From Rebecca billardiae RCC1528 (lineage: Eukaryota > Protista > Haptophyta): 64,000 nt of DNA. The stretch covers positions 868,001-932,000 of the forward strand of contig OZ251234.1 in NCBI GenBank assembly GCA_965240325.2. Direction: 5' to 3'. Each line of letters starts with the position of its first letter. Within the stretch, counting starts at the first letter, position 1. Made by a program: the position numbers and the translations under genes. A model generated the notes under the pieces. The model ran no database searches, was not told the origin of the DNA, and saw only the letters and a program-made list of their open reading frames with translations. Shown piece after piece: positions 1 to 64,000 of the stretch.

Positions 1-346
1 AACTTCGATGCGCGCGCAGAGGTGGCCGCCCGGACGCGAGAGCTCGCCCACGGACCTTGGCGGGGTGGCTTGGAAGAGGGTAGCTGAGCGCACGATCTCG
101 AGATTTCGCCGCTTCCGGCAGCCGCTGCGTAGCGGTGCCGCTCGCACGCGAGCCCAGCCCTCGCCGAGCGGCCTCTAAGATTGCTGACTGAGAGTGGCAG
201 CGCCGCACAGAGCGCGGTTGGCATCGAAGGGCGTCAGCAACTCGCCGCGAGCGACCGCCAGTGGCACCGGGCCAGCAAGTGGCGCGCTCAGTCGCAGGCG
301 CGAGTCGAGCCCTCGCTGCGCACGCACGCGCGCACGCACGCGCGCG

Positions 347-3033
347 ATGGGCGACCGCAGCGCCGTCCCGCTGGACCCGCTTCCCGATGCGCTCCCGCTC
401 GCCGACACCTTCGTCCCGCCGCCGCCGATCAGCGTGCCCACGAGCGCTCACGCGGAGCGCGCCGAGAAGCGCGCCGTGCTCTTCACCGCCGCCGAGGATG
501 GCTCGGGCGCGCCCGCGTTGAAGCGGCTTCGGCCGCTGCAGCTGGACACGGAGCTCGCGCTGATCGAGTCAGGCGCCACCGTCGACTCGCCCTTCGCGCC
601 GACCACGCCGGCGACGACCAAGGCGCGGCGTCGCACGCCGCTGCACGAGGCCATCGTGGCGGCGTCCGAGTCGGCGGTCGCCGCGGCGCTCGAGGTGGCG
701 GCGAGCGTGCCCTCCGTGCTTGACGCGAAGGACGAGCACGGGCACACGCCGCTGATCACCGCCGCCAGCCTCGAGGCCTCCGACGGCCTCCCGGCGCGGC
801 TCGTGCGCATGCTGCTCGAGCGCGGCGCGAGCGCCGACACATCCGACGAGAGCGGGTACACGGCGATGCACTGGGCGGCGGCGCTGGGCCACGTGGGCGT
901 GGTGCAGCTGCTCGCCGAGTCGAGCGCGCCGCTCGAGGCGCGCTCGAACGCGGGCGAGACGCCGCTCCACCGCGCCAGCCGGCTCGGCCACGCCGAGTGC
1001 GTGCGCGCCCTCGTGCGCGCGGGCGCGGACGTGCGCGCCCGCTCGCGGCGTTCCGAGGGCGCCGTGGAGGTGGCGGGGTGCTTCGAGGGGCGCGTGAACC
1101 CGAAGCTGCGGCAGAGCACGCTGCGCGCGCTCGTGCAGTGCGCGCCCGTGCTGCGCACCCTCGTCCTCTCGCACCCGGACTGCCAGCTGCACGCCACGCG
1201 GCCCGGCCACCAGGAGGCGCCGGGGAGAATCGGCGCGATCATGTCCAAGCTCACCTCCGCGCGCATCTTCGACAAGAGCGAGCTGAGCTGCCAGGCGGAG
1301 TTCGAGCCGGCGACGCGCGAGGCGCTGCTGCGCGTGCACTCCGCCGGCTACGTCGACTCGGTCTTCACCCTCGCCGCCTCGCTCGAGCGGCACCGGCTGA
1401 GCGCGCCGGTCGCCTTCACCCCGCACGTGCAGCACGCGCACGCGGCCGGCGCGTCGCCCAACGGCGAGCTGGCGGGCGGCGGCGGCGGCGGCGGCGGGCG
1501 GCGCGGGGGCGAGCAGGCCGCGCGCGGCTTCGACGTCCAGGCCTACGCCGCCGAGCTCGCCAAGCTCCACGCGCGGGAGGCCGAGGCACTCGCCGCCGCC
1601 GAGCCGCCGCCGCCGGCCCGCGCCGGTGACAAGCCGTCTGCAAGCGCTGGGCGGCGTACCGCCTTGCACCCGGCCCTGGCCGACGGGCCGACGGCGAACG
1701 CGGGCAGGCGCGCCGCGGCGAACGCAGCGCGCAACGCCGAGCGGCAGGGCGGGCAGACCGCGCAGACCGGCACGCCGCCCCCGCCCGGCGGCGAGGCGGG
1801 CAGCTCGGGCGCGGCCAAGGCTGCGGGCGACATGCTGGCCCCCAGCGCCCCGGCCGCGCGCGCGGCGAGCGGCGCGCCGGGCACGGAGGACAGGCGCTCG
1901 GAGTGCGGCGGCGCCGGCGCGGCTGCCGCGCGAACCGACGCCAAGGACGAGCCGCCCGCGATGCCGCAGCTCATGTCGCAGGTCTCCTCCGACACGTCCT
2001 TCTCCAAAGGCGCGCGCCGCGACGCGCCGCGCGGCGCCGCGCTCGCTCCGCGCGACGCCGCGCTTGGCCCGTGTTCACGCGCGCCCGCGCTCGCCGCGCG
2101 CGCGCCCACCGACACGCCCGCGGTGCGCCGCGCCGGGTCCGTCGCGCAGGCTCTCTCAAGGCCGCGCTCCGCGCGGCCGGCAGCGCGATCGCCGCGGTGG
2201 ACGCGGTCGTCGGCGGCCAGTACCGAAACGCATTCTGCGCGGTGCGTCCGCCCGGCCACCACGCCGGCCGGGACGGGCTAATCGAGGGCGCGTCCTCGTG
2301 CGGGTTCTGTATCTTCAACTCGGTGGCGGTGGCGGCGCTGCACGCGCTGAGCACGCACGCGAGCGTGCGCCGCGTCGCGATCGTCGACCTCGACGTGCAC
2401 CACGGCAACGGCACGCAGGACGTGCTCTCGCGCCTGCCCGCCGAGCAGTGGCCGCGCGGCGCGGACGGCTCCCGCAAGGACGTCTTCTTTGTCTCGATGC
2501 ATCTGTACGACACTAACTCCTCGCTCGACGTGGGCGAGTATCAGTTCTACCCGGGTGCGTGCGCGCGCGGGGTGGGGGGGTGGAGGAGCCGTCGCGGCGG
2601 CGCCGCCGCACGCCCGCGCGCCTGACCGCCTGCGCCGCCTGGCCGCGCGTGCGCTCGCCCTTGCCGCCCCGCCGCCCGCCCGCCCGCCCGCCCACCCGCC
2701 AACGCGTGACGCAGGCTCGGGCGCCGGCGAGCACGAGGACCTGTTCAGTAACTGCCTGAACATCGCGCTGCAGCCCCTCTGGGCTTCGACCAAGCCGACC
2801 GCCGCGGCGCTTGCCGAGCAGCAGGAGAGGGCGGCAGCGGCGCAGGCGGCGCAGGCGGCGCAGGCAGCGGACGGCGCAGCCGCCGCACCGCCGAGCGGGC
2901 AGCAGGCGGGCGCGGCGCCGAGCGGGCGCGACACCCCCGTCTCAGGCGGCTCGGGCGCTGCCTCCGCCGTGGCTCCCTCCGCCCCCGGCGCTGCAGCCGG
3001 CGCGGGAGCCGCTGGAGCTGGCGGCGGCGGAGC

Positions 3034-3067
<34 letters not shown>

Positions 3068-3650
3068 ACCGGAGGGAACAGCGCTCACGGCCACGGACGC
3101 GGGCGGCGCGCGCCTGCGCTCGAGCCGCTGCCAAATGCGTGCGGCCGCGTGCAGTACAGGCAAGCCTTCAGCCAGCGGCTGCTGCCCGCCCTGCGCGCCG
3201 CCGCGCCCGACCTGATCCTGATCTCGGCGGGCTTCGACGCGGGCAAGCGCGACGTGGGCAATTCGCGACTCTTCTCCGATGACAGGTGCGCGCAGCTCGC
3301 GCGCGGCGCGCGCGGCGCGCAAGCCGTGCGCGCGCTCGTGCGCGCACGGCGGATGCTGATACGAGGAGCACACCCGCGCGCACTCTCGGCGCAGGTACTG
3401 CCAAGGCGCCGACCTCGAGGGCCACGACTTCTCGTGGCTGACCGAGCAGCTGCTCGGCGTGGCCAACATGGTGTGCGACGGGCGCGTCGTCTCAGTCCTC
3501 GAGGGCGGCTACGGCCACTACGAGCTGAGCGTCGGCAGGACGATGGGCATTGAGCCGTCGAGCCTCGCCGAGAACGTCGCCGCGCACGTGCGAGCACTGG
3601 TGGGCAGGCCGCTCTCGAGCGCGCCGACGAAGACGCACTCGCGCTCCTGA
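347..3650 (+). CDS. Ankyrin-repeat + class II-type histone deacetylase; exons 347-2009, 2150-2554, 2715-3285, 3395-3650
   Basis: N-terminal ankyrin motifs (TPLHEA, GHTPLITA, GYTAMHWA, GETPLHRA). HDAC motifs HQEAPGRI, LLRVHSAGYV, DTSFS/AALRAAG, RPPGHHA, DLDVHHGNGT, SAGFDA, VLEGGY. Three introns (GC-AG 2010-2149; GT-AG 2555-2714 and 3286-3394) join the frames. Confidence 0.9.
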
Positions 3651-3953
3651 CTGGCAAGTCGGCGTGCGGCGGATCGATACGATCGCCGCGGGATGTTCGG
3701 ACTCGGACTTCAGCTGGGCTCCGCTTCCGTGGCCGAGTGCCCGCGGGACGCGGTCCGTGGCTCCGACTGCCCGCTCCTAAGGGTGCGGCTCCGACGATGC
3801 CGAGTCTGGCCTGACTGGTCCCGGGGTCCTCCCGCTACTCTGAATACGACGACTCCATATATATATCAGATCACCCCGCGCGCGGCGCGCGCTATCATAT
3901 CACAGATTCATATTCAATGACATAGCAGTGACATAACACTCATTCGGAGTGAC

Positions 3954-6606
3954 CACAGTGCGCTACCCGGCACCGAAAGTTGAATTGGCAGAATCGGCCG
4001 ATTCCGCGATCAGGGACGTTTTCGCGGAGGCCGGCCGCCATCGCTGGCGCAGCCATCCGCGCGCGAACACGCGCGCGCAGCGACGCCAGCCGCATGGCGT
4101 GCGCCAAGACGGGGGGCGGCTGAGTTCTGCATCGCCTACGCTCGTTCGGGCTCGCGGGTTATGCCTCCCATCGCGGCCGCCTCCGTCCGCCTTTGACCAG
4201 AGTGCGCGTGCAGGTGCGCCAGCAGTCTGCGACATCGCCTCCCGCGCGCCGCGCCACACCGCGGCTGACAGGGGGGTCTAGGAGGGAATCGCAGAAAGTT
4301 ACGTGGCTGAAATTGTTCGGTGTACACGCATCATCAAACCTAGCACAGCTGCGTTTCGCCGTTGACGAGCTGCACCCCCCCCTCAATTCGCGGGCTCTCC
4401 GCGCTCGCTTCGCGAGCAGGAACATCTGAGATCCGCACGCGAACATGCGCGCGCAGAGACGCCAGCCGCATGGCGTGCGCCAAGACGGGGGGCGGCTGAG
4501 TTCTGCATCACCTACGCTCGTTCGGGCTCGCGGGTCATGCCTCCCATCGCGGCCGCCTCCGTCCGCCTCTGACCGGAGTGCGCGTGCCGGGTGCTCGGCA
4601 GCCTGCGCGCGCACCTTGCGCGCGCCGCGCCACACGGCGGCTGACAGCGGGGTCTAGGAGGGCATCGCAGAAAGTTACACGGCTGAAAGTGTTCGCTGTA
4701 CGCGCATGACCAAGTGCATCACAGCTGCGTTCCACCGTTCACGAGCTGCACCCCCTTCCATTCGCAGGCGCGCCGCGGCCGCGCTCGCGCAGGCGCATGG
4801 GATCCACGTGTTGGCTCGATCATCGGGATCAAGCGGGCTGCGCAGGCAGTGGGCTGGCGTACGAGCTCACTACACGCGCAGTGTCAGAATACGCTGCATC
4901 AGATGTGCCCCGTCGGCTGTGCTGCTGAGCATACGGCACACGACGGGCACTCGAGCAGTGTGGCTGGCGATGAGCCCGAGCATCCCAGCTGGCGTGCGAG
5001 TGGCTTACTGGGCGCAGCTGATGCACGAGCACCCTGCGTTGCACACCGAAGGTGCCAGAAGCACGCGTTCTTGCCATCCAGTCGTATCGTCCGGCCCCCA
5101 TGCGCTCAAGGCGGGGGAGGAGATCTGCACGCGTACGCGCGCGCTGGAGATTCCCGAGGCCGCGCATCTGGGCGCTCGGGTTGCCTCCACAGGGGCACCT
5201 GAGCTTGACTCGAGGGCTGAGTGGAGCAGGCGACGAAACACGCACGACGAGTGGCCGGCGTGATTGTCTGGGGTCTCCTCGTGGCGCGCTTGCACGTTTT
5301 CGGCGCATCACCACTGTGCTGACTTCGCGGCGGCGCCCCGACCGCGCCCCGAGTGACCGTGTCATCGGCTGACCCGCTGACTGCACCGTACGTCCGTACC
5401 AGGCGCAGCTGAGACTCGCGCAGAGTAGCGCGGCGCCTATGGCTATAGCCCGGTCGTAGCTTGCGCGTATAGGAGTAGCAGTTGTCGTCATGCGACCTGC
5501 TCGCCTGCTGCGCTAATAAAATTTGATGACTGGCCGCCCGCGGACCAAACCTACTGTGCGCACGCAGCAGGATTCCACTTCCAGCGACGCGGGCAGCGTG
5601 CCCGCGCGTCGACCCGACGGCCAGCAGTCAGCTCGAGTCGCGTCGGCGGACGGCTGGCTGGCGGATGAGTCGGCAGGCTTGGGGAGCCCGCGGGCGCGGC
5701 ACGCCACGCTGATTGCATGCTGCTGTAGTTGCGCATCGCCTCTTCGTAGACGCGCTGCCTCACTCTCAGCTGAGCTCGGGCCGCCGGGTGCGACGACGGC
5801 TGGCGGGAGCCGCTGACAGTGACGTCATGACGACCGACCGCGAACTCCGACCTGGCTGACGGCAGCGCGAGCAGCGCAGCACGGCGCGGCGCGATGCGAT
5901 CTGCGGCGCGGCGTGGCGGTGGGCCCGCGTGACACGCTGCCAGCGCCACTGGCGTGCGAGACCCCGCCCCGTCTCCGCAGCGCCGCGCTCACATGTGACC
6001 ACGACCTGCACAACACGGGCCGTGGTCAGAAAGCCGTCGCGCGCGCGTTCATTTACGCGGCACCTTGGTGCTGAGCGCCAGCCGAGAGGTAGTGGCGACG
6101 ACGACATCCACTCCAGGTCGATGTGCACCTGCGTCTGTGCCCGGGTGCCGCTGGGATGCGATTGAGGATGAGATTGCGGCAGCATGCCCTGATATGAGCA
6201 GCGGTCAGTTTGGAGAGCGTGAGTCGTGCCAGCACGCGAGAGCAGACGTGCACGTTTCGAGCAGCCGAGCTGGACCATGAAAGTCAGCAATCCAGCGCGC
6301 ATGCCGCGCACCCGAAAGAGCCGACCATCTCCGCATGCTCAGAGCAGCCGGCGGCGCGCTCGCAGAGTCGCTTCGGAGTCGCTTTGCGGCCGTCTCGGCG
6401 CGTGTCATGTGGAGCTGCTCTCGAGGCGAAGGAGGAGGAAGGCGTTGATCAGCGCCGCTGAAGACTAGGACTAGGCTCTCTCGCGAGGTCCGCCGCGCGG
6501 TCTACGCCGCCGATCACGGCCTCTTTGAGGACGGTCGGCCAGCGCGCGCGTCGGCAGCCATCGTGACGCCTCTCATTCAACTTTCGGCCCGTGTTAGCGC
6601 ACTGTG
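3954..6606. mobile_element. Non-autonomous DNA transposon with 32-bp bipartite TIRs beginning CACAGTG (CMC/Transib-like termini), 3-bp TSD GAC
   Basis: Left end CACAGTGCGCTA-cccggca-CCGAAAGTTGAAT (3954-3985). Right end reverse complement CACAGTGCGCTA-acacggg-CCGAAAGTTGAAT (6575-6606). GAC flanks both ends. No recognisable transposase inside. Confidence 0.8.
4055..4800 (+). repeat. Diverged tandem duplication, period 376 bp, inside the TIR element
   Basis: 4055-4430 vs 4431-~4800 share long near-identical blocks, e.g. GACGCCAGCCGCATGGCGTGCGCCAAGACGGGGGGCGGCTGAGTTCTGCATC. Confidence 0.9.
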
Positions 6607-7228
6607 GACAGCATACTCAGAGTGAACAGAGTCGTCGCGTCACTACTGCTGTTACGGATATACTTATAGATCGAGTTAGTAGAGGCGCCTGGCCGGCTGG
6701 CCGCGCCGCCGCCTGGCAACTATGCTGTGACTGGGTCTGGCACTGGCACTCACTCAGTGACAGTGGCAGCGCGCCTGCCACGACGATGCCTCACAGTCAC
6801 AGTCAGTCCGCCACTGACAGATAGTAGCTATAATGCCTATATCAGCACGCGTTATTGGCGGTTCGGCTCGGGTGCCGAGCGCCGCCGACGAGCGGGAAGA
6901 GCGCCAGGGGAGGGTGCGCTGGCGCGGGCGGGGTGTTAGGAGGCGCACGCTGAGGCGGCCCACTGAGGGAGTCTATCGTGTTATAAATCGTCGACGAATT
7001 TCATCATTAATTCGTAACTGACGAGCGATCGATATGCCGATATATCATCGTCGACTGTCGAGACTCGAGTCATAATAATCAGCGCATCATCAGAATCGTC
7101 ATCGTCTGCTGATCAGACTGATGAGCGCTGCTCATGAGCCGGATGAGATCGACTCGCTCAGCAGGTTCCGCATGATCCGGAGTAGCTACTTACTTACTTC
7201 AACTTGTTAATTAATAGTACGCGGACTC

Positions 7229-8530
7229 CTAGAGGGCACCGTCCGCCCGGGAGCTGGCGTCGCCCTTGAGCTTGGTGTGGCGGCCGCGGCTGTCCACGTG
7301 GTAGCGTTCTATGACGTACGGGTCGGAGCAGTGAACCACGGTGTAGTTGTTGTGATCCTTGGCAGCGCCGCTGTCCTTGCTGAAGACGAACGCATCTGAG
7401 AGCCACTGCTGCTGGCTGAGCGACGTCGCTTGAGCGAACCAGCGTGACTCCCAGAGGCCCGTCATCGGCGAGACCATGAGGAACAGGTTGACGAGGAGCC
7501 AGAGCGCCAGGCTGACGAGCGCGAACACGTACTCGAAGGCGAAGACTTGGTCGTCGTCGTCGGACGTCCCCAGCCGGAGCGCGTCGGGCACGGCGCTCTT
7601 GCCGTCCTCCGTACGCACGTCGGCGTGCACAAAGATGAGCACGCTCATGATGAGCAGGATGAGCAGGCCGCCGTTCATCACCTGGTCGAGCACCGTCGCG
7701 TAGCTCTTCTTCGGCACCTCCGAGACCAGCGTGAAGCGGAAGGCGACCACCGTGAGCAGCAGCGTGAGCGAGATGGAGCAGCGGTCCGCCACCTCGTCGC
7801 GCGGCACCAGCACGACGTTGGCTGTCATCAGCACGATCAGCATGTGCGGGAGGATGAGGTTGATGCGGTACCAGAACGAGTCGCGCCGCGCCTCGATCGT
7901 CATGAAGCACCGGTGGTACGCCCGCCCGGACGTCGCGACGAGGCCCAGCGCCTTCGGGTCCGGGAGCACCATCATCGGCCGCTCCTCGTTCAGGGTGCTC
8001 CACCGCGTCGCGCGGCTGCGCACGACGCTGGACCGGCCGGGGTAGGGCACGAAGATCACCTCGGTGGTGTCCTGGTACGTGCCGAGGTGCACGGCGAGCA
8101 GCTGCTTGTCGAACGGGAAGTGCTGCAGCTCCAGCGCCTCGGAGAGCTCGACGCGCATCTTGGAGAAGCAGTGCATCTGGCCGCGCGACTGGTCGATGCA
8201 AATCGTGATCTCGCTGACCACCTCGCTCCGATCGGTCACGTTCCGAATGTAGAGCTTGGGCCGCCAGCAGTTCGTGACGAGCGCGTCGTACCGCTCCGTC
8301 CCCTTCTTCGGCGCGCCAGCGGCTCGGTACTGGTCCACCCAGCCCTTTGCGAGCCACGTGTACTTGATGTCGAGCTCGACGTAGAACGACTCCATCGCGT
8401 CGTTCACCGAGTTGAGCGTCATCTCGAAGCTGATGCCGACCTCGCCCGGCGCCAACTGCCCGCGCGATTGCGCAGGGGGAACACTCAACGTTCTCGCCGA
8501 GCTCGCGTGGCCAACCTTCACGACGGACAT
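7229..8530 (-). CDS. Pentameric ligand-gated ion channel subunit (Cys-less/Pro-loop type)
   Basis: WRPKLYIRN, LQHFPFDKQ Pro-loop, pre-M1 RR..FWYRINLILP, four TM helices with M2 DRCSISLTLLLTVVAF and M2-M3 loop VPKKSYATVLD. ATG at 8530. Confidence 0.88.
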   Translation of the reverse strand: MSVVKVGHASSARTLSVPPAQSRGQLAPGEVGISFEMTLNSVNDAMESFYVELDIKYTWLAKGWVDQYRAAGAPKKGTERYDALVTNCWRPKLYIRNVTDRSEVVSEITICIDQSRGQMHCFSKMRVELSEALELQHFPFDKQLLAVHLGTYQDTTEVIFVPYPGRSSVVRSRATRWSTLNEERPMMVLPDPKALGLVATSGRAYHRCFMTIEARRDSFWYRINLILPHMLIVLMTANVVLVPRDEVADRCSISLTLLLTVVAFRFTLVSEVPKKSYATVLDQVMNGGLLILLIMSVLIFVHADVRTEDGKSAVPDALRLGTSDDDDQVFAFEYVFALVSLALWLLVNLFLMVSPMTGLWESRWFAQATSLSQQQWLSDAFVFSKDSGAAKDHNNYTVVHCSDPYVIERYHVDSRGRHTKLKGDASSRADGAL

Positions 8531-8901
8531 CGCACCGGGGCCGAGGCAGCGGGAGAGCGGCGGGAGAGCGGCGGCTCGCTTTTCTCGCGGTCGCCCGGCC
8601 AACTTGAAACTCTCAACTCCACGACGAAGACGACGGCCCTTGGAAGATCAAGACGACGACTGTTTTGGCGGGCGTCAATATCTCAAGTAAACTGGAAAAC
8701 TCAAAACTGTACGCACGCCGGACGCGTTTAGAAAGCACGAAACGCATCGCGGATGCGCGGTGGGCAGCCGGACTCTTCATGAGCACCAGTGCTGTGCTCT
8801 GGTGAGCTGCGCCCGGTGACTCGTACAGTACAAGCATACGGAGCTTGACGACGAGATGCCGTCCACCCACTGTCACGCTTGACGTCCGCCGCGGTACCTA
8901 C

Positions 8902-9425
8902 TTACGGCCTGCGGTGAACGCCGGCGCGAAGGCCTCGCAGCGTGTGCGCGCAGCTCGCCGCCGCCCTGAGCTTCACGTCCGTGTCGTAGGGCGGCACGAA
9001 CTCGCGCACGTCGTGCGCGCGCGCGCCCGCGAGGAGCAGACGCTCGATGCACAGGTCCATCGCCTCGAGCGGCGCGGGGGCGCTCGGCGCGGGGGCGCTC
9101 GGCGCGCCGTCGTGGAGGCAGCCTCGTGCGCGCGCGATGCGCTGCTCAGCGGCCATGACGCGCGCGATGCGAGCGGCGCGCGCCGCCTGCGCAGCGGCAA
9201 AGGCGGGTGGGACCGGCGCCGGCCGCGCCGGTGCCGAGGGCACGATGGGGGGCGCGGTCGCGGCGTGCGTCGGCGGCGGCTGGGAGTGCGCCGCGCGAGC
9301 GGATGGGCGCTCGGCCGGCGTGGCGTCCTCAGCCTCCGCGAGCCGTGGGCCGCGCCCATGCTCGCCGCGCCCAGCCTCGGCGCCGACCTGCGCGCCAGCC
9401 GCACCCATGCCGCCCTCGCCGCCCG

Positions 9426-9460
<35 letters not shown>

Positions 9461-11001
9461 GCGCCGCCCTCGCCGCCCGCGCCGCCCGCGCCGCCCTCGC
9501 CGCCCGCGCCGCCCGCGGCGCCCGCGCCGCCCGCGGCGCCCGCGGCGCCCGCGCGGCCCGCCAGCGCCAGCACGTCGTCCGCTGTCTCGCACACGAGCGC
9601 AAACGGAAAGTCCACACGCGGCTTCGAGCGGCGCGCGACGGCGCGCACGATCCCGTCGGTCGCGGCGCCCGGTTTGGGCAGGCTGGGGAGGGGCCCGAGC
9701 CGGAACTCGAAGGGCGGCGGCGGTGCTGCGAGGGGCGCCGCGCTCGGCTCGCGCTCGGGCGTGCGCTTGCGCTTACGGCCGGCACGCCGCGCGCCGAGCG
9801 CGCCGCTCGCGCTTGCGGCGCCGCCCGGCTCGGGCTGGGTCGGGATAAAGGGCTGCAGCATGAGCACCGCCCCGACGAGCTCGCGCATGCGCGCGCGCAC
9901 GTACCGCGCCGAGAGCCCCAGCGCGCGCGAGCACGCCTCGGTCGGCGCGACTGGCACCGCGTGCTCCGTCAGGCAGATGAGAAGCGCGGCCGCGCTGAGC
10001 ATGAGCGGCGAGCGGCCCTCGACGAGTCCAAACGCGGACGCGATGCGCACGAGCGCGCGCGCGCGGCGGCAGACCGTGTGGCGGAGCACGTCGGCGGCGG
10101 CGGGGAGCTGGTGCTCGAGGGCTCTCAGCGCGCGCGTGTCCGCGTCGGCCTCGCCGCCGCCCTCGCCCGGCTCGGGCTCAGCAGCCACCGTCGCGGCGCG
10201 CGCGAGCTCGAGCGCGCGCCCGCTGCGCACGAGCGCGCGAATGCGCGCAGCGTCGTCGGGCGCTCGGAGCGTGGAGGCGGAGGTGGGCGTGAGGAACTCG
10301 CACGCCCGCGCGTCCACGAGGGCAGACGCCATCCGCTCGATGTACACCGCCGGATCCGCGGCGAGCTGCCCGTGCGCGCCCCCCCACAGAGTCACCGCGC
10401 TGGGCGGTGCCGCGCCGTCGTCGACGGCGGCGCCCGAGCCGCCGCCGGCGGTCTCGGCCGACGGGGCGTTGCGCTCGAGCTGCTCGACGGCCAGCTTGGC
10501 GCGGAGCTTGCAGAGCTTCCCAGGGGACGAGCGGCAGCACGCGGCCACGTCCTTCAGCGTGATGGGCATCTGCTCCTGCCGCGCGACCGTGTGGATGAGC
10601 ACACCCACGAGAAGCTCGAGGCTGCGCTTGCCGCCGCTGATCTGGGGCAGGGCCCGCGCGACCAGCGCCGAGACGCGCTCCTGGCCCCAGCGTGGCATGC
10701 CCAGGGTCTCTGCTTGGCGGCGCACCTCGGCACGCAGCATGTGCCTCGCCTTCGACCGCTGGTCCGCGCCGACCGCGCCGATCGAGCTGGCCGCCACAGC
10801 CGCGTGTGAGTCGACGCGCGAGCCGAGGGCCGCGATGCGCGTCCTGCCGCCGTCCTGCACCTCGCCAAACTCCTCCTCGATGTGCAAGATCTCCGTCCCG
10901 AGCACCGCGCCGCACAGCATGCACAGGGTATGAGCGCCCTCCTCCGTCAGCTCGGCGTGCGAGCACGTTGCCTCCCATCGGTCTTCCATCGGGTCTTCCA
11001 T
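8902..11001 (-). CDS. TFIIB-family factor (BRF-like) with N-terminal Zn ribbon and cyclin-fold repeats
   Basis: CSH...LCMLCGAVL..EEEFGE zinc ribbon; RQEQMPITLKDVA and GLVEGRSPLMLSAAALLI cyclin-repeat motifs; low-complexity C-terminus. Confidence 0.75.
9410..9550 (-). repeat. 9-bp-based coding minisatellite encoding (GEG/GAG)n in the BRF-like gene
   Basis: Repeated GCCGCCCTC/GCCGCCCGC units giving GGEGGAGGAGGEGG... Confidence 0.85.
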
Positions 11002-11101
11002 CGTGCTTCAGCCACCCGTCGAGAGCGTAAGAGCGCGACTCGACGAGTCCGCCGCGTGCGCGTCCCCGCTGTCGCCGCACGCGTCACGGCCGCCTCGCGC
11101 C

Positions 11102-13729
11102 ATGGGCAAGGACAAGCACAAGCACAAGGAGAAGGACAAGGACAAGGACCGGGACCGCGACCGGCACGACAAGAAGAAGGACAAGGACCACGACAAGGAG
11201 CACGAGACGGAGGAGGAGAAGAGGCAGCGCCGGCTCGAGAAGAAGGCAAAGAAGGCGGAGAAGGAGGCGGAGAAGCAGAAGCTCTTCATGGGCTACTCGA
11301 ACGAGGCGAACCCGTGGAACGACGGGCGGCTCACCGAGCGCTTCGTCTGGCAGAAGAAGGAGCAGAAGGTCGGCGGCGACGCCGGCGGCGTGGCCGCGCC
11401 GCCCTCCGCGTCGGCCGACAAGGAGAAGCGCGCGCAGCTGCGCGCCGAGCTCGAGCGCGTCAAGAAGGCGCGCGAGGAGCGCGAGCGCGAGCGCGACGCG
11501 TGGGAGGCGGAGAAGGAGCGGATGGAGCGCGAGCGCGAGCAGCTCTCGTACGTCGAGCACCAGAAGCGCGCCGACGAGTTCCACCTGCGGCAGGCGGAGA
11601 CGCGCGCGGCGATCAGGCTGCAGGAGGGGCGCGCCAAGCCCATCGACGTTTTGTCCTTCCACCTGCTGCTCGCCGAGCGGGAGGACGAGGCGCAGGCGTC
11701 GCGCGCGCGGGGCGACGCGCCCGCCGCGGCGGAGGACGGCGCGGACGGCGCGAGCTCGCTGCTCTCCGAGGGCGTCGCCGCCGCGCTCGGCGGCTCGGCG
11801 GCGCAGGCGGCCGAGGCGGCTGAGCTCCTGCTGTCTCAACTGTCAGACGACATAGTGCGAGATCCGGTGAACCTGTTCCGCGGGCTGACGTCGCACGAGC
11901 TGGCGGCGCTCACGGCGGAGCTGGAGGAGCGTGAGCGGCTGGACGACGTGCACCGCCCGTTCTGGGACGCGATGCTCACCGTCTGCCGCGCCGAGTCCGA
12001 CTTCCAGAGCCGGCGCGAGCGCGAGCGCCGCACGCGCTACGCAGAGTACGTGGCTTCGCAGGGCGGCGGCGGCGGCGGCGGCGGCGCGGAGGAGGAGGCG
12101 GTGGGCTCGGAGGCGTCGCGGCCGGTGGGCTTCGTGACCGGCGGGCTCCACGAGTCCGTCGCGCGCGACGTGGGCCGCAAGCTCGGCGCGAAGAGCCTCG
12201 CCCAGCTCGAGGAGATGCGGGGCCAGATTGAGGACACCATCCGGAAGGCGACGCGCCGTCAGCAGCGCGCGCAGCGGCTCGCCGGCCAGGCGGGCCCGGC
12301 GCCGTTCGCCGCGGCGGAGGACGCGTACGGCGAGGGCGCGCGCGAGGAGGAGGGCGGGTCTGGTGGCGACGACGACGACGACCAGCAGGAGATCGACGTC
12401 GACTACTGGACCGGCGTCCTCGAGCTGCTGCGCGTGCAGGCCGCCAAGGCCAAGCTGCGTGACGTGCAGCGCGGGATTGTGGAGCGGCAGCGCGCGCGCA
12501 TGGCCGCGCGCGCCGCCGGCGCCGCGGGCGACGAGGCGCTGCCCGCGCTCGGCGCGCGGGTGGACGAGGGGGCCGATCCGGGCGGGCCGGACCTCGCGGT
12601 GCGCGGCGTGCCCACCGCGCCGCGCACCGCCGCGGTCGGCGACGGCGACGAGGACGGCGCAGAGGCGGACGGCACGCTCGGCGCCGCAGACGGGCTGGAC
12701 GAAGGGCAGCTGACAGACGACCCGATGGTGGCGCAGGACGGGCGGTACTCGCCGCCGCTGGTGCGCTTCGAGGATCTGGACGAGAAGGAGCGGCGGCAGG
12801 TGGTCAGCGCCGAGCAGGACACGATGGCGCTCGAGGCGGAGCGCAGGCGCGTCGCCGCTCGCTTCAGGCGCGCGCCGGCGCCGCCAGAGCAACAGCCTGA
12901 GGCGGGCGCCGCCGCCGCCACCGCCGCCACCGCCGGCGCTGAGCCGGCGCCTGACGAAGGCGGGCCGAGCTCCGCCGGCGGCGCCGGCGGCGCGGACGCG
13001 GGTGCCTCCTCCGAGCCGCCGCCCGCGCCCACCTTCGCCGACGCGCTCGTCAGCGAGGAGGCCCGCAAGGGCATGGGCGCGGGCGAGGCGCAGTTCTCCT
13101 TTGAGTTCAAGCTCGAGCAGCACGAGGCCGTGTGGCATGAGAAGTACAAGCCTCGCAAGCCGCGCTACTTCAACCGCGTGCACACCGGGTACGAGTGGAA
13201 CAAGTACAACCAGACGCACTACGACCACGACAACCCGCCGCCCAAGATGGTGCAGGGGTACAAGTTCAACATCTTCTACCCAGATCTGATCAATCGATCG
13301 GTGCGTGCGCCACCGGCCGCGACGCGGGCCGGGCGCGCCGCGCGGCCGCGCGCGCGCGCGTGCGCCACGCGCCCACGCCTCACTCGGCGCGCGCGCGCGC
13401 CGCGCCCTTCGCAGTCGGTGCCGTCGTACCAGCTGCTGCCGGACCCGTCTGGCGCGACCGACACGTGCATCATCCGCTTCCACGCCGGCCCGCCCTACGA
13501 GGACGTCGCCTTCAAAGTCGTCAACCGCGAATGGGTGCGCACTGCTTCCCAGCGCGCGCCGCGCAGGCCGCCGCGCGCACGTCCCACTGGCTCACTCGCG
13601 TCGCCCTGCGCCTACGCCGATGCGTGCACTGCGCAGGAGCTGTCCCATCGCCGAGGCTTCAAATTCCGCTTCGAACGCGGCGTGCTGCAGCTCTACTTCA
13701 ACTTCAAACGCTACCGCTACCGCAGATAG
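11102..13729 (+). CDS. CACTIN: Cactin (spliceosome C complex subunit); in-frame introns 13301-13414 and 13535-13636
   Basis: GYSNEANPWNDGRL..FVW, FHLRQAETRAAIRLQEGRAKPID, KPRYFNRVHTGYEWNKYNQTHYDHDNPPPKMVQGYKFNIFYPDL, FHAGPPYEDVAFK, C-terminal FNFKRYRYRR. Confidence 0.96.
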   Translation: MGKDKHKHKEKDKDKDRDRDRHDKKKDKDHDKEHETEEEKRQRRLEKKAKKAEKEAEKQKLFMGYSNEANPWNDGRLTERFVWQKKEQKVGGDAGGVAAPPSASADKEKRAQLRAELERVKKAREERERERDAWEAEKERMEREREQLSYVEHQKRADEFHLRQAETRAAIRLQEGRAKPIDVLSFHLLLAEREDEAQASRARGDAPAAAEDGADGASSLLSEGVAAALGGSAAQAAEAAELLLSQLSDDIVRDPVNLFRGLTSHELAALTAELEERERLDDVHRPFWDAMLTVCRAESDFQSRRERERRTRYAEYVASQGGGGGGGGAEEEAVGSEASRPVGFVTGGLHESVARDVGRKLGAKSLAQLEEMRGQIEDTIRKATRRQQRAQRLAGQAGPAPFAAAEDAYGEGAREEEGGSGGDDDDDQQEIDVDYWTGVLELLRVQAAKAKLRDVQRGIVERQRARMAARAAGAAGDEALPALGARVDEGADPGGPDLAVRGVPTAPRTAAVGDGDEDGAEADGTLGAADGLDEGQLTDDPMVAQDGRYSPPLVRFEDLDEKERRQVVSAEQDTMALEAERRRVAARFRRAPAPPEQQPEAGAAAATAATAGAEPAPDEGGPSSAGGAGGADAGASSEPPPAPTFADALVSEEARKGMGAGEAQFSFEFKLEQHEAVWHEKYKPRKPRYFNRVHTGYEWNKYNQTHYDHDNPPPKMVQGYKFNIFYPDLINRSVRAPPAATRAGRAARPRARACATRPRLTRRARAPRPSQSVPSYQLLPDPSGATDTCIIRFHAGPPYEDVAFKVVNREWVRTASQRAPRRPPRARPTGSLASPCAYADACTAQELSHRRGFKFRFERGVLQLYFNFKRYRYRR

Positions 13730-14675
13730 CCGGTGGACGGATGGCGCGTACGGTCAACTACACGCGCGTGCTGGGCGCCGTGCGGTGCGCATCACGCGCA
13801 GTCGCGCACCCTGGGGTCTCATCGACACTTGCGCGGCTGTGCGTTGTTTCTTGGCGGCGGCGAGTGTTGCAAATGATAATTTTGCTTCGCCTGCGGCTAC
13901 CGTGCGGCATGCCACTGTGCTGAATTTAAGACTCGTCTCTGTCCGCAGGGCCTCCGTGTCCGTGACTCACTCGAAGGCGGAACCTGGCCCTGGGCCGCAG
14001 CCTGGGCGGCCTGGCCGTCTTATTGTTACAGCAATTACGACGTACGACTTGATGACGAAACAATATATATAATAATAAATATATATATATATATAAAGCA
14101 GCAGTACGGTTGAATTTGATGAGTCCTGTCTACTGACTCTACTGGCGCCAGCATGACAGCATATTGAATTATGATGATATTGCTAGGCCCGACTAGCTCG
14201 ACGCCATTGATTATGATCCGCGTCGGGTAATAATATATTATTTATTCACCGCGCCGTCTTTTGGCTCCGTCTAACTCCGGCGAGTCCAACTACTATACTA
14301 ACGTCGGCGAGTCCAAAATTCTACTACTAACTTCGGCCACAACATCATCCACCAGCTGCTGACCAAGAACAGGCTACACCATCGTCCACCATGACCAGCC
14401 ACTGACCAAGTAGGCGACGACATCATCCGCACCAGCTGCTGACCAAGTAGGGGACGGCCTGGCCGACGCCAACATGCTCACTCGCCTTTGATTCCGTACC
14501 CATGCACTTCCTGGTGGGCCTGACGACGTCCGGACGACGACAACAACGACATCCGCCATGGGGACCAACATCAACGTGCTCACACCACTGCCACTGCTGC
14601 AAGCTTCGACCAGTACCACTACAGACGAATCAGGAGAGCTGCGCCCTCGTGCCTGTGTCTTTAAATCATAGAATT

Positions 14676-15126
14676 GGTCCACCCCCCCCCAGTCCGGTCA
14701 GTGGAGCGTTACATCTCGACACTGCAATCGGCGGGATCGCCGCCTCTGATGATCTACAATAGCTCCTAGCCCACCCCAGGCGGTCCCTTGGACGATATTA
14801 CGGCCAGATGGATCATCAGCCACACCTCCAATAGGTCCAGACTCTATTTTCTATAACTAAATACGACCCAGTCCGGGTATCATTTTCGCATATGTATACA
14901 GGTGTCCGGAACGCTCCCGGGCTGTGCTGAAATCTGAGTAAGGGGTGGGTAATTATATAGTAAAATAGAGTAGACCTGATTCTATTGGGAGGTGGTCGGA
15001 TGCGCGACATTTCTCGTTGAAGTCATCAATCGGCCATCGGGGGTCGGAAGGGACTCTGCTGCATGGTCCGCTTGGTTGACGTCGGCTCGGGGCCAAGACG
15101 GTAACGGAGCTGGGGGGGGGTGGACC
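14676..15126. mobile_element. MITE/fold-back-like element with 17-bp perfect terminal IR and a diverged internal IR
   Basis: GGTCCA-C9-AG (14676-14692) vs CT-G9-TGGACC (15110-15126). Internal arms ~14818-14870 and ~14942-14998 are reverse-complementary (ACTCTATTTT/AAAATAGAGT, CCTCCAATAG/CTATTGGGAGG). No clear TSD. Confidence 0.6.
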
Positions 15127-15625
15127 GGAGCCGGAGCCTTTTCGCTGACCGAGGCTATTCATGTTCACTCATTATCAGAATCTTATGTACATCACTGTCG
15201 TTGTCGTTGATCGCAGATCGGTGACGGACACTACGGTATGTTCCGCATGATCAATAACTTTCGATACGCTCTGACTTATATAGCTAACAGTCACTTAGTA
15301 CGGTAGTATCTGTTATGCCGCGTGCGGTTGAACTTATATGAGTATTTTTTGAGTTTGATTCCGGGCTCACCGCTCAGGCGCGGCTGTCGTCGGTTAGCCC
15401 TACTTTACGTAGTGGTCTGTGTCAGTCGCTCAGCAGCAGCAGGCTCTGCGCCGCCGAATCAGCAATCCGTCGTCTCGGACGCGGCGTCGTCAATCATGCG
15501 TCACGGCGGCCGGGCGGGCTTCCCGCATGCAGCGCGTGCGGCATGACGGGCCGTGCTGACAGTCTGACACTGCCGTCCCAGGACGCCGATCGACGACAGC
15601 AGCAGATCTGCGACTGCCTGTGGAC

Positions 15626-16498
15626 TCACTCGTGCGATGACGGCTGGCACAGGTGCATGACCCGTCGCTCGGCGTTCCGAAACCGCCTATGCGCGAGCTC
15701 TGCGCCAAGTGTGCTCTGGAAGAGCGACGTGAGCGAGAGCAAAAAGTGCGAGTGTGAGACGACAGCGACGACGTGCTGCTCCGGTGGGAGCGCGAGCAGC
15801 CACTCCAGCGCGCGCGCCGCACGCGCGCGAACACGCTCTGCGGAGTCCGGGCCATCCTCCTTGTCGTATAGGAAGGGCTCGTCGCTCTCACTGACCCCTT
15901 CGTACGACGCGTGAGGAAATGCCTCCCGCAGGCCGCTCACGGGTAGTCGAGAGTCGCAGGTGAAGTTGGCAACACGCTCGCGCAGCAGGTCCGTCGTCAC
16001 CATCGGAATGCTCGGGGGCTCAGCTTGCAGCTGCGGGATGCCTCGCGTGGCCGTCTCAAGCGTGCGACGGAACGGCGAGCTCGCCACCACATCAAAGCGC
16101 ACATCGGAGCGCTCCAGCTCGGCGCGCAGCTCAGCAGCCTGCGAGCGCCCGAGCGCTGTGAGGGGCGGATCAAGGTAGCGCAGGCCCGAAACTTCCTCGA
16201 GAAGCATCCACGCGATCCCATGCTGCGCGTGCAGCTCGGCGTGGCGGGCATTCTTCTTGTGCAGGCCCTTGCGCTCTGCTGCCAGCTCGGCCGCATTATG
16301 TGTCCCCTCCGCGTGGCGTATCAGGTGCAGCTCCTTGGCGCGAACGCACGCGCCAGCGGCAGGAGGCTCGACAGTTAGCGCGTACTGAGCGACGTCACAC
16401 GCCTCGTGGCCTGAGAGGAGGCGCGCGAGAGGGCTGAATATAAGCAGGCGCCTCACCATGTCGCGCCGCACGCCGGCACGATGACGCGACATCATCAT
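15626..16498 (-). CDS. Histidine phosphatase / phosphoglycerate-mutase-like protein
   Basis: LHLIRHAEGTHN, DPPLTALGRSQA, SSPFRRTLETA, VVSHSHFL, FRNAE motifs. Exact start uncertain. Confidence 0.88.
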   Translation of the reverse strand: MMMSRHRAGVRRDMVRRLLIFSPLARLLSGHEACDVAQYALTVEPPAAGACVRAKELHLIRHAEGTHNAAELAAERKGLHKKNARHAELHAQHGIAWMLLEEVSGLRYLDPPLTALGRSQAAELRAELERSDVRFDVVASSPFRRTLETATRGIPQLQAEPPSIPMVTTDLLRERVANFTCDSRLPVSGLREAFPHASYEGVSESDEPFLYDKEDGPDSAERVRARAARALEWLLALPPEQHVVAVVSHSHFLLSLTSLFQSTLGAELAHRRFRNAERRVMHLCQPSSHE

Positions 16499-17217
16499 CT
16501 TGCGTGCGCGTGCAGTCGCAGCGATTCGCCGGTTCCCTTGTCCGGACCCACAACGGGACGGGCCTCACTGCCTCCGAACCGGCGCGGTGGGCAGAAGCAG
16601 TATTAGGGCGAATTCAAATCCGGTGGCCCAGAACGCCGCGGTGGGCAGAGTGTAACCGGCAACGAGTGCGGTGTCGCGGTGGGCGCAATCAATCATCCGG
16701 GACAACGGTCCGAAGCGTCAGCCAGCCCCGCGGACCGTTTCTGTTCTTGACCTAGTCATACACTGAAGCGCCGTGGGGCGATGGTGTACACAGCTGCAGG
16801 CGTGCGATGCGTCCCTGCGACGCATCCAGCCGTAGCCCAGAAGGCGGAGACTCAGCCGAGCCGCGCCGTTTGGCCGCGCCGGGCCACTGGCTGATCTGAT
16901 TCCGAAGGTCGGCCTCGGCGGACAGGCTCGTGATGCGCGCCACGAGCGCTGCGCGAAGCCTCGCGCCGGGAGGCCGGGCGTGATAGAGTAGCAGCAACGC
17001 CTGGCTCCGCAATCGCCCGGCCGGCCGCGCTGCGGCACGTGCACATGCTCGACCAGGGCCTGATTGCGCGCAGCTGCATGCGCGAGCATCGACTGCGGGT
17101 GCTCGGCAGCGCGTGACGGGGCAGCGAGGGCGACAGCCCCAGCCCCCTGCATGCGCGCGTGTGCTCAGACGGGTGTGCGAGAAGGTGCGGGATGGATGCA
17201 CGACACGTGCGCGCCGG

Positions 17218-17928
17218 TCATTCCTCCTCCTCTTCTTCTCCATCGTGGAAGTTGAGTGCCCGATTCGGACACAAGCATTTGCGCGCCGAGCACGCCTGCT
17301 TCTTTACGCCAAGTCCGCCAAACTTTGGCTTGTCGGAGCAGTTCACGCACTCGCCGCAGTCCGGCCGAAGGCAATTGGCGCACGTGCCGCAACGTGATGA
17401 CCGTATCCTCTTGGCCATACGCTGCGCGCCGTGAAGCGGCGCGGTGGGCAGAGCGCAGGCGTGAGCAATCAGGCCGCAGGAAGAGGGGCAGGAAGAAGGC
17501 GCGGACGCAGCGCGCACCTCCTGCTCCTCCTCGGTGAGTGTCCTCTTGGTGCCGCCAATGTAGGCGAACATGGGGCGTGCCGCGCTCGATCCGCTCAGCG
17601 CGAAAAGCGCGTTCGCCGCTGCCTTGCCCGAGGGCGACAGCGGTCCGTCGAGGTCGAAGTCAGTTGGGCTCGACGGTTCAGGCGCGAGCGCGCGCTTGGT
17701 GGGCAGGTGCAGCGGCGAGAGGCGGCGGTGGTGGGCCGGCTTGATGGGCGCGAGTGCCGGCGTGTGCTCGTCCGGCTCGGGCATCGGTTCGGGGGCGAGT
17801 TCGGGAATGGTCGTCGTGGCGGAGGCGCGTGGGCACTGCCACGTGCGGCGAGTTTTCGAGGGGTCCAACTGGACTTGGCGGCGGCACGCCCGCACAACGG
17901 CGGCGGCGGCGCCGGTCGACAGGTCCAC
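17218..17928 (-). CDS. CXXC zinc-finger protein; in-frame intron 17422-17517; start uncertain
   Basis: RCGTCANCLRPDCGECVNCSDKPKFGG.G.KKQACSARKC matches zf-CXXC including the KFGG motif. Confidence 0.85.
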   Translation of the reverse strand: MDLSTGAAAAVVRACRRQVQLDPSKTRRTWQCPRASATTTIPELAPEPMPEPDEHTPALAPIKPAHHRRLSPLHLPTKRALAPEPSSPTDFDLDGPLSPSGKAAANALFALSGSSAARPMFAYIGGTKRTLTEEEQEVRAASAPSSCPSSCGLIAHACALPTAPLHGAQRMAKRIRSSRCGTCANCLRPDCGECVNCSDKPKFGGLGVKKQACSARKCLCPNRALNFHDGEEEEEE

Positions 17929-18464
17929 GAGTGGAGTGGACGGTTAAACTTGGGCTCAACTTGTGAGCACGTGTCGCGCGATTAGTAGTCTCGGTGCTGG
18001 CTTCACACATGAACCCTCAAACTTGTGCGCTGGCCTGACCTGTGCACAACCAGCGCGCTTCCTTGGAAGCCTCATCAGAACAGGCGCGCCGAAGCAAGGG
18101 TTTCTAGGAGAACACCGACTTTGCCCGCAAAGTACCCCCCTCACGATTCACGCGACGCCTCCCGGCACTTGACTGCAATAGCTGCCAACCGTCACGCGCA
18201 TCAGAGGTCGCGGCGCGGAAAAGCGCCGTTGGCCGGGATCCGGATCCAGACCAAAAGTCCAGGACCGCGTGGATGCCTCGGCGGTTCCTCACGAATCTCC
18301 AGACGCAATCTCCCGAGCTCCATCCCCGAAATCACCCACAAAAGCAGCATATCGCGCGGATATTCTTCACGATCACACAAGCTAGCCGGCCGAGGACCAA
18401 GGCCGACCTTGGTTCCCGAAATCATCAAAGCCGTCAAAGGCTCAAAGCTCGCGAGATCGCCATC

Positions 18465-18668
18465 ATGTGCATGAAGACCTCGTGCCGAGAGTGTGGGAAG
18501 CCGACCTGGGCCGGGTGTGGCCGGCACATCGAGTCCGCCCTGCGAGGTATCCCCGAGGCCGACCGCTGCCCGGGTTGGAAAAGCGGACGCTGCCCGGGCA
18601 AGACGGAATCCGCCTACGTGCCGCCACCGGAGGAGGAGTCGGACAAGAAGGCAAAGGCGCACTCGTGA
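18465..18668 (+). CDS. 67-aa Cys/His-rich microprotein (C-x4-C-x2-CGKPTWAGCGxH...RC)
   Basis: MCMKTSCRECGKPTWAGCGRHIESALRGIPEADRCPGW; ATG at 18465; the motif resembles a small uncharacterised family I recall from bacteria and fungi. Confidence 0.75.
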   Translation: MCMKTSCRECGKPTWAGCGRHIESALRGIPEADRCPGWKSGRCPGKTESAYVPPPEEESDKKAKAHS

Positions 18669-19272
18669 ACGACACTCATTGCATACACGTTCACCGAGCA
18701 TTTTGCGCAGGCAAGCCAGCATGCTCCTCTCTTCCGCAGGCGCATCATTCACCATCGAGACCTGTGGTCGTGGCCCATCCGCGCTGGCTGCCAGTCTCGC
18801 GGAACAGACGCCTGACCGCATCCGCGCGGCCGCGTCGTCGACTGAGTTCCGACGGGAAACTGTGGCAGCCTTCTCAGGACGTGACGACCGCGCGTACTAT
18901 CACATGTCCGACTGCCCGCCTGCAACGTCCGATCAACCTTCTCCTCGCTTCAGATGTACCGGAACCCACTCTGATCTAGCATAGGCAACGAGTTCTCGGA
19001 CTGACGTCGGGGCGCAAGGTGCCCTACCGAAGGTTCACGGCCGGCCGCAGCCATCGCCCGCGGCCGCTCCGGACTCTGGACGGGGGTGTTTGCCCCTGTC
19101 CGGCAGAGCAGATTTCTGCTCGTCAGTCGACGTCGTCACTCGCTGCCAGTGCCTGTCTCGTGAGTCACGTGGTAGTCACCGGCTAGCGTATGCAATAGCC
19201 GCTGCTCATTGATTGAGTGACGCCGCGACTCTGCCGCTGTACATATCGTCATATAGCTCAGCGCAGCCATTA

Positions 19273-20973
19273 TCACTCATCAGTGGCCTGCTCGGCGCCG
19301 CTCGGCCTCACGGGCACGCCGATGATGCCAGCGTCGGCGGCACGCACGGCCTCGTTCACGCGCGCACACTCCTCCGGAGTGCAGCGCCGCCGCCATGTGC
19401 CGCCCGCGCAGCCCACGTCCAGCAGCTCGTTCTCGTCGTCGACCGCCAGCCCGCGCGCCTTGTCTGCAGCGAAGCACGCCCGCGAACGCCGACAGGGTGG
19501 CGACGCGCCGCCTGCGCATGGCATCTTGGCCTGCGTCTGGAAGACCGAGCGCAGGGCGACAGGCGCCTGCACGGCGGCCGAGCGCGCCGGATCGGCGCCG
19601 TCGCCATCGAGCCCGCTGATGGCGTCGCGTGCCGGGGCGCCTGCGGAGTACCACACGCACTTGGGCAGCACCGTGTGCTTCCACGACACCCTCCGGCCGC
19701 ACCGCACCGCGAGCCGGCGCATGACGTAGCGGTCGGGGGGCGGCGGCCCGCCCACCCACTGCTTGCCGCGGATGGCGAGGCCGCGCACGCGCAGCGCGCC
19801 AAGGAGGGCGGCGAGCTCGGCGCCGTGCGCCTCGAGCTGCGCCTGCAGCCGCGCCGACGCCCACGCGTACACCCGCTGGTCCACGGCGCTCAGATTGCGC
19901 AGGCCGGCCATCTGCGCCGCGTCCCGGCGCAGCGCGTCGAGGCTCACCCACGAGGGTGTGTGCCTGCGCTTCTCGGCCGTGTTGGCGTGCCAGTACCGCA
20001 CGTGCGCGTCCTCGATGCCCACCGCGCGCGAGATGAGCGCGAGCGTCTCGTCGAAGCGGTCGGTCGTGCCCACGATGTCGTACACGCCGTCGCGCTCGAG
20101 CTGCTCGAAGAGCGCGCGCTCCTCCGCGGGCTTGAAGCCGCGCTTCGTGCGGATCATGCCGCGCGGCAGACCGGCGAGCTGCTGGCTGAGCTCGTCGCGG
20201 CCGGTGAAGTTGACGATGCCGCCCACGAACTTCTTCTGCATCTGGAAGTCGTGCACGTGGTAGTTGTACGACGAGACGGCGTAGCTGATCGGCTCGCGCA
20301 CGACGGTGGCGAAGACGACGCGGCAGCCCACGCGCTCGAGCGCGGCGCGGATGCGCAGCAGCGCGGGCATGAAGCGCACGCCAAAGCCGCTCACCGACCG
20401 CTTGTGGAAGATGGCAAACGTGCGCGGGTGCGCGGCCGCAAACGCCGCCGGGTCGCGAAGCACCTCCTGCGCGAGGCCGCTCAGCTCGTGCAGATGCACC
20501 TCGCTGTCATCGCCCACCCAGCTGCCGCGCCACTCGTCCGCCCAGTTCTGCAGCTTGGAGAGCCAGTACGCCACCGTCATGCCACCCGTCTTGGCCAGGT
20601 GGCGGAACACGAGGAAGGAGCAGTTGCTCGTGCACCGCCGTGCCGCGTGCACCGCGCGGTCCAGCGGGGCGGGCATCGCGGCTGGCGCACGCGCTTCCAG
20701 CGAAGGGCTTCGCGGGCGCGCCGGCACGCCAGAGCAGTTCCCTGCGCACGCGCGAATGCTGCCGGCCGCTGGTGTTGTGTGCGTCGAGCGCTCCGACACG
20801 CGACCTGCCACGGCACGCTTCGAGGCCACGCTGGGCTTGGGCTCGATACGCACGCCGAGCTCCGTCGGCGCGCCCAGCGCGAATAGCATCGCGCCGAGTC
20901 CCATTGCCGAGACAAAGAGGACGGCGCACGACCAAGGCCCTGGGGCCTCGCTGCGCGTCTTGTCGCCCGCCAT
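19273..20973 (-). CDS. Golgi type II membrane sulfotransferase-like protein
   Basis: N-terminal TM; FRHLAKTGGMTV (5'-PSB loop); ATVVREPISYAVSSYNY (3'-PB); YDIVGTTDRFDETL; D..VY..A. Confidence 0.8.
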   Translation of the reverse strand: MAGDKTRSEAPGPWSCAVLFVSAMGLGAMLFALGAPTELGVRIEPKPSVASKRAVAGRVSERSTHTTPAAGSIRACAGNCSGVPARPRSPSLEARAPAAMPAPLDRAVHAARRCTSNCSFLVFRHLAKTGGMTVAYWLSKLQNWADEWRGSWVGDDSEVHLHELSGLAQEVLRDPAAFAAAHPRTFAIFHKRSVSGFGVRFMPALLRIRAALERVGCRVVFATVVREPISYAVSSYNYHVHDFQMQKKFVGGIVNFTGRDELSQQLAGLPRGMIRTKRGFKPAEERALFEQLERDGVYDIVGTTDRFDETLALISRAVGIEDAHVRYWHANTAEKRRHTPSWVSLDALRRDAAQMAGLRNLSAVDQRVYAWASARLQAQLEAHGAELAALLGALRVRGLAIRGKQWVGGPPPPDRYVMRRLAVRCGRRVSWKHTVLPKCVWYSAGAPARDAISGLDGDGADPARSAAVQAPVALRSVFQTQAKMPCAGGASPPCRRSRACFAADKARGLAVDDENELLDVGCAGGTWRRRCTPEECARVNEAVRAADAGIIGVPVRPSGAEQATDE

Positions 20974-21077
20974 GCTTGTGGTGATCGACGTTGCGGTCGC
21001 AAGGATCGATCTCAGACCGGAGATCCGCTTGCCTCTTCACTGTTGCAGCCTTGCAGGCTGGTGAGCAGCTTTCAAGC

Positions 21078-22793
21078 ATGGCGGCGTCGCCGTCGCGCGC
21101 AATTAGCATGCGTGGCTTTGGCAGCATGCTGGCGCATGCGCTCGTGTGGCTGGCAGCGCTGGCCTCGCGGTCCGCGCAGGCGCGACCCGTCGGCTCTAGC
21201 GCTCACGCGCGCACTCTGCGCGTGGGTCCGGCCTCGCTGCGCCCGCCCGCAGCCTCGGCCTCGCGAGTGGCGCTCGGCTGCGCCCGCGCGCAGGCGGCCG
21301 CGCGCCGCATGCTTGGCGGTGTCGCGCTTGGCGCGAGCATCGGACTCGGCTCTCTCGCGCCGGACATGTGCGTGCCTGAGCTCCTCCGCGCTGTCCCGCC
21401 CGCGCTGGCCGCCGAGAGCCCGACCGAGCCGCGGCGCGTGCTGGGTGAGGCGTGGGACCTTGCCGACCGCTACTTTCTCGACCGCTCGTTTGGCGGGCAC
21501 GATTGGAAGGCGGTGCGCGCGCAGTACGTCGACGGCACGCCCGCGGGCGCGAGCGAGGAGAAGGTCGAGGACCGACTCAAGGAGATGTACTCGCTGCTCG
21601 GCGATCGCTACTCGCGCGCGCTCTCGCCTGCGGAGGCTGCCAAGCTCGCCAAGTTCGACGTGACCGGCGTGAACGTGAACGTGATGAAGACTGAGGACGG
21701 CAGGCTGGTCGTCTCCGCCGTGCCGCCCGCCGACTCGGAGAGCGCGAAGGCGGGGGTGCGCTTCGGCGACCGCGTGCTCGCGATTAACGGCGTGTCCATG
21801 AGCGGCAAGACGCCCTTCGACGCGCTCGACGTGATCCAGGCGCGCACAGACGGCTTCGTCGAAATGGAGCTGGCGCATCCGGCGGCAGGCGCGGAGCAGG
21901 CGGCGCCGGCGGCGCCGGGCGTGGCCGCCACGCCGCCGGCGTCAGCGGACGGCGAGCCGTACCGCGTGCGCCTCAAGCGCACGTTCACCGTCTCGAGCCC
22001 GGTCGAGAGCGCGCTCGTCCGGCTCGGCGGCTCCGGCCCCGACGGCCGCGGCGTCGGGTACGTTCGGCTCAAGGAGTTCAACTCGGTGGGCAAGCGGCAG
22101 GTGGCGGAGACGCTGCGCGAGCTCGAGGGCAAGGGCGCGGACGCGTACGCGCGCGCTCGCGCCGCCGAGGCGCGTGCGCTTGCGCGGCAACCGCACCCGC
22201 ACGCGCGCGCTCATCACGCGCGTGCGCTCACGCGCGTGCGTGACGCCCGCGGTTCCGCGCGTGCGGCCTCGCGCGCGTGCAGGTACGTGCTGGACCTGCG
22301 GGGCAACCTCGGCGGCGTGCTCGAGGGCGCCATCGGCATCGCAGGCTACTTCACGGGGAAGGGCACGCCCGTCGTGGACGTCGTCGACGGCGCGGGCACC
22401 AAGCAGCGCTACAGCACGTCCGAGGAGCGGATCATCCCCGCGGGGAAGCAGCTGGTCTTGCTGGTCGACGGGCGCAGCGCGAGCGCGAGCGAGGTGCTCG
22501 CTGGCGCGCTGCACGACAGCTGCCGCGCGACGCTGGTCGGGGAGCGCACGTTTGGCAAGGGCGTGATCCAGGGTGTGTTTGGGCTGAGCGACGGCGGCGC
22601 CGTCATCCTCACGCTCGCCGAGTACCGCTCGCCCTCGGGCGCGGTGATCAACACGGTGGGCGTGCAGCCCGACGCGGCTGTGCCGCTTGTGAGCAACGTG
22701 TTCCCGCCACTGCTCTCGCTCGACCTCGACAAAGCGCTCTCTGCGGCGAGCGCAGCCCCTCGCCCTGCGCAGTGCGCCGCACCGACGAGCTAG
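21078..22793 (+). CDS. ctpA: C-terminal processing peptidase S41A (plastid lumen CtpA-like); in-frame intron 22145-22282
   Basis: Signal/transit peptide and RR...ALA lumen signal; LGDRYSR, PDZ domain, GYVRLKEFN, YVLDLRGNLGG, SASASEVLAGAL, TFGKGVIQ. Confidence 0.92.
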   Translation: MAASPSRAISMRGFGSMLAHALVWLAALASRSAQARPVGSSAHARTLRVGPASLRPPAASASRVALGCARAQAAARRMLGGVALGASIGLGSLAPDMCVPELLRAVPPALAAESPTEPRRVLGEAWDLADRYFLDRSFGGHDWKAVRAQYVDGTPAGASEEKVEDRLKEMYSLLGDRYSRALSPAEAAKLAKFDVTGVNVNVMKTEDGRLVVSAVPPADSESAKAGVRFGDRVLAINGVSMSGKTPFDALDVIQARTDGFVEMELAHPAAGAEQAAPAAPGVAATPPASADGEPYRVRLKRTFTVSSPVESALVRLGGSGPDGRGVGYVRLKEFNSVGKRQVAETLRELEGKGADAYARARAAEARALARQPHPHARAHHARALTRVRDARGSARAASRACRYVLDLRGNLGGVLEGAIGIAGYFTGKGTPVVDVVDGAGTKQRYSTSEERIIPAGKQLVLLVDGRSASASEVLAGALHDSCRATLVGERTFGKGVIQGVFGLSDGGAVILTLAEYRSPSGAVINTVGVQPDAAVPLVSNVFPPLLSLDLDKALSAASAAPRPAQCAAPTS

Positions 22794-23270
22794 CGCGTCG
22801 CGCGCGCGGGCCGTGCTGCCCAACGGAGGTCACGCATCCTCGTAGAGGGTGATCCGCGCTGGTCTCAGCAGCGTCGTCATCGCGGCCGTCTGACGAGTGA
22901 CGGTCGGTCGCGCGTCCTGCATCGTGCAGGTCGACTACACACCTCACGACTACGCCGGCTCGGCAGAACTACATGCTGTGCGCGTTCATCGTCGTTGAAG
23001 CGCCTGCGTGAGGCTGTGTCGAGTGCCGTTGCTCCGAAGTGAGTCAGAGTCATGAATATTGACATTGCTGGACCAACTGTGTCGTCCTACTCAGCTGGCG
23101 GACCGCAGACCGCTGTGAAATGTGCTGCGCGGAAAATCTCGTCACGCCATCAGCAAATTCCGATGCAGAATGGATCAATATCGTCCGCCAAAATCGTCGT
23201 CAAATACACTACGTGCGTGTCATAGAATTAGTATTAGATTCGTCAAGCCTTTGGCCTTGACGAGGAAGTA

Positions 23271-23939
23271 CAGGTGGGTGAGGGCAGAATGAGACAAAAT
23301 CCCGGATCGTGTTTTGCGCTCCACCACGATGGCGCTCACGCCCTTCGCGCACGTCGTCGTGGAGGGCATCAGACGAAGAGTTCAAGCTGCGAGTCTCGTG
23401 GGCTAACTCCATGCCGTTGAGGAGCACGAGCACCATCAAGTTTGTCTCACTTTGGGGGGGGGAGGGCACTTTGAGACAAACCGCGTGCGCACGCCCGACG
23501 AGCTCACCAACTGGGGAGAGCAAGCTTCCCATGGGCTCTTGGCGCGTGTCTGACGTCCCTACTGCCTCCCATTGCATGGCCAGCCGTCAGGTTGGCGTCC
23601 CCTTGCAGTAGTAGACTACCTTGCTCACGTCACTGAAGGGCACCGTGCATCGCGGTTCGCGGCCGTCTCACAGTGGCGGGGCACGTTCGGCGGCTACGTT
23701 TGGTGCGTGCAGGCCAGGCATGGGCAGCGGAGCGGCCGGCAAACGAGCGGAGGTGCCAGGCATGCACCTTGGGCACACATGCGACGCGTCTTGACAGACT
23801 TGCGTCCACCTCATCGGGCGCTGTTAGCGCGTGCGAGGCGGGCGCCATGCACCACGCCCAGTGGGCGCCACTGGGCCGCCACTGGGCCGCCGCCTTTGTC
23901 TCAAAGTGCCCTCTGTCTCATTCTGCCCTCATCGACCTG
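23271..23939. mobile_element. Tc1/mariner-type MITE with TA TSD
   Basis: TA|CAGGTGGGTGAGGGCAGAATGAGACA ... TGTCTCATTCTGCCCTCATCGACCTG|TA (24/26 match). Second subterminal unit GAGGGCACTTTGAGACAAA at 23462-23480 matches 23895-23913. Confidence 0.8.
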
Positions 23940-23983
23940 TAGCGACCGGCCGCCGGGATCGGGAACTCGCCGAACGTCGAGAG

Positions 23984-25555
23984 ATGGTTGGGATGGCGGT
24001 GTGCTGGCTGGCCCTGCCACTCGTGTCGGCGGCGAGCGCACTGCATGCGCCCACGGTGACGCTCGGCCGACCACGCGCTCTCCACGCGCGGCGCGGTCCG
24101 GCCACCGTGGCCATGCGCGCTGCGTACGACGGCTTTGATTGGGAAGCTCAATGGTATCCCATCGCTTGGGCGGAGGACTGCCGCGTGGACCAGCCGTTCA
24201 AAGCGACCCTGTTCGACGAGGACTACGCCGTAGTCGTGCGCAGTGGCGACCGCCCGCCCATCGCCATGCGCGACCGCTGCCCACACCGGCTTGCGGCGCT
24301 CTCTGAGGGCCGCCTCACGGCGCAGGGCTGGCTGCAGTGCTCCTACCACGGCTTTGCATTCGAGGGCGAGACGGGCCGGTGCGCGTCCATCCCGCAGCTG
24401 CAGCCCCCGGCGCAGAAAGCGGGCCAGTCGCTCTGTGCCGACGCAGTCGCAGTCGCAATCGTCGACGGGATGGTCTGGCTGCACCCGACTGCCGCGCCCG
24501 CTGACGCCCCGCCCGTGCCACGCGACATTCCCGAGCTTGCGGACCCGCGCTTCAAGGCGGTGACGGCGGTGCGCGACTTCCCCGTGGACTACTCGCTCCT
24601 CATCGAGAACATCCAGGACCCGAGCCACTTCTACTTCGCCCACCAGCGGCCCACGTACGACGTGTACGACGCATCGGCCGACGCGCCGCAGACAGTGAGC
24701 GTGCACGATGACCCTGGCGAGCGGCTGGAGCTGGCGTCGAGCGTGCTGGGCGTGCCGAAGCTGACGCCGCCGTCGCCTCCGAAGGGGAAGGCCAAGCCGC
24801 AGCCCCCTCCGCCGACAGCCACCACGCGCTTCATCCCGCCGTGCACCATCGTCTCGTGCCGCCGCGACGCCGAGGGCGAGACCAAATTCCTCACTGTCTT
24901 CTACGTCTTGCCGGTGGGCGTGGGGCGCTCGCGCTTCCTTACGGCGGGCGTGGGCCGGCTGCCCGTGATGCCGCCGCGCTGGGTGCAGCACGTGCAGCTG
25001 AACAACTTCCTCGACCAGGACACCTTCCTGCTCGCGACGCAGCAGCCGCACGCCCTCGGCGCCGAGCTGGACGCGCACGAGGCGGGGCAGCCGCTGCGCC
25101 GGCGCTCTCTCTTCTCGTACCGCACGCCGTCTGAGCCGATGCTGGTCGAGGTGGGCAAGTTCCTCGACAGCGCGCTGCCGCGCATGCCGCGCCGGTACGC
25201 TGCGCCGGAGCGCATGCGCGCGCCCGTCGGCCCGCGCGAGGAGGTGCTCGACCGCTGGACGCAGCACACGGCCATCTGCCCCGACTCGCAGGCGCTCGTG
25301 CGCACGTGCCGGGCACTGAGCCTTGCGTGCCGCGCGGCGCTCGGCGCGCTCGCGTTCGCACAAGCGTACACGCGCGCACGGCTCCGTCCCGGCGTGGCCG
25401 TCGCCGCGGCGCTGCTCATGGCCACGTGGCGCGCCGCCGCCCGCCTTGGGGCCGAATTCCGCTTCAAGCAGACCTCCGAGCGCCACCAGGCCGATATGGC
25501 CGCCATCCCTGCCGTCTTTGATGACAGCCGGCTCGAGGGCGCGGCAGCCAGTTGA
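23984..25555 (+). CDS. Plastid Rieske mononuclear-iron oxygenase, PAO/PTC52/TIC55 family
   Basis: Bipartite presequence; FDWEAQWYPIAW; Rieske CPHR...CSYHG; ENIQDPSHFYFAH Fe site; FLDQD; LDRWTQHTAICPDS; C-terminal TMs. Confidence 0.9.
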   Translation: MVGMAVCWLALPLVSAASALHAPTVTLGRPRALHARRGPATVAMRAAYDGFDWEAQWYPIAWAEDCRVDQPFKATLFDEDYAVVVRSGDRPPIAMRDRCPHRLAALSEGRLTAQGWLQCSYHGFAFEGETGRCASIPQLQPPAQKAGQSLCADAVAVAIVDGMVWLHPTAAPADAPPVPRDIPELADPRFKAVTAVRDFPVDYSLLIENIQDPSHFYFAHQRPTYDVYDASADAPQTVSVHDDPGERLELASSVLGVPKLTPPSPPKGKAKPQPPPPTATTRFIPPCTIVSCRRDAEGETKFLTVFYVLPVGVGRSRFLTAGVGRLPVMPPRWVQHVQLNNFLDQDTFLLATQQPHALGAELDAHEAGQPLRRRSLFSYRTPSEPMLVEVGKFLDSALPRMPRRYAAPERMRAPVGPREEVLDRWTQHTAICPDSQALVRTCRALSLACRAALGALAFAQAYTRARLRPGVAVAAALLMATWRAAARLGAEFRFKQTSERHQADMAAIPAVFDDSRLEGAAAS

Positions 25556-26383
25556 ACCAGAACCACTGCCCGCCTTTCCGCCCGTTGGCTCAGACGTGGT
25601 CCGGCCGCTCGCGGCGGCTGGTCAGTCACTGCGCACCGCAGGCCATGCTTCTGCGCGGCTCGGGGACCAACCCGCCGTACCGCGTCGCGTGCCCTGCTGC
25701 GGATGGCACACGACTGATGGCATTAACAGCGCGCGGTCTGATTCATCGCGGAAATAGATCGGATTCGGCGCATCTAAGCACATCATCAGCAGGTCGTGTA
25801 CAGCAACACAGACATCAAGCGCAATAAGCAGCTTTAGTACACCACGCGGTTCGCGTTGCTTATTAAATAATAATGCGCTATTAATATTGGCAGTACCGAA
25901 CGTACACTCAGTCGTCTAAGCTACAGACACAGTCTCAGTGTATTCACGGTAGTACTAGTAGTGCGCGCGTGGTCAACTATATATAATCGCGAGCCCCGCT
26001 CGCATTGGTTGTTCTGTAAGAACAAGCATGCGAGCGGAGCGAGTTTTCCGGTAGGACACGCGAAGTCCGGTGATTCTTACAAAGTTGATGGCCTTCCAAT
26101 AGGTATCCCGAGGAATACAGTTTAGTCAGATCCCAATTGGGGCCAACGGTTTTTTCGTGCAATCTGTCAGCAGTCGACTCGAGCCCCCAGCTACGTCCGC
26201 GGTAACAGCAAGAGATGTGATGATGATGCGGTGATTCAAGGGATGGAGTAGCTACTGTACGGTCAGGGGCTGCCTTGGTGCGGTACCGCTTACATGTGTA
26301 CTGGGCACCAACTGATCAAGTTCTGAACCGATGATGAACAGCTGCTGATGATGAACACACGGAAGCCGATGAATCATGAAAGG

Positions 26384-28148
26384 CGAAAGCGACTAATAAG
26401 CGAGCCTCCCCGTATGCTTCCAACCGGTTCCTCCCGGTTTAGCTTGGAAACCGGTCAACATGAAGCTGGAGAGAGCACGGACCAGTGAAGGTGCTTCACA
26501 CTGCTTTCAGCTTCCTCTCGGTTGCTTCCGGTTCCTCCCGGTTCGGCACATGAAGCTGGAGAGAGCAAGGACCAGTGAAGGTGCTTTACACTGCTTTCAG
26601 CTTCCTCTCGGTTGCTTCCGGCGGTTCCTCACGGTTCGGCAAGAGAGCAAGGACCGCCTTGCTCCGGCCACGAAGGTGCTTCAGCCTCCTCCGGTTGCTC
26701 GCTCCCTTCATGAGATCGGTGCGCAGTGATGATGAGCTGGAGTGATGAATGAGCTGAGGAAGCCGGACAACACCAAACAAGCAGTGCCGGACCGCCCCGG
26801 GCCGGGATGCGGGATCGCGGGCGCCCTCGCCAAAGGCGCGCGCTCCTTGCGGCCGCGGATCTCCCAGTGGATGCGGCGCGTGGTCGGTGCCAAGGCGCAT
26901 GCGGCAGGTCGGTGCCAAGGCGCATGCGGCATACGTGAACCGCACCCCGGCTGCTCGCCGAACCCGGCGCCGTGACCGCTCGGCGCACCGCGTGCGCGTG
27001 CGGCTCGCAGGATGCAGCAGCTTCGGGAGGTGTCGCATCGCAGTGCCTGCTGCTTCCAGCTGCTGCTTCTTCACAGGCTTGAGGCTGCTCGCACGACCAT
27101 CTCGCCGCGACTGCTCCGCAAACCGCTGGAGGCACCGTCGCACAGCTTGGCCCTGCCCGCGCGGAGTCCGAGTGACCGTGAGTCCGCGCCGCGGGAGTCT
27201 GCCGAGGACTGCTCCGGCCCGCGGGCTTGGCGACTGAGACTGGCTTAGCTGCTTCCTCCTATCGAAGACAGCAGCTCTGCTACTTATAGCTAACAGTCAG
27301 CACTAGTATCGACTACATATATAGTTCACATATTTCAGCGCATCCAAACGTCCAACCAACATCAGGCCCTATCAGCCGCGGCGCCGTTGCCGCCGAGCTC
27401 GGCGCCGCGTTCATCGAAAGCGACTAATAAGCGAGCCTCCCCGTATGCTTCCGGTTCCTCCCGGTTGCTTGGAAACCGGTCAACATGAAGCTGGAGAGAG
27501 CAAGGACCAGTGAAGGTGCTTTATAATATCATACACTGCTTTCAGCTTCCTCTCGGTTGCTTCCGGTTCCTCACGGTTCGGCACATGAAGCTGGAGAGAG
27601 CAAGGACCAGTGAAGGTGCTTTACACTGCTTTCAGCTTCCTCTCGGTTGCTTCCGGTTCCTCACGGTTCGGCAAGAGAGAGAGCAAGGACCCGTGACTAG
27701 GTGCTTCAGCTTCGTCCTCCGTTGCTCGCTCCCTTCAAGAGATCGGGGTGAAGGAGTGAGGACTGTGATGATGTCATGATGCTGAGGAAGCCGGACAAAC
27801 ACCAAGCAAGCAGTGCCGGACCGCCCCGGCCGGCGGTGCGGAAGCACTGCGCAGGCGGGTCTACGATGCTTCGCCCTCGCCAAGGCGCGCACTTCTTGCG
27901 GCCGCAGATCTCCCAGTGGATGCGGCGCGTGGTCGGTGCCAAGGCGTGCGGAATAGTGTGTGCCCCTCGTACCTGAACCTCACCCCGGCTGCTCGCCGGA
28001 CCCAGCGCCATGACCGCTGCGCGCACCGCGTGCGCGTGCGGCTCGCAGTCGCGGACGCTTCGTCCGCAAACCGCGGGCGGTCAGAAGGATGCAGCAGCTT
28101 CGGGAGGTGCCGCATCGGAGTGCCTGCTGCTTCGAGCTGCTGCTTCTT
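26384..28148 (+). repeat. Nested tandem duplication: ~0.7-kb unit at 26384-27071 and 27415-28148, each holding ~2.5 copies of a 90-bp subunit
   Basis: Both copies start CGAAAGCGACTAATAAGCGAGCCTCCCCGTATGCTTCC. The subunit CATGAAGCTGGAGAGAGCAAGGACCAGTGAAGGTGCTTTACACTGCTTTCAGCTTCCTCTCGGTTGCTTCCGG... occurs four times. Confidence 0.92.
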
Positions 28149-28244
28149 GCTTCTCCCACCACCTGCGAGCACTCCCACCACCTGCGCGCTTGCTTCTGCT
28201 TGCTTCTCCCCGACCACCTGCGCGCTTGTTTCTTGCGTGCAGCA

Positions 28245-28447
28245 GCCACCATACCGCATGCACGCAGCAGTACCACACCATGCGCACAACAGTGCCATAC
28301 CATGCGCGCAGCAGTACCGCCAGTACCATACCATCATGCGTGCAGCAGTACCATACCATGCACGCGGCAGTACCATACCACTTGCGCGCAGCACGGTACC
28401 GCCAGTACTCTGTCACTACTGTCGTACCATCATGCGTGCAGCAGTAT
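28245..28447 (+). repeat. Degenerate ~22-25-bp minisatellite (GCAGTACCATACCATGCGC)
   Basis: About 8 imperfect copies of cagtaccataccat(c)atgcg. Confidence 0.8.
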
Positions 28448-29171
28448 TGATGAAGTCGTGGTGGCCTGTGTGGCGCGCGGCGCTGACGGTCACAGAGCGG
28501 CCAGCGGGGCGAGCCCTGCATTCCGGTAGGACCGGGGTGAATGCAGCATTGCCGGGTGCAACCCGGCAATGCCCGCCTGAATGGTATAATAACCGGCTGT
28601 TCCAGCTATACGTTAGAAGTACCCGGTCCCGGCGCGGTCCCGGAGGCCCGCACGCGGCGACACGTGTCTGAGATCGACTAATAACTCTGATGCCACTCGG
28701 TGAAGCCCAGTGGCCAGTATAAGTGACTTAGTGAGACGACCGCCGTTCGACGACGCGTTCGGCCAGCGTTATACAACAAACGACCGCGTCGCTCTTCTTA
28801 AATTTAAAATAAAACCGCGCGCGGACAGACGTGTGAGTGTCCGACTGTCCGTAGGCTGCATGTGCGCCGACTCCTCGCCCTTGGAGACGCATCCGCGCCC
28901 GCCCCATCATCCGCCGCTGCGATCAAAGTTGTCTGGCATCAGCGTTTTGGCTTCAACGTGGTACGGGCAGTTGCTGTTGGCAGACTGTGAGGCCGCAGCC
29001 TGAGGCGTCGGTCCTCGGGAGCACAGTGACCCACGCCTCCGCGTCAAATCCTTGTCCGTGTCGCCATGCCCAAATCCCAATGGCGATATAGCCTATCACC
29101 ACTGCTGGGACAGGGCCGGCCCGTCAAGGCTCCAGCCCCACTCAACCGATGCCGGCGCCAACAGGTGACTT

Positions 29172-29642
29172 TCAGAACGAGATGTCCTCGACGCCTAAAG
29201 TCTCTTTGACCCGCGCCGCGATGGCCTCAGCGCTCGCGTCGTCATCTCCATCGATGTGGATGCCCCCGACAATGCGGCCGCCTAAGAACGCTTCCACGTC
29301 CTGCTTGTGCATCGCAACCTTGCCGCGCAGCATCGCGCCGACGGACGAGCCGACGTGAGTCAGAAAGATGTACTTTGTGGCGTTCTCCCCGCCGGTTCTC
29401 ACGCGAAACGCGCCGTACGTCACTGCGTCGTCCACCAGGAGTGGCGCGAAGGTGTCCGCTGCGCCATCACCGCTGCTGCGAATGGTGATGCGTGTCTTGC
29501 TCCCAGGCGCGTAGGTGAAGAGCACCCACGCATTCTGACCGTCGAGCACGCGATCCCGGCACGTCATGAGCTCGGGGTCTGACAGGTCTACATCCGATGT
29601 CGGCTTCACCGAGTACAGCTTGGCGGCTTCGCCTTGGAGCAT
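29172..29642 (-). CDS. Coactosin-like ADF-H actin-binding protein
   Basis: WVLFTY..SSGDG..LVDDAVTYGAFRV..TKYIFLTHVGSSVGAMLRGKVAMHKQDV. ATG 29642 gives 156 aa; alternative upstream ATGs at 29750 and 29759. Confidence 0.85.
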   Translation of the reverse strand: MLQGEAAKLYSVKPTSDVDLSDPELMTCRDRVLDGQNAWVLFTYAPGSKTRITIRSSGDGAADTFAPLLVDDAVTYGAFRVRTGGENATKYIFLTHVGSSVGAMLRGKVAMHKQDVEAFLGGRIVGGIHIDGDDDASAEAIAARVKETLGVEDISF

Positions 29643-29748
29643 CGTGCGGCCGGCGCGCGTCGCCGAGCCGAGTGCTCCGTCGTTGGGCCCCCCCTTTATT
29701 TCTTTGATACCAGAGGGCGCCAACTCCGCCAAGCTGCAATCAAGCGCC

Positions 29749-30819
29749 ATGCGCTGCATCGCACACTGCCGTGCGGGGGCGATCCTCTGCGTGGTCTTCT
29801 CGCCACCCGCGCGAGGAGCCCAGCGCTCCGAGCTGGACGTCAGGCTGGCCGGTCACCCTAGCGCCGGCGGCACGCGCGGTACCGGCCACCCGGGGCTGGC
29901 CTCGACGACGGCGCGCACGTTGTGCACGCGTGCTTGGGACACATGCAGCGTCGTGTCCACGTCTGGAGTGCTGCTGCTCGCGCATGCGGGGGAGCTGATC
30001 GACTCAGCAGACGCTGTGGTTCGGCTTGGGATCGGACCCACGCGCGGGTACGAGCAGCACGTGGGCGCACGCACTGATTTGCGCTACCTCGCAAACACGT
30101 TTGCGCAAGTCGGCCGAAACGTCTCACTCGAGCTGGTGCACGCAGCCCTCGGCGAAGCGCCCGGCGCGACGATCTTGTGGCACACGAACAGCGGAAATTA
30201 CTGCCCGGCCACGATGCGTGCGCTGCGCGAGTGCCATCCGCGCACGACCATCTGCCCTGTCCGGGCGGACGTGCGACGCGGCGCGAGCTCGTGCCTGCAG
30301 AACTCGACCAGCCCGAGCTCTGGCTTCAGCGCGCTGTATGCGCTCATGGCCACGGGCATATGCAGGCGCGCGCGTCTCTTCGGGTTCATCGACCCCCCTG
30401 ACACCGACGGCGTGAAGTACCACTACTTCCGCTCGGGCCTGGGCGAGGTGGATGGCTCGCTGCGCAGGCGGTACGCTGCGCACGACAAAACCCGAGCGGC
30501 CGGCCGGAACGCGCACTCGATGTCGGCCGAGCACCGATGGCTTCACACAGTGGGCACGGCTGTCGCTGATGGCGCCTTGGCTGTGCCTAGGGGCCCGCGC
30601 GCTGGGCGCACCCGCCGCGCGCTGGTGATCGGTGCCGGTCGCGCGCGCACGCCGCCAGCGCGTGCTATGCCGACCTACCTCGAGTTGACCGCAGACACCA
30701 TGCGTGCACACTGCTGGCACTGGCGGCGTGCGGAGGTGGTGCAAAAGCTGCTCCAGTACGGCAACGCGAGCGTGCCCCTCGACGGCTCGGCATGCCAGCG
30801 CGCGTACCCCTTTTGCTGA
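29749..30819 (+). CDS. Glycosyltransferase family 29 (sialyltransferase-like)
   Basis: Sialylmotif L (CSVVSTSGVLL..GELIDSADAVVRL..PTRGYEQHVGART), motif S (PSSGF..C..RLFGF), motif III (YHYF), motif VS (HSMSAEH). Confidence 0.9.
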   Translation: MRCIAHCRAGAILCVVFSPPARGAQRSELDVRLAGHPSAGGTRGTGHPGLASTTARTLCTRAWDTCSVVSTSGVLLLAHAGELIDSADAVVRLGIGPTRGYEQHVGARTDLRYLANTFAQVGRNVSLELVHAALGEAPGATILWHTNSGNYCPATMRALRECHPRTTICPVRADVRRGASSCLQNSTSPSSGFSALYALMATGICRRARLFGFIDPPDTDGVKYHYFRSGLGEVDGSLRRRYAAHDKTRAAGRNAHSMSAEHRWLHTVGTAVADGALAVPRGPRAGRTRRALVIGAGRARTPPARAMPTYLELTADTMRAHCWHWRRAEVVQKLLQYGNASVPLDGSACQRAYPFC

Positions 30820-30861
30820 GAGCATCGGGACGGAGCAAATCTATATAGTTGCTTAAAAGCA

Positions 30862-30862
<1 letters not shown>

Positions 30863-30907
<45 letters not shown>
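30863..30907. repeat. (TA)n microsatellite
   Basis: Direct observation. Confidence 0.95.
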
Positions 30908-30909
<2 letters not shown>

Positions 30910-31309
30910 CGAATATGATGCGCGCTAGCTACTATAAAATGACCACGTTCCGCGGTCCTTTTCCGTAGAACCAACGCAGTTGGGGGCCCGCGGCGCAGTG
31001 GTTGAGAATGAGACCGTGACGTCGTCAATCCGCACGGTCTGGCGTCTGCCTGGCAGTCAGACAGGCCGAGCCGCACCGTCTCGGAGAGTGAGTGAGAGTC
31101 AGACCCGTCCGTCGGACTCGCGGCGCGTGAATGGGCGCGCCGACGGCCAAGGGTGGCACGGGACACCAGCGGACGGGCCGCGCGGGGAAGCGGGGCGGCG
31201 CGCGCGCAGGGCGAGAGGCGCGGACGGGCCGCGCGGGGAAGCGGGGCGGCGCGCGTGCAGGGCGAGAGGCGCCGCGCGGCGCGGGCCGGCGCGTGCGCGC
31301 GCGCGCGCG

Positions 31310-31960
31310 CACCTGCTTGAGGTGCTCGCGCTGCGCCATGCGCTCGACGAAGGGCCGCTGGTCGCTCAGCCGGCGCGCCTCGGGCCGGCATAGCGAGAGC
31401 GCGCGCCACTGCTGCCCGCCCACGCTGCGCAGCCACGCGCAGACCGAGCGGAGCTCGGGGTGGGACGAAGCGAGTGGCGTGTCGCGCCCGCCGCCAGGCG
31501 CACGCGTGCCCTGCTCCGCACCGCGCCGCCGTGCTCGCCCGCCGCCTGCTCCGCCGCGTCGGCCTCGAGGATGGCGGCGGCCAGCGGCAGGCTGAGCGGC
31601 GCGCGCTCGCCCACCGTAGCTTCGAGGGCCGTCCACACCTGCTCGAGCTGCTGCAGGGCGTGGACAAGGGCAGCGCGCGCGCCCAGCGCATCCGTGCCGC
31701 GTGACGCAGCGCGTCGAGCTCGGCGTCTCGCTTCGCCAGCTCGGCGCCCAGCGCCTCTGCGCGCACGCGTCGAGCTCGGCGTCGCGCTTTGCCAGCTCGG
31801 CGCCCAGCGCCTTCACGCGCACGTGCTCGTGTATCTGCGCGCGCACGGCCTGCGCGCCGCCGCCCATCTGCGCGCGCAGACTCGGACTCGTTGCGGCTGG
31901 CTGCTAGGGAGTGCTAGGGTGCGCGCCGCGTAGTCGATGGCCAAGGCCTGCAGCCAGCGC
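31310..31960 (-). pseudogene. Patchwork of coding-like fragments in shifting frames with a 56-bp internal duplication
   Basis: ALGAELAKRDAELDA occurs twice; other fragments LQQLEQVWTALEA and GGQQWRALS..RPFVER; splice-like GCAG| and |GTGCGC borders; no coherent ORF. Confidence 0.35.
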
Positions 31961-33049
31961 GCCTGCACCGAGAAAAGAAGGCGCGGCACGCGCGCTATAA
32001 CCCAGTCCACGCAGACACGCGAGCGCGTGCTGGAGCGGCGCGCCGGGGCAACCGTCCACGTCGGCCGCGCGGGAGCCGCAGGTACTCTCGCGTGCCTGCG
32101 CGACGCAGCGCGCACGCACAGCGAAACGGGCGCGGGGTAGAATTCAGGAGAGCGCCGCCGCCCGCGCACCACCCCACCGAGAGTGCGCACATGCGCACGC
32201 CACGACATGGCACGACATGGCGCACGAGTCGGACGCAACGCCCGACAGACAGAAGCCTTCGAAAATCCGCGCGCGCCCGCAAACGCGGCCGCGCGCGCGG
32301 GCGGGCGCGCGGGCGTGCGTGCGCCACCCGCGCGGGAGGCGCCCGCGGCCGCGCGGGCGGCGCGCGCGCGGCGCGCGCTCCGCGCGGTCGTCCACACCGA
32401 TGGCGGTCGATCGAGGGCGACGAGGGCTCGCCCCGTTTTTGGAGCGAGCGCGTGCCGCGCGCCCCCTGGCCCCCAACTGGGTATGATAATACCCACAATT
32501 ACCCAAAATGACCTTATGCCCCCAACACCGTTATGATAGCGAGCCAATGTACTGATATGATAGACTGAACGAGAGTACCCACAATTACCCAATCTATCAT
32601 TTTACTATGGTCACACTAGAACGAGAGTCTACCCACAAAATTTACCCAGCCTGGCACACTTGGGCGTGGGTTTCGTTGATTCCTCTGTTCACTATTCAAG
32701 ACGGCGGACGCGACCTTTTCGACGCTAATCCATGTGTTAGGAGGTCTCAAAAAATCGAAACTCGGTCTCCCCACTCTGGAAAACACCGCCCCGTCCCTTT
32801 TTTCTTTGATCAAAGATCTTTTTGAAACGTGGTTCGGGCCCGCTGGTGCGGGCTCCACGCTGCGCGCTCCGCCCTGCACCGCGGGCCATTATGCTCAGAA
32901 TATCGACATCGTCATCATGATCATCATCAGCGCCGGCCTGTTTAATTATGCTCGGACTCGGAGCAGTAGTGTTAAACTCGTGATGAGCCTGAGTATGTTG
33001 CTGAGACCGATGAGGCTATACACTGTATCATGCATGCTACTGCTGTATG

Positions 33050-33640
33050 CTAGTAGCTGTTTATGGTGGATGCACGCTGGATGTCGTTGTCCGCGTCGCA
33101 CAGCCGCTCGGCCGCGACCGCCACGCGGAGCGAGCGGCGCTTCGCCCACCTGCCGATGAGCATGTCGGTCACCTGGATCTCGCACCACTCCATCAGATTG
33201 CGCAGCGTAGGCACAGCGCTTTCGCGGAGCAGCACCGCCGCCATGCCGTACACCAGCGGCACGCGCAGCACGTCCACCTCGCTGTTCGCCTGCCACGCCA
33301 TCGGGTCCGCGCGCATGCGTGCCAGCTCCGTCGACGTGTACAGCGGCTTGGAGGACAGCGTGCCGGAGCGCTGCATCCGCACGCGCACGCTCGTGCGGTC
33401 GGCGCCGTCAACGTCCACCTTCGCCACGTCCCACGTGTGCGGCGGGAACTCGCGCAGCAAGCGGCACAGCCGCGGCCGCCAGTCCGGAAGCACTTTGGAG
33501 TCGTCCTCGAGCAGCAGCATGTACCGCTCGTCCGGCCGCGGCGTGCGGTGACCGCGGTCGGCGGGGGAGCGCGTGGCATGCGGCTCGGCGGCGCGCAGTG
33601 CGGCGAGGTCGTCTTGGATCCGCCGGATCGCCACGAGCCC
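33050..33640 (-). pseudogene. 5'-truncated glycosyltransferase family 25-like fragment
   Basis: YMLLLEDD, WDV, YGMAAVLL..A, D.LI motifs. No ATG or N-terminal half; upstream is a repeat/hairpin cluster. Confidence 0.6.
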
Positions 33641-34800
33641 GCTCAGTTGACCGAGACAACGCGGTCAGTTGACCGCATGGTGTCTGCGGTCAACTGATTA
33701 CGGCTGAATACGTGGTTTTAGTACGCGCCTGAGTGCCAACGTGACAGATCGAATCAGCGACCTCGATTTAGGGTACTCCAACTTCGGATGTCACGTATGT
33801 CACATATATAGCCGTCACTGAGTCCGGATAGGTCCGGAGAAGGGCGGATTCCGAAGCCCCGGACCCGGGGCTTCACTTTAGTACACCGCAAACGAGCTAC
33901 TGCTAGCCATTGCGCGTGCTGTGACTCGGATGTCAATTGCCCCAGCGTGGCCTGTGGGTGCCCCAATGCGGCGGCAACCGCCCCTTCTCTGCAGTCTGCC
34001 TGTAGTTCGGCTCAGATGTGCTCCGCGGACAACGGCGGGGCAGCCGTGCTGCATGTCGCCGTGCGACCGCGACCCGTGTGACACGTCACATCCGCACCGA
34101 GGCAGTTGAGCCGTTAGTGATCGGCCATGGGGCGACTCAGATGTGAACTGGGGTGACTGAACTACATGTGGCTACAAGCTGCCCCACGCCTGACTGTAGC
34201 AGCGCACTTTATTATTGAATGGTGCCGTGCAGCCGCCACGGACTACCCGCGTAAGAGCACGGCACGACCGAGCAGATTCGCAGCACACGCCACTACATGC
34301 AGCATCCACGCCTGCATTGGTCGAGACGCACCTTAGCAGCTATCCTGAGGGGACCAGAGACACGTCTCACAGCCTGCCTCACACAACGCACCCACAAAGT
34401 ACCTCAGCAGAGCCGATGGAAGCGGCACGCTGATGCTGCGCGGCTCACGGCAGACGTTTGCCCGGCACCGCGCACGATCGCGTGCATTGTGCAGGCCGTA
34501 ACCCGGTGGACAACGAGACGAGGGCCACGGTGAGGGTACAAGACATCATGCGCAACATGCCCAGCAAGATCCCCACCGACGCACCAGCTTCTATGCCTCC
34601 CGGCGGCGGAGGCTCGAAGTGCCGCCATGCACGAAGCCGGGGCTTCTCCATGGGTACCAAAGAGATAATTACGCCGGGCTGCAGCGGCGACCCCATCAGT
34701 CAGCTGCTCTGACAAGGCGCGCTCAGCAGTGAGCAGAATGTCGTCGCAGCTCCCGCTCGCGAGACATCACCGCCTCCGAGACATCAACGCCGCCGGGACA

Positions 34801-35637
34801 TCACCGCCGCCAAGCTGACGGCGTGGGGCACCCTTCGGCAAGCGCGAAAGCCTCGATCTCGGCGAAGCCGCTTTCTCGGGCGATCGCGAGCACTTCTGAA
34901 CCCCATGGAGCGTAGTTCTGGCGCGCCCAGAGAAGCATGGCCATATCGCCGCGCCGAGCGGCACGCGTGCACACGCGCGTATCCCATGGGCATGCGCAAT
35001 CCATTCGGAGGAAGCTCAGCGTGCGCAGATGCCCAGCCGCCGCCGCGCTGGCGCATGCGTCAGCAGTCAGGCTGCAGCCGGCATCGAGCAGCGCACAAAG
35101 CACATTGATGTCGGGATGCGAGGCAGCGCTTGCGGTCACGGTTGAATCAAGGGGGCACGCGTTGTCGATGCAGTACTGGACGACGTGAAGATGCCCGGCC
35201 GCCGCCGCCACCGCGCACGTCTTTGAGGACCACGGACAGTTGCACTGCTCGCGCAGCGCGACGAGCGCGCCCAGCTGGCCAGCCTCGGCTGCCGCGTGGC
35301 AGGCGGTGGGCATGAACGTGTAGGCACTCCTGTGCGCCCACGCGATCATGCGCAGGTCACCCATACGTGCGAGGGCCGCGATCAGGCGGTTTTCCGACCA
35401 CGCACAGCCACTTTTCCGACGCAGCCAGAGAAAGCCAAACGGCGAGCATGCGTACTGCTTCACGTCCGTGACGAAGCGCGTCCGGCTCGAGCCGCTGCTC
35501 CGGCGCGCGTACGCGACATCGCACAGATCACGGCAGACCAGGGCAAACGCGAACAATCCGCCCTGCTGCTCGACGTGCGAGGCAACGAGCGCAAGCACGT
35601 CCGCGCCGAGAAGCGTGATCGGCTTGACGCCCGCCAT
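34801..35637 (-). CDS. F-box-like N-terminus + 'CPW' ankyrin-repeat protein
   Basis: LGADVLALVASHV..FALVCRDL; repeats CPWSSKTCAVAAAAGHLHVVQY and CPWDTRVCTRAARRGDMAMLLWAR, typical of algal and giant-virus ankyrin families. Confidence 0.82.
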   Translation of the reverse strand: MAGVKPITLLGADVLALVASHVEQQGGLFAFALVCRDLCDVAYARRSSGSSRTRFVTDVKQYACSPFGFLWLRRKSGCAWSENRLIAALARMGDLRMIAWAHRSAYTFMPTACHAAAEAGQLGALVALREQCNCPWSSKTCAVAAAAGHLHVVQYCIDNACPLDSTVTASAASHPDINVLCALLDAGCSLTADACASAAAAGHLRTLSFLRMDCACPWDTRVCTRAARRGDMAMLLWARQNYAPWGSEVLAIARESGFAEIEAFALAEGCPTPSAWRR

Positions 35638-35767
35638 CGACCGAAACAGCCTCGACCGGTCTGACCCAGCCGTCCGGGGTCCGTCGCAACACGTTCAACG
35701 TCGTCTGTCCGGACCGCGATCCGCCGGTTGGCCCAAGCAACAACTCACGAGAGTCACGGCCACGAGG

Positions 35768-36790
35768 ATGGCGCGTGCCAAGCCCATCATGAAGCGAACG
35801 CCCGCGCGGCGGGCGGGCGCGGGCGCGGGCGGCCCAAAGAAGGTGACGAAGCGCGCGCCAAAGCCCAAGAAGCTCAAGCCGCGCGTCAAGCGCCTGCTCG
35901 AGGCGCGAGAGGCGAAGATCGTCGAGAACCCGAAGGTGCTCCTCGCGATGCATGGCACCAAGACGAGCGCCGAGATCAAGCAGCTGCTGTCCGACCTGGT
36001 CGCGCTGCGCCGCCCGCACGCGCAGCGCCTGTCGAAGAGTAACACCGCGCGCCCCTTCGAGGACACCACCTCCGTCGAGTTTCTTGGCCAGAAGCGCGAT
36101 GCCTCCCTGTTTGCGTTCGGCTCGCACACGAAGAAGCGTCCGCACTGCCTCGTTCTCGGCCGCCTCTTCGACTACCACGTCCTCGACATGGCGGAGTTCC
36201 TGGTGTCGGGCATCAAGCCGCTGCGCGCGTTCGCAGCCGGCTTCCACCCGGGCTCGCCCGTCGCCCTCGTCTTCGACGGCTCCGACTTTGAGCACAAGCC
36301 CGAGCTCGGTGTCGTGCGCAACCTGCTGCACGACATCTTTGGCGAGCGCGAGCTGGAGCAGGTGCCGGCGAAGCTGCCGGCGGAGCGCGTGCTCGTGTTC
36401 ACGGCGCACGGGGACGGGATGATCGCCATGCGGCACTACGCGACCAGCGTCGGCGGCGGTGCGAAGGGCGGCGCGCGCCGCGTGGAGCTCACGGAGATCG
36501 GCCCGAGATGCGACCTGAAGCTGATGCGCACGCGCTTTGCGGACGACGAGCACCGGAAGGCAGCGCTCAAGCAGCCGAAGGCGACGGCGGCGAAGCCCAC
36601 GAAGCAGAAGAATGTGGAGCACACCGCGCTGCTCGGCAAGCGCGGAAAGCTGCGCGTCGAGCGGCAGGACCTGCAGCAGGCTGCGATCAAGAAGATGAAG
36701 GCGCCCAGGGCTGCAAAGAAGACCGGCAGCGGCAGCGCGGGCGCGTCAAAAGCGGCGAGCGTCAAGCCAAAGGCTGGCAGAGGCGAGTAG
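35768..36790 (+). CDS. RPF2: Ribosome production factor 2 (Brix domain)
   Basis: KRLLEAREAKIVENPK, RPFEDTTSVEFL..DASLFAFGSHTKKRPHCLVLGRLFDYHVLDMAEF, ELTEIGPRCDL. Confidence 0.94.
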   Translation: MARAKPIMKRTPARRAGAGAGGPKKVTKRAPKPKKLKPRVKRLLEAREAKIVENPKVLLAMHGTKTSAEIKQLLSDLVALRRPHAQRLSKSNTARPFEDTTSVEFLGQKRDASLFAFGSHTKKRPHCLVLGRLFDYHVLDMAEFLVSGIKPLRAFAAGFHPGSPVALVFDGSDFEHKPELGVVRNLLHDIFGERELEQVPAKLPAERVLVFTAHGDGMIAMRHYATSVGGGAKGGARRVELTEIGPRCDLKLMRTRFADDEHRKAALKQPKATAAKPTKQKNVEHTALLGKRGKLRVERQDLQQAAIKKMKAPRAAKKTGSGSAGASKAASVKPKAGRGE

Positions 36791-37291
36791 CCCGCTGGCG
36801 GCTGCTGCGACCGGCCGAGTGGACGCTGCGCTCCTACGGCTGTCGTCCTGACCGTGGCCGAAGTCAGATAGCATACACGGGCCGTCGCGCAGGTCCGAGG
36901 CCGAGGCGAGCCGGCACGGCAGAGTTGAGCGGTTGACACTGATTAAGCTAGCTTACGTAGGCGGAGAATAATATGATATCGCGATGGGGCGCCGGTAGTG
37001 AGATATATCAGCAGCGAGCAGCGCAAAAATAATATATAACCTGCAGCTCGCGATGATCTGGCACTCGACGCGCGACTCAGTGAGTCAGTAAGGCGGAGTC
37101 TAAGGATGACTGAATACTGCGATGATGACTGATGAGTGATGAATACCTCGTCATTCCTCAACCTGCCGAGCTAGCTATGCACTACTGCTGACACTGCTAT
37201 GTCGTCAGAGTCGTATCGTCAGTGTATAGTAGTACGACTTGTCAGCAGCAGTCTCGATGACGATCGATAGTACTACCGGGACAGTGAATCA

Positions 37292-37293
<2 letters not shown>

Positions 37294-37354
<61 letters not shown>
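37294..37354. repeat. (TA)n microsatellite between convergent genes
   Basis: Direct observation. Confidence 0.95.
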
Positions 37355-37359
<5 letters not shown>

Positions 37360-37584
37360 GTCTGTCATCAGTCATCACTGTACATAGCGTCATATGTATA
37401 TCGCGAGTACAGTCATCGTCATGCAAGTCGTAAACATCCGGCCGCGCTTGTCGCAGTCTTACTGCTCGCGCTAGCCGCCTCCGCACTCTGTGACTACGTA
37501 GCAGATGAACTCACGACGAGGCTCACAGACGGTCCCCGGGCGCCACCGGCCACGCTACGTGGTACTGGCCGCATTACACAGCAC

Positions 37585-39762
37585 TTACACGAGCTGCACC
37601 GCAGCGCGCCGAGACCGGTGCCGCCAGGCCAGCAGCACGACGATCGCGACCACGAGGGTGAGCGCGGCGCCGATCGCCGGCACGGGCTTCATCCGGGCGG
37701 CGGTCGGCGCACGCGCCGTGTCCGCCATCTCCCCAGCCACCGCGTCGTCGCGCGCTCGGCTTGACGCGTGCGCGGGCGGCTCGTCGAGCTCGAGGTGCGA
37801 GACGCTGCATCCCTTTGGGCGTCCGCAGAACTGGCGGCAGCACGCGCACGAGCACAGGTCCTGCTCCGCGCCCTGCGGGTCGGTGAAGTCCCAGCGCGCG
37901 GCGCACTTGTTCGCGCCCCACAGCGAGCACCGATGCCGCATGCACATGCCGCACGGGTAGTGATAGCCGCTGAGCGAGGCGCCCCCGTCCGCCCCCGCGT
38001 TCGTGCACACGCCCTGCGCAGGCAGCGTCTTGCCGGACGCCGCATCGAGCCCGTCGGTCTGCGTCTCGATGGCGTCGCAGCCGTTGAAGGCGGTGTTGCC
38101 GCTGAAGACCGAGGCCTCCTTGGCCCACGTCTCGGGCGAGCCGAGGAGCAGCGCTCCGCCGCCCTGCGTCGACTGCAGCCGGCGGCGCGCGCCGTCGCTG
38201 GCGCCGCCGCCCACAGACGGTGTCGGCTCGGCCGCCTCGGCGGCCTCGGCGCGCAGCTGGCGCCGCCGGGAGGCGTCAACCACCGCGTTGTCTTCGAAGT
38301 GGCAGCGCGTGAACGCCAGCGAGACATTCTCGCTCGTCGAGAGCGCGCCGCCGCCCACGGCAGCGCGGTTCTGCGTGAAGGAGACGCGGCTGAGCTCCGC
38401 CACCAACTGCCCGCCCCGGCCGGTGCCTGCCCTGTCGCCCTCAAGGCTCATGGCGCCGCCGCGCTGGTAAGCGACGTTCGCGCTGAAGACGCACGAGGCG
38501 GCCACGAGCGTTGCCTCGTCGTCCATGGCGAGCGCGCCGCCGTCGATATGCGCCAGGTTCTCCTGGAACTCGCAGCCCTCGAGGTTGAGGGCGACGTCGT
38601 TGCGCACGGCGATCGCGCCTCCGTTGCCGGGCGCGGTGTTGATCGTGAAGGTCACGTCGCGCAGCTCGGCGACGACGTCGTTCCAGAGGACGAGCGCACC
38701 GCCGCAGGCGCCGCGGGCGTACGTGCAGGCGTTGTTCTCGAAGGCGCTCGAGTTGATGCGCAGCACCGCGTCGTTCCACGCGCCGAGCGCGCCGCCCTCG
38801 TCCCCCGCGCTGTTGTCGTCGAAGCGACAGCCGTCGACGCTCAGCTGCACGTCGTTCCACACAAAGATGGCACCGCCGTCGTTGCCCGCCTCGTTCCCGC
38901 TGAAGCTCGACGTGCTGATCGTGACCCGCGCCTGGTTGTACGCGCGCACGGCGCCGCCCGACGAGCTCGTCGCCTTGTTCCCCGTGAAGGTGCAGCCCTT
39001 AACCGTGAGCTGCACGTCGTCGCTCACGTGCACGGCGCCGCCGCTGTCGGCGACGTTGCCACTGAACGTGCAGCCCGTGGTGGTGAGCGAGGCGGTGTCT
39101 TCGGCGTACACGGCGCCACCGCGCTCCTCGCCAGCCGTGTTGCCCGTAAATTCGCACGCGTCGACGCTCAGCACAGAGGTGAACTGCGCATAGAAGACGC
39201 CGCCGTTGCCCTTCATGCTGTTGCCCGTGAACGTGCTGTCGCTGAACGAGGCATGGCTGCCGCCCAGCAGCGCGATGGCGCCCGTCACCCCATCCGACGC
39301 CGAAGTGTCGGTGGTGTCGGTGAGCTCGACACGCGCGAAGCTGGCGTCCGAGTTCTGGAGAAGCACCACACCTCCGACATCGACGCTTCCCGCCTGTGAT
39401 GAAATGTTGGCTGCGCTGAAGCTTGCGCCTGTGATCCAGATGCCTTCGACGAGCCAGTCGTCGACGCCGTCGAGAAACAGCGTGCGCATGCCGACGGCCG
39501 GCTTGAACACCACCGTGCCCAGGCCCGTGAGGGTGACTTTGCTCGTGTTCGCGTACAGGGCCTCAGTGAGCACATACTCGCCGGCCGAAACATCGATCCG
39601 CACGGGTGGCGGGAGCGAGGGCAGCTGCGCAAAGGCGGCCTCGAGTTCAGCAACGTCACTCACCGTGAGCTGCGTCCCGGACGACGCCTTGACGACGGGT
39701 AACACGGCCATCCACGCGAGGACGACGAGGCAGAGAGCGCTCGAGCGCAGACTTGGCGGCAT
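37585..39762 (-). CDS. Type I membrane protein with PMP-like (FxxN / GGA[ILV]) beta-helix repeats and a Cys-rich juxtamembrane domain
   Basis: Signal peptide MPPSLRSSALCLVVLAWMAVLPVVKA; more than 10 F.GN.A..GGA repeats; C-terminal TM AIGAALTLVVAIVVLLAW followed by RHRSRR. Confidence 0.85.
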   Translation of the reverse strand: MPPSLRSSALCLVVLAWMAVLPVVKASSGTQLTVSDVAELEAAFAQLPSLPPPVRIDVSAGEYVLTEALYANTSKVTLTGLGTVVFKPAVGMRTLFLDGVDDWLVEGIWITGASFSAANISSQAGSVDVGGVVLLQNSDASFARVELTDTTDTSASDGVTGAIALLGGSHASFSDSTFTGNSMKGNGGVFYAQFTSVLSVDACEFTGNTAGEERGGAVYAEDTASLTTTGCTFSGNVADSGGAVHVSDDVQLTVKGCTFTGNKATSSSGGAVRAYNQARVTISTSSFSGNEAGNDGGAIFVWNDVQLSVDGCRFDDNSAGDEGGALGAWNDAVLRINSSAFENNACTYARGACGGALVLWNDVVAELRDVTFTINTAPGNGGAIAVRNDVALNLEGCEFQENLAHIDGGALAMDDEATLVAASCVFSANVAYQRGGAMSLEGDRAGTGRGGQLVAELSRVSFTQNRAAVGGGALSTSENVSLAFTRCHFEDNAVVDASRRRQLRAEAAEAAEPTPSVGGGASDGARRRLQSTQGGGALLLGSPETWAKEASVFSGNTAFNGCDAIETQTDGLDAASGKTLPAQGVCTNAGADGGASLSGYHYPCGMCMRHRCSLWGANKCAARWDFTDPQGAEQDLCSCACCRQFCGRPKGCSVSHLELDEPPAHASSRARDDAVAGEMADTARAPTAARMKPVPAIGAALTLVVAIVVLLAWRHRSRRAAVQLV

Positions 39763-40051
39763 GACCGTTCTGGAAGTCTTCGGGCCTGATTTCGGCGGGG
39801 GTCGGCGCCATCTCTCCAGGGCTCCCGGGCGGGGAACTTCAGGTGAGTAAAAGTGTCGTGTAGTTGCGTAGTAGTAGGTACAATACAATTACCGTATGTA
39901 CTGCTACTAGTAGTAGTATGGATAGTCAGATCCGGAGATCCCGCCCAAACTTGTCGCGCGCGGCCGCCGCCGGCGGGCGCAGCTCTTCCTCGCACCTCCT
40001 CCCCTGCTCGCACTCGCAGGGCCGACGATCGCCGAGGTCGGCGTGGTAGTG

Positions 40052-40417
40052 ATGCCGCGGTCAGTGTCATCTGCAGCCGCGCTGCCGGCGGCTGCCCTGC
40101 TCTTACACCTGCTTTCGGTCAATGGAGACGTGCTTCCGGATTCGCAGCTCCGTCCCTGGCATGGTGGGCGATACGCCCCGCCGCCACCGGAGCCATCGTC
40201 ACCTCCGCCCTCTCCTTCGGGCTCAAGCCTGCTGAAGCTTTCACCCAGCCGCCGACCGATGGCCGAGGCACAGGCTCAGCTCTTTTCTGGTGGCACGGTG
40301 GTGGTTCTCGTCGTGGCTGCTTTCGCGATTGTCAGCATTTCTATTGCTTCTGCGCTGGGCCTGGGCTCGCCACCTAATGGTGGCGAGGAAGGTCGGCGCT
40401 CGCAGGATATGATCTGA
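40052..40417 (+). CDS. Small Pro/Ser-rich single-pass membrane protein, paralog A (121 aa)
   Basis: Signal ...LLLHLLSVNG|DVLP, Pro-rich stalk, TM ending VSISIASALGLGSPP; conserved with the paralog at 40992-41339. Confidence 0.75.
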   Translation: MPRSVSSAAALPAAALLLHLLSVNGDVLPDSQLRPWHGGRYAPPPPEPSSPPPSPSGSSLLKLSPSRRPMAEAQAQLFSGGTVVVLVVAAFAIVSISIASALGLGSPPNGGEEGRRSQDMI

Positions 40418-40991
40418 GACATCGCTGAATCGCATTGTCCATGGTGGCGGGCAGCCGGCGCACCTTGGCGTGCTCGCGCTTGCCGTCGAGCTGTGCCTAC
40501 CTATCCTCCACCTGATCACGGAGATGGAATGCGCTGATTCTGGGCTGCCCGGCTCGTGGCTTCAACGGCGTCGATGAGTTCAGCGACGGCTCTCTTCAAT
40601 GTCTGGCTGCTCTGCGCCGAATGCTCCTGAGCACTGTCGGCTATATTGATACAGTATCGTCCACTGCTAGTTTACAGACTAAGACTGTCAACGTCAGCGG
40701 CACTCGGCCTGCGGGCCCAGTGACTGGCAGCCGGATGATGAGGTCCGTGCAGGTCTGCTGAGTCCGACTGAGACTCCGTGTGAGTCGGGCTGATCGAGTG
40801 GCTGGCACGTGACACTCATGAAGTAGGCTGCTGGACGACAGGCCATCATCGCGGCGCGGCCCACCGTGCCGCGCGTTAGCATGGCAGGGAGCCGACTCAG
40901 ATGCAGGCAGTTTGCTGCCCGGCCCGCCGCTTGCCGGCAGCCCGGGTTCGGGTCGGCACTTCTCCTGAGTGCTGCAGACGGCCCCACGGCG

Positions 40992-41339
40992 TCAGATCTC
41001 ATCATCCTGCAATTGGTAGTCCTCACCATGACGTGGGGGTGAGCCCAGGCCTAGCGCCGAGGCAATAGAAATGCTCACGAGCGCACACGCTACCACAATG
41101 AGGACCGCGGTGAGACCGCTCGAAGAGCGCTGGCCGAGCGTCTCTTGCGTCGACTGACGGCTCGCATATATTCCCAGCAAGGCTGCACCACCACCGGGAG
41201 ATGGAGGGGGGTGCGCGGGTGACGCTGACAGGGAGGGAGGCGGTGGATACTCTGGAAGGACATCACCGGTGGCCACGAGCAAGTGCAGAATGACGGTCGC
41301 TGCACGGGACGTGACAGCGAGCGCGGAGAACCGCGGCAT
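40992..41339 (-). CDS. Small Pro/Ser-rich single-pass membrane protein, paralog B (115 aa)
   Basis: MPRFSAL...ILHLLVATG|DVLP, Pro-rich stalk, TM ending VSISIASALGLGSPP. Confidence 0.75.
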   Translation of the reverse strand: MPRFSALAVTSRAATVILHLLVATGDVLPEYPPPPSLSASPAHPPPSPGGGAALLGIYASRQSTQETLGQRSSSGLTAVLIVVACALVSISIASALGLGSPPRHGEDYQLQDDEI

Positions 41340-41481
41340 CGGCGTGGAGGTGCCGCGTCCACTTCCCGACCCGCAGAGGCTGGACGGAGCCGGAAGGGTA
41401 CAATCTCGCTTGAAAGTCCGGGCCCCCGCCCGCCGGCCGGCACTGATTCCGCGGGCGTCGCGCCCGGCCGCCTGACCAACG

Positions 41482-42666
41482 ATGCCCACCCCTTTGGTCG
41501 CCGTCTTCGCCGCAGGGGCGACTGGCGCGTTCGCAAAGGCAACCGCGGCGTTTGGCGAAGCCATCTGCTTCATCATCGTACTGCACGCTGCGAGTGCGCT
41601 CGACAGTAGGCCGTTCGAGGTCAAGGAGGCCATAGCGATCCAGACGCCGCTGTCGTTTGTGGCCAACGCGCTGTGGGTGCTCGTGCTCCGACGCGACGTG
41701 GACCTCGGCCTGCTGCGCGCGCAGGGCATCAGCCTCGTTGTAGGCGCAGTCATTGGCGTGCAGCTACTCGTCCGCCTCGCGTCGTCACGCGTGGCAAAGC
41801 TCGCAGGCTGCTTCTTCCTCACCTACTCTCTGGCAAGATTTGTGGAGAGTGCAGCGGGCTGGGCGCGAGGTAGGCTTTTGGCTGGGCGCGAGGAGGACGA
41901 GGTGACCCCACTCGGGGACGCGGAGAGGCTGGCCACGTGGCGGGAGACGCCGGTTGAGAGCCCTCGGGCGCACATGCTGCACGGCGCTATCGCTCCGGTG
42001 GACCCACAGCTAGCTGCGCCCAGCCCCGATGGCGGTCCTGGCCCCAGTTGGAGCAAACGACGGCAGGCGCGAGCAGCCACGCAGGTTGTACTCGCGGCCG
42101 TCGCGGGCTTCTTCACCGGGCTGTGCGGAAGCTGGTTCGGTGTGGCTGGCCCGCCGATGATGGTGTACTTCTCCTCCTTCACGCATGCCAAGGCGACGAT
42201 CCGAGCCAACTTCATCACGTGCATACTGTTGCTCAATGGCGCGACGCTGCCCACGCTGCTCTCCGCGCAGATCGTGCAGCCAGAGCGCTGGCCGCAGTAC
42301 GCGGTATGCGTGGCGGGCATGGGCGTTGGCAGTGCGTTCGGCTCTTGGCTGCACCGATATGTGCGCGAGGAGGCAGTGCGGACAATCGTCATCGCGCTGC
42401 TCTTCTGCTCCGCCGTGATGATGATCGCTGCTGGCGACCTTGCGCGCGCTGTCTGCGTCTTGGGCATTGCGTCTGCGGCGGGGTTAGGCGCGCTCGCCCT
42501 CGCCCTCGCGCCATTACTGCGCGACGAGCGGCTATGGCCGCATGCTGGCACTACCAGATACTGCCGTTGCGTATCTCGCCGGCCTGCTGGGGCAACGAGG
42601 CGCCGCGCAGCATCATTGTCCAGAACACTCTCAGATGCTGTGCCGCTTGCCCCGGTCGCAGACTGA
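41482..42666 (+). CDS. TauE/SafE (TSUP) sulfite-exporter family membrane protein
   Basis: Multi-TM with duplicated motif GAFAKATAAFGEAI / GLCGSWFGVAGPPMMVYF..KATIRA. Confidence 0.8.
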   Translation: MPTPLVAVFAAGATGAFAKATAAFGEAICFIIVLHAASALDSRPFEVKEAIAIQTPLSFVANALWVLVLRRDVDLGLLRAQGISLVVGAVIGVQLLVRLASSRVAKLAGCFFLTYSLARFVESAAGWARGRLLAGREEDEVTPLGDAERLATWRETPVESPRAHMLHGAIAPVDPQLAAPSPDGGPGPSWSKRRQARAATQVVLAAVAGFFTGLCGSWFGVAGPPMMVYFSSFTHAKATIRANFITCILLLNGATLPTLLSAQIVQPERWPQYAVCVAGMGVGSAFGSWLHRYVREEAVRTIVIALLFCSAVMMIAAGDLARAVCVLGIASAAGLGALALALAPLLRDERLWPHAGTTRYCRCVSRRPAGATRRRAASLSRTLSDAVPLAPVAD

Positions 42667-43210
42667 CTACTGAGTGAGTGAGACGGGGTGCTGCCCACTG
42701 GTGCTGCCAGCGCCAGGGGGCATTGCAGTGAGGGCTGCTGACGCGCCGCGCCGATATGTTGATGGCAAAGTTCTCCTGCCGCCAGCGCGGATGAGGTGTG
42801 AGGCTTAGGCTCATCATGATCAGTCGGACCGGCTGCCACTAGTTACCGCGCCCAACGGAGCCCGTCTGCCTCTGACTGGCTCTTAGCTGCCGGGCGCCCG
42901 AGTGTCAGTAGACAGTAGTAGTATTCCCTGAGTCAGTAATTGCGCTGTAGCCGCGTTTGTTAAGCAGTTTGAAGACAGGCCGTCAGACAGTGTGAGACAG
43001 GTTGAGGTAGTACCGATCTACAGGTACTCACGGTCCCAATAAGACTTATCACTTAAGAGGCGCGCGTCACTCGCGCCGTTCATGACGACGATGCAGCCTC
43101 CACCGCCATTTCCGAATCTGATAGTCTCACATTAGTATATATATATATATATATATAGTATATATACATATATGTGTGTGTGTGTCACTGTGCATGTGAA
43201 TTCAGCTCAA

Positions 43211-43954
43211 TCATTGTTGCCGCTGCCTCTCCAGCTTGTAAGGCACGTTGCGCCAGTTGCCGTAGATCTGGTTGCCATCGAGGTCGAAACCACGGTCGTT
43301 GATCCACAGGGCGTCCTCGAAGAGCTGCAGCGAATCCAGAACGCGGATCTGCTGCTTCATGATCGGCGAGAAGACATCCACCTCTCCGGCTGCGAGCTCG
43401 CCATCGAAGTAGCGCGCGCCACACTCGCCCAGCTCGTTGTACGTCCACACAACATCGCAGTCCGGGATGTGGTGGGCGAAGTCCTCGGCGGACCACCTCA
43501 CGGCGGACGCGTCGAAGCTGACGTCCGAGAGCTGGGCCATGCGCTCCTCGGGCACGCGATAGATCTTCATGTTGATCTGTGCGCCGTGAGTGACACAGTC
43601 GAGGCTCGGGTCTGCGCACTCCAGTGTGTATAGCCGCGTGCGGAAGCTCTGGTCGCCCCGCTCCGGGAATCGGTAGTCCGCTAGCATGGCTGGGCCTACT
43701 CCAGGCGCTTGCACGCGCTGCACGTGGCAACAGATGTGCTCATGCCCACCCCCCTCGCGCGGCGCGAGGCCTGCGGCCACGTCCACAGCGGCCTGCGCGC
43801 CGTTGTCGAAAGTGCCGGCGAAGCGGTGCATGAAGCACGCCAGCAGTGCAAGCTGAGTGCTTGCAGGGGCGGCGACGGCCGGCGGTGCCGAAATCGCCGC
43901 GACGTTCACCGCCGTTGAAGCGCGGAGTGCAGAACGCTGCGAGGCGGAGCGCAT
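43211..43954 (-). CDS. CpcT/CpeT (CRUMPLED LEAF-like) bilin lyase family protein
   Basis: FAGTFDN.AQA, HEHI, FRTRLY, CDVVW, LWINDRGFDLDGNQIYG..PYKLER. Confidence 0.82.
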   Translation of the reverse strand: MRSASQRSALRASTAVNVAAISAPPAVAAPASTQLALLACFMHRFAGTFDNGAQAAVDVAAGLAPREGGGHEHICCHVQRVQAPGVGPAMLADYRFPERGDQSFRTRLYTLECADPSLDCVTHGAQINMKIYRVPEERMAQLSDVSFDASAVRWSAEDFAHHIPDCDVVWTYNELGECGARYFDGELAAGEVDVFSPIMKQQIRVLDSLQLFEDALWINDRGFDLDGNQIYGNWRNVPYKLERQRQQ

Positions 43955-44544
43955 GGCGACGGGGCAGGTCTCGATGCAAGACGTGCTGATGGGGCTAATT
44001 CAGTCCTGCTATTCAGAATACAGAATTCAATTAGCTGGGCTAAGCACGCCAATTAGCACCTGGATTATTGCCGGAAGCTGATTGGCCAAAGGTTGTGCTG
44101 GAGCAGCGGTCTGAGATCTCCAAGGTCCGCTTCCGACCGCCTTCCGGACCGCGCGCAAAACGGTACAAAGTGTGAAAGTGGAACCGGTACAAACGGTTCC
44201 CACGACCAAAGGAATTTCCAGGAACTTCCGTAGCAGTGACTGTGTGTGTGTGTGCCGTGTGTGTGTGTGTGTGTAGACGACACCGTACCAGGTCGGGCTG
44301 ATACTGATGTCAGTGTAGGCACTGAGCTGGTGCCAGCTGTTCGCCTTGAATCGGCGGGCCGACCCCGACACATCGGCGTTGTCAAAGTCGTGTTCAAAAG
44401 GTGCATATCATATCGAAGTTCAAAGCTGCGGCCGGGCGGTCCGGGCGCGGCGCCCCAGGGAGCAGAACCGCGCGATTCAAGTCGACGTCGACGCGGCCAC
44501 TCTCCCCGGGGAGCTTCGAGGCGTCACCGAGTCGGCGTCAGCGA

Positions 44545-45799
44545 TCACGGCGCACACCCCTTCATGTACGGCGTCATGAAGTCATACAGGTGGATCCACA
44601 CGTTGGCGGCCATCTTGGTCCCCCGGATGACGGGCTGCGCCTCGTGGTTCGTTCGAGGGTCCTGCCGGCAGCGGCGTCCGGAGCGCGGCGACCCAGTGAG
44701 CGCGCGGTGCCCGCGCTTGGACGTGCTGGGCGCGCCGCGCGCGAGCCCGCGCGCACCTGCACTTCGGGCTGGTCGGCGAGCACCGAGGGCCACCACAGCG
44801 CCCGGCCGAGCTTGGGGTGGACGGTGATGTTGAGCCCGGGGAAAGCGGTCCCGCCGCCCTCCTCCACGTCTGACAGGTACAAGAAGAAGGTGTACACGCG
44901 CGGGCCGAACGGGAAATCCGTGTGCGCGTCCACCCAGTCGTGGTGCTGCCGATAGTACTCGCCCGGTGCGTATCTGCGCGCAGCGCGACGCGCGCGCGAG
45001 CGCACCCGGTCGGCCGCGCGCGGCCGACGCAGCGCTGAGGCGCTGGCGGCTGCGGTGCGCACCGCAGCACTTGGTAGAGCTCGAACGATTTGGGGCTGGA
45101 CTGCGTGATCTCGGCGATGCGCTGCGTGACTCGGCGCACGACTGGGTCCGTGCCACAGTCCGAGTCGACGCACCACGAGTTCTCTGACGTGCGCACATCG
45201 CTGATCTGCTTCTTGAACTGGCCGTTCTCGTCGATCCCGGCGACCGACGCGGAGCGCGCCATGCCCTTCGCGCCGAGCTCGAAGATGCGCTTGGCCTCCT
45301 CCTCGGAGAAGAGCTCGTCGAAGGTGACGACCCAGGGGTCGGTGGAGTGTATCGTCGGCTTGTACTGCGGAAAGCGGTCGACAGCGTCCTGGAAGACGCG
45401 CCCCATGGTCCCAGGAGCCAGGATGGGCCGCTCGTCCGGCGCGCGAGAGCACATGTATCGCCTGTCCACCCTGCCACGGTCACCACCGGATGGCCGCCCG
45501 AAGGGCTCGGCGGGGCAAAGACCGCAGGCAGCGCGGCAGTTGGTGTGCATGTACTCTGCATTGATCGTGCACTCGCCCTGCTGCGCCCACGTCTTGCAGT
45601 CCGCGGCTTTGTCGACGCAGGCGTCGAGGCCCGCTTGCGCCGCGCCGCGCGGTGGCTCGGGGCCGGCGTCATCGCCACCAAACCACATCGCTAGCGCGCC
45701 GATGAGCCCTACGAGGAAGGCCGCGATCGCATAGGGTGAGCTGGGCACCCACTTCGACTTGGACGATCCGCCGCGCCTGGGCGGCTTACCGCGCGCCAT
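44545..45799 (-). CDS. Prolyl 4-hydroxylase with ShKT domain; introns 44974-45062 and 44662-44756
   Basis: TM anchor; ShK CVDKAADCKTWAQQGEC..N..YM..NCRAACGLC; QVLRY..GEYYRQHHD, TFFLYLSDVEEGGGT.FP, HEAQPVIRGTK. Confidence 0.92.
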
Positions 45800-45946
45800 C
45801 GATTTCGTCACGGGTGTCGCGACTCCGCATGCGCGTGCAGCGGGCGGCCGTGCGGTGCGCTGAGTGGCCGCGGCACCTTGTCGTCTGTCGATCGGCCGGC
45901 GAGGCCGGCGCGCGGGGAGGCGGGGACGCGAGTTGGGCGTCATCAA

Positions 45947-47663
45947 ATGGCGGTCGCGTGTGCGCTCGCGCTCTCGCTCTGCGCCCACGTCTCGCTCGTG
46001 GGGACGCGCAATGCGCCGGTCAGCCTACGCCCTAGGATGAAGCTTGTGGCGATGGCTGCGGCGGGCGACAGCACGCCAAACGATTCCGTACCGCCCAGCG
46101 CTGCCGACTTGAGCGTCCGGCCGACGCGCGCCGACCTGCGCGAGGTGGTGGCGCTCGCCATCCCTGTGCTCGGCACGTGCCTTATGGCGCCGCTGACGAC
46201 CCTCACCGACACATGGACGGTCGGTAGGCTCTCGCCGGGCGGCGGGTCGGCCTCGTCCATCGGCCTTGGCGCGCTCGAGATCAACTCGGCCGTTTTCCGG
46301 CTGGTCGAAGGCTCGTTCACATTCCTCTCGATCGCGATGACCAAGGTGGTCGGCCGCGCCGCCGATCGCGGCGAGCGCGCGCAGGCGCACGTGGCGCGTG
46401 ACGGCCTCGCGCTCGCCACCATCATCGGCCTCACGTCAGCGCTCGCCATCGTCGGATCTGGCAAGCGCGTGCTGCTCGGCGCCTTCCAGCTGGGTGAGGC
46501 CTCTGAGCTGCTCGCGCCGTCGCTCATGTACCTGCGCGTGCGCGCGATCGCGCTGCCGCCTACGATCGCCAACTACGCGCTCTCCGGCATCTGCATCGCG
46601 CTGCGCCGCGTGCCAACGCTCGCGTACGCGCTCCCGGTGCTGATCAACCTGGTCGGAGACGTGCTGCTGGTGCCGACCATGGGGCTGTATGGCGCGGTGC
46701 TCGCGACGGCCGTGAGTAGCTGGGCGCAGCTGTGGCTGCTGCTGCGCCACGTCAGCCGGCACATGGACCTCACGTCTGGGCCGTGGTCGCTCATGTCGCG
46801 CGAGGACCTCCGGCCGTTCCTCAGCATCTCAGGTGGGATGCGGGCGCACGCACGCGCGGTGCCCTCCACCCCCACCCCACCCCCACCCCCTAGACCTTCC
46901 CTGCGACCCACGCGCCCGCCGCCACCGCCGCCCCCACCGCGGCCGCCACGCGGGCGCAGGTACGGCGCTCGTCGTGCAGCTGCTCAACTCGTTCACCTGG
47001 TCCTCGGCCGGCCGCGGGGTCGCCCTGTGCGCGGACGTGTCGTGCATTGCGATGCACCAGGTGCTCTCCGAGGCCTGCTACTTCCTCGCGTGCGTCGCCA
47101 CGCCGCTCTCGATGGCGGCGCAGGGCCTGCTGCCGGCGGCGGTGAGCAGGTGCGAGGTGCTGCGTGCGCGACGCATCCTCGCCTCGGTCGTCATCCTCGC
47201 CGTCGCGCTCGGCCTCGGCGGCGGTGCGGTCATCATTGGCTTCGGGCTGGGGGCGCCCGGAGCCCTGGCCGAGGATGCTGGCGTGCGCGCGCTCCTCTCG
47301 CGCTTTGCGCCGCTCGGCGCACTTTCAGTTCTGGCCAACTGCGTCAACTCCGGGCTGTACGGCGTGTACGTGGGCTGCGGCTGGCTGCCACGCTTCTTCG
47401 CGATGAATGTCGTGTCGACGCTCGTTGCCATCGCCGCGTTCCTGAGCGTGCCCGCGGCGCGCGGCGGGTACACTCTCGGGTGCGCTTGGGCCGGCATCGT
47501 TGGCTTCTGCGTGCTCAAGTGCGTGCTCGGGCTGCTGCAGCTGCCCGGCCTCGTGTCGCGCACCCTCCCACGCGAGCAGGACGTGTGCATGCTCAAGCCG
47601 GAGCTGGAGGAGCAGTACGGCCTTCCCGGCCTAGAGGGTACCAGCGCGCAGCCATCCACTTAG
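45947..47663 (+). CDS. MATE (DinF-like) efflux transporter; intron 46833-46959
   Basis: VVALAIPVLG..PLTTLTDT..VGRL, YLRVRAIALP, INLVGDVLLV..MGLYGAVLAT, AMHQV. Confidence 0.85.
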
Positions 47664-48400
47664 TCGATGTGGAAGCCCAACTACTCACTAGCTAAGCTGA
47701 CGGCGGCGCGCAGCCGATCGGAGTTCGGAAGCCTGCATCGTCATCTGGACAGACGAGCAGCAGCCAGTGTCCTGAGTGCTGGCGGCAACTGGCGCGGTGC
47801 CTTGGGCTTGCTGGGGCAACTTGCTCGGGGTCACTGACTCACTCAGCAACGCACGCAATTGTTTTGGACGGTCCGCGCGCGCACTTCGCGCAGACAGACG
47901 GACTCTGGGACTTCGCGGGACCGTCTGGGTCTTGGGGCTGCGCTGCAGCGGCCGCGGGCAAGCGGCGCGCTCGCGGGCACCAGAGTCACGCGCCGTCACG
48001 GATCTGAGCGACTGATGCGCTAAGACCGCGCATGACGATATGAGTGCCATGACGATGACGACTCACGATAGAGATTAGAGTGACCGCGAGTTCGCGTAGT
48101 TTAATTACTGATGCGACGCCGACTGATCAGCAGCGCGCAGAGGATTTCGTCGTCGTCAGCATATATATAATAATATATCGTCGCGCATATATGACCGCGT
48201 TCCGCGGTCCTTTTCATCCGTAGAACGAACGTAGTTCGGGGCCCGCGGTGGCGGTGCACCCTCCGTCGCAGTCGTCTATTGACAGACCAGTTGCATGCCC
48301 CGTACAACTAGACTCCAGCGGTGCGCCGCCGCCCGCCGGCGCCGGGCGCGGGCCCATCGCAGCCGCCGGCGCGGCGCCGATTGTGTACAGGCGGATGCGA

Positions 48401-48700
48401 CGAGGCGTGATCGACGCATGAGCGCGACTCCACGTGCACGCCAGGCCACGTGGAGCTGACAGCCAGGGAACACGGTGCGGGGCCGCGGATTCGTTCGGGC
48501 CGCTGCTGCTGACCCAGTGACCGCTGTCTGTCGTCACCGCGCGCCGGCAGCGCCAGGAGTAGATGATTTGCACTGGTCCGAGTAGGGTTCGACCAGCGCC
48601 TGCGCGACGGCCGACAGGCGGGCGCGAGGCGTGATCGACGCATGAGCGCAACTCTACGTGCACGCCAGGCCGTACTCGCGGAGCTGACAGCCAGAGGGAG
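48401..48700 (+). repeat. Direct duplication of a ~70-bp unit (~48401-48470 and ~48625-48697)
   Basis: GAGGCGTGATCGACGCATGAGCGC.ACT..ACGTGCACGCCAGGCC...GGAGCTGACAGCCAG occurs twice. Confidence 0.85.
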
Positions 48701-48746
48701 CACTGTGTGTGCCGAGGTGCGAGGGCACCGGCGATATTCAATATAT

Positions 48747-49056
48747 TGTTAGACTGAAGAAGAAGCGTGGGTGCTCCCTACCGCGCGTGTCCGGGCGATA
48801 GGTCCACCGGAAGCGACCAGGCGGGGCTAAGGACGGCCCCGGAGGGGCGAGGCGGACGGGGTCACATTACGGATGAACTGGTGGGTCAGGCAGCCCCAAA
48901 CTGAAACTCCCTGCCGAGTGCCCCGAGGGTTTGGGGCTCCGGACTGGCCGAGATAGTGCCGGATCGTGCCTCCGCCGGTACGTACGGGTAGAATGTGGAA
49001 ACTTACCCGCGACTCCTGTGGAACGGTGTCACCGAGAGCAGACTGATGCCCAGTCT

Positions 49057-49060
<4 letters not shown>
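48747..49060. mobile_element. Solo LTR (314 bp, TG...CA) inserted in a TA tract
   Basis: Begins TGTTAGACTG and ends CAGTCTGACA (9/10 inverted match); TATAT on both sides. Confidence 0.7.
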
Positions 49061-49109
<49 letters not shown>

Positions 49110-49130
49110 GTATGTATATATATATATATA
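49061..49130. repeat. (TA)n/(TATG)n microsatellite
   Basis: Direct observation. Confidence 0.95.
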
Positions 49131-49473
49131 CATGCTGTATATAGAGCTAATATATATAGCAAATATTAATAGCAAATGTTAATAGCTATATATAGCTATA
49201 TATATATATATACCATTGCATATCACACGTCAGGGCCTCGCGCCGTCCACCGTGACCCGTCCTTCGGCTCCAAGTGCTTCAAACTCGTCATCGGACATCG
49301 GTGATCGATCGTCATGTGCCAGGCCCCGAACGCAGCATGCTATCATTGCCTGTGGCAACGACACTCGACCTCGCTCGCGTCCGCCGCACGCTCGAGATCG
49401 CGCATCACCCGACCACGCGCACAGCGGACCACTCGACCACGGCCCCTGCCAGGGCACGTGCCCGCTTCACCGT

Positions 49474-50901
49474 TCACGGCCAGCGCGCGTGCAGCCCGAG
49501 GTGCTCAAGTGCGAGCTCGAGTCGAAGCAGCGCGTTGAACAAGCCGCCGCCCATCGACGTGGCAGAAGGCGGCGTCACGGCGAATGGGCGCACCGAGCCG
49601 GACGCCGGGCGCTGGCCCGACGCCGGCGGCGGCGCCGCGCCGAGCGAGCGCGGCACCCATGGCTCGCTCCCCGCCACCACCGCCGCGTCCGGCAGCTCGC
49701 CGCCGCTGATCAGCCTGTGCAGCCAACGCATCCCGTCCGGTTGAACGTGGTGCCATGCCATCACATTGCTGAGCAGCCGGCTCGTGCGCGAGGGCTCGCA
49801 CGGCGCGTGGCCGTAGGTGAGGGTCTCGCCGTAGTGGAGCGCCTTCGCGAGCACGCGCGGCGGCGTGGAGTGCTGGTTGTGCATGAAGATCGGCCGGCCC
49901 GCCGAGACCTCGAGGTTTTTCCGGAAGAGCACCTCGACGGTGCAGGCCTCGCCCACGCCGCCCGCAGAAGTGCGGTTGCACGCCATCTCGCACGACCACT
50001 TCCTGGGCGGCTTGACCTTCTTGGCGTAGGGCGAGCGGTGGCCGCACATGGCCCAGCCCATGTCGAACTCGTACCCGGGCAGGCACACCGCGTCCGCCGC
50101 GCCCGCGCGCCGGCTGGCGTGCACGCACATGTTGATCAGGTGATCGTTGTTGTACAGCGCGCCGCTATAAGGCTCATCCCACGGCGCAAGCTCGATGGGG
50201 CACACGCCGAGCGGGACGCGCGGGTCGGCCTCGCGCCGGCGGTACGTGTCGTAGCAGTCGATCACGATCTGCCGGCATGCGCCCATCACGCGCGGCGTGG
50301 CGAGCAGCTCGACCATCCGAGCGTTCATCAGCATGAAGGGCCCAGACGTGGGGCAGAAGTGCGCGGCGCCCATCGCTGCCGGAGTCCGGCCGGGGAAGAG
50401 GGCGGTGGGCCGCGCAGGGTCGGTCACGCCGTCCAGCGAGCCGAGCCGCGCGTGCAGCAGCGGCATGTTCCAGTACGTGTCGTCGTCGGTGAACAGGTAG
50501 AAGTCGCGGCCGGGCGTGAGCGTGAGCATGCGCGCAAACGTGTGCTCGAGTTTGTACTGCGCGCTCGCGATCGAGAGGCCGAGCGACTCGTTGCCCGGGC
50601 AGCACGGCGCCACGGTGAGCGAGCGACGCAGCTGCACATCCGACGCGCTCCGCAGCGCCCACTCCTCCGCGTACCGCGACGTGTCCACGAAGAGGACAAC
50701 GTCGTGCGCGGTCGACGCCCACGTGCGCGCGATCGTGCCCGCGAAGACGTCGGCGCGCGTGTCCGACGACATGACAGCGACGGCGACCGAGATGTCGCGC
50801 GCGTGGCCGGTGGGCACGGCGGTGCATGCGAGGAGCACCAGCATGCCGAGTGCCCCCACTGACGGCGAGGACACCGCGGCGGGCCTCGTGCCGCGCAGCA
50901 T
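49474..50901 (-). CDS. Glycosyltransferase family 31 / Fringe-like
   Basis: Signal anchor; TIARTWA; DFYLFTDDDTYWN; ND.LI..C; MAWHHV.PD.MRWLH. Confidence 0.78.
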   Translation of the reverse strand: MLRGTRPAAVSSPSVGALGMLVLLACTAVPTGHARDISVAVAVMSSDTRADVFAGTIARTWASTAHDVVLFVDTSRYAEEWALRSASDVQLRRSLTVAPCCPGNESLGLSIASAQYKLEHTFARMLTLTPGRDFYLFTDDDTYWNMPLLHARLGSLDGVTDPARPTALFPGRTPAAMGAAHFCPTSGPFMLMNARMVELLATPRVMGACRQIVIDCYDTYRRREADPRVPLGVCPIELAPWDEPYSGALYNNDHLINMCVHASRRAGAADAVCLPGYEFDMGWAMCGHRSPYAKKVKPPRKWSCEMACNRTSAGGVGEACTVEVLFRKNLEVSAGRPIFMHNQHSTPPRVLAKALHYGETLTYGHAPCEPSRTSRLLSNVMAWHHVQPDGMRWLHRLISGGELPDAAVVAGSEPWVPRSLGAAPPPASGQRPASGSVRPFAVTPPSATSMGGGLFNALLRLELALEHLGLHARWP

Positions 50902-51255
50902 GGCGCACTCAGGGTGCAGCAGGCGCCCGGCTTCGCAGCGCAAGTCCTCCGTGGTGGGTGCGCAGGACCAACTTGCACGTGCCCGAGATCGGGTGCCCGA
51001 CGTTCGGACGCCTATCCCTTGAACAGTGCCCGAAGCTTCGACGTGCGACGACGATACAAAGGCTATAGATGACCAACGGCGTTCGCGCCGGCCTGACCTA
51101 CAAAAGCGAGCGCCTTTGAAGCTTGGGCAAGGTCTGGGCACTTGGATCTACGTACCCGCAACGAGCTCGGCTTTCGTGGATCCGTCCGTGGGAGTCTGCG
51201 CCGGACTGCATCGTGGAGCAGACCTCGGCGCGAACAGGCACGAGGTGCGACGACC

Positions 51256-53670
51256 ATGGCGGGCTGGCTGCGTTGCGCGTTGCTCGTCGTGTGGTGCTGC
51301 ACGGGTGGCGCCTCCGCGCGGCTGGTGGGCGAGCTCGAGCCGTGTCGAGCCCCATGGTTCGCCTCGTACAAGCACGGCTCCGCGCACGCCGCCGATGCGC
51401 CGGCCGCGGCCGCGGCCGAGTGCTCGCAAGCTGTGCGCTCTGCCCTCAAGCAGCACGCGGTGATGGACTGGGTGGCGGGGTCGGCCGAGCCGCCGGTGCC
51501 GCCACCCGAGCCGCTGCCCGTCGTCTCCGTCATGACGCACCGCGAGTTCGTCCTCGGCTGCCACTCCTTCGAGTCCCTCTTCTCGCACCGCATGCCGACG
51601 TACTTTGTGTTCAACGAAGAGTTCAGCGCCGCGTGGGGCCTGGGCGGGCTGCTGCGCGAGCGCGCCCCGCGCGCGTCGCAGCTCCTCGTGCTCTCGCGCC
51701 TGCCCGGCGAGATCATCGCGCGCGGCGTCGTCACTGCGCTCCTCTCCGCGCAGCCCGCCGCGCGCGAGCCCGAGTTTCTCTTCTTCTCGCACTGCGATAT
51801 TCACCCGCTGCCGCGCTGGCAGCCGCGCGGGCTGCCGTCGTACGAGGCGGCGGTGGCGGAGCTCGCGGCGGACTTCCGCGCGGAGAAGGCGCGCCGCGCG
51901 CTCGGCCGGACCAGCGTGCGCTCCGACGGCGGCTACGGCCACGTCTCGCCCGACTTTTGGCGCGGCAACGCGTCGTGCGCCGCGCTGCCCGCCTCGGCGC
52001 GCGCGTCGATGCCGGTGTACGCGATGAACACGGTGCTGGTGGAGAGCGTGCCGGCGAACAGCAGCCTGGTGGGCGCGGTGGTGCATGGCGTCGACGTCGG
52101 CGGGTACGTCGCGCAGGGCGGGCTCATCGCCTCCGCGCACGCGCGCGCGGCCGCGCCCGACGCCGAGCCTTGGCTGTCGGACACGGGCTCTTGGCTGGAG
52201 GACCACGCCCTCATGTACGACCTGCGCATGTTCCGCGCGCTGCACCGGGCGTGGGCGCTCGACGCGGCGGGGGACGTGCTGTTCCACAACGAGTACTTCC
52301 AGCCCGAGCTGCTCTGCCGCATGGGCTGGACCTCCCTCCGCACCAACGAGGTGTACTTGCACTACTCGACGCGGCTGGAGGACGACCGGCCGTTTGCGCG
52401 TGCCCACCGCAACACGGAGCTCCGGCGCAGGCCGAGCAACATGCGCCGGCGCGACGGGCTGCCGGTGTACGCGGCGGCGCGCGAGGGCGGATCCGGCGCG
52501 TCGCCCCCGTCCGTGTACGCGCGCGTCGACCTCGACTGGCTCCGCGCCTTCCAGCTCGAGCTGCTGTACGCACGCATGTCTCCTGCCGCGCGCGTGCGCG
52601 AGCACGTCGCGGCCAACGCGCTGCTGCGCTCGCAGCACTTCCTCGAGTGGGGGAACAACGTGTTCGCGCTGTTCGGCCGGCGCACGATGCTGCCCAGCGT
52701 GCTCGCCCGCGCGCCCGAGCGCCGCGCCGAGCTGCGCGAGCTCGTCGACGCGGGCCTCGGCCCGCTCTTTGGCGTGGCGGGCTATGAGCCGTCTGGGACG
52801 CGCGCCGAGCCGCTGCCTGACCAAGACTTTCTCGTGCTGCGCCGCACGTCGTTCCCGCTCTCGCGGTACTTCCACGTGGCGTACGCGCAGGGCGTGCGCG
52901 CGGAGTCGGCGCCGCCCGTGCCGCGCGGCTGCCGCGCCGTCAGCCAGCCCTTCTCCATCGGCAACGACGTGCACGCGTGCGTCCTGTTCCTCGACCTCGC
53001 GACGGCCGACAACCGGCGCGTCGCCGTGTACGGATCGAACTTCCGCACGCTCGGCGGGGCGGAGGGGTGGGAGCTGGGCGCGGCGGCGTCGGCGGAGTCG
53101 TCGTCGCGCGCGCCGCCGGTGCTGCGGCTGCCGCTCTCCGCGCGGCTGCTCGCGATCGGCTCGCCCATGGTCGCCCAGCCCGGCCGCTCCGCGCCCGCCG
53201 AGACGGTTCTGGACGCGGCCGCGCGCGTGTGCGAGAGGCTGGGCGTCCCGGCACTCGCCGAGCGGCTCGGCGGCGGCGGTGGCGGCGGCTCGTGGGTGCC
53301 GCACGCCGTGCAGCGCATGCGCGCGCTGCTCACCGGCGAGCCCGCGCCGCCCGCCGCCGCCGAGGGCTACCACTTCCCGCGCCCCGCCGACACGTGGTAC
53401 GCGCGCATGCGCACCCTCAAGCCGATCGACAGCGCGGCGGACACGGCGTCGTTTGGGTACCCGCAGGGCGTGCCGGTCGCGAGCGTCCGGACGCTGTGCG
53501 AGGGCGCGCGCGTGCGCACGACGCCGCGCGGCCGGATCAATGCGCAGCTCTGCTCGGCGATGTCGCCCGCGCCTCCCGGCGCGGGCCCCGGGCCGGACCA
53601 CCGGCTTGCGCCGCAGATGATTTGCTGCAGCCTGCAGCGCTGCCACACGTGCGACATCTTCTCGCCCTGA
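51256..53670 (+). CDS. Secreted/Golgi protein of unknown function, possible GT-A fold
   Basis: Signal peptide MAGWLRCALLVVWCCTGGASA; long ORF with coding-like codon usage; EFLFFSHCDI (DxD-like position) and WLEDHALM. Confidence 0.6.
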   Translation: MAGWLRCALLVVWCCTGGASARLVGELEPCRAPWFASYKHGSAHAADAPAAAAAECSQAVRSALKQHAVMDWVAGSAEPPVPPPEPLPVVSVMTHREFVLGCHSFESLFSHRMPTYFVFNEEFSAAWGLGGLLRERAPRASQLLVLSRLPGEIIARGVVTALLSAQPAAREPEFLFFSHCDIHPLPRWQPRGLPSYEAAVAELAADFRAEKARRALGRTSVRSDGGYGHVSPDFWRGNASCAALPASARASMPVYAMNTVLVESVPANSSLVGAVVHGVDVGGYVAQGGLIASAHARAAAPDAEPWLSDTGSWLEDHALMYDLRMFRALHRAWALDAAGDVLFHNEYFQPELLCRMGWTSLRTNEVYLHYSTRLEDDRPFARAHRNTELRRRPSNMRRRDGLPVYAAAREGGSGASPPSVYARVDLDWLRAFQLELLYARMSPAARVREHVAANALLRSQHFLEWGNNVFALFGRRTMLPSVLARAPERRAELRELVDAGLGPLFGVAGYEPSGTRAEPLPDQDFLVLRRTSFPLSRYFHVAYAQGVRAESAPPVPRGCRAVSQPFSIGNDVHACVLFLDLATADNRRVAVYGSNFRTLGGAEGWELGAAASAESSSRAPPVLRLPLSARLLAIGSPMVAQPGRSAPAETVLDAAARVCERLGVPALAERLGGGGGGGSWVPHAVQRMRALLTGEPAPPAAAEGYHFPRPADTWYARMRTLKPIDSAADTASFGYPQGVPVASVRTLCEGARVRTTPRGRINAQLCSAMSPAPPGAGPGPDHRLAPQMICCSLQRCHTCDIFSP

Positions 53671-54507
53671 GGCGCGTCACGTCCAATGCAGAGTGCCACG
53701 AGGGTTTGTTAAGATTCGCAGTCTGGATCGTCGTCGATCCTACTCGATACCTTGACCACTGCATTGCAGACGATGCCAGTCTCAGTTTATTAGTTGGCAG
53801 TGTCACAGGTGAGACTGCCACTGATGACCGAGTGCCGCCGACTCCTCGTAAATCAGTCGTCCGGGCTGCACTCTGAATAACACTTCAAGCTAGCTAGTAA
53901 ATATATATATATAATAGTTACTACTACACACTTACACCGTTACAGATGACAGCAGATGCGCGCGCGACTCAATACTACTACATTTACAGATCCGGACGAC
54001 GACGAGAGTAAGCAACGACTGACGACGAGTGGCAAAATAGGCTACACGGAGTAGACTGTACAGTAACAGTAGCTAGATGCCATCAGGCCCTCAGTCCGCC
54101 TCACTGTCGATCCGATTGAGACAGCAGTAGGCTTCATCATCAGAGTGATGAGAGTATCTCAGATGATACGACACTGCGGACAGCGTCTAAGCTTGCCACG
54201 TACTACGTACGTAGTCTGACTGTCACTGAGTGAGAGTCGGACCGCGTGACGGTCAGCCGCGATCAGTCAGAATCAGTGCGCGACATCGCGCGTCGCGTCA
54301 TCGGACGCGGACGACTACTCTGTAGGCTTCGCGTCAGCACTCATCACGACCGTATACTGTACGTACGAGTGTACAACTGGCTCTGAGAACTCTAAACTCT
54401 GCCCAGGTGGCCATCAGGCCATATCAGGCTCAGCAGGCTCGGGCAGCACGCCAGCAGGCTGCGCGCGTACTGCTGTACTACCGGTCAGCACGCCACTGCG
54501 ACTCCGA

Positions 54508-55887
54508 TCACCCACCAAACAAGGCGGCCTTCAGGGCGGAGAGCGGCTCCTGGAGAGCACTCTGATCAACATCGCTGCCGAGCTCGAGCGTCGTGACGTC
54601 GGCCAGGTACGTCTCCGCGGCCTGCAGGCTCGTGCCGACGAACGCCGTGCGGTCGCGGAGGGCCGTGTGCCACGGGCCGCCGTCAGTGAGAGCTGCGTCC
54701 ACGTCCGCCGAGCAGAAGGTGGAGGCGTTCACCGCCTTCTCGAAGCGCGCGCGCAGCGCATCGGCCGAGTGCCACGCGGGGAGGAGCCGCGCCTCCTCGG
54801 CGATCGAGAAGCGCAGCAGCTCCGCGAGCTGTCGCTGCGACGCGCAGCGCAGCGGCAGCGGCGGCAGCTCGCCGCGCGCCAGCCGGTCCTCAAGCCAGCG
54901 CGCAGCGCCGCCGAGGAGGGTCGTGCTGGCGATGGTCTTGCGGATGATGCCGCGCTTGGTCGCGGCGGTGAGCACGTCCAGCACGCTCATGTGCTCGCGC
55001 GGGCGCGCGGAGTGCAGCCGTGCCGTGACCAGCGCGCGCCCCGTCGAGCTCTCCTGCAGCCACTCACACGAGCGCTGCGCGCTCATGTGCGCGCACATGA
55101 GCTGCCTGAGCGGCGGCTCGGCGGCGTGGATGTTGAGCAGGGTGACATCGGCGCCGAGGGCGCGGTACCGATCGTACACCGAGCCCGACCAGCCGTGCTC
55201 CCGCCAGTGCGCCCTGCTGCCCGGCGACTTGCCCAGGAAGTCGACGAGCGTCGCGTACGGCGGCAGCCCCCCGAACCGCTCGACAGCCTTGCCGAGCGTG
55301 CGCGGAAGGATCGCCTTGTCTTTAAAGATCTGGTTGTGCAGGGAGGGGACCCACTCGAAGAGCCGGCGGTACGCCACGACGACGCGCACGCTGCGCAGCC
55401 GCGGCGCGAGCGCGCCGAGCAGCCACGTCGCGTTGCACTTCGGCATCGAGAAGCCCTCCGAGGAGAGAAGCAGCCGAGCGCCCGGCGCTGCGGCCGTCTG
55501 GCCGACGGCCTTGTCGAGCGCGACGAGCTCGCGCGAGTCCTCCTGGACGGGGCCCGCGCCGTCGTTGTGTGACAGCGCTTGTGCGATGTTGCCGTGGCTC
55601 ATGAAGCCCGTCCACCGGCCGGGGATGCGTGGGATCACGAACGCGTCCTCGCGCGCCAGCAGCCTGCGCAGCTTGAGCGGCGGCTCAAGCAGCGCGCGCT
55701 GGATGGCCGAGCTGCCCGTCTTGCGCGGGCCGACGTGGACGATGACGCGCGCAGGGGCGGTGCGCACCGTCGGGGTGGCGTTCTTGGTCAGCGGCTGGGG
55801 CGTCAGCGCACTCGCCGCTCCCACCGCCAAGGCCACACGGACGAGCGCCAGCCTCACGCCCACGCTGCGGCTCCCGGAGGACGGCAT
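54508..55887 (-). CDS. Sulfotransferase-like P-loop protein
   Basis: Signal peptide; VIVHVGPRKTGSSAIQ, LLLSSEGFS, VVVAYRRLFEWVPSLHNQ. Confidence 0.75.
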   Translation of the reverse strand: MPSSGSRSVGVRLALVRVALAVGAASALTPQPLTKNATPTVRTAPARVIVHVGPRKTGSSAIQRALLEPPLKLRRLLAREDAFVIPRIPGRWTGFMSHGNIAQALSHNDGAGPVQEDSRELVALDKAVGQTAAAPGARLLLSSEGFSMPKCNATWLLGALAPRLRSVRVVVAYRRLFEWVPSLHNQIFKDKAILPRTLGKAVERFGGLPPYATLVDFLGKSPGSRAHWREHGWSGSVYDRYRALGADVTLLNIHAAEPPLRQLMCAHMSAQRSCEWLQESSTGRALVTARLHSARPREHMSVLDVLTAATKRGIIRKTIASTTLLGGAARWLEDRLARGELPPLPLRCASQRQLAELLRFSIAEEARLLPAWHSADALRARFEKAVNASTFCSADVDAALTDGGPWHTALRDRTAFVGTSLQAAETYLADVTTLELGSDVDQSALQEPLSALKAALFGG

Positions 55888-57720
55888 CGTGAATACAGTA
55901 TCAGCAGTTGAGTAGCTATGTATCAGCCATCAAGCGCATTCAGATCGAAACATGACGATGATGGATTGTCCGGCGCGCACAGATTTCGGCCGGACGGCTT
56001 CATGGACGGTGGCAGATGGCGTCATATTAATAGTCCAGAGCGATTGAAGGGTGCCTTCGTGAGCTGTGTGTATCCTAGTAAACGGTTCGCCTGCCTGAGC
56101 TGTGTGCGTCTCTTATTCTTATAGTAAACTGTAGTGCGCTGTAACGGTTGCCGGACGCCCCCTCACTGAGACTGTCTGAGAGTTGGCCCCTCCACACAGG
56201 CGGCCGCCCGCGCGGCGCACGGGCGGTACACGGCCTCCTGCGGTCCTGCCAGATCGGTGAGCTGACGAGACTGTCTGACAAGTGACGACAGAAGCATTAC
56301 GCGTGGCCGGGAATCAGAGCCGGTGGCAATCCGCGCCCGGATCAGTCAGTCAGACCGCCTCAGTCAGTGATGTGTTCCTTCACTGATTCAGCCAACCATT
56401 ACAGTAAGAACCAATCTGGCAATCATCCCTGCTGCATGCACGGACGGACGACCAACTGCGGCAGCGCGCGCGTCGCGGTGATCTGAGGGCCGACCAGCGC
56501 CAATTGCCGCAGCATCTATCAGCTGGGGGAGCGGGCGGGCGCGTTAAGCACTCATACGCCGTCATACGGCAGAGTCAGAATGCTACAGTATAATTTGAAA
56601 CCGATAATGACCGATAGCTCCGGCGCCGACGATTTTCGAATTGAGTGATCTGACCGGGTTGGTGACACTGGCGGCGATGGGATAGCCGGGACCCGCCTCA
56701 CAGACGTGCTGAGTCGGGTGCTGACGTGTCTGAGCGGCCGTAATTAATCAGGCAGTTGTGCTTCACGTCGCCTCTTTCAACATACTATAGCACGCTCGCA
56801 CGTGAGCTGCGGACTCAGGCAGCCCGCGGACAGACGCCCCCGGGGCCAGCCGGCCCGCACTGCCTGCTGAGGGAATACGCGAACCACTCCCCCTAGCTGT
56901 GGTGCAACCGCCGACCCCTCGGCAATGCAGCCTGCTCTCCCTACCTCCGGCCTTCGTCGGCGTTCGGCTGTCGGGTATTCGGGTGGTGCATGGCGGAGCT
57001 GCGCTGCGGCAGCGTGGCTCAACGGGCGGGCGTCCGGGCGTTGGGCAGCTAGGGCGGCGGAGGCATGTCGGCCTCCTGCCCTATGCAGGAGTCTGGCTAC
57101 GTCTCTCGCTATCGTAAGGTACCGTGGGGTTCGACAGCCGCTGGCCAGTTGGCCACTCGGAACTCGCGCGAAAGGCGGGACGGCCGGCGGTCGTAGCTGG
57201 AATGGGTTTTGACCGGGGCTTGGGGCCCTCACGACGTGCGCGACGACGAGCGAGGCGGCGGCGCGCGGCGCGCGCGCGAGAGTAGAGCGTGCATACGAGC
57301 CTACGGTACGGTCCGTGCTTGACGAGCGCGCGCCGAGGCCGCACCCCGCCTCCTCGTCGCGCGATTTTTTCCCCTTCAAAACGTACCGTGGGCGAGGGCG
57401 CGGCGTGTGCGCGTGCGGTTGGCGCTCTGCGTGTGCCCAACATGTTCGTACATCACGCCCCGCACCGAATCGCGCTTTGAAATCACTTCGCGAGCGGACG
57501 GCGCGCATCGCATGCGAGGATTGCACGTGCCATTTCTGTGCTTCCGAGCAGGCATTGCGCGGGCATGAGGAGAAAACGAGTGAGCTGTGCATGACTGACG
57601 CGTCTCATGACGCACATGCGGCTTCAACTGGCGCCTTGGCCGCGCCTCGCAGGCCCTTGCCCATGCTGAAGCTGCGTGCGTGCATGCGTCGTGCGTGACC
57701 GGATTGGCGGCCAATCTCGC

Positions 57721-57758
57721 CAAGGGAGATACAGTAGCCGGCTACAGTATCTCCCTTG
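57721..57758. mobile_element. 38-bp palindromic micro-insertion with 7-bp TSD (ATCTCGC)
   Basis: ATCTCGC|CAAGGGAGATAC-A-GTAGCCGGCTAC-A-GTATCTCCCTTG|ATCTCGC. Confidence 0.8.
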
Positions 57759-57916
57759 ATCTCGCCTGCCTCAGCTGATTGCGTCTCTTACTGCACTGTA
57801 TTAATCTTAGTAAACCGGTACTCATGAGCCACCTTCTACAATAATAAACAAGCCGTCACCAGTCACCACCGGTGACGAAGACGTCGTGATTCCCACGCCC
57901 CCCGGCCCGCCGTGCC

Positions 57917-59032
57917 ATGCCCGGTGACGTTGGCCCCCGGATGGCGCATGGGCCCGCGCGGCGCACCGCGAGCTTACCGCCCATGCGGCCCTTGGAGAAA
58001 GGACCGTCCTGGAGCAAGCTCGCGCGCGTCAGCTTGCCGCCCATGGTGCACTTGGAGAAACGCGGGTCGTGGAAAGAACTCGTTGCAGGCAAGCGGCGCG
58101 AGCGCCAGGCCGTCAATGGGGTGGAGCTGCCGGTCCTGCGACTCTACGGCTTCCGTGGATTGCGCACCGTGCACGGCACGCCGATCAAGGAGCTCCCGCC
58201 GGAGGAGCAGGAGAAGCTGATGGCCATCAAGGACGAGGAGCCGCTGCTCTGGGCCGGTCACGTCGCGCTCTCGACGGATGGGGGTAAGACGCTGTACGGC
58301 TTCCAGTGCGTCGTGCCGCCGGGGTACTCTACTCATGACGTCATCAGCCAGCTCATGGCGCACCAGCCTCTCCCGGGGCTCGTGACGGACGACACGGCGC
58401 TTTTCGAGAAGGCGCGGCAGAAGGCGCGCGGCGAGGGCTGGAACACGCATGTGTTTGAGAACCACAAGCTGCTCAACGCAGACCGCCTGGACGCCATCCA
58501 CAAGCGGCTCGTCGCGCTGAGCAAGATCACGGACGGCTCGCACGGGTACAGGTACTGCTTCCCCACGGTCGAGCCGGATCCTGTCACGGGGAAGCATTTC
58601 CCTGATGACCTCACGGCCAACTGCGCGACGTTTGCGCAGATGGCGTTCGGCGTGACCATCCCCGATCCGAGCGGCAACCTGCGCTACTTCATGCCCGAGG
58701 TCAAGTCCGCCGCGACTTCGAGGGGCTTCAAGCGGATGCGCGCGTCGTCGCTCGGCAACTCCTCGCTACAAGCAGGGCACGACGCTGCGCTGCGCTTTCG
58801 TCAGGTGGTCCTCCACGCGAACTCTGCAAAGCAGGCTCAGCTCAAGCTGCCCCCGCTGCCATCCAGCTCGTCGAGAGGCGGCAGTGCTGCTCTGCCCGCT
58901 GCTCCGTTGCACCGCCCACGGAGAAGCGGGGCGGACATGCCGGACCTGCCCAAGCTGGTGCTGTTCGCGCCGGAGATGGATAGGCAGCACCAACCTACTC
59001 GTGTTGTGGAGCGCCGACGGTCTGTTGCCTGA
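57917..59032 (+). CDS. Uncharacterised protein with His...Cys motifs suggesting a permuted papain-like fold
   Basis: WAGHVALSTDGGKTLYGF ... Y.FP ... ANCATF; intronless 371-aa ORF. Confidence 0.65.
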   Translation: MPGDVGPRMAHGPARRTASLPPMRPLEKGPSWSKLARVSLPPMVHLEKRGSWKELVAGKRRERQAVNGVELPVLRLYGFRGLRTVHGTPIKELPPEEQEKLMAIKDEEPLLWAGHVALSTDGGKTLYGFQCVVPPGYSTHDVISQLMAHQPLPGLVTDDTALFEKARQKARGEGWNTHVFENHKLLNADRLDAIHKRLVALSKITDGSHGYRYCFPTVEPDPVTGKHFPDDLTANCATFAQMAFGVTIPDPSGNLRYFMPEVKSAATSRGFKRMRASSLGNSSLQAGHDAALRFRQVVLHANSAKQAQLKLPPLPSSSSRGGSAALPAAPLHRPRRSGADMPDLPKLVLFAPEMDRQHQPTRVVERRRSVA

Positions 59033-59501
59033 CCGCTGACGCCTGCCGGTGGCGTGAGGCGCCGGCTGGCCCCGGTGCGGGTGCTCACACAGGTCATCAG
59101 CGGTCAATGGTAGTATCAGTCCAGAGATATTAGCAGAGGGTCATCGTGCCTGAGCTGCTGTCAGTCTGCTGTGTGCGACGTAGCCGCCTGCTCGGCTCCG
59201 TCAGCGCCTGCGTGGCCGGACCACCCCGGTCCGGGCGAGTGATGAACTGATGTGTGTGACTGCGCCAGCTGCAGTAATCAGCAGCAGTATATACATATAT
59301 ATATGGCAACGCCGTGATGGCGGCAGCCGAACAGCCTGGGCTGATGCACTGAGCAGCCAGCGTACCAGGCTGCTGCTCGGACGATTCAGTTTCATCATGC
59401 GCACTTGATATATCATCATCACTATAACTGTCATCACATATTCATCATATCGACGATCATATATCGTCATCAATACGGCGCGACAGGCTTCATCATCAAT
59501 T

Positions 59502-61370
59502 TCAAGGCCCGCTCACGTGCGCTTTCGATTTCACGCTGCCCGGATGCCAGCGCTCTGCCGCCGCGTTACTCTCGCAGCGGCTGCAGTTCGCCAGGGCGTC
59601 GCCCCCGCCGCCGCGCAGCCGCACCAGGTGAGCAATCGAGCGGCCGTACTTGCCGCCGGTGTAGAAGAAGTGCCCAGCGTGGCGCAGGGCGTGCAGCACG
59701 TCCTCGTCCGGCGGCTGACCGAGCCGAAGCTGCACGGTGTGGCCACGCGCCTCGAGGTAGCGGCGCACAGCGTGCACGTACAGGCAGGTCTTGACGACGC
59801 TGCCACGGCTGCCTTCAGTATTTGGAGTGCCGCTGCCGCTGCGCGCGCCGGCCGCCGAGGCCGCGCCATGCCGCCTCGTCGCGTCGGGCGGGCCGAGGTG
59901 CGCCGCCGCCATCAGCGTCACCGCGCTGCGCGCCGGCAGGCACGAGAAGCAGCGCAGCGGCAGCACGTACGCGTCGCTTGGCTTCTCCTTGCGCAGCAGG
60001 CCTGGGCCGATAGGGTTGAAATAGGTCTGCTTGGCGAGCATCGTGCTCACGGAGGGCGGCGCGCTGTCGACCACGTCCCCCACTCGCACGTGCACCACTA
60101 CGCTGGCATTCGGCGCGTCGGCACGCGGCTCCTCGTGTGCGCGCGCCGCATCGCCGAGCCCAGCGCCAGCCAGCTCGAGCAGCAGCGAAGTGTTGAGCAG
60201 CGCGCGCTCGCGCACGCTGCGCGGCGTGCGCCTGCCGTCATACCGAGCCAGCTGCGCCTGCGTGTACCGCGCGGCGAGGGAGCCGGGGTAGCGCTCGCAC
60301 GCGGCGCCGCACGCGCGCGACTGCCACGGGAAGTGCAGAGTCAGAAGGTCGAGCAGCTGGTAATGCTCCCAGCCGGCTGGCTCGAGGAAGGCCGCCAGGT
60401 GCGTGTCGTCCGCGCAGGCGAGATTCTCGTGGTGCAGGTGGCGCGAGGCCGCGCACTCAGAGGCGAGCGATGCGCCGCTTGCGCCGCCATCGGGGGTGCT
60501 CTGGCGGAGCGATGCGGGCTCGACGCAGCCCAGGCCGCGCGCGGCGCGCCGCCAGTGCGCCCCCTTCAGCACTGAGCGCAGGCGCGGCTGCACGAACGCT
60601 ACGAGCAGCTCAGGATCGGCCACCGGTGATGCTGCATCCTCGGAGGGGGCGGGGGCGGGGATCGCGCTGGCACTGGCTCCTTCGCGGCCGGCCTCTCGGC
60701 TGCCGAGGCACGCACACACGAACGCCGCATGCTCGAGCGCCCCGACCGCGCCCGTAAGCCGCGCCAACGCCTGCCGGTGCTCCTGCTCCTGCAGCCCGGC
60801 CGCCGCGCGCAGAGGCTTGCCGCCACCTGATCGCGACCCCAGTCCAACGGCGCGGGAGGCCGGCTGGTGCTGCGTGCTCAGGTCGGCGACGACGCGCACG
60901 TCCTGCGCCGCGTGCGTGGCCGCCGCCATCAGCGCGCGCAGCCTGCGCTCGCGCCGCGGGCACGCGAAGCCGATCACTCGGGCGTCCGGGTGCCGCCTCA
61001 CCAGCCCGCCAAGCCATCGGGCCAGGCTCGTCTCGTCGGTCGCGAGGGCAGGCATGGCGGTCACCCATGCGCACGCGCCACCGTCGCAGCTGCGAAGCAG
61101 CCGCTCCCACGCGCCGAGCGCGGCGTCGGTCAGCGTGCTGACACACACAAAGCGCACGCCGTCCGCGTCCGCGTAGAAGCTCTTCTGCGCCCGAGCGCCC
61201 GCCGCCTGCTCGTAGATGTCGGGGTCGGCTGCCAGCAGAGCCCACTCTCGCTCGCCCGGCTCTCCACTGCAGACAATCAGGCAGGCGACGAGAGCGAGGT
61301 TGCTCCTCCATCTCGACTTGGCGCGCAGAGCCCCCATGCTTGCCAGGCGGATCCCACGGTCCGCATGCAT
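59502..61370 (-). CDS. Membrane/secreted protein with C-terminal GT11/fucosyltransferase-like domain
   Basis: VVVHVRVGDVV and PDEDVLHAL..A..F...GG.Y...IA.LV..RGG; hydrophobic N-terminal anchor; start at 61370 or 61337. Confidence 0.6.
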   Translation of the reverse strand: MHADRGIRLASMGALRAKSRWRSNLALVACLIVCSGEPGEREWALLAADPDIYEQAAGARAQKSFYADADGVRFVCVSTLTDAALGAWERLLRSCDGGACAWVTAMPALATDETSLARWLGGLVRRHPDARVIGFACPRRERRLRALMAAATHAAQDVRVVADLSTQHQPASRAVGLGSRSGGGKPLRAAAGLQEQEHRQALARLTGAVGALEHAAFVCACLGSREAGREGASASAIPAPAPSEDAASPVADPELLVAFVQPRLRSVLKGAHWRRAARGLGCVEPASLRQSTPDGGASGASLASECAASRHLHHENLACADDTHLAAFLEPAGWEHYQLLDLLTLHFPWQSRACGAACERYPGSLAARYTQAQLARYDGRRTPRSVRERALLNTSLLLELAGAGLGDAARAHEEPRADAPNASVVVHVRVGDVVDSAPPSVSTMLAKQTYFNPIGPGLLRKEKPSDAYVLPLRCFSCLPARSAVTLMAAAHLGPPDATRRHGAASAAGARSGSGTPNTEGSRGSVVKTCLYVHAVRRYLEARGHTVQLRLGQPPDEDVLHALRHAGHFFYTGGKYGRSIAHLVRLRGGGGDALANCSRCESNAAAERWHPGSVKSKAHVSGP

Positions 61371-61494
61371 TTTCGGATCAGCCTCGGCGGGGAAAAAAGC
61401 AGCCCACTTGCCCAAAACTCCAATAAAAATCGTTCGTCGACGATGACGACGCAATTACGCGGTCGTCGCGGTCTCCTCGCAGCAAATCAAAGCG

Positions 61495-61995
61495 ATGGCG
61501 GCGCCGGCCTCGGACGTTGTCGTGCGCGACGATGATCTCATCGACATCACGTCGGAGCCGTTCACCATCGGCTCTCTGTCTGCGCGCGTGGTGCGCTCCG
61601 ACACGGGGGCCGTCGCGTCCTTCTCGGGCACGACTCGCGACAACTTCGACGGCAAGCGCGTGCTGAGGCTCGAGTACGAAGCGTACGTGCCAATGGCCGA
61701 GGCGGAGATGCGCCGAATCTGTGCGACCATGCGGTCCAAGTGGGACCTCAAGGTCATCGCCATGACGCACCGGACTGGACTCGTGCCCATTGGCGAGCCC
61801 AGCATCGAGATCGCCGTCTCCTCCCCGCATCGGCGCGACTCGCTGGAAGCCGTTCACTTTGCCATCGACGAGCTGAAGGCGCGTGTGCCCATCTGGAAGA
61901 AGGAGGTGTACGATGAGCCGGAAGCGCAGGAGCCTTCGGCCGCCTGGAAGGCGAACGCAGAGTGGAGCGGCGCCAAGTGGCATGGTCCGCGGTGA
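61495..61995 (+). CDS. MOCS2: Molybdopterin synthase catalytic subunit (MoaE/MOCS2B)
   Basis: GAVASFSGTTRDNFDGKRVLRLEYEAY.PMA, HRTGLVPIGE.S..IAVSSPHR, IDELKARVPIWKKEVY. Confidence 0.96.
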   Translation: MAAPASDVVVRDDDLIDITSEPFTIGSLSARVVRSDTGAVASFSGTTRDNFDGKRVLRLEYEAYVPMAEAEMRRICATMRSKWDLKVIAMTHRTGLVPIGEPSIEIAVSSPHRRDSLEAVHFAIDELKARVPIWKKEVYDEPEAQEPSAAWKANAEWSGAKWHGPR

Positions 61996-62727
61996 CCTCC
62001 GAGACGATCGGAATCTGACGTCTGACGACTGTGACGTGTGCATGCAGCATGGCCATGCGCTTCGCGGCCGTGTCTGCCCGAGTGCCCGTGACTGAGACTC
62101 AGGGCCGAATCCGGAACTTTGGCGGGCATCCGCGGGCCGAGACCCGAACGTGGCGAGTCCAACCCCCGAGACCGACAGAGCAGCGCAGTGGCGGAGTCCG
62201 CGTTGGCAACCGTTACCAGCCAGCGGCCCACGGGCTGCTGGCGGCCGGGCAGTTAATATGATTATGTAAATACTATTAATAATATTTACAATAGCACTGT
62301 ACCTCAGCTAGTGAACAGTGATGCCTGATGGCATGCCGTACGGCTTACAGTCACTCACTCAGTCAGTAGGGATGACGAGTTACTCCGTAGTCAAACGTGA
62401 AACGAGTAACGACCGCCGCGCAAATAGATATAGGTAGGCCGAGTAGTTAGCCGAGGGATTAATCGAGTGAACTCTGATGACTGAGAGCTTGAGACCTCAG
62501 TCAGGCGGCGGGCTGCCGCAATTGGCGCAATGACAGCCGCAAATCGCAATGCTATTGCTAATAATGCTTAGACGAGACGGCCCATGATGCAGTCGATCTC
62601 ACTAATGATGCGCTTACGACGACGACTGCGGTACTTATTTATGCGGCTCGCGGCAATATGGTTCGTCGTCATTTCGTCGACGCTGCCTCAAGGGCGTTCC
62701 CGGGTCTTGCCACACGCTCCCGAAAGC

Positions 62728-62757
62728 AATGCCCCCCCCCCCGGGGGGGGGGGCATT
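62728..62757. repeat. Perfect 30-bp palindrome AATG-C11-G11-CATT
   Basis: Direct observation. Confidence 0.9.
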
Positions 62758-62935
62758 TCTGTACCGGACTGAGGCGGGCCGTAATCAAATGTACCCGCTT
62801 TGATATGAATTAGAAGTCTCAGTCTAAGCAGCCTAAGGAGTAAGGAGCTCATCATTTTAATAGGAAGATCCTATTCCTGCGGTTCGATTTAGCCGTTATT
62901 AGCGCATGAGCACTCAGATCAGTGCGCGCGGGGAA

Positions 62936-63080
62936 CGCCCCTTCAGCGGGACAGCTACTGGGCCTAGTGGCTATAGTAATACTATACAGTAGACTCAGTA
63001 GTGATGAGTGAATTCGACGCCCGCCCCTTCAGGGACAGCTAGGGCCTAGTGGCTATATAGTGATGCGTGAATTCGACGCG
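62936..63080 (+). repeat. Two-copy tandem repeat
   Basis: CGCCCCTTCAG..GGACAGCTA..GGGCCTAGTGGCTATA...AGTGATG.GTGAATTCGACGC occurs twice. Confidence 0.85.
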
Positions 63081-63162
63081 CGAGTGTAACTGTAAGGCAC
63101 TCTGGGGCCAGCACTTCAACCGACTCAGACGTCACTGAGAGCAGCCCACTCGATGCGCCTCG

Positions 63163-64000
63163 TCATCTGCCGCCGCCGCCGTGGTGCGCGTTGCCGTTGG
63201 GCGCCCCGTTGCCGACGGCGGCACCGTCGGGCGAGGGCGCGCTCGAGACGCGGCCTGCGTTTGAGCCACGCCGAAGCCCGGCTGCGATCGAGCCGAAGCG
63301 GCTTGGCGCGGGCTGCTTGCTCAGCGGCTGCGCGCCGCGCGCGCCGGCGCGCGCCGGGCTGCCGTCCGTGCCCGCCGCCTCCTCGCGCAGCAGCCGCTGG
63401 TGCAGCGCGCGCTTGCCCCAGAACTTCTCGTACTTCTCCGTGTCCGGGTCGCGCTGCCGCAGGATCAGCTCGGTGTCCTCCTCGATGCTCACGCCGAACT
63501 GCTCGAGCGGCAGGTCGTTGGCGTCGGTGCCAAACGGGTTCTCGATCTCGCTCGCGACGGCGTTGATGCCGAGCAGCGCGAACGCGAGCAGCGTCGACAT
63601 GAACGGCGTGAACCCGCCGAACCGCCGCGCGAACGTGAAGGGCGCGGAGAAGACAAAGATGAGCAGCAGGAGGTTGAGCATCTGTACGTACGGGTACGGC
63701 AGCGGCGTGCGCGCGATCCGGTCGGCGGCCATCCACGCGCCGACGAGCTCGTTCAGCCGCTCCTCGACGATGCGCACGTCGTACTTGGTCAGCCGCCCCG
63801 CGCGCACCGACTCGTTCAGCCGGAACGAGAGCCACTGCGCGACGATCGAGACCCGATTCTTGAGCTTGCGCAGCACCTTGACCTCGTTGGGCGTCACCAT
63901 CGACATGTACGGCAGGGAGAGGTCGCGCCGCCGGGGCTCGAGCTCGAGGTGCTGCCGGATCACGGCGTACAGCATGTTGACTAGCCGGCGCAGCTCCGCG
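63163..64000 (-). CDS. Bestrophin (YneE/RFP-TM) family anion channel, 3' part; 5' end lies beyond the window
   Basis: DRIARTPLPYPYVQML..F...PF, LLGINAVASEIENPFGTDANDLPL. Confidence 0.9.
   Translation of the reverse strand, partial: AELRRLVNMLYAVIRQHLELEPRRRDLSLPYMSMVTPNEVKVLRKLKNRVSIVAQWLSFRLNESVRAGRLTKYDVRIVEERLNELVGAWMAADRIARTPLPYPYVQMLNLLLLIFVFSAPFTFARRFGGFTPFMSTLLAFALLGINAVASEIENPFGTDANDLPLEQFGVSIEEDTELILRQRDPDTEKYEKFWGKRALHQRLLREEAAGTDGSPARAGARGAQPLSKQPAPSRFGSIAAGLRRGSNAGRVSSAPSPDGAAVGNGAPNGNAHHGGGGR

Follow-up and report, generated by a model that had tools for sequence, protein, structure and literature searches.

The question raised by this locus is whether a 2.65-kb element that carries the exact V(D)J heptamer CACAGTG at both ends derives from the Transib/RAG-like transposons or belongs to another group of cut-and-paste elements. 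The element lies in the very GC-rich genome of the haptophyte alga Rebecca billardiae RCC1528, in a window of 64,000 nucleotides (C17:868001-932000 of a 72-Mb assembly in 41 contigs), and positions are given in window coordinates unless a contig is named. A preliminary description of the window had presented it as a transposon relic with RSS-like ends, derived from a CMC/Transib-related family that might have an autonomous partner elsewhere in the genome. We examined its termini, the copies of its family and their target-site duplications (TSDs), its coding capacity, and the assembly for longer elements with the same ends.

Organization of the element and its termini

Two convergent genes flank the element, both facing it with their 3' ends (Table 1). 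Its terminal inverted repeats (TIRs), which the repeat finder identified as the longest inverted pair of the region, are 32 nt long and consist of 12 identical nucleotides (CACAGTGCGCTA), 7 differing ones and 13 further identical ones (CCGAAAGTTGAAT). The heptamer is found at 3954-3960, with its complement CACTGTG at 6600-6606, and the inner block starts 12 nt past the heptamer at both ends. The first five nucleotides of this supposed 12-nt spacer (CGCTA) are identical at both ends too. The arms of the window copy agree at 27 of 32 positions, with all five mismatches falling within the 7-nt stretch, and the trinucleotide GAC is duplicated at the flanks; in all these respects, the preliminary description was accurate. 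Of these mismatches, the A>C at element nt 13 is unique to the window copy, and the family consensus has 28 of 32 positions in agreement. The window contains two matches to the two-block pattern, whereas 100 shuffles yielded none. The tandem duplication with a period of 376 bp was seen in other copies too, and it is part of the family structure.

Table 1. Features of the element and its surroundings in the window, and ends elsewhere in the assembly in which the two blocks are spaced differently
Feature	Position	Strand	Description and basis
Non-autonomous transposon copy, whole, 2653 bp	3954..6606	+	subfamily A, youngest group; full-length genome matches and paired copies
Flanking GAC, left	3951..3953	.	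apparent 3-bp TSD of the window copy; sequence reading and family comparison
Flanking GAC, right	6607..6609	.	sequence reading and family comparison
Left TIR	3954..3985	+	outer block CACAGTGCGCTA 3954-3965, variable 7 nt 3966-3972, inner block CCGAAAGTTGAAT 3973-3985
Right TIR	6575..6606	-	inner block 6575-6587, variable 7 nt 6588-6594, outer block 6595-6606
Internal tandem duplication	4055..4730	+	two units of ~300 nt, 88% alike, period 376 bp; repeat finder
Hypervariable middle	4953..5673	+	element nt 1000-1720; subfamily comparison
ORF with histone-deacetylase domain	2489-3553	+	convergent neighbour of the element
ORF for Cys-loop channel	7229-8602	-	convergent neighbour of the element
Ends with 16-nt spacing	C7:482834, C1:1225570		decayed or solo relatives with both blocks
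Ends with 17-nt spacing	C1:1225301, C1:1225787		decayed or solo relatives with both blocks
End with 19-nt spacing	C7:1147728 (= L057)		decayed or solo relative with both blocks
End with 27-nt spacing	C18:1460882		decayed or solo relative with both blocks

Across the family, the left variable segment reads AACCG(G/C)CA (or GCCGGCA) at every left end, and the right one, ACACGGG, is invariant in all copies. The difference between the two 7-nt stretches is a family trait and not a peculiarity of the window copy. The spacing between heptamer and inner block is 12 nt in all 40 family ends; with 12 nt at both ends, there is therefore no asymmetry of the 12/23 type, which distinguishes V(D)J-type RSS pairs. 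The inner block is not A-rich and matches the RSS nonamer ACAAAAACC at four of nine positions, the weak match that had already been noticed. What remains of the RSS-like character attributed to these ends is, consequently, the heptamer, since the nonamer match and the 12/23 asymmetry do not follow it. Each end contains the inner-block motif just once, and we saw in the family no subterminal repeat arrays of the kind that is typical for CACTA elements of plants.

The decayed or solo relatives with both blocks have spacings of 16, 17, 19 or 27 nt, and no 12/23 pairing was seen among them. Given that the search patterns demanded both blocks, these spacings show only spacer drift in dead copies. 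Just past the end of locus L063 (C1:1225299-1226072), a stretch of about 800 bp carries four copies of the inner-block motif together with three CACAGTG tips, all on one strand and with spacers of 16-17 nt; the arrangement resembles ends of the left type repeated in tandem.

Copy number, identity and age of the family

The TIR pattern with both blocks and at most three mismatches gave 40 matches in the genome, compared with 0 for the reversed control. A DNA search of the genome with the whole element returned 30 places, the full-length matches reaching 91-100% by the search's own scoring. Both ends are intact in 17 copies, with lengths of 2618-2682 bp, and one further full copy (on contig C25) has a 3-bp insertion inside one heptamer, which gives a total of 18 independent full copies across 13 contigs, plus fragments. 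Identity across the full copies is 93-100%, and several subfamilies can be distinguished: pairwise identity is 97-100% inside group A (12 copies) and 98-100% inside group B (5 copies), compared with 93-94% between the two groups.

The copy nearest to the window element (C5:4064524-4067176) differs from it at 10 sites and is 99.6% identical. Given this identity and the membership in a family of 18 full copies, the element is not the relic that it had been taken for; the family is young and probably still mobile. It is a new family in this alga, inside a known broad transposon group. Being young, it could mark differences between strains, and it could also serve to test which of the CAC-ended transposases of the genome moves it.

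A seemingly truncated copy at C5:4068290 was rejected as an additional copy and left out of the count, since beyond an N gap the assembly repeats one and the same insertion. At this locus (L043, C5:4066790-4072081), a run of N is followed by a 5'-truncated copy whose right flank is the same as that of the full copy 1.1 kb upstream, and the repeat is probably an assembly duplication across the gap.

Target-site duplications and insertion sites

The genome-wide pairing of TIRs and tabulation of TSDs that the preliminary description had proposed yielded 17 paired copies, and 14 of them are flanked by a perfect 2-bp TSD (the chance of at least 14 in 17 is about 8e-15). A 3-bp match was found in one copy only, the GAC of the window copy, and TSDs of 4 or 5 bp in none of the 17. 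The two remaining copies show no TSD, one of them reading ATA/AGA. The duplicated dinucleotides are varied (TA three times; CT, AA and TT twice each; the rest once). The family norm is, therefore, a TSD of 2 bp, with an occasional 3 bp, and neither the 3-bp TSD of EnSpm and Chapaev3 nor the 5-bp TSD of Transib describes it.

The insertion flanks are AT-rich, with 42% GC within +-10 bp, compared with 69% in the outer flanks a kilobase away. GC content reaches up to 86% in host coding DNA (L065:1-1500) and is about 66% in the transposon (as measured in the window copy) and about 42% at the insertion sites. Since coding DNA, transposon and insertion sites differ so widely, the genome is made up of sharply contrasting compositional compartments.

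Coding capacity and internal mosaic

The longest ORF of the window copy encodes 220 aa rich in Arg, Ala and Pro, and the longest ORF switches frame and strand between copies. Among the 17 paired copies compared, no ORF of at least 100 aa is intact in all, each being broken in most copies. No significant Pfam match was obtained for 10 ORFs of the element and no Rfam match for the element itself, and the subfamilies are separated by many indels whose lengths are not multiples of 3. Given the lack of a conserved ORF of at least 100 aa and of Pfam or Rfam matches, together with these non-triplet indels, the element is non-autonomous. It thus combines dispersed copies, TIRs and TSDs with a lack of conserved coding capacity, as is usual for non-autonomous DNA transposons, and the earlier view of it as a non-autonomous TIR element whose ends are symmetric (12/12) stands.

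Groups A and B diverge unevenly along their length. In the outer ~1 kb of each side, they show 0-6 differences per 100 bp (98-99% conserved), whereas between element nt 1000 and 1720, five of the seven 100-bp bins contain 9-27 substitutions per 100 bp, the segment also holding many non-triplet indels. The substitution spectrum of this middle segment is balanced between transitions and transversions, unlike that of the element ends. Judging from this comparison, the element seems more likely to be a mosaic, its middle having been exchanged between older lineages, than to have been under selection over 1 kb of its terminal sequence.

Search for an autonomous partner

Five TIR patterns were run on the genome: both blocks with at most three mismatches; the outer 15-mer; the heptamer plus the inner block with a gap of 4-34 nt; the outer 10-mer combined with CGAAA; and the outer 11-mer by itself. 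None of the five revealed a longer element in the assembly, all their matches belonging to the 2.65-kb family or to solo ends, bar one pair 7.5 kb apart (C1:1217831/1225335). This pair was rejected as a chance pairing, and it encloses host genes (a 440-aa ORF without a Pfam match, MFS, CRAL-TRIO and GT90). In the whole-element search, none of the 30 places exceeded 2.7 kb, and none shared the subterminal parts alone with a longer unit. The autonomous partner suggested by the preliminary description was, accordingly, not found among elements with these ends or with shared subterminal sequence; four candidate ends (C7:482867, C18:1460882, C5:487146 and C5:1127179) entered this search by their coordinates alone.

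Four loci with partial ends (L062, L063, L064 and L065) were rejected as partners because they hold host genes or junk ORFs; across the loci around partial ends, we found host genes (RCC1, HNOB, MFS, CRAL-TRIO and GT90) or low-complexity ORFs. L057 was also rejected as a partner end, being a decayed end interrupted by other repeats. A genome search with the Pfam profiles RAG1 (PF12940) and Transposase_21 (PF02992) gave no match, and the control genomes were silent too. The TIR pattern had no match in the metagenome and viral contig collections, and a literature search on haptophyte CMC/Transib elements returned nothing relevant from the library covered. In a partner of this family, CACAGTGCGCTA and CCGAAAGTTGAA(T/G) would be expected at the ends or close to them; were there no such element, the family would probably be either orphaned or cross-mobilised.

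Classification and alternative origins

The lineages of the CACTA/Mirage/Chapaev(/Transib) clade (CMCT) have 5'-CA..TG-3' termini and TSDs of 2-5 bp (PMC12730594), and CAC...GTG tips are a hallmark of CMC/Transib elements (PMC4079192; PMC12730594). The family studied here has 5'-CAC...GTG-3' termini together with TSDs within this range (2 bp in 14 of 17 copies, 3 bp in one), and it is this combination of CAC...GTG tips with a 2-bp TSD that places it in the CMCT clade. We consider it likely that the window element is a recently mobile, non-coding cut-and-paste transposon from a CMCT family of about 18 copies, outside Transib/RAG, the class being read from the termini and the TSD. The relationship to CMC/Transib proposed earlier is supported for the CMCT group, to which termini and TSD conform, and fails for Transib itself, as no copy has a 5-bp TSD.

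By analogy, the family appears closest in its behaviour to Mirage and to the CACTA elements with 2-bp TSDs. CAC..GTG termini occur together with a 2-bp TSD in the CACTA element ENS1_Cis and in the CMC-NA elements (PMC6004678), and Mirage and these CACTA elements (ENS1_Cis, CMC-NA_1/2) resemble the family in termini, TSD and the presence of non-autonomous derivatives in up to tens of copies (PMC6004678; PMC12730594). The family differs from them in that it has no sequence similarity to a described family, in its algal host and in that no transposase is linked to it. Variation between 2 and 3 bp inside a single lineage is also known from PlavakaB, a fungal CMCT lineage (PMC12730594), and is comparable to the 14 copies with 2 bp and the one with 3 bp seen here, although Plavaka elements have CATCA..TGATG or TGT..ACA termini, fungal hosts and large autonomous elements. 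With EnSpm/CACTA proper and Chapaev3, the family has the CAC tips in common, and the lone GAC/GAC of the window copy mimics their 3-bp TSD. The Chapaev TSD is 3-4 bp, that of Chapaev3 being TWA between A and T (PMC4079192), whereas the family norm is 2 bp with varied sequences; GAC is the sole 3-bp match, and no TWA was observed.

How such an element might move can be outlined. A DDE transposase encoded elsewhere would bind both ends, with the outer block CACAGTGCGCTA as the presumed cleavage site and the inner block CCGAAAGTTGAAT as a putative second transposase contact. After excision by this enzyme, the element would be reinserted by it at a target cut with a stagger of 2 nt, sometimes of 3 nt, as may have occurred in the window copy.

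Three other origins were weighed against a CMCT transposon outside Transib/RAG. If the element were a true Transib/RAG-like derivative, its ends would be homologous to V(D)J signals and would be handled by a RAG1/Transib transposase. The exact heptamer at both ends and the start of a second conserved block 12 nt further in would agree with such a descent, as would the two adjacent A residues that the TIR has, at that spacing, at nonamer positions 5-6, positions stressed in PMC1131882. The two-part end with a variable stretch in between is likewise shared with Transib and the V(D)J RSS (PMC1131882). The Transib TIR consensus is, however, CACAATG followed by a 23-bp spacer and an A-rich nonamer, and Transib is defined and separated from other superfamilies by its 5-bp TSD (PMC1131882); in the family, the heptamer is the only part of this arrangement that fits, the second block being CCGAAAGTTGAAT rather than an A-rich nonamer. 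RSS pairs combine 12 and 23, whereas the family ends are 12/12 and the decayed relatives, at 16-27 nt, offer no such pairing. Neither would a likeness to RAG1 be specific, as it is general to CMCT transposases, which resemble RAG1 in profile comparisons (PMC12730594). It is the family-level TSD of 2 bp that sets the family apart from Transib, and we regard this descent as extremely improbable. Tips beginning with CAC are found throughout the CACTA-Mirage-Chapaev-Transib clade, so that a V(D)J heptamer at the end of a transposon, even an exact one, is no evidence of RAG/Transib ancestry.

A TSD of 2 bp is also made outside the CMCT clade, in particular by ISL2EU within the PIF/Harbinger-ISL2EU-Spy group (PHIS) (PMC12730594), and the element might be a non-autonomous member of such a superfamily with CAC tips that arose by coincidence. 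Harbinger relatives make TSDs of 0, 2 or 3 bp (PMC12730594), a range that would accommodate the family, and the absence of a transposase linked to it leaves room for this assignment, which is nonetheless improbable given that CAC...GTG tips are the CMC/Transib hallmark and that several other CAC-ended families are present in the same genome. We consider it very improbable that the 2.65-kb element is itself autonomous or functional through a small spliced protein or an RNA unrecognised by the searches. The near-constant length of all copies would suit this possibility, as would the conservation of the terminal ~1 kb per side between subfamilies when the middle is not conserved, and two short ORFs (83 and 98 aa) are open in 15-16 of 17 copies. 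These ORFs, however, lie within nearly invariant DNA, so that their openness is uninformative, and their translations are rich in Arg, Ala and Pro, as random GC-rich sequence would give. The failure of Pfam and Rfam to recognise the element and the breakage of the longer ORFs in most copies also speak against a functional product, and an element of 2.65 kb offers little room for a DDE transposase gene that has introns.

A CMCT transposon outside Transib/RAG is, then, the reading that we retain, and the result extends a known group by one algal family without opening a new question. A rather doubtful extension starts from the two-block end, with its CAC tip, its freely changing variable stretch and an inner block that a second repeat family of 38 copies also uses. 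Such an end might be what an algal RAG1-fold transposase with 2-bp cuts binds, and the architecture of heptamer, spacer and second box would then occur outside Transib. If this were true, the RSS-like layout of the ends would predate the Transib/RAG branch and be common to the CMCT clade.

Other repeats with related ends or in the vicinity of family copies

A second repeat family reads CACAAAAAGTGAACAGCAATCGGGTCCGAAAGTTGAAG and was found at 38 places (e.g. C1:3145400-3145437 and C17:854071-854108), compared with 0/1 for the control; in this family, the inner TIR block of the element stands 18 nt after a CACAAAA word. A broken copy, interrupted by another repeat, is present at L054:1-62. The presence of the inner block in this second family fits a shared protein-binding motif, putatively a transposase-binding one. 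A near-identical inner-block motif, CCGAAAGTTGAAG, occurs about 50 times elsewhere, often paired 212 bp apart on one strand. Dozens of genome sites read CACCGTGCGCTGCCC (e.g. C1:1004364 and C10:774602), a sequence that probably terminates a further abundant family of CAC-ended elements, with the heptamer CACCGTG and the same GCGCT continuation.

Several copies or fragments of the family adjoin other repeats. At L061:2001-5569 (C30:1294534 onward), a 24-nt fragment of the left TIR directly borders a 3.5-kb element (34-nt TIRs, CACAGCAACGATTTC..., 97% complementary), whose interior consists mostly of GC-rich low-complexity repeats and which has no visible 2-bp duplication. A possible outer inverted pair, CACCACAACGATTCC... 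/ CACCACGACGATTGC... (20/24; L033:94-4223), brackets the copy C16:57899-60560. This copy may sit inside a further CAC-ended element, or the outer pair may be due to chance. A repeat family of ~1.0 kb with at least 30 copies and 85-96% identity is represented at L054:63-1082 and in L042, the diverged copy in L042 being located 15 bp from the copy C27:344581-347198 of the family studied here. L057 contains two further dispersed repeats, one of ~200 bp (L057:2139-2335; at least 17 places, 93-97%) and one of ~670 bp (L057:2476-3146; at least 20 places, 83-98%).
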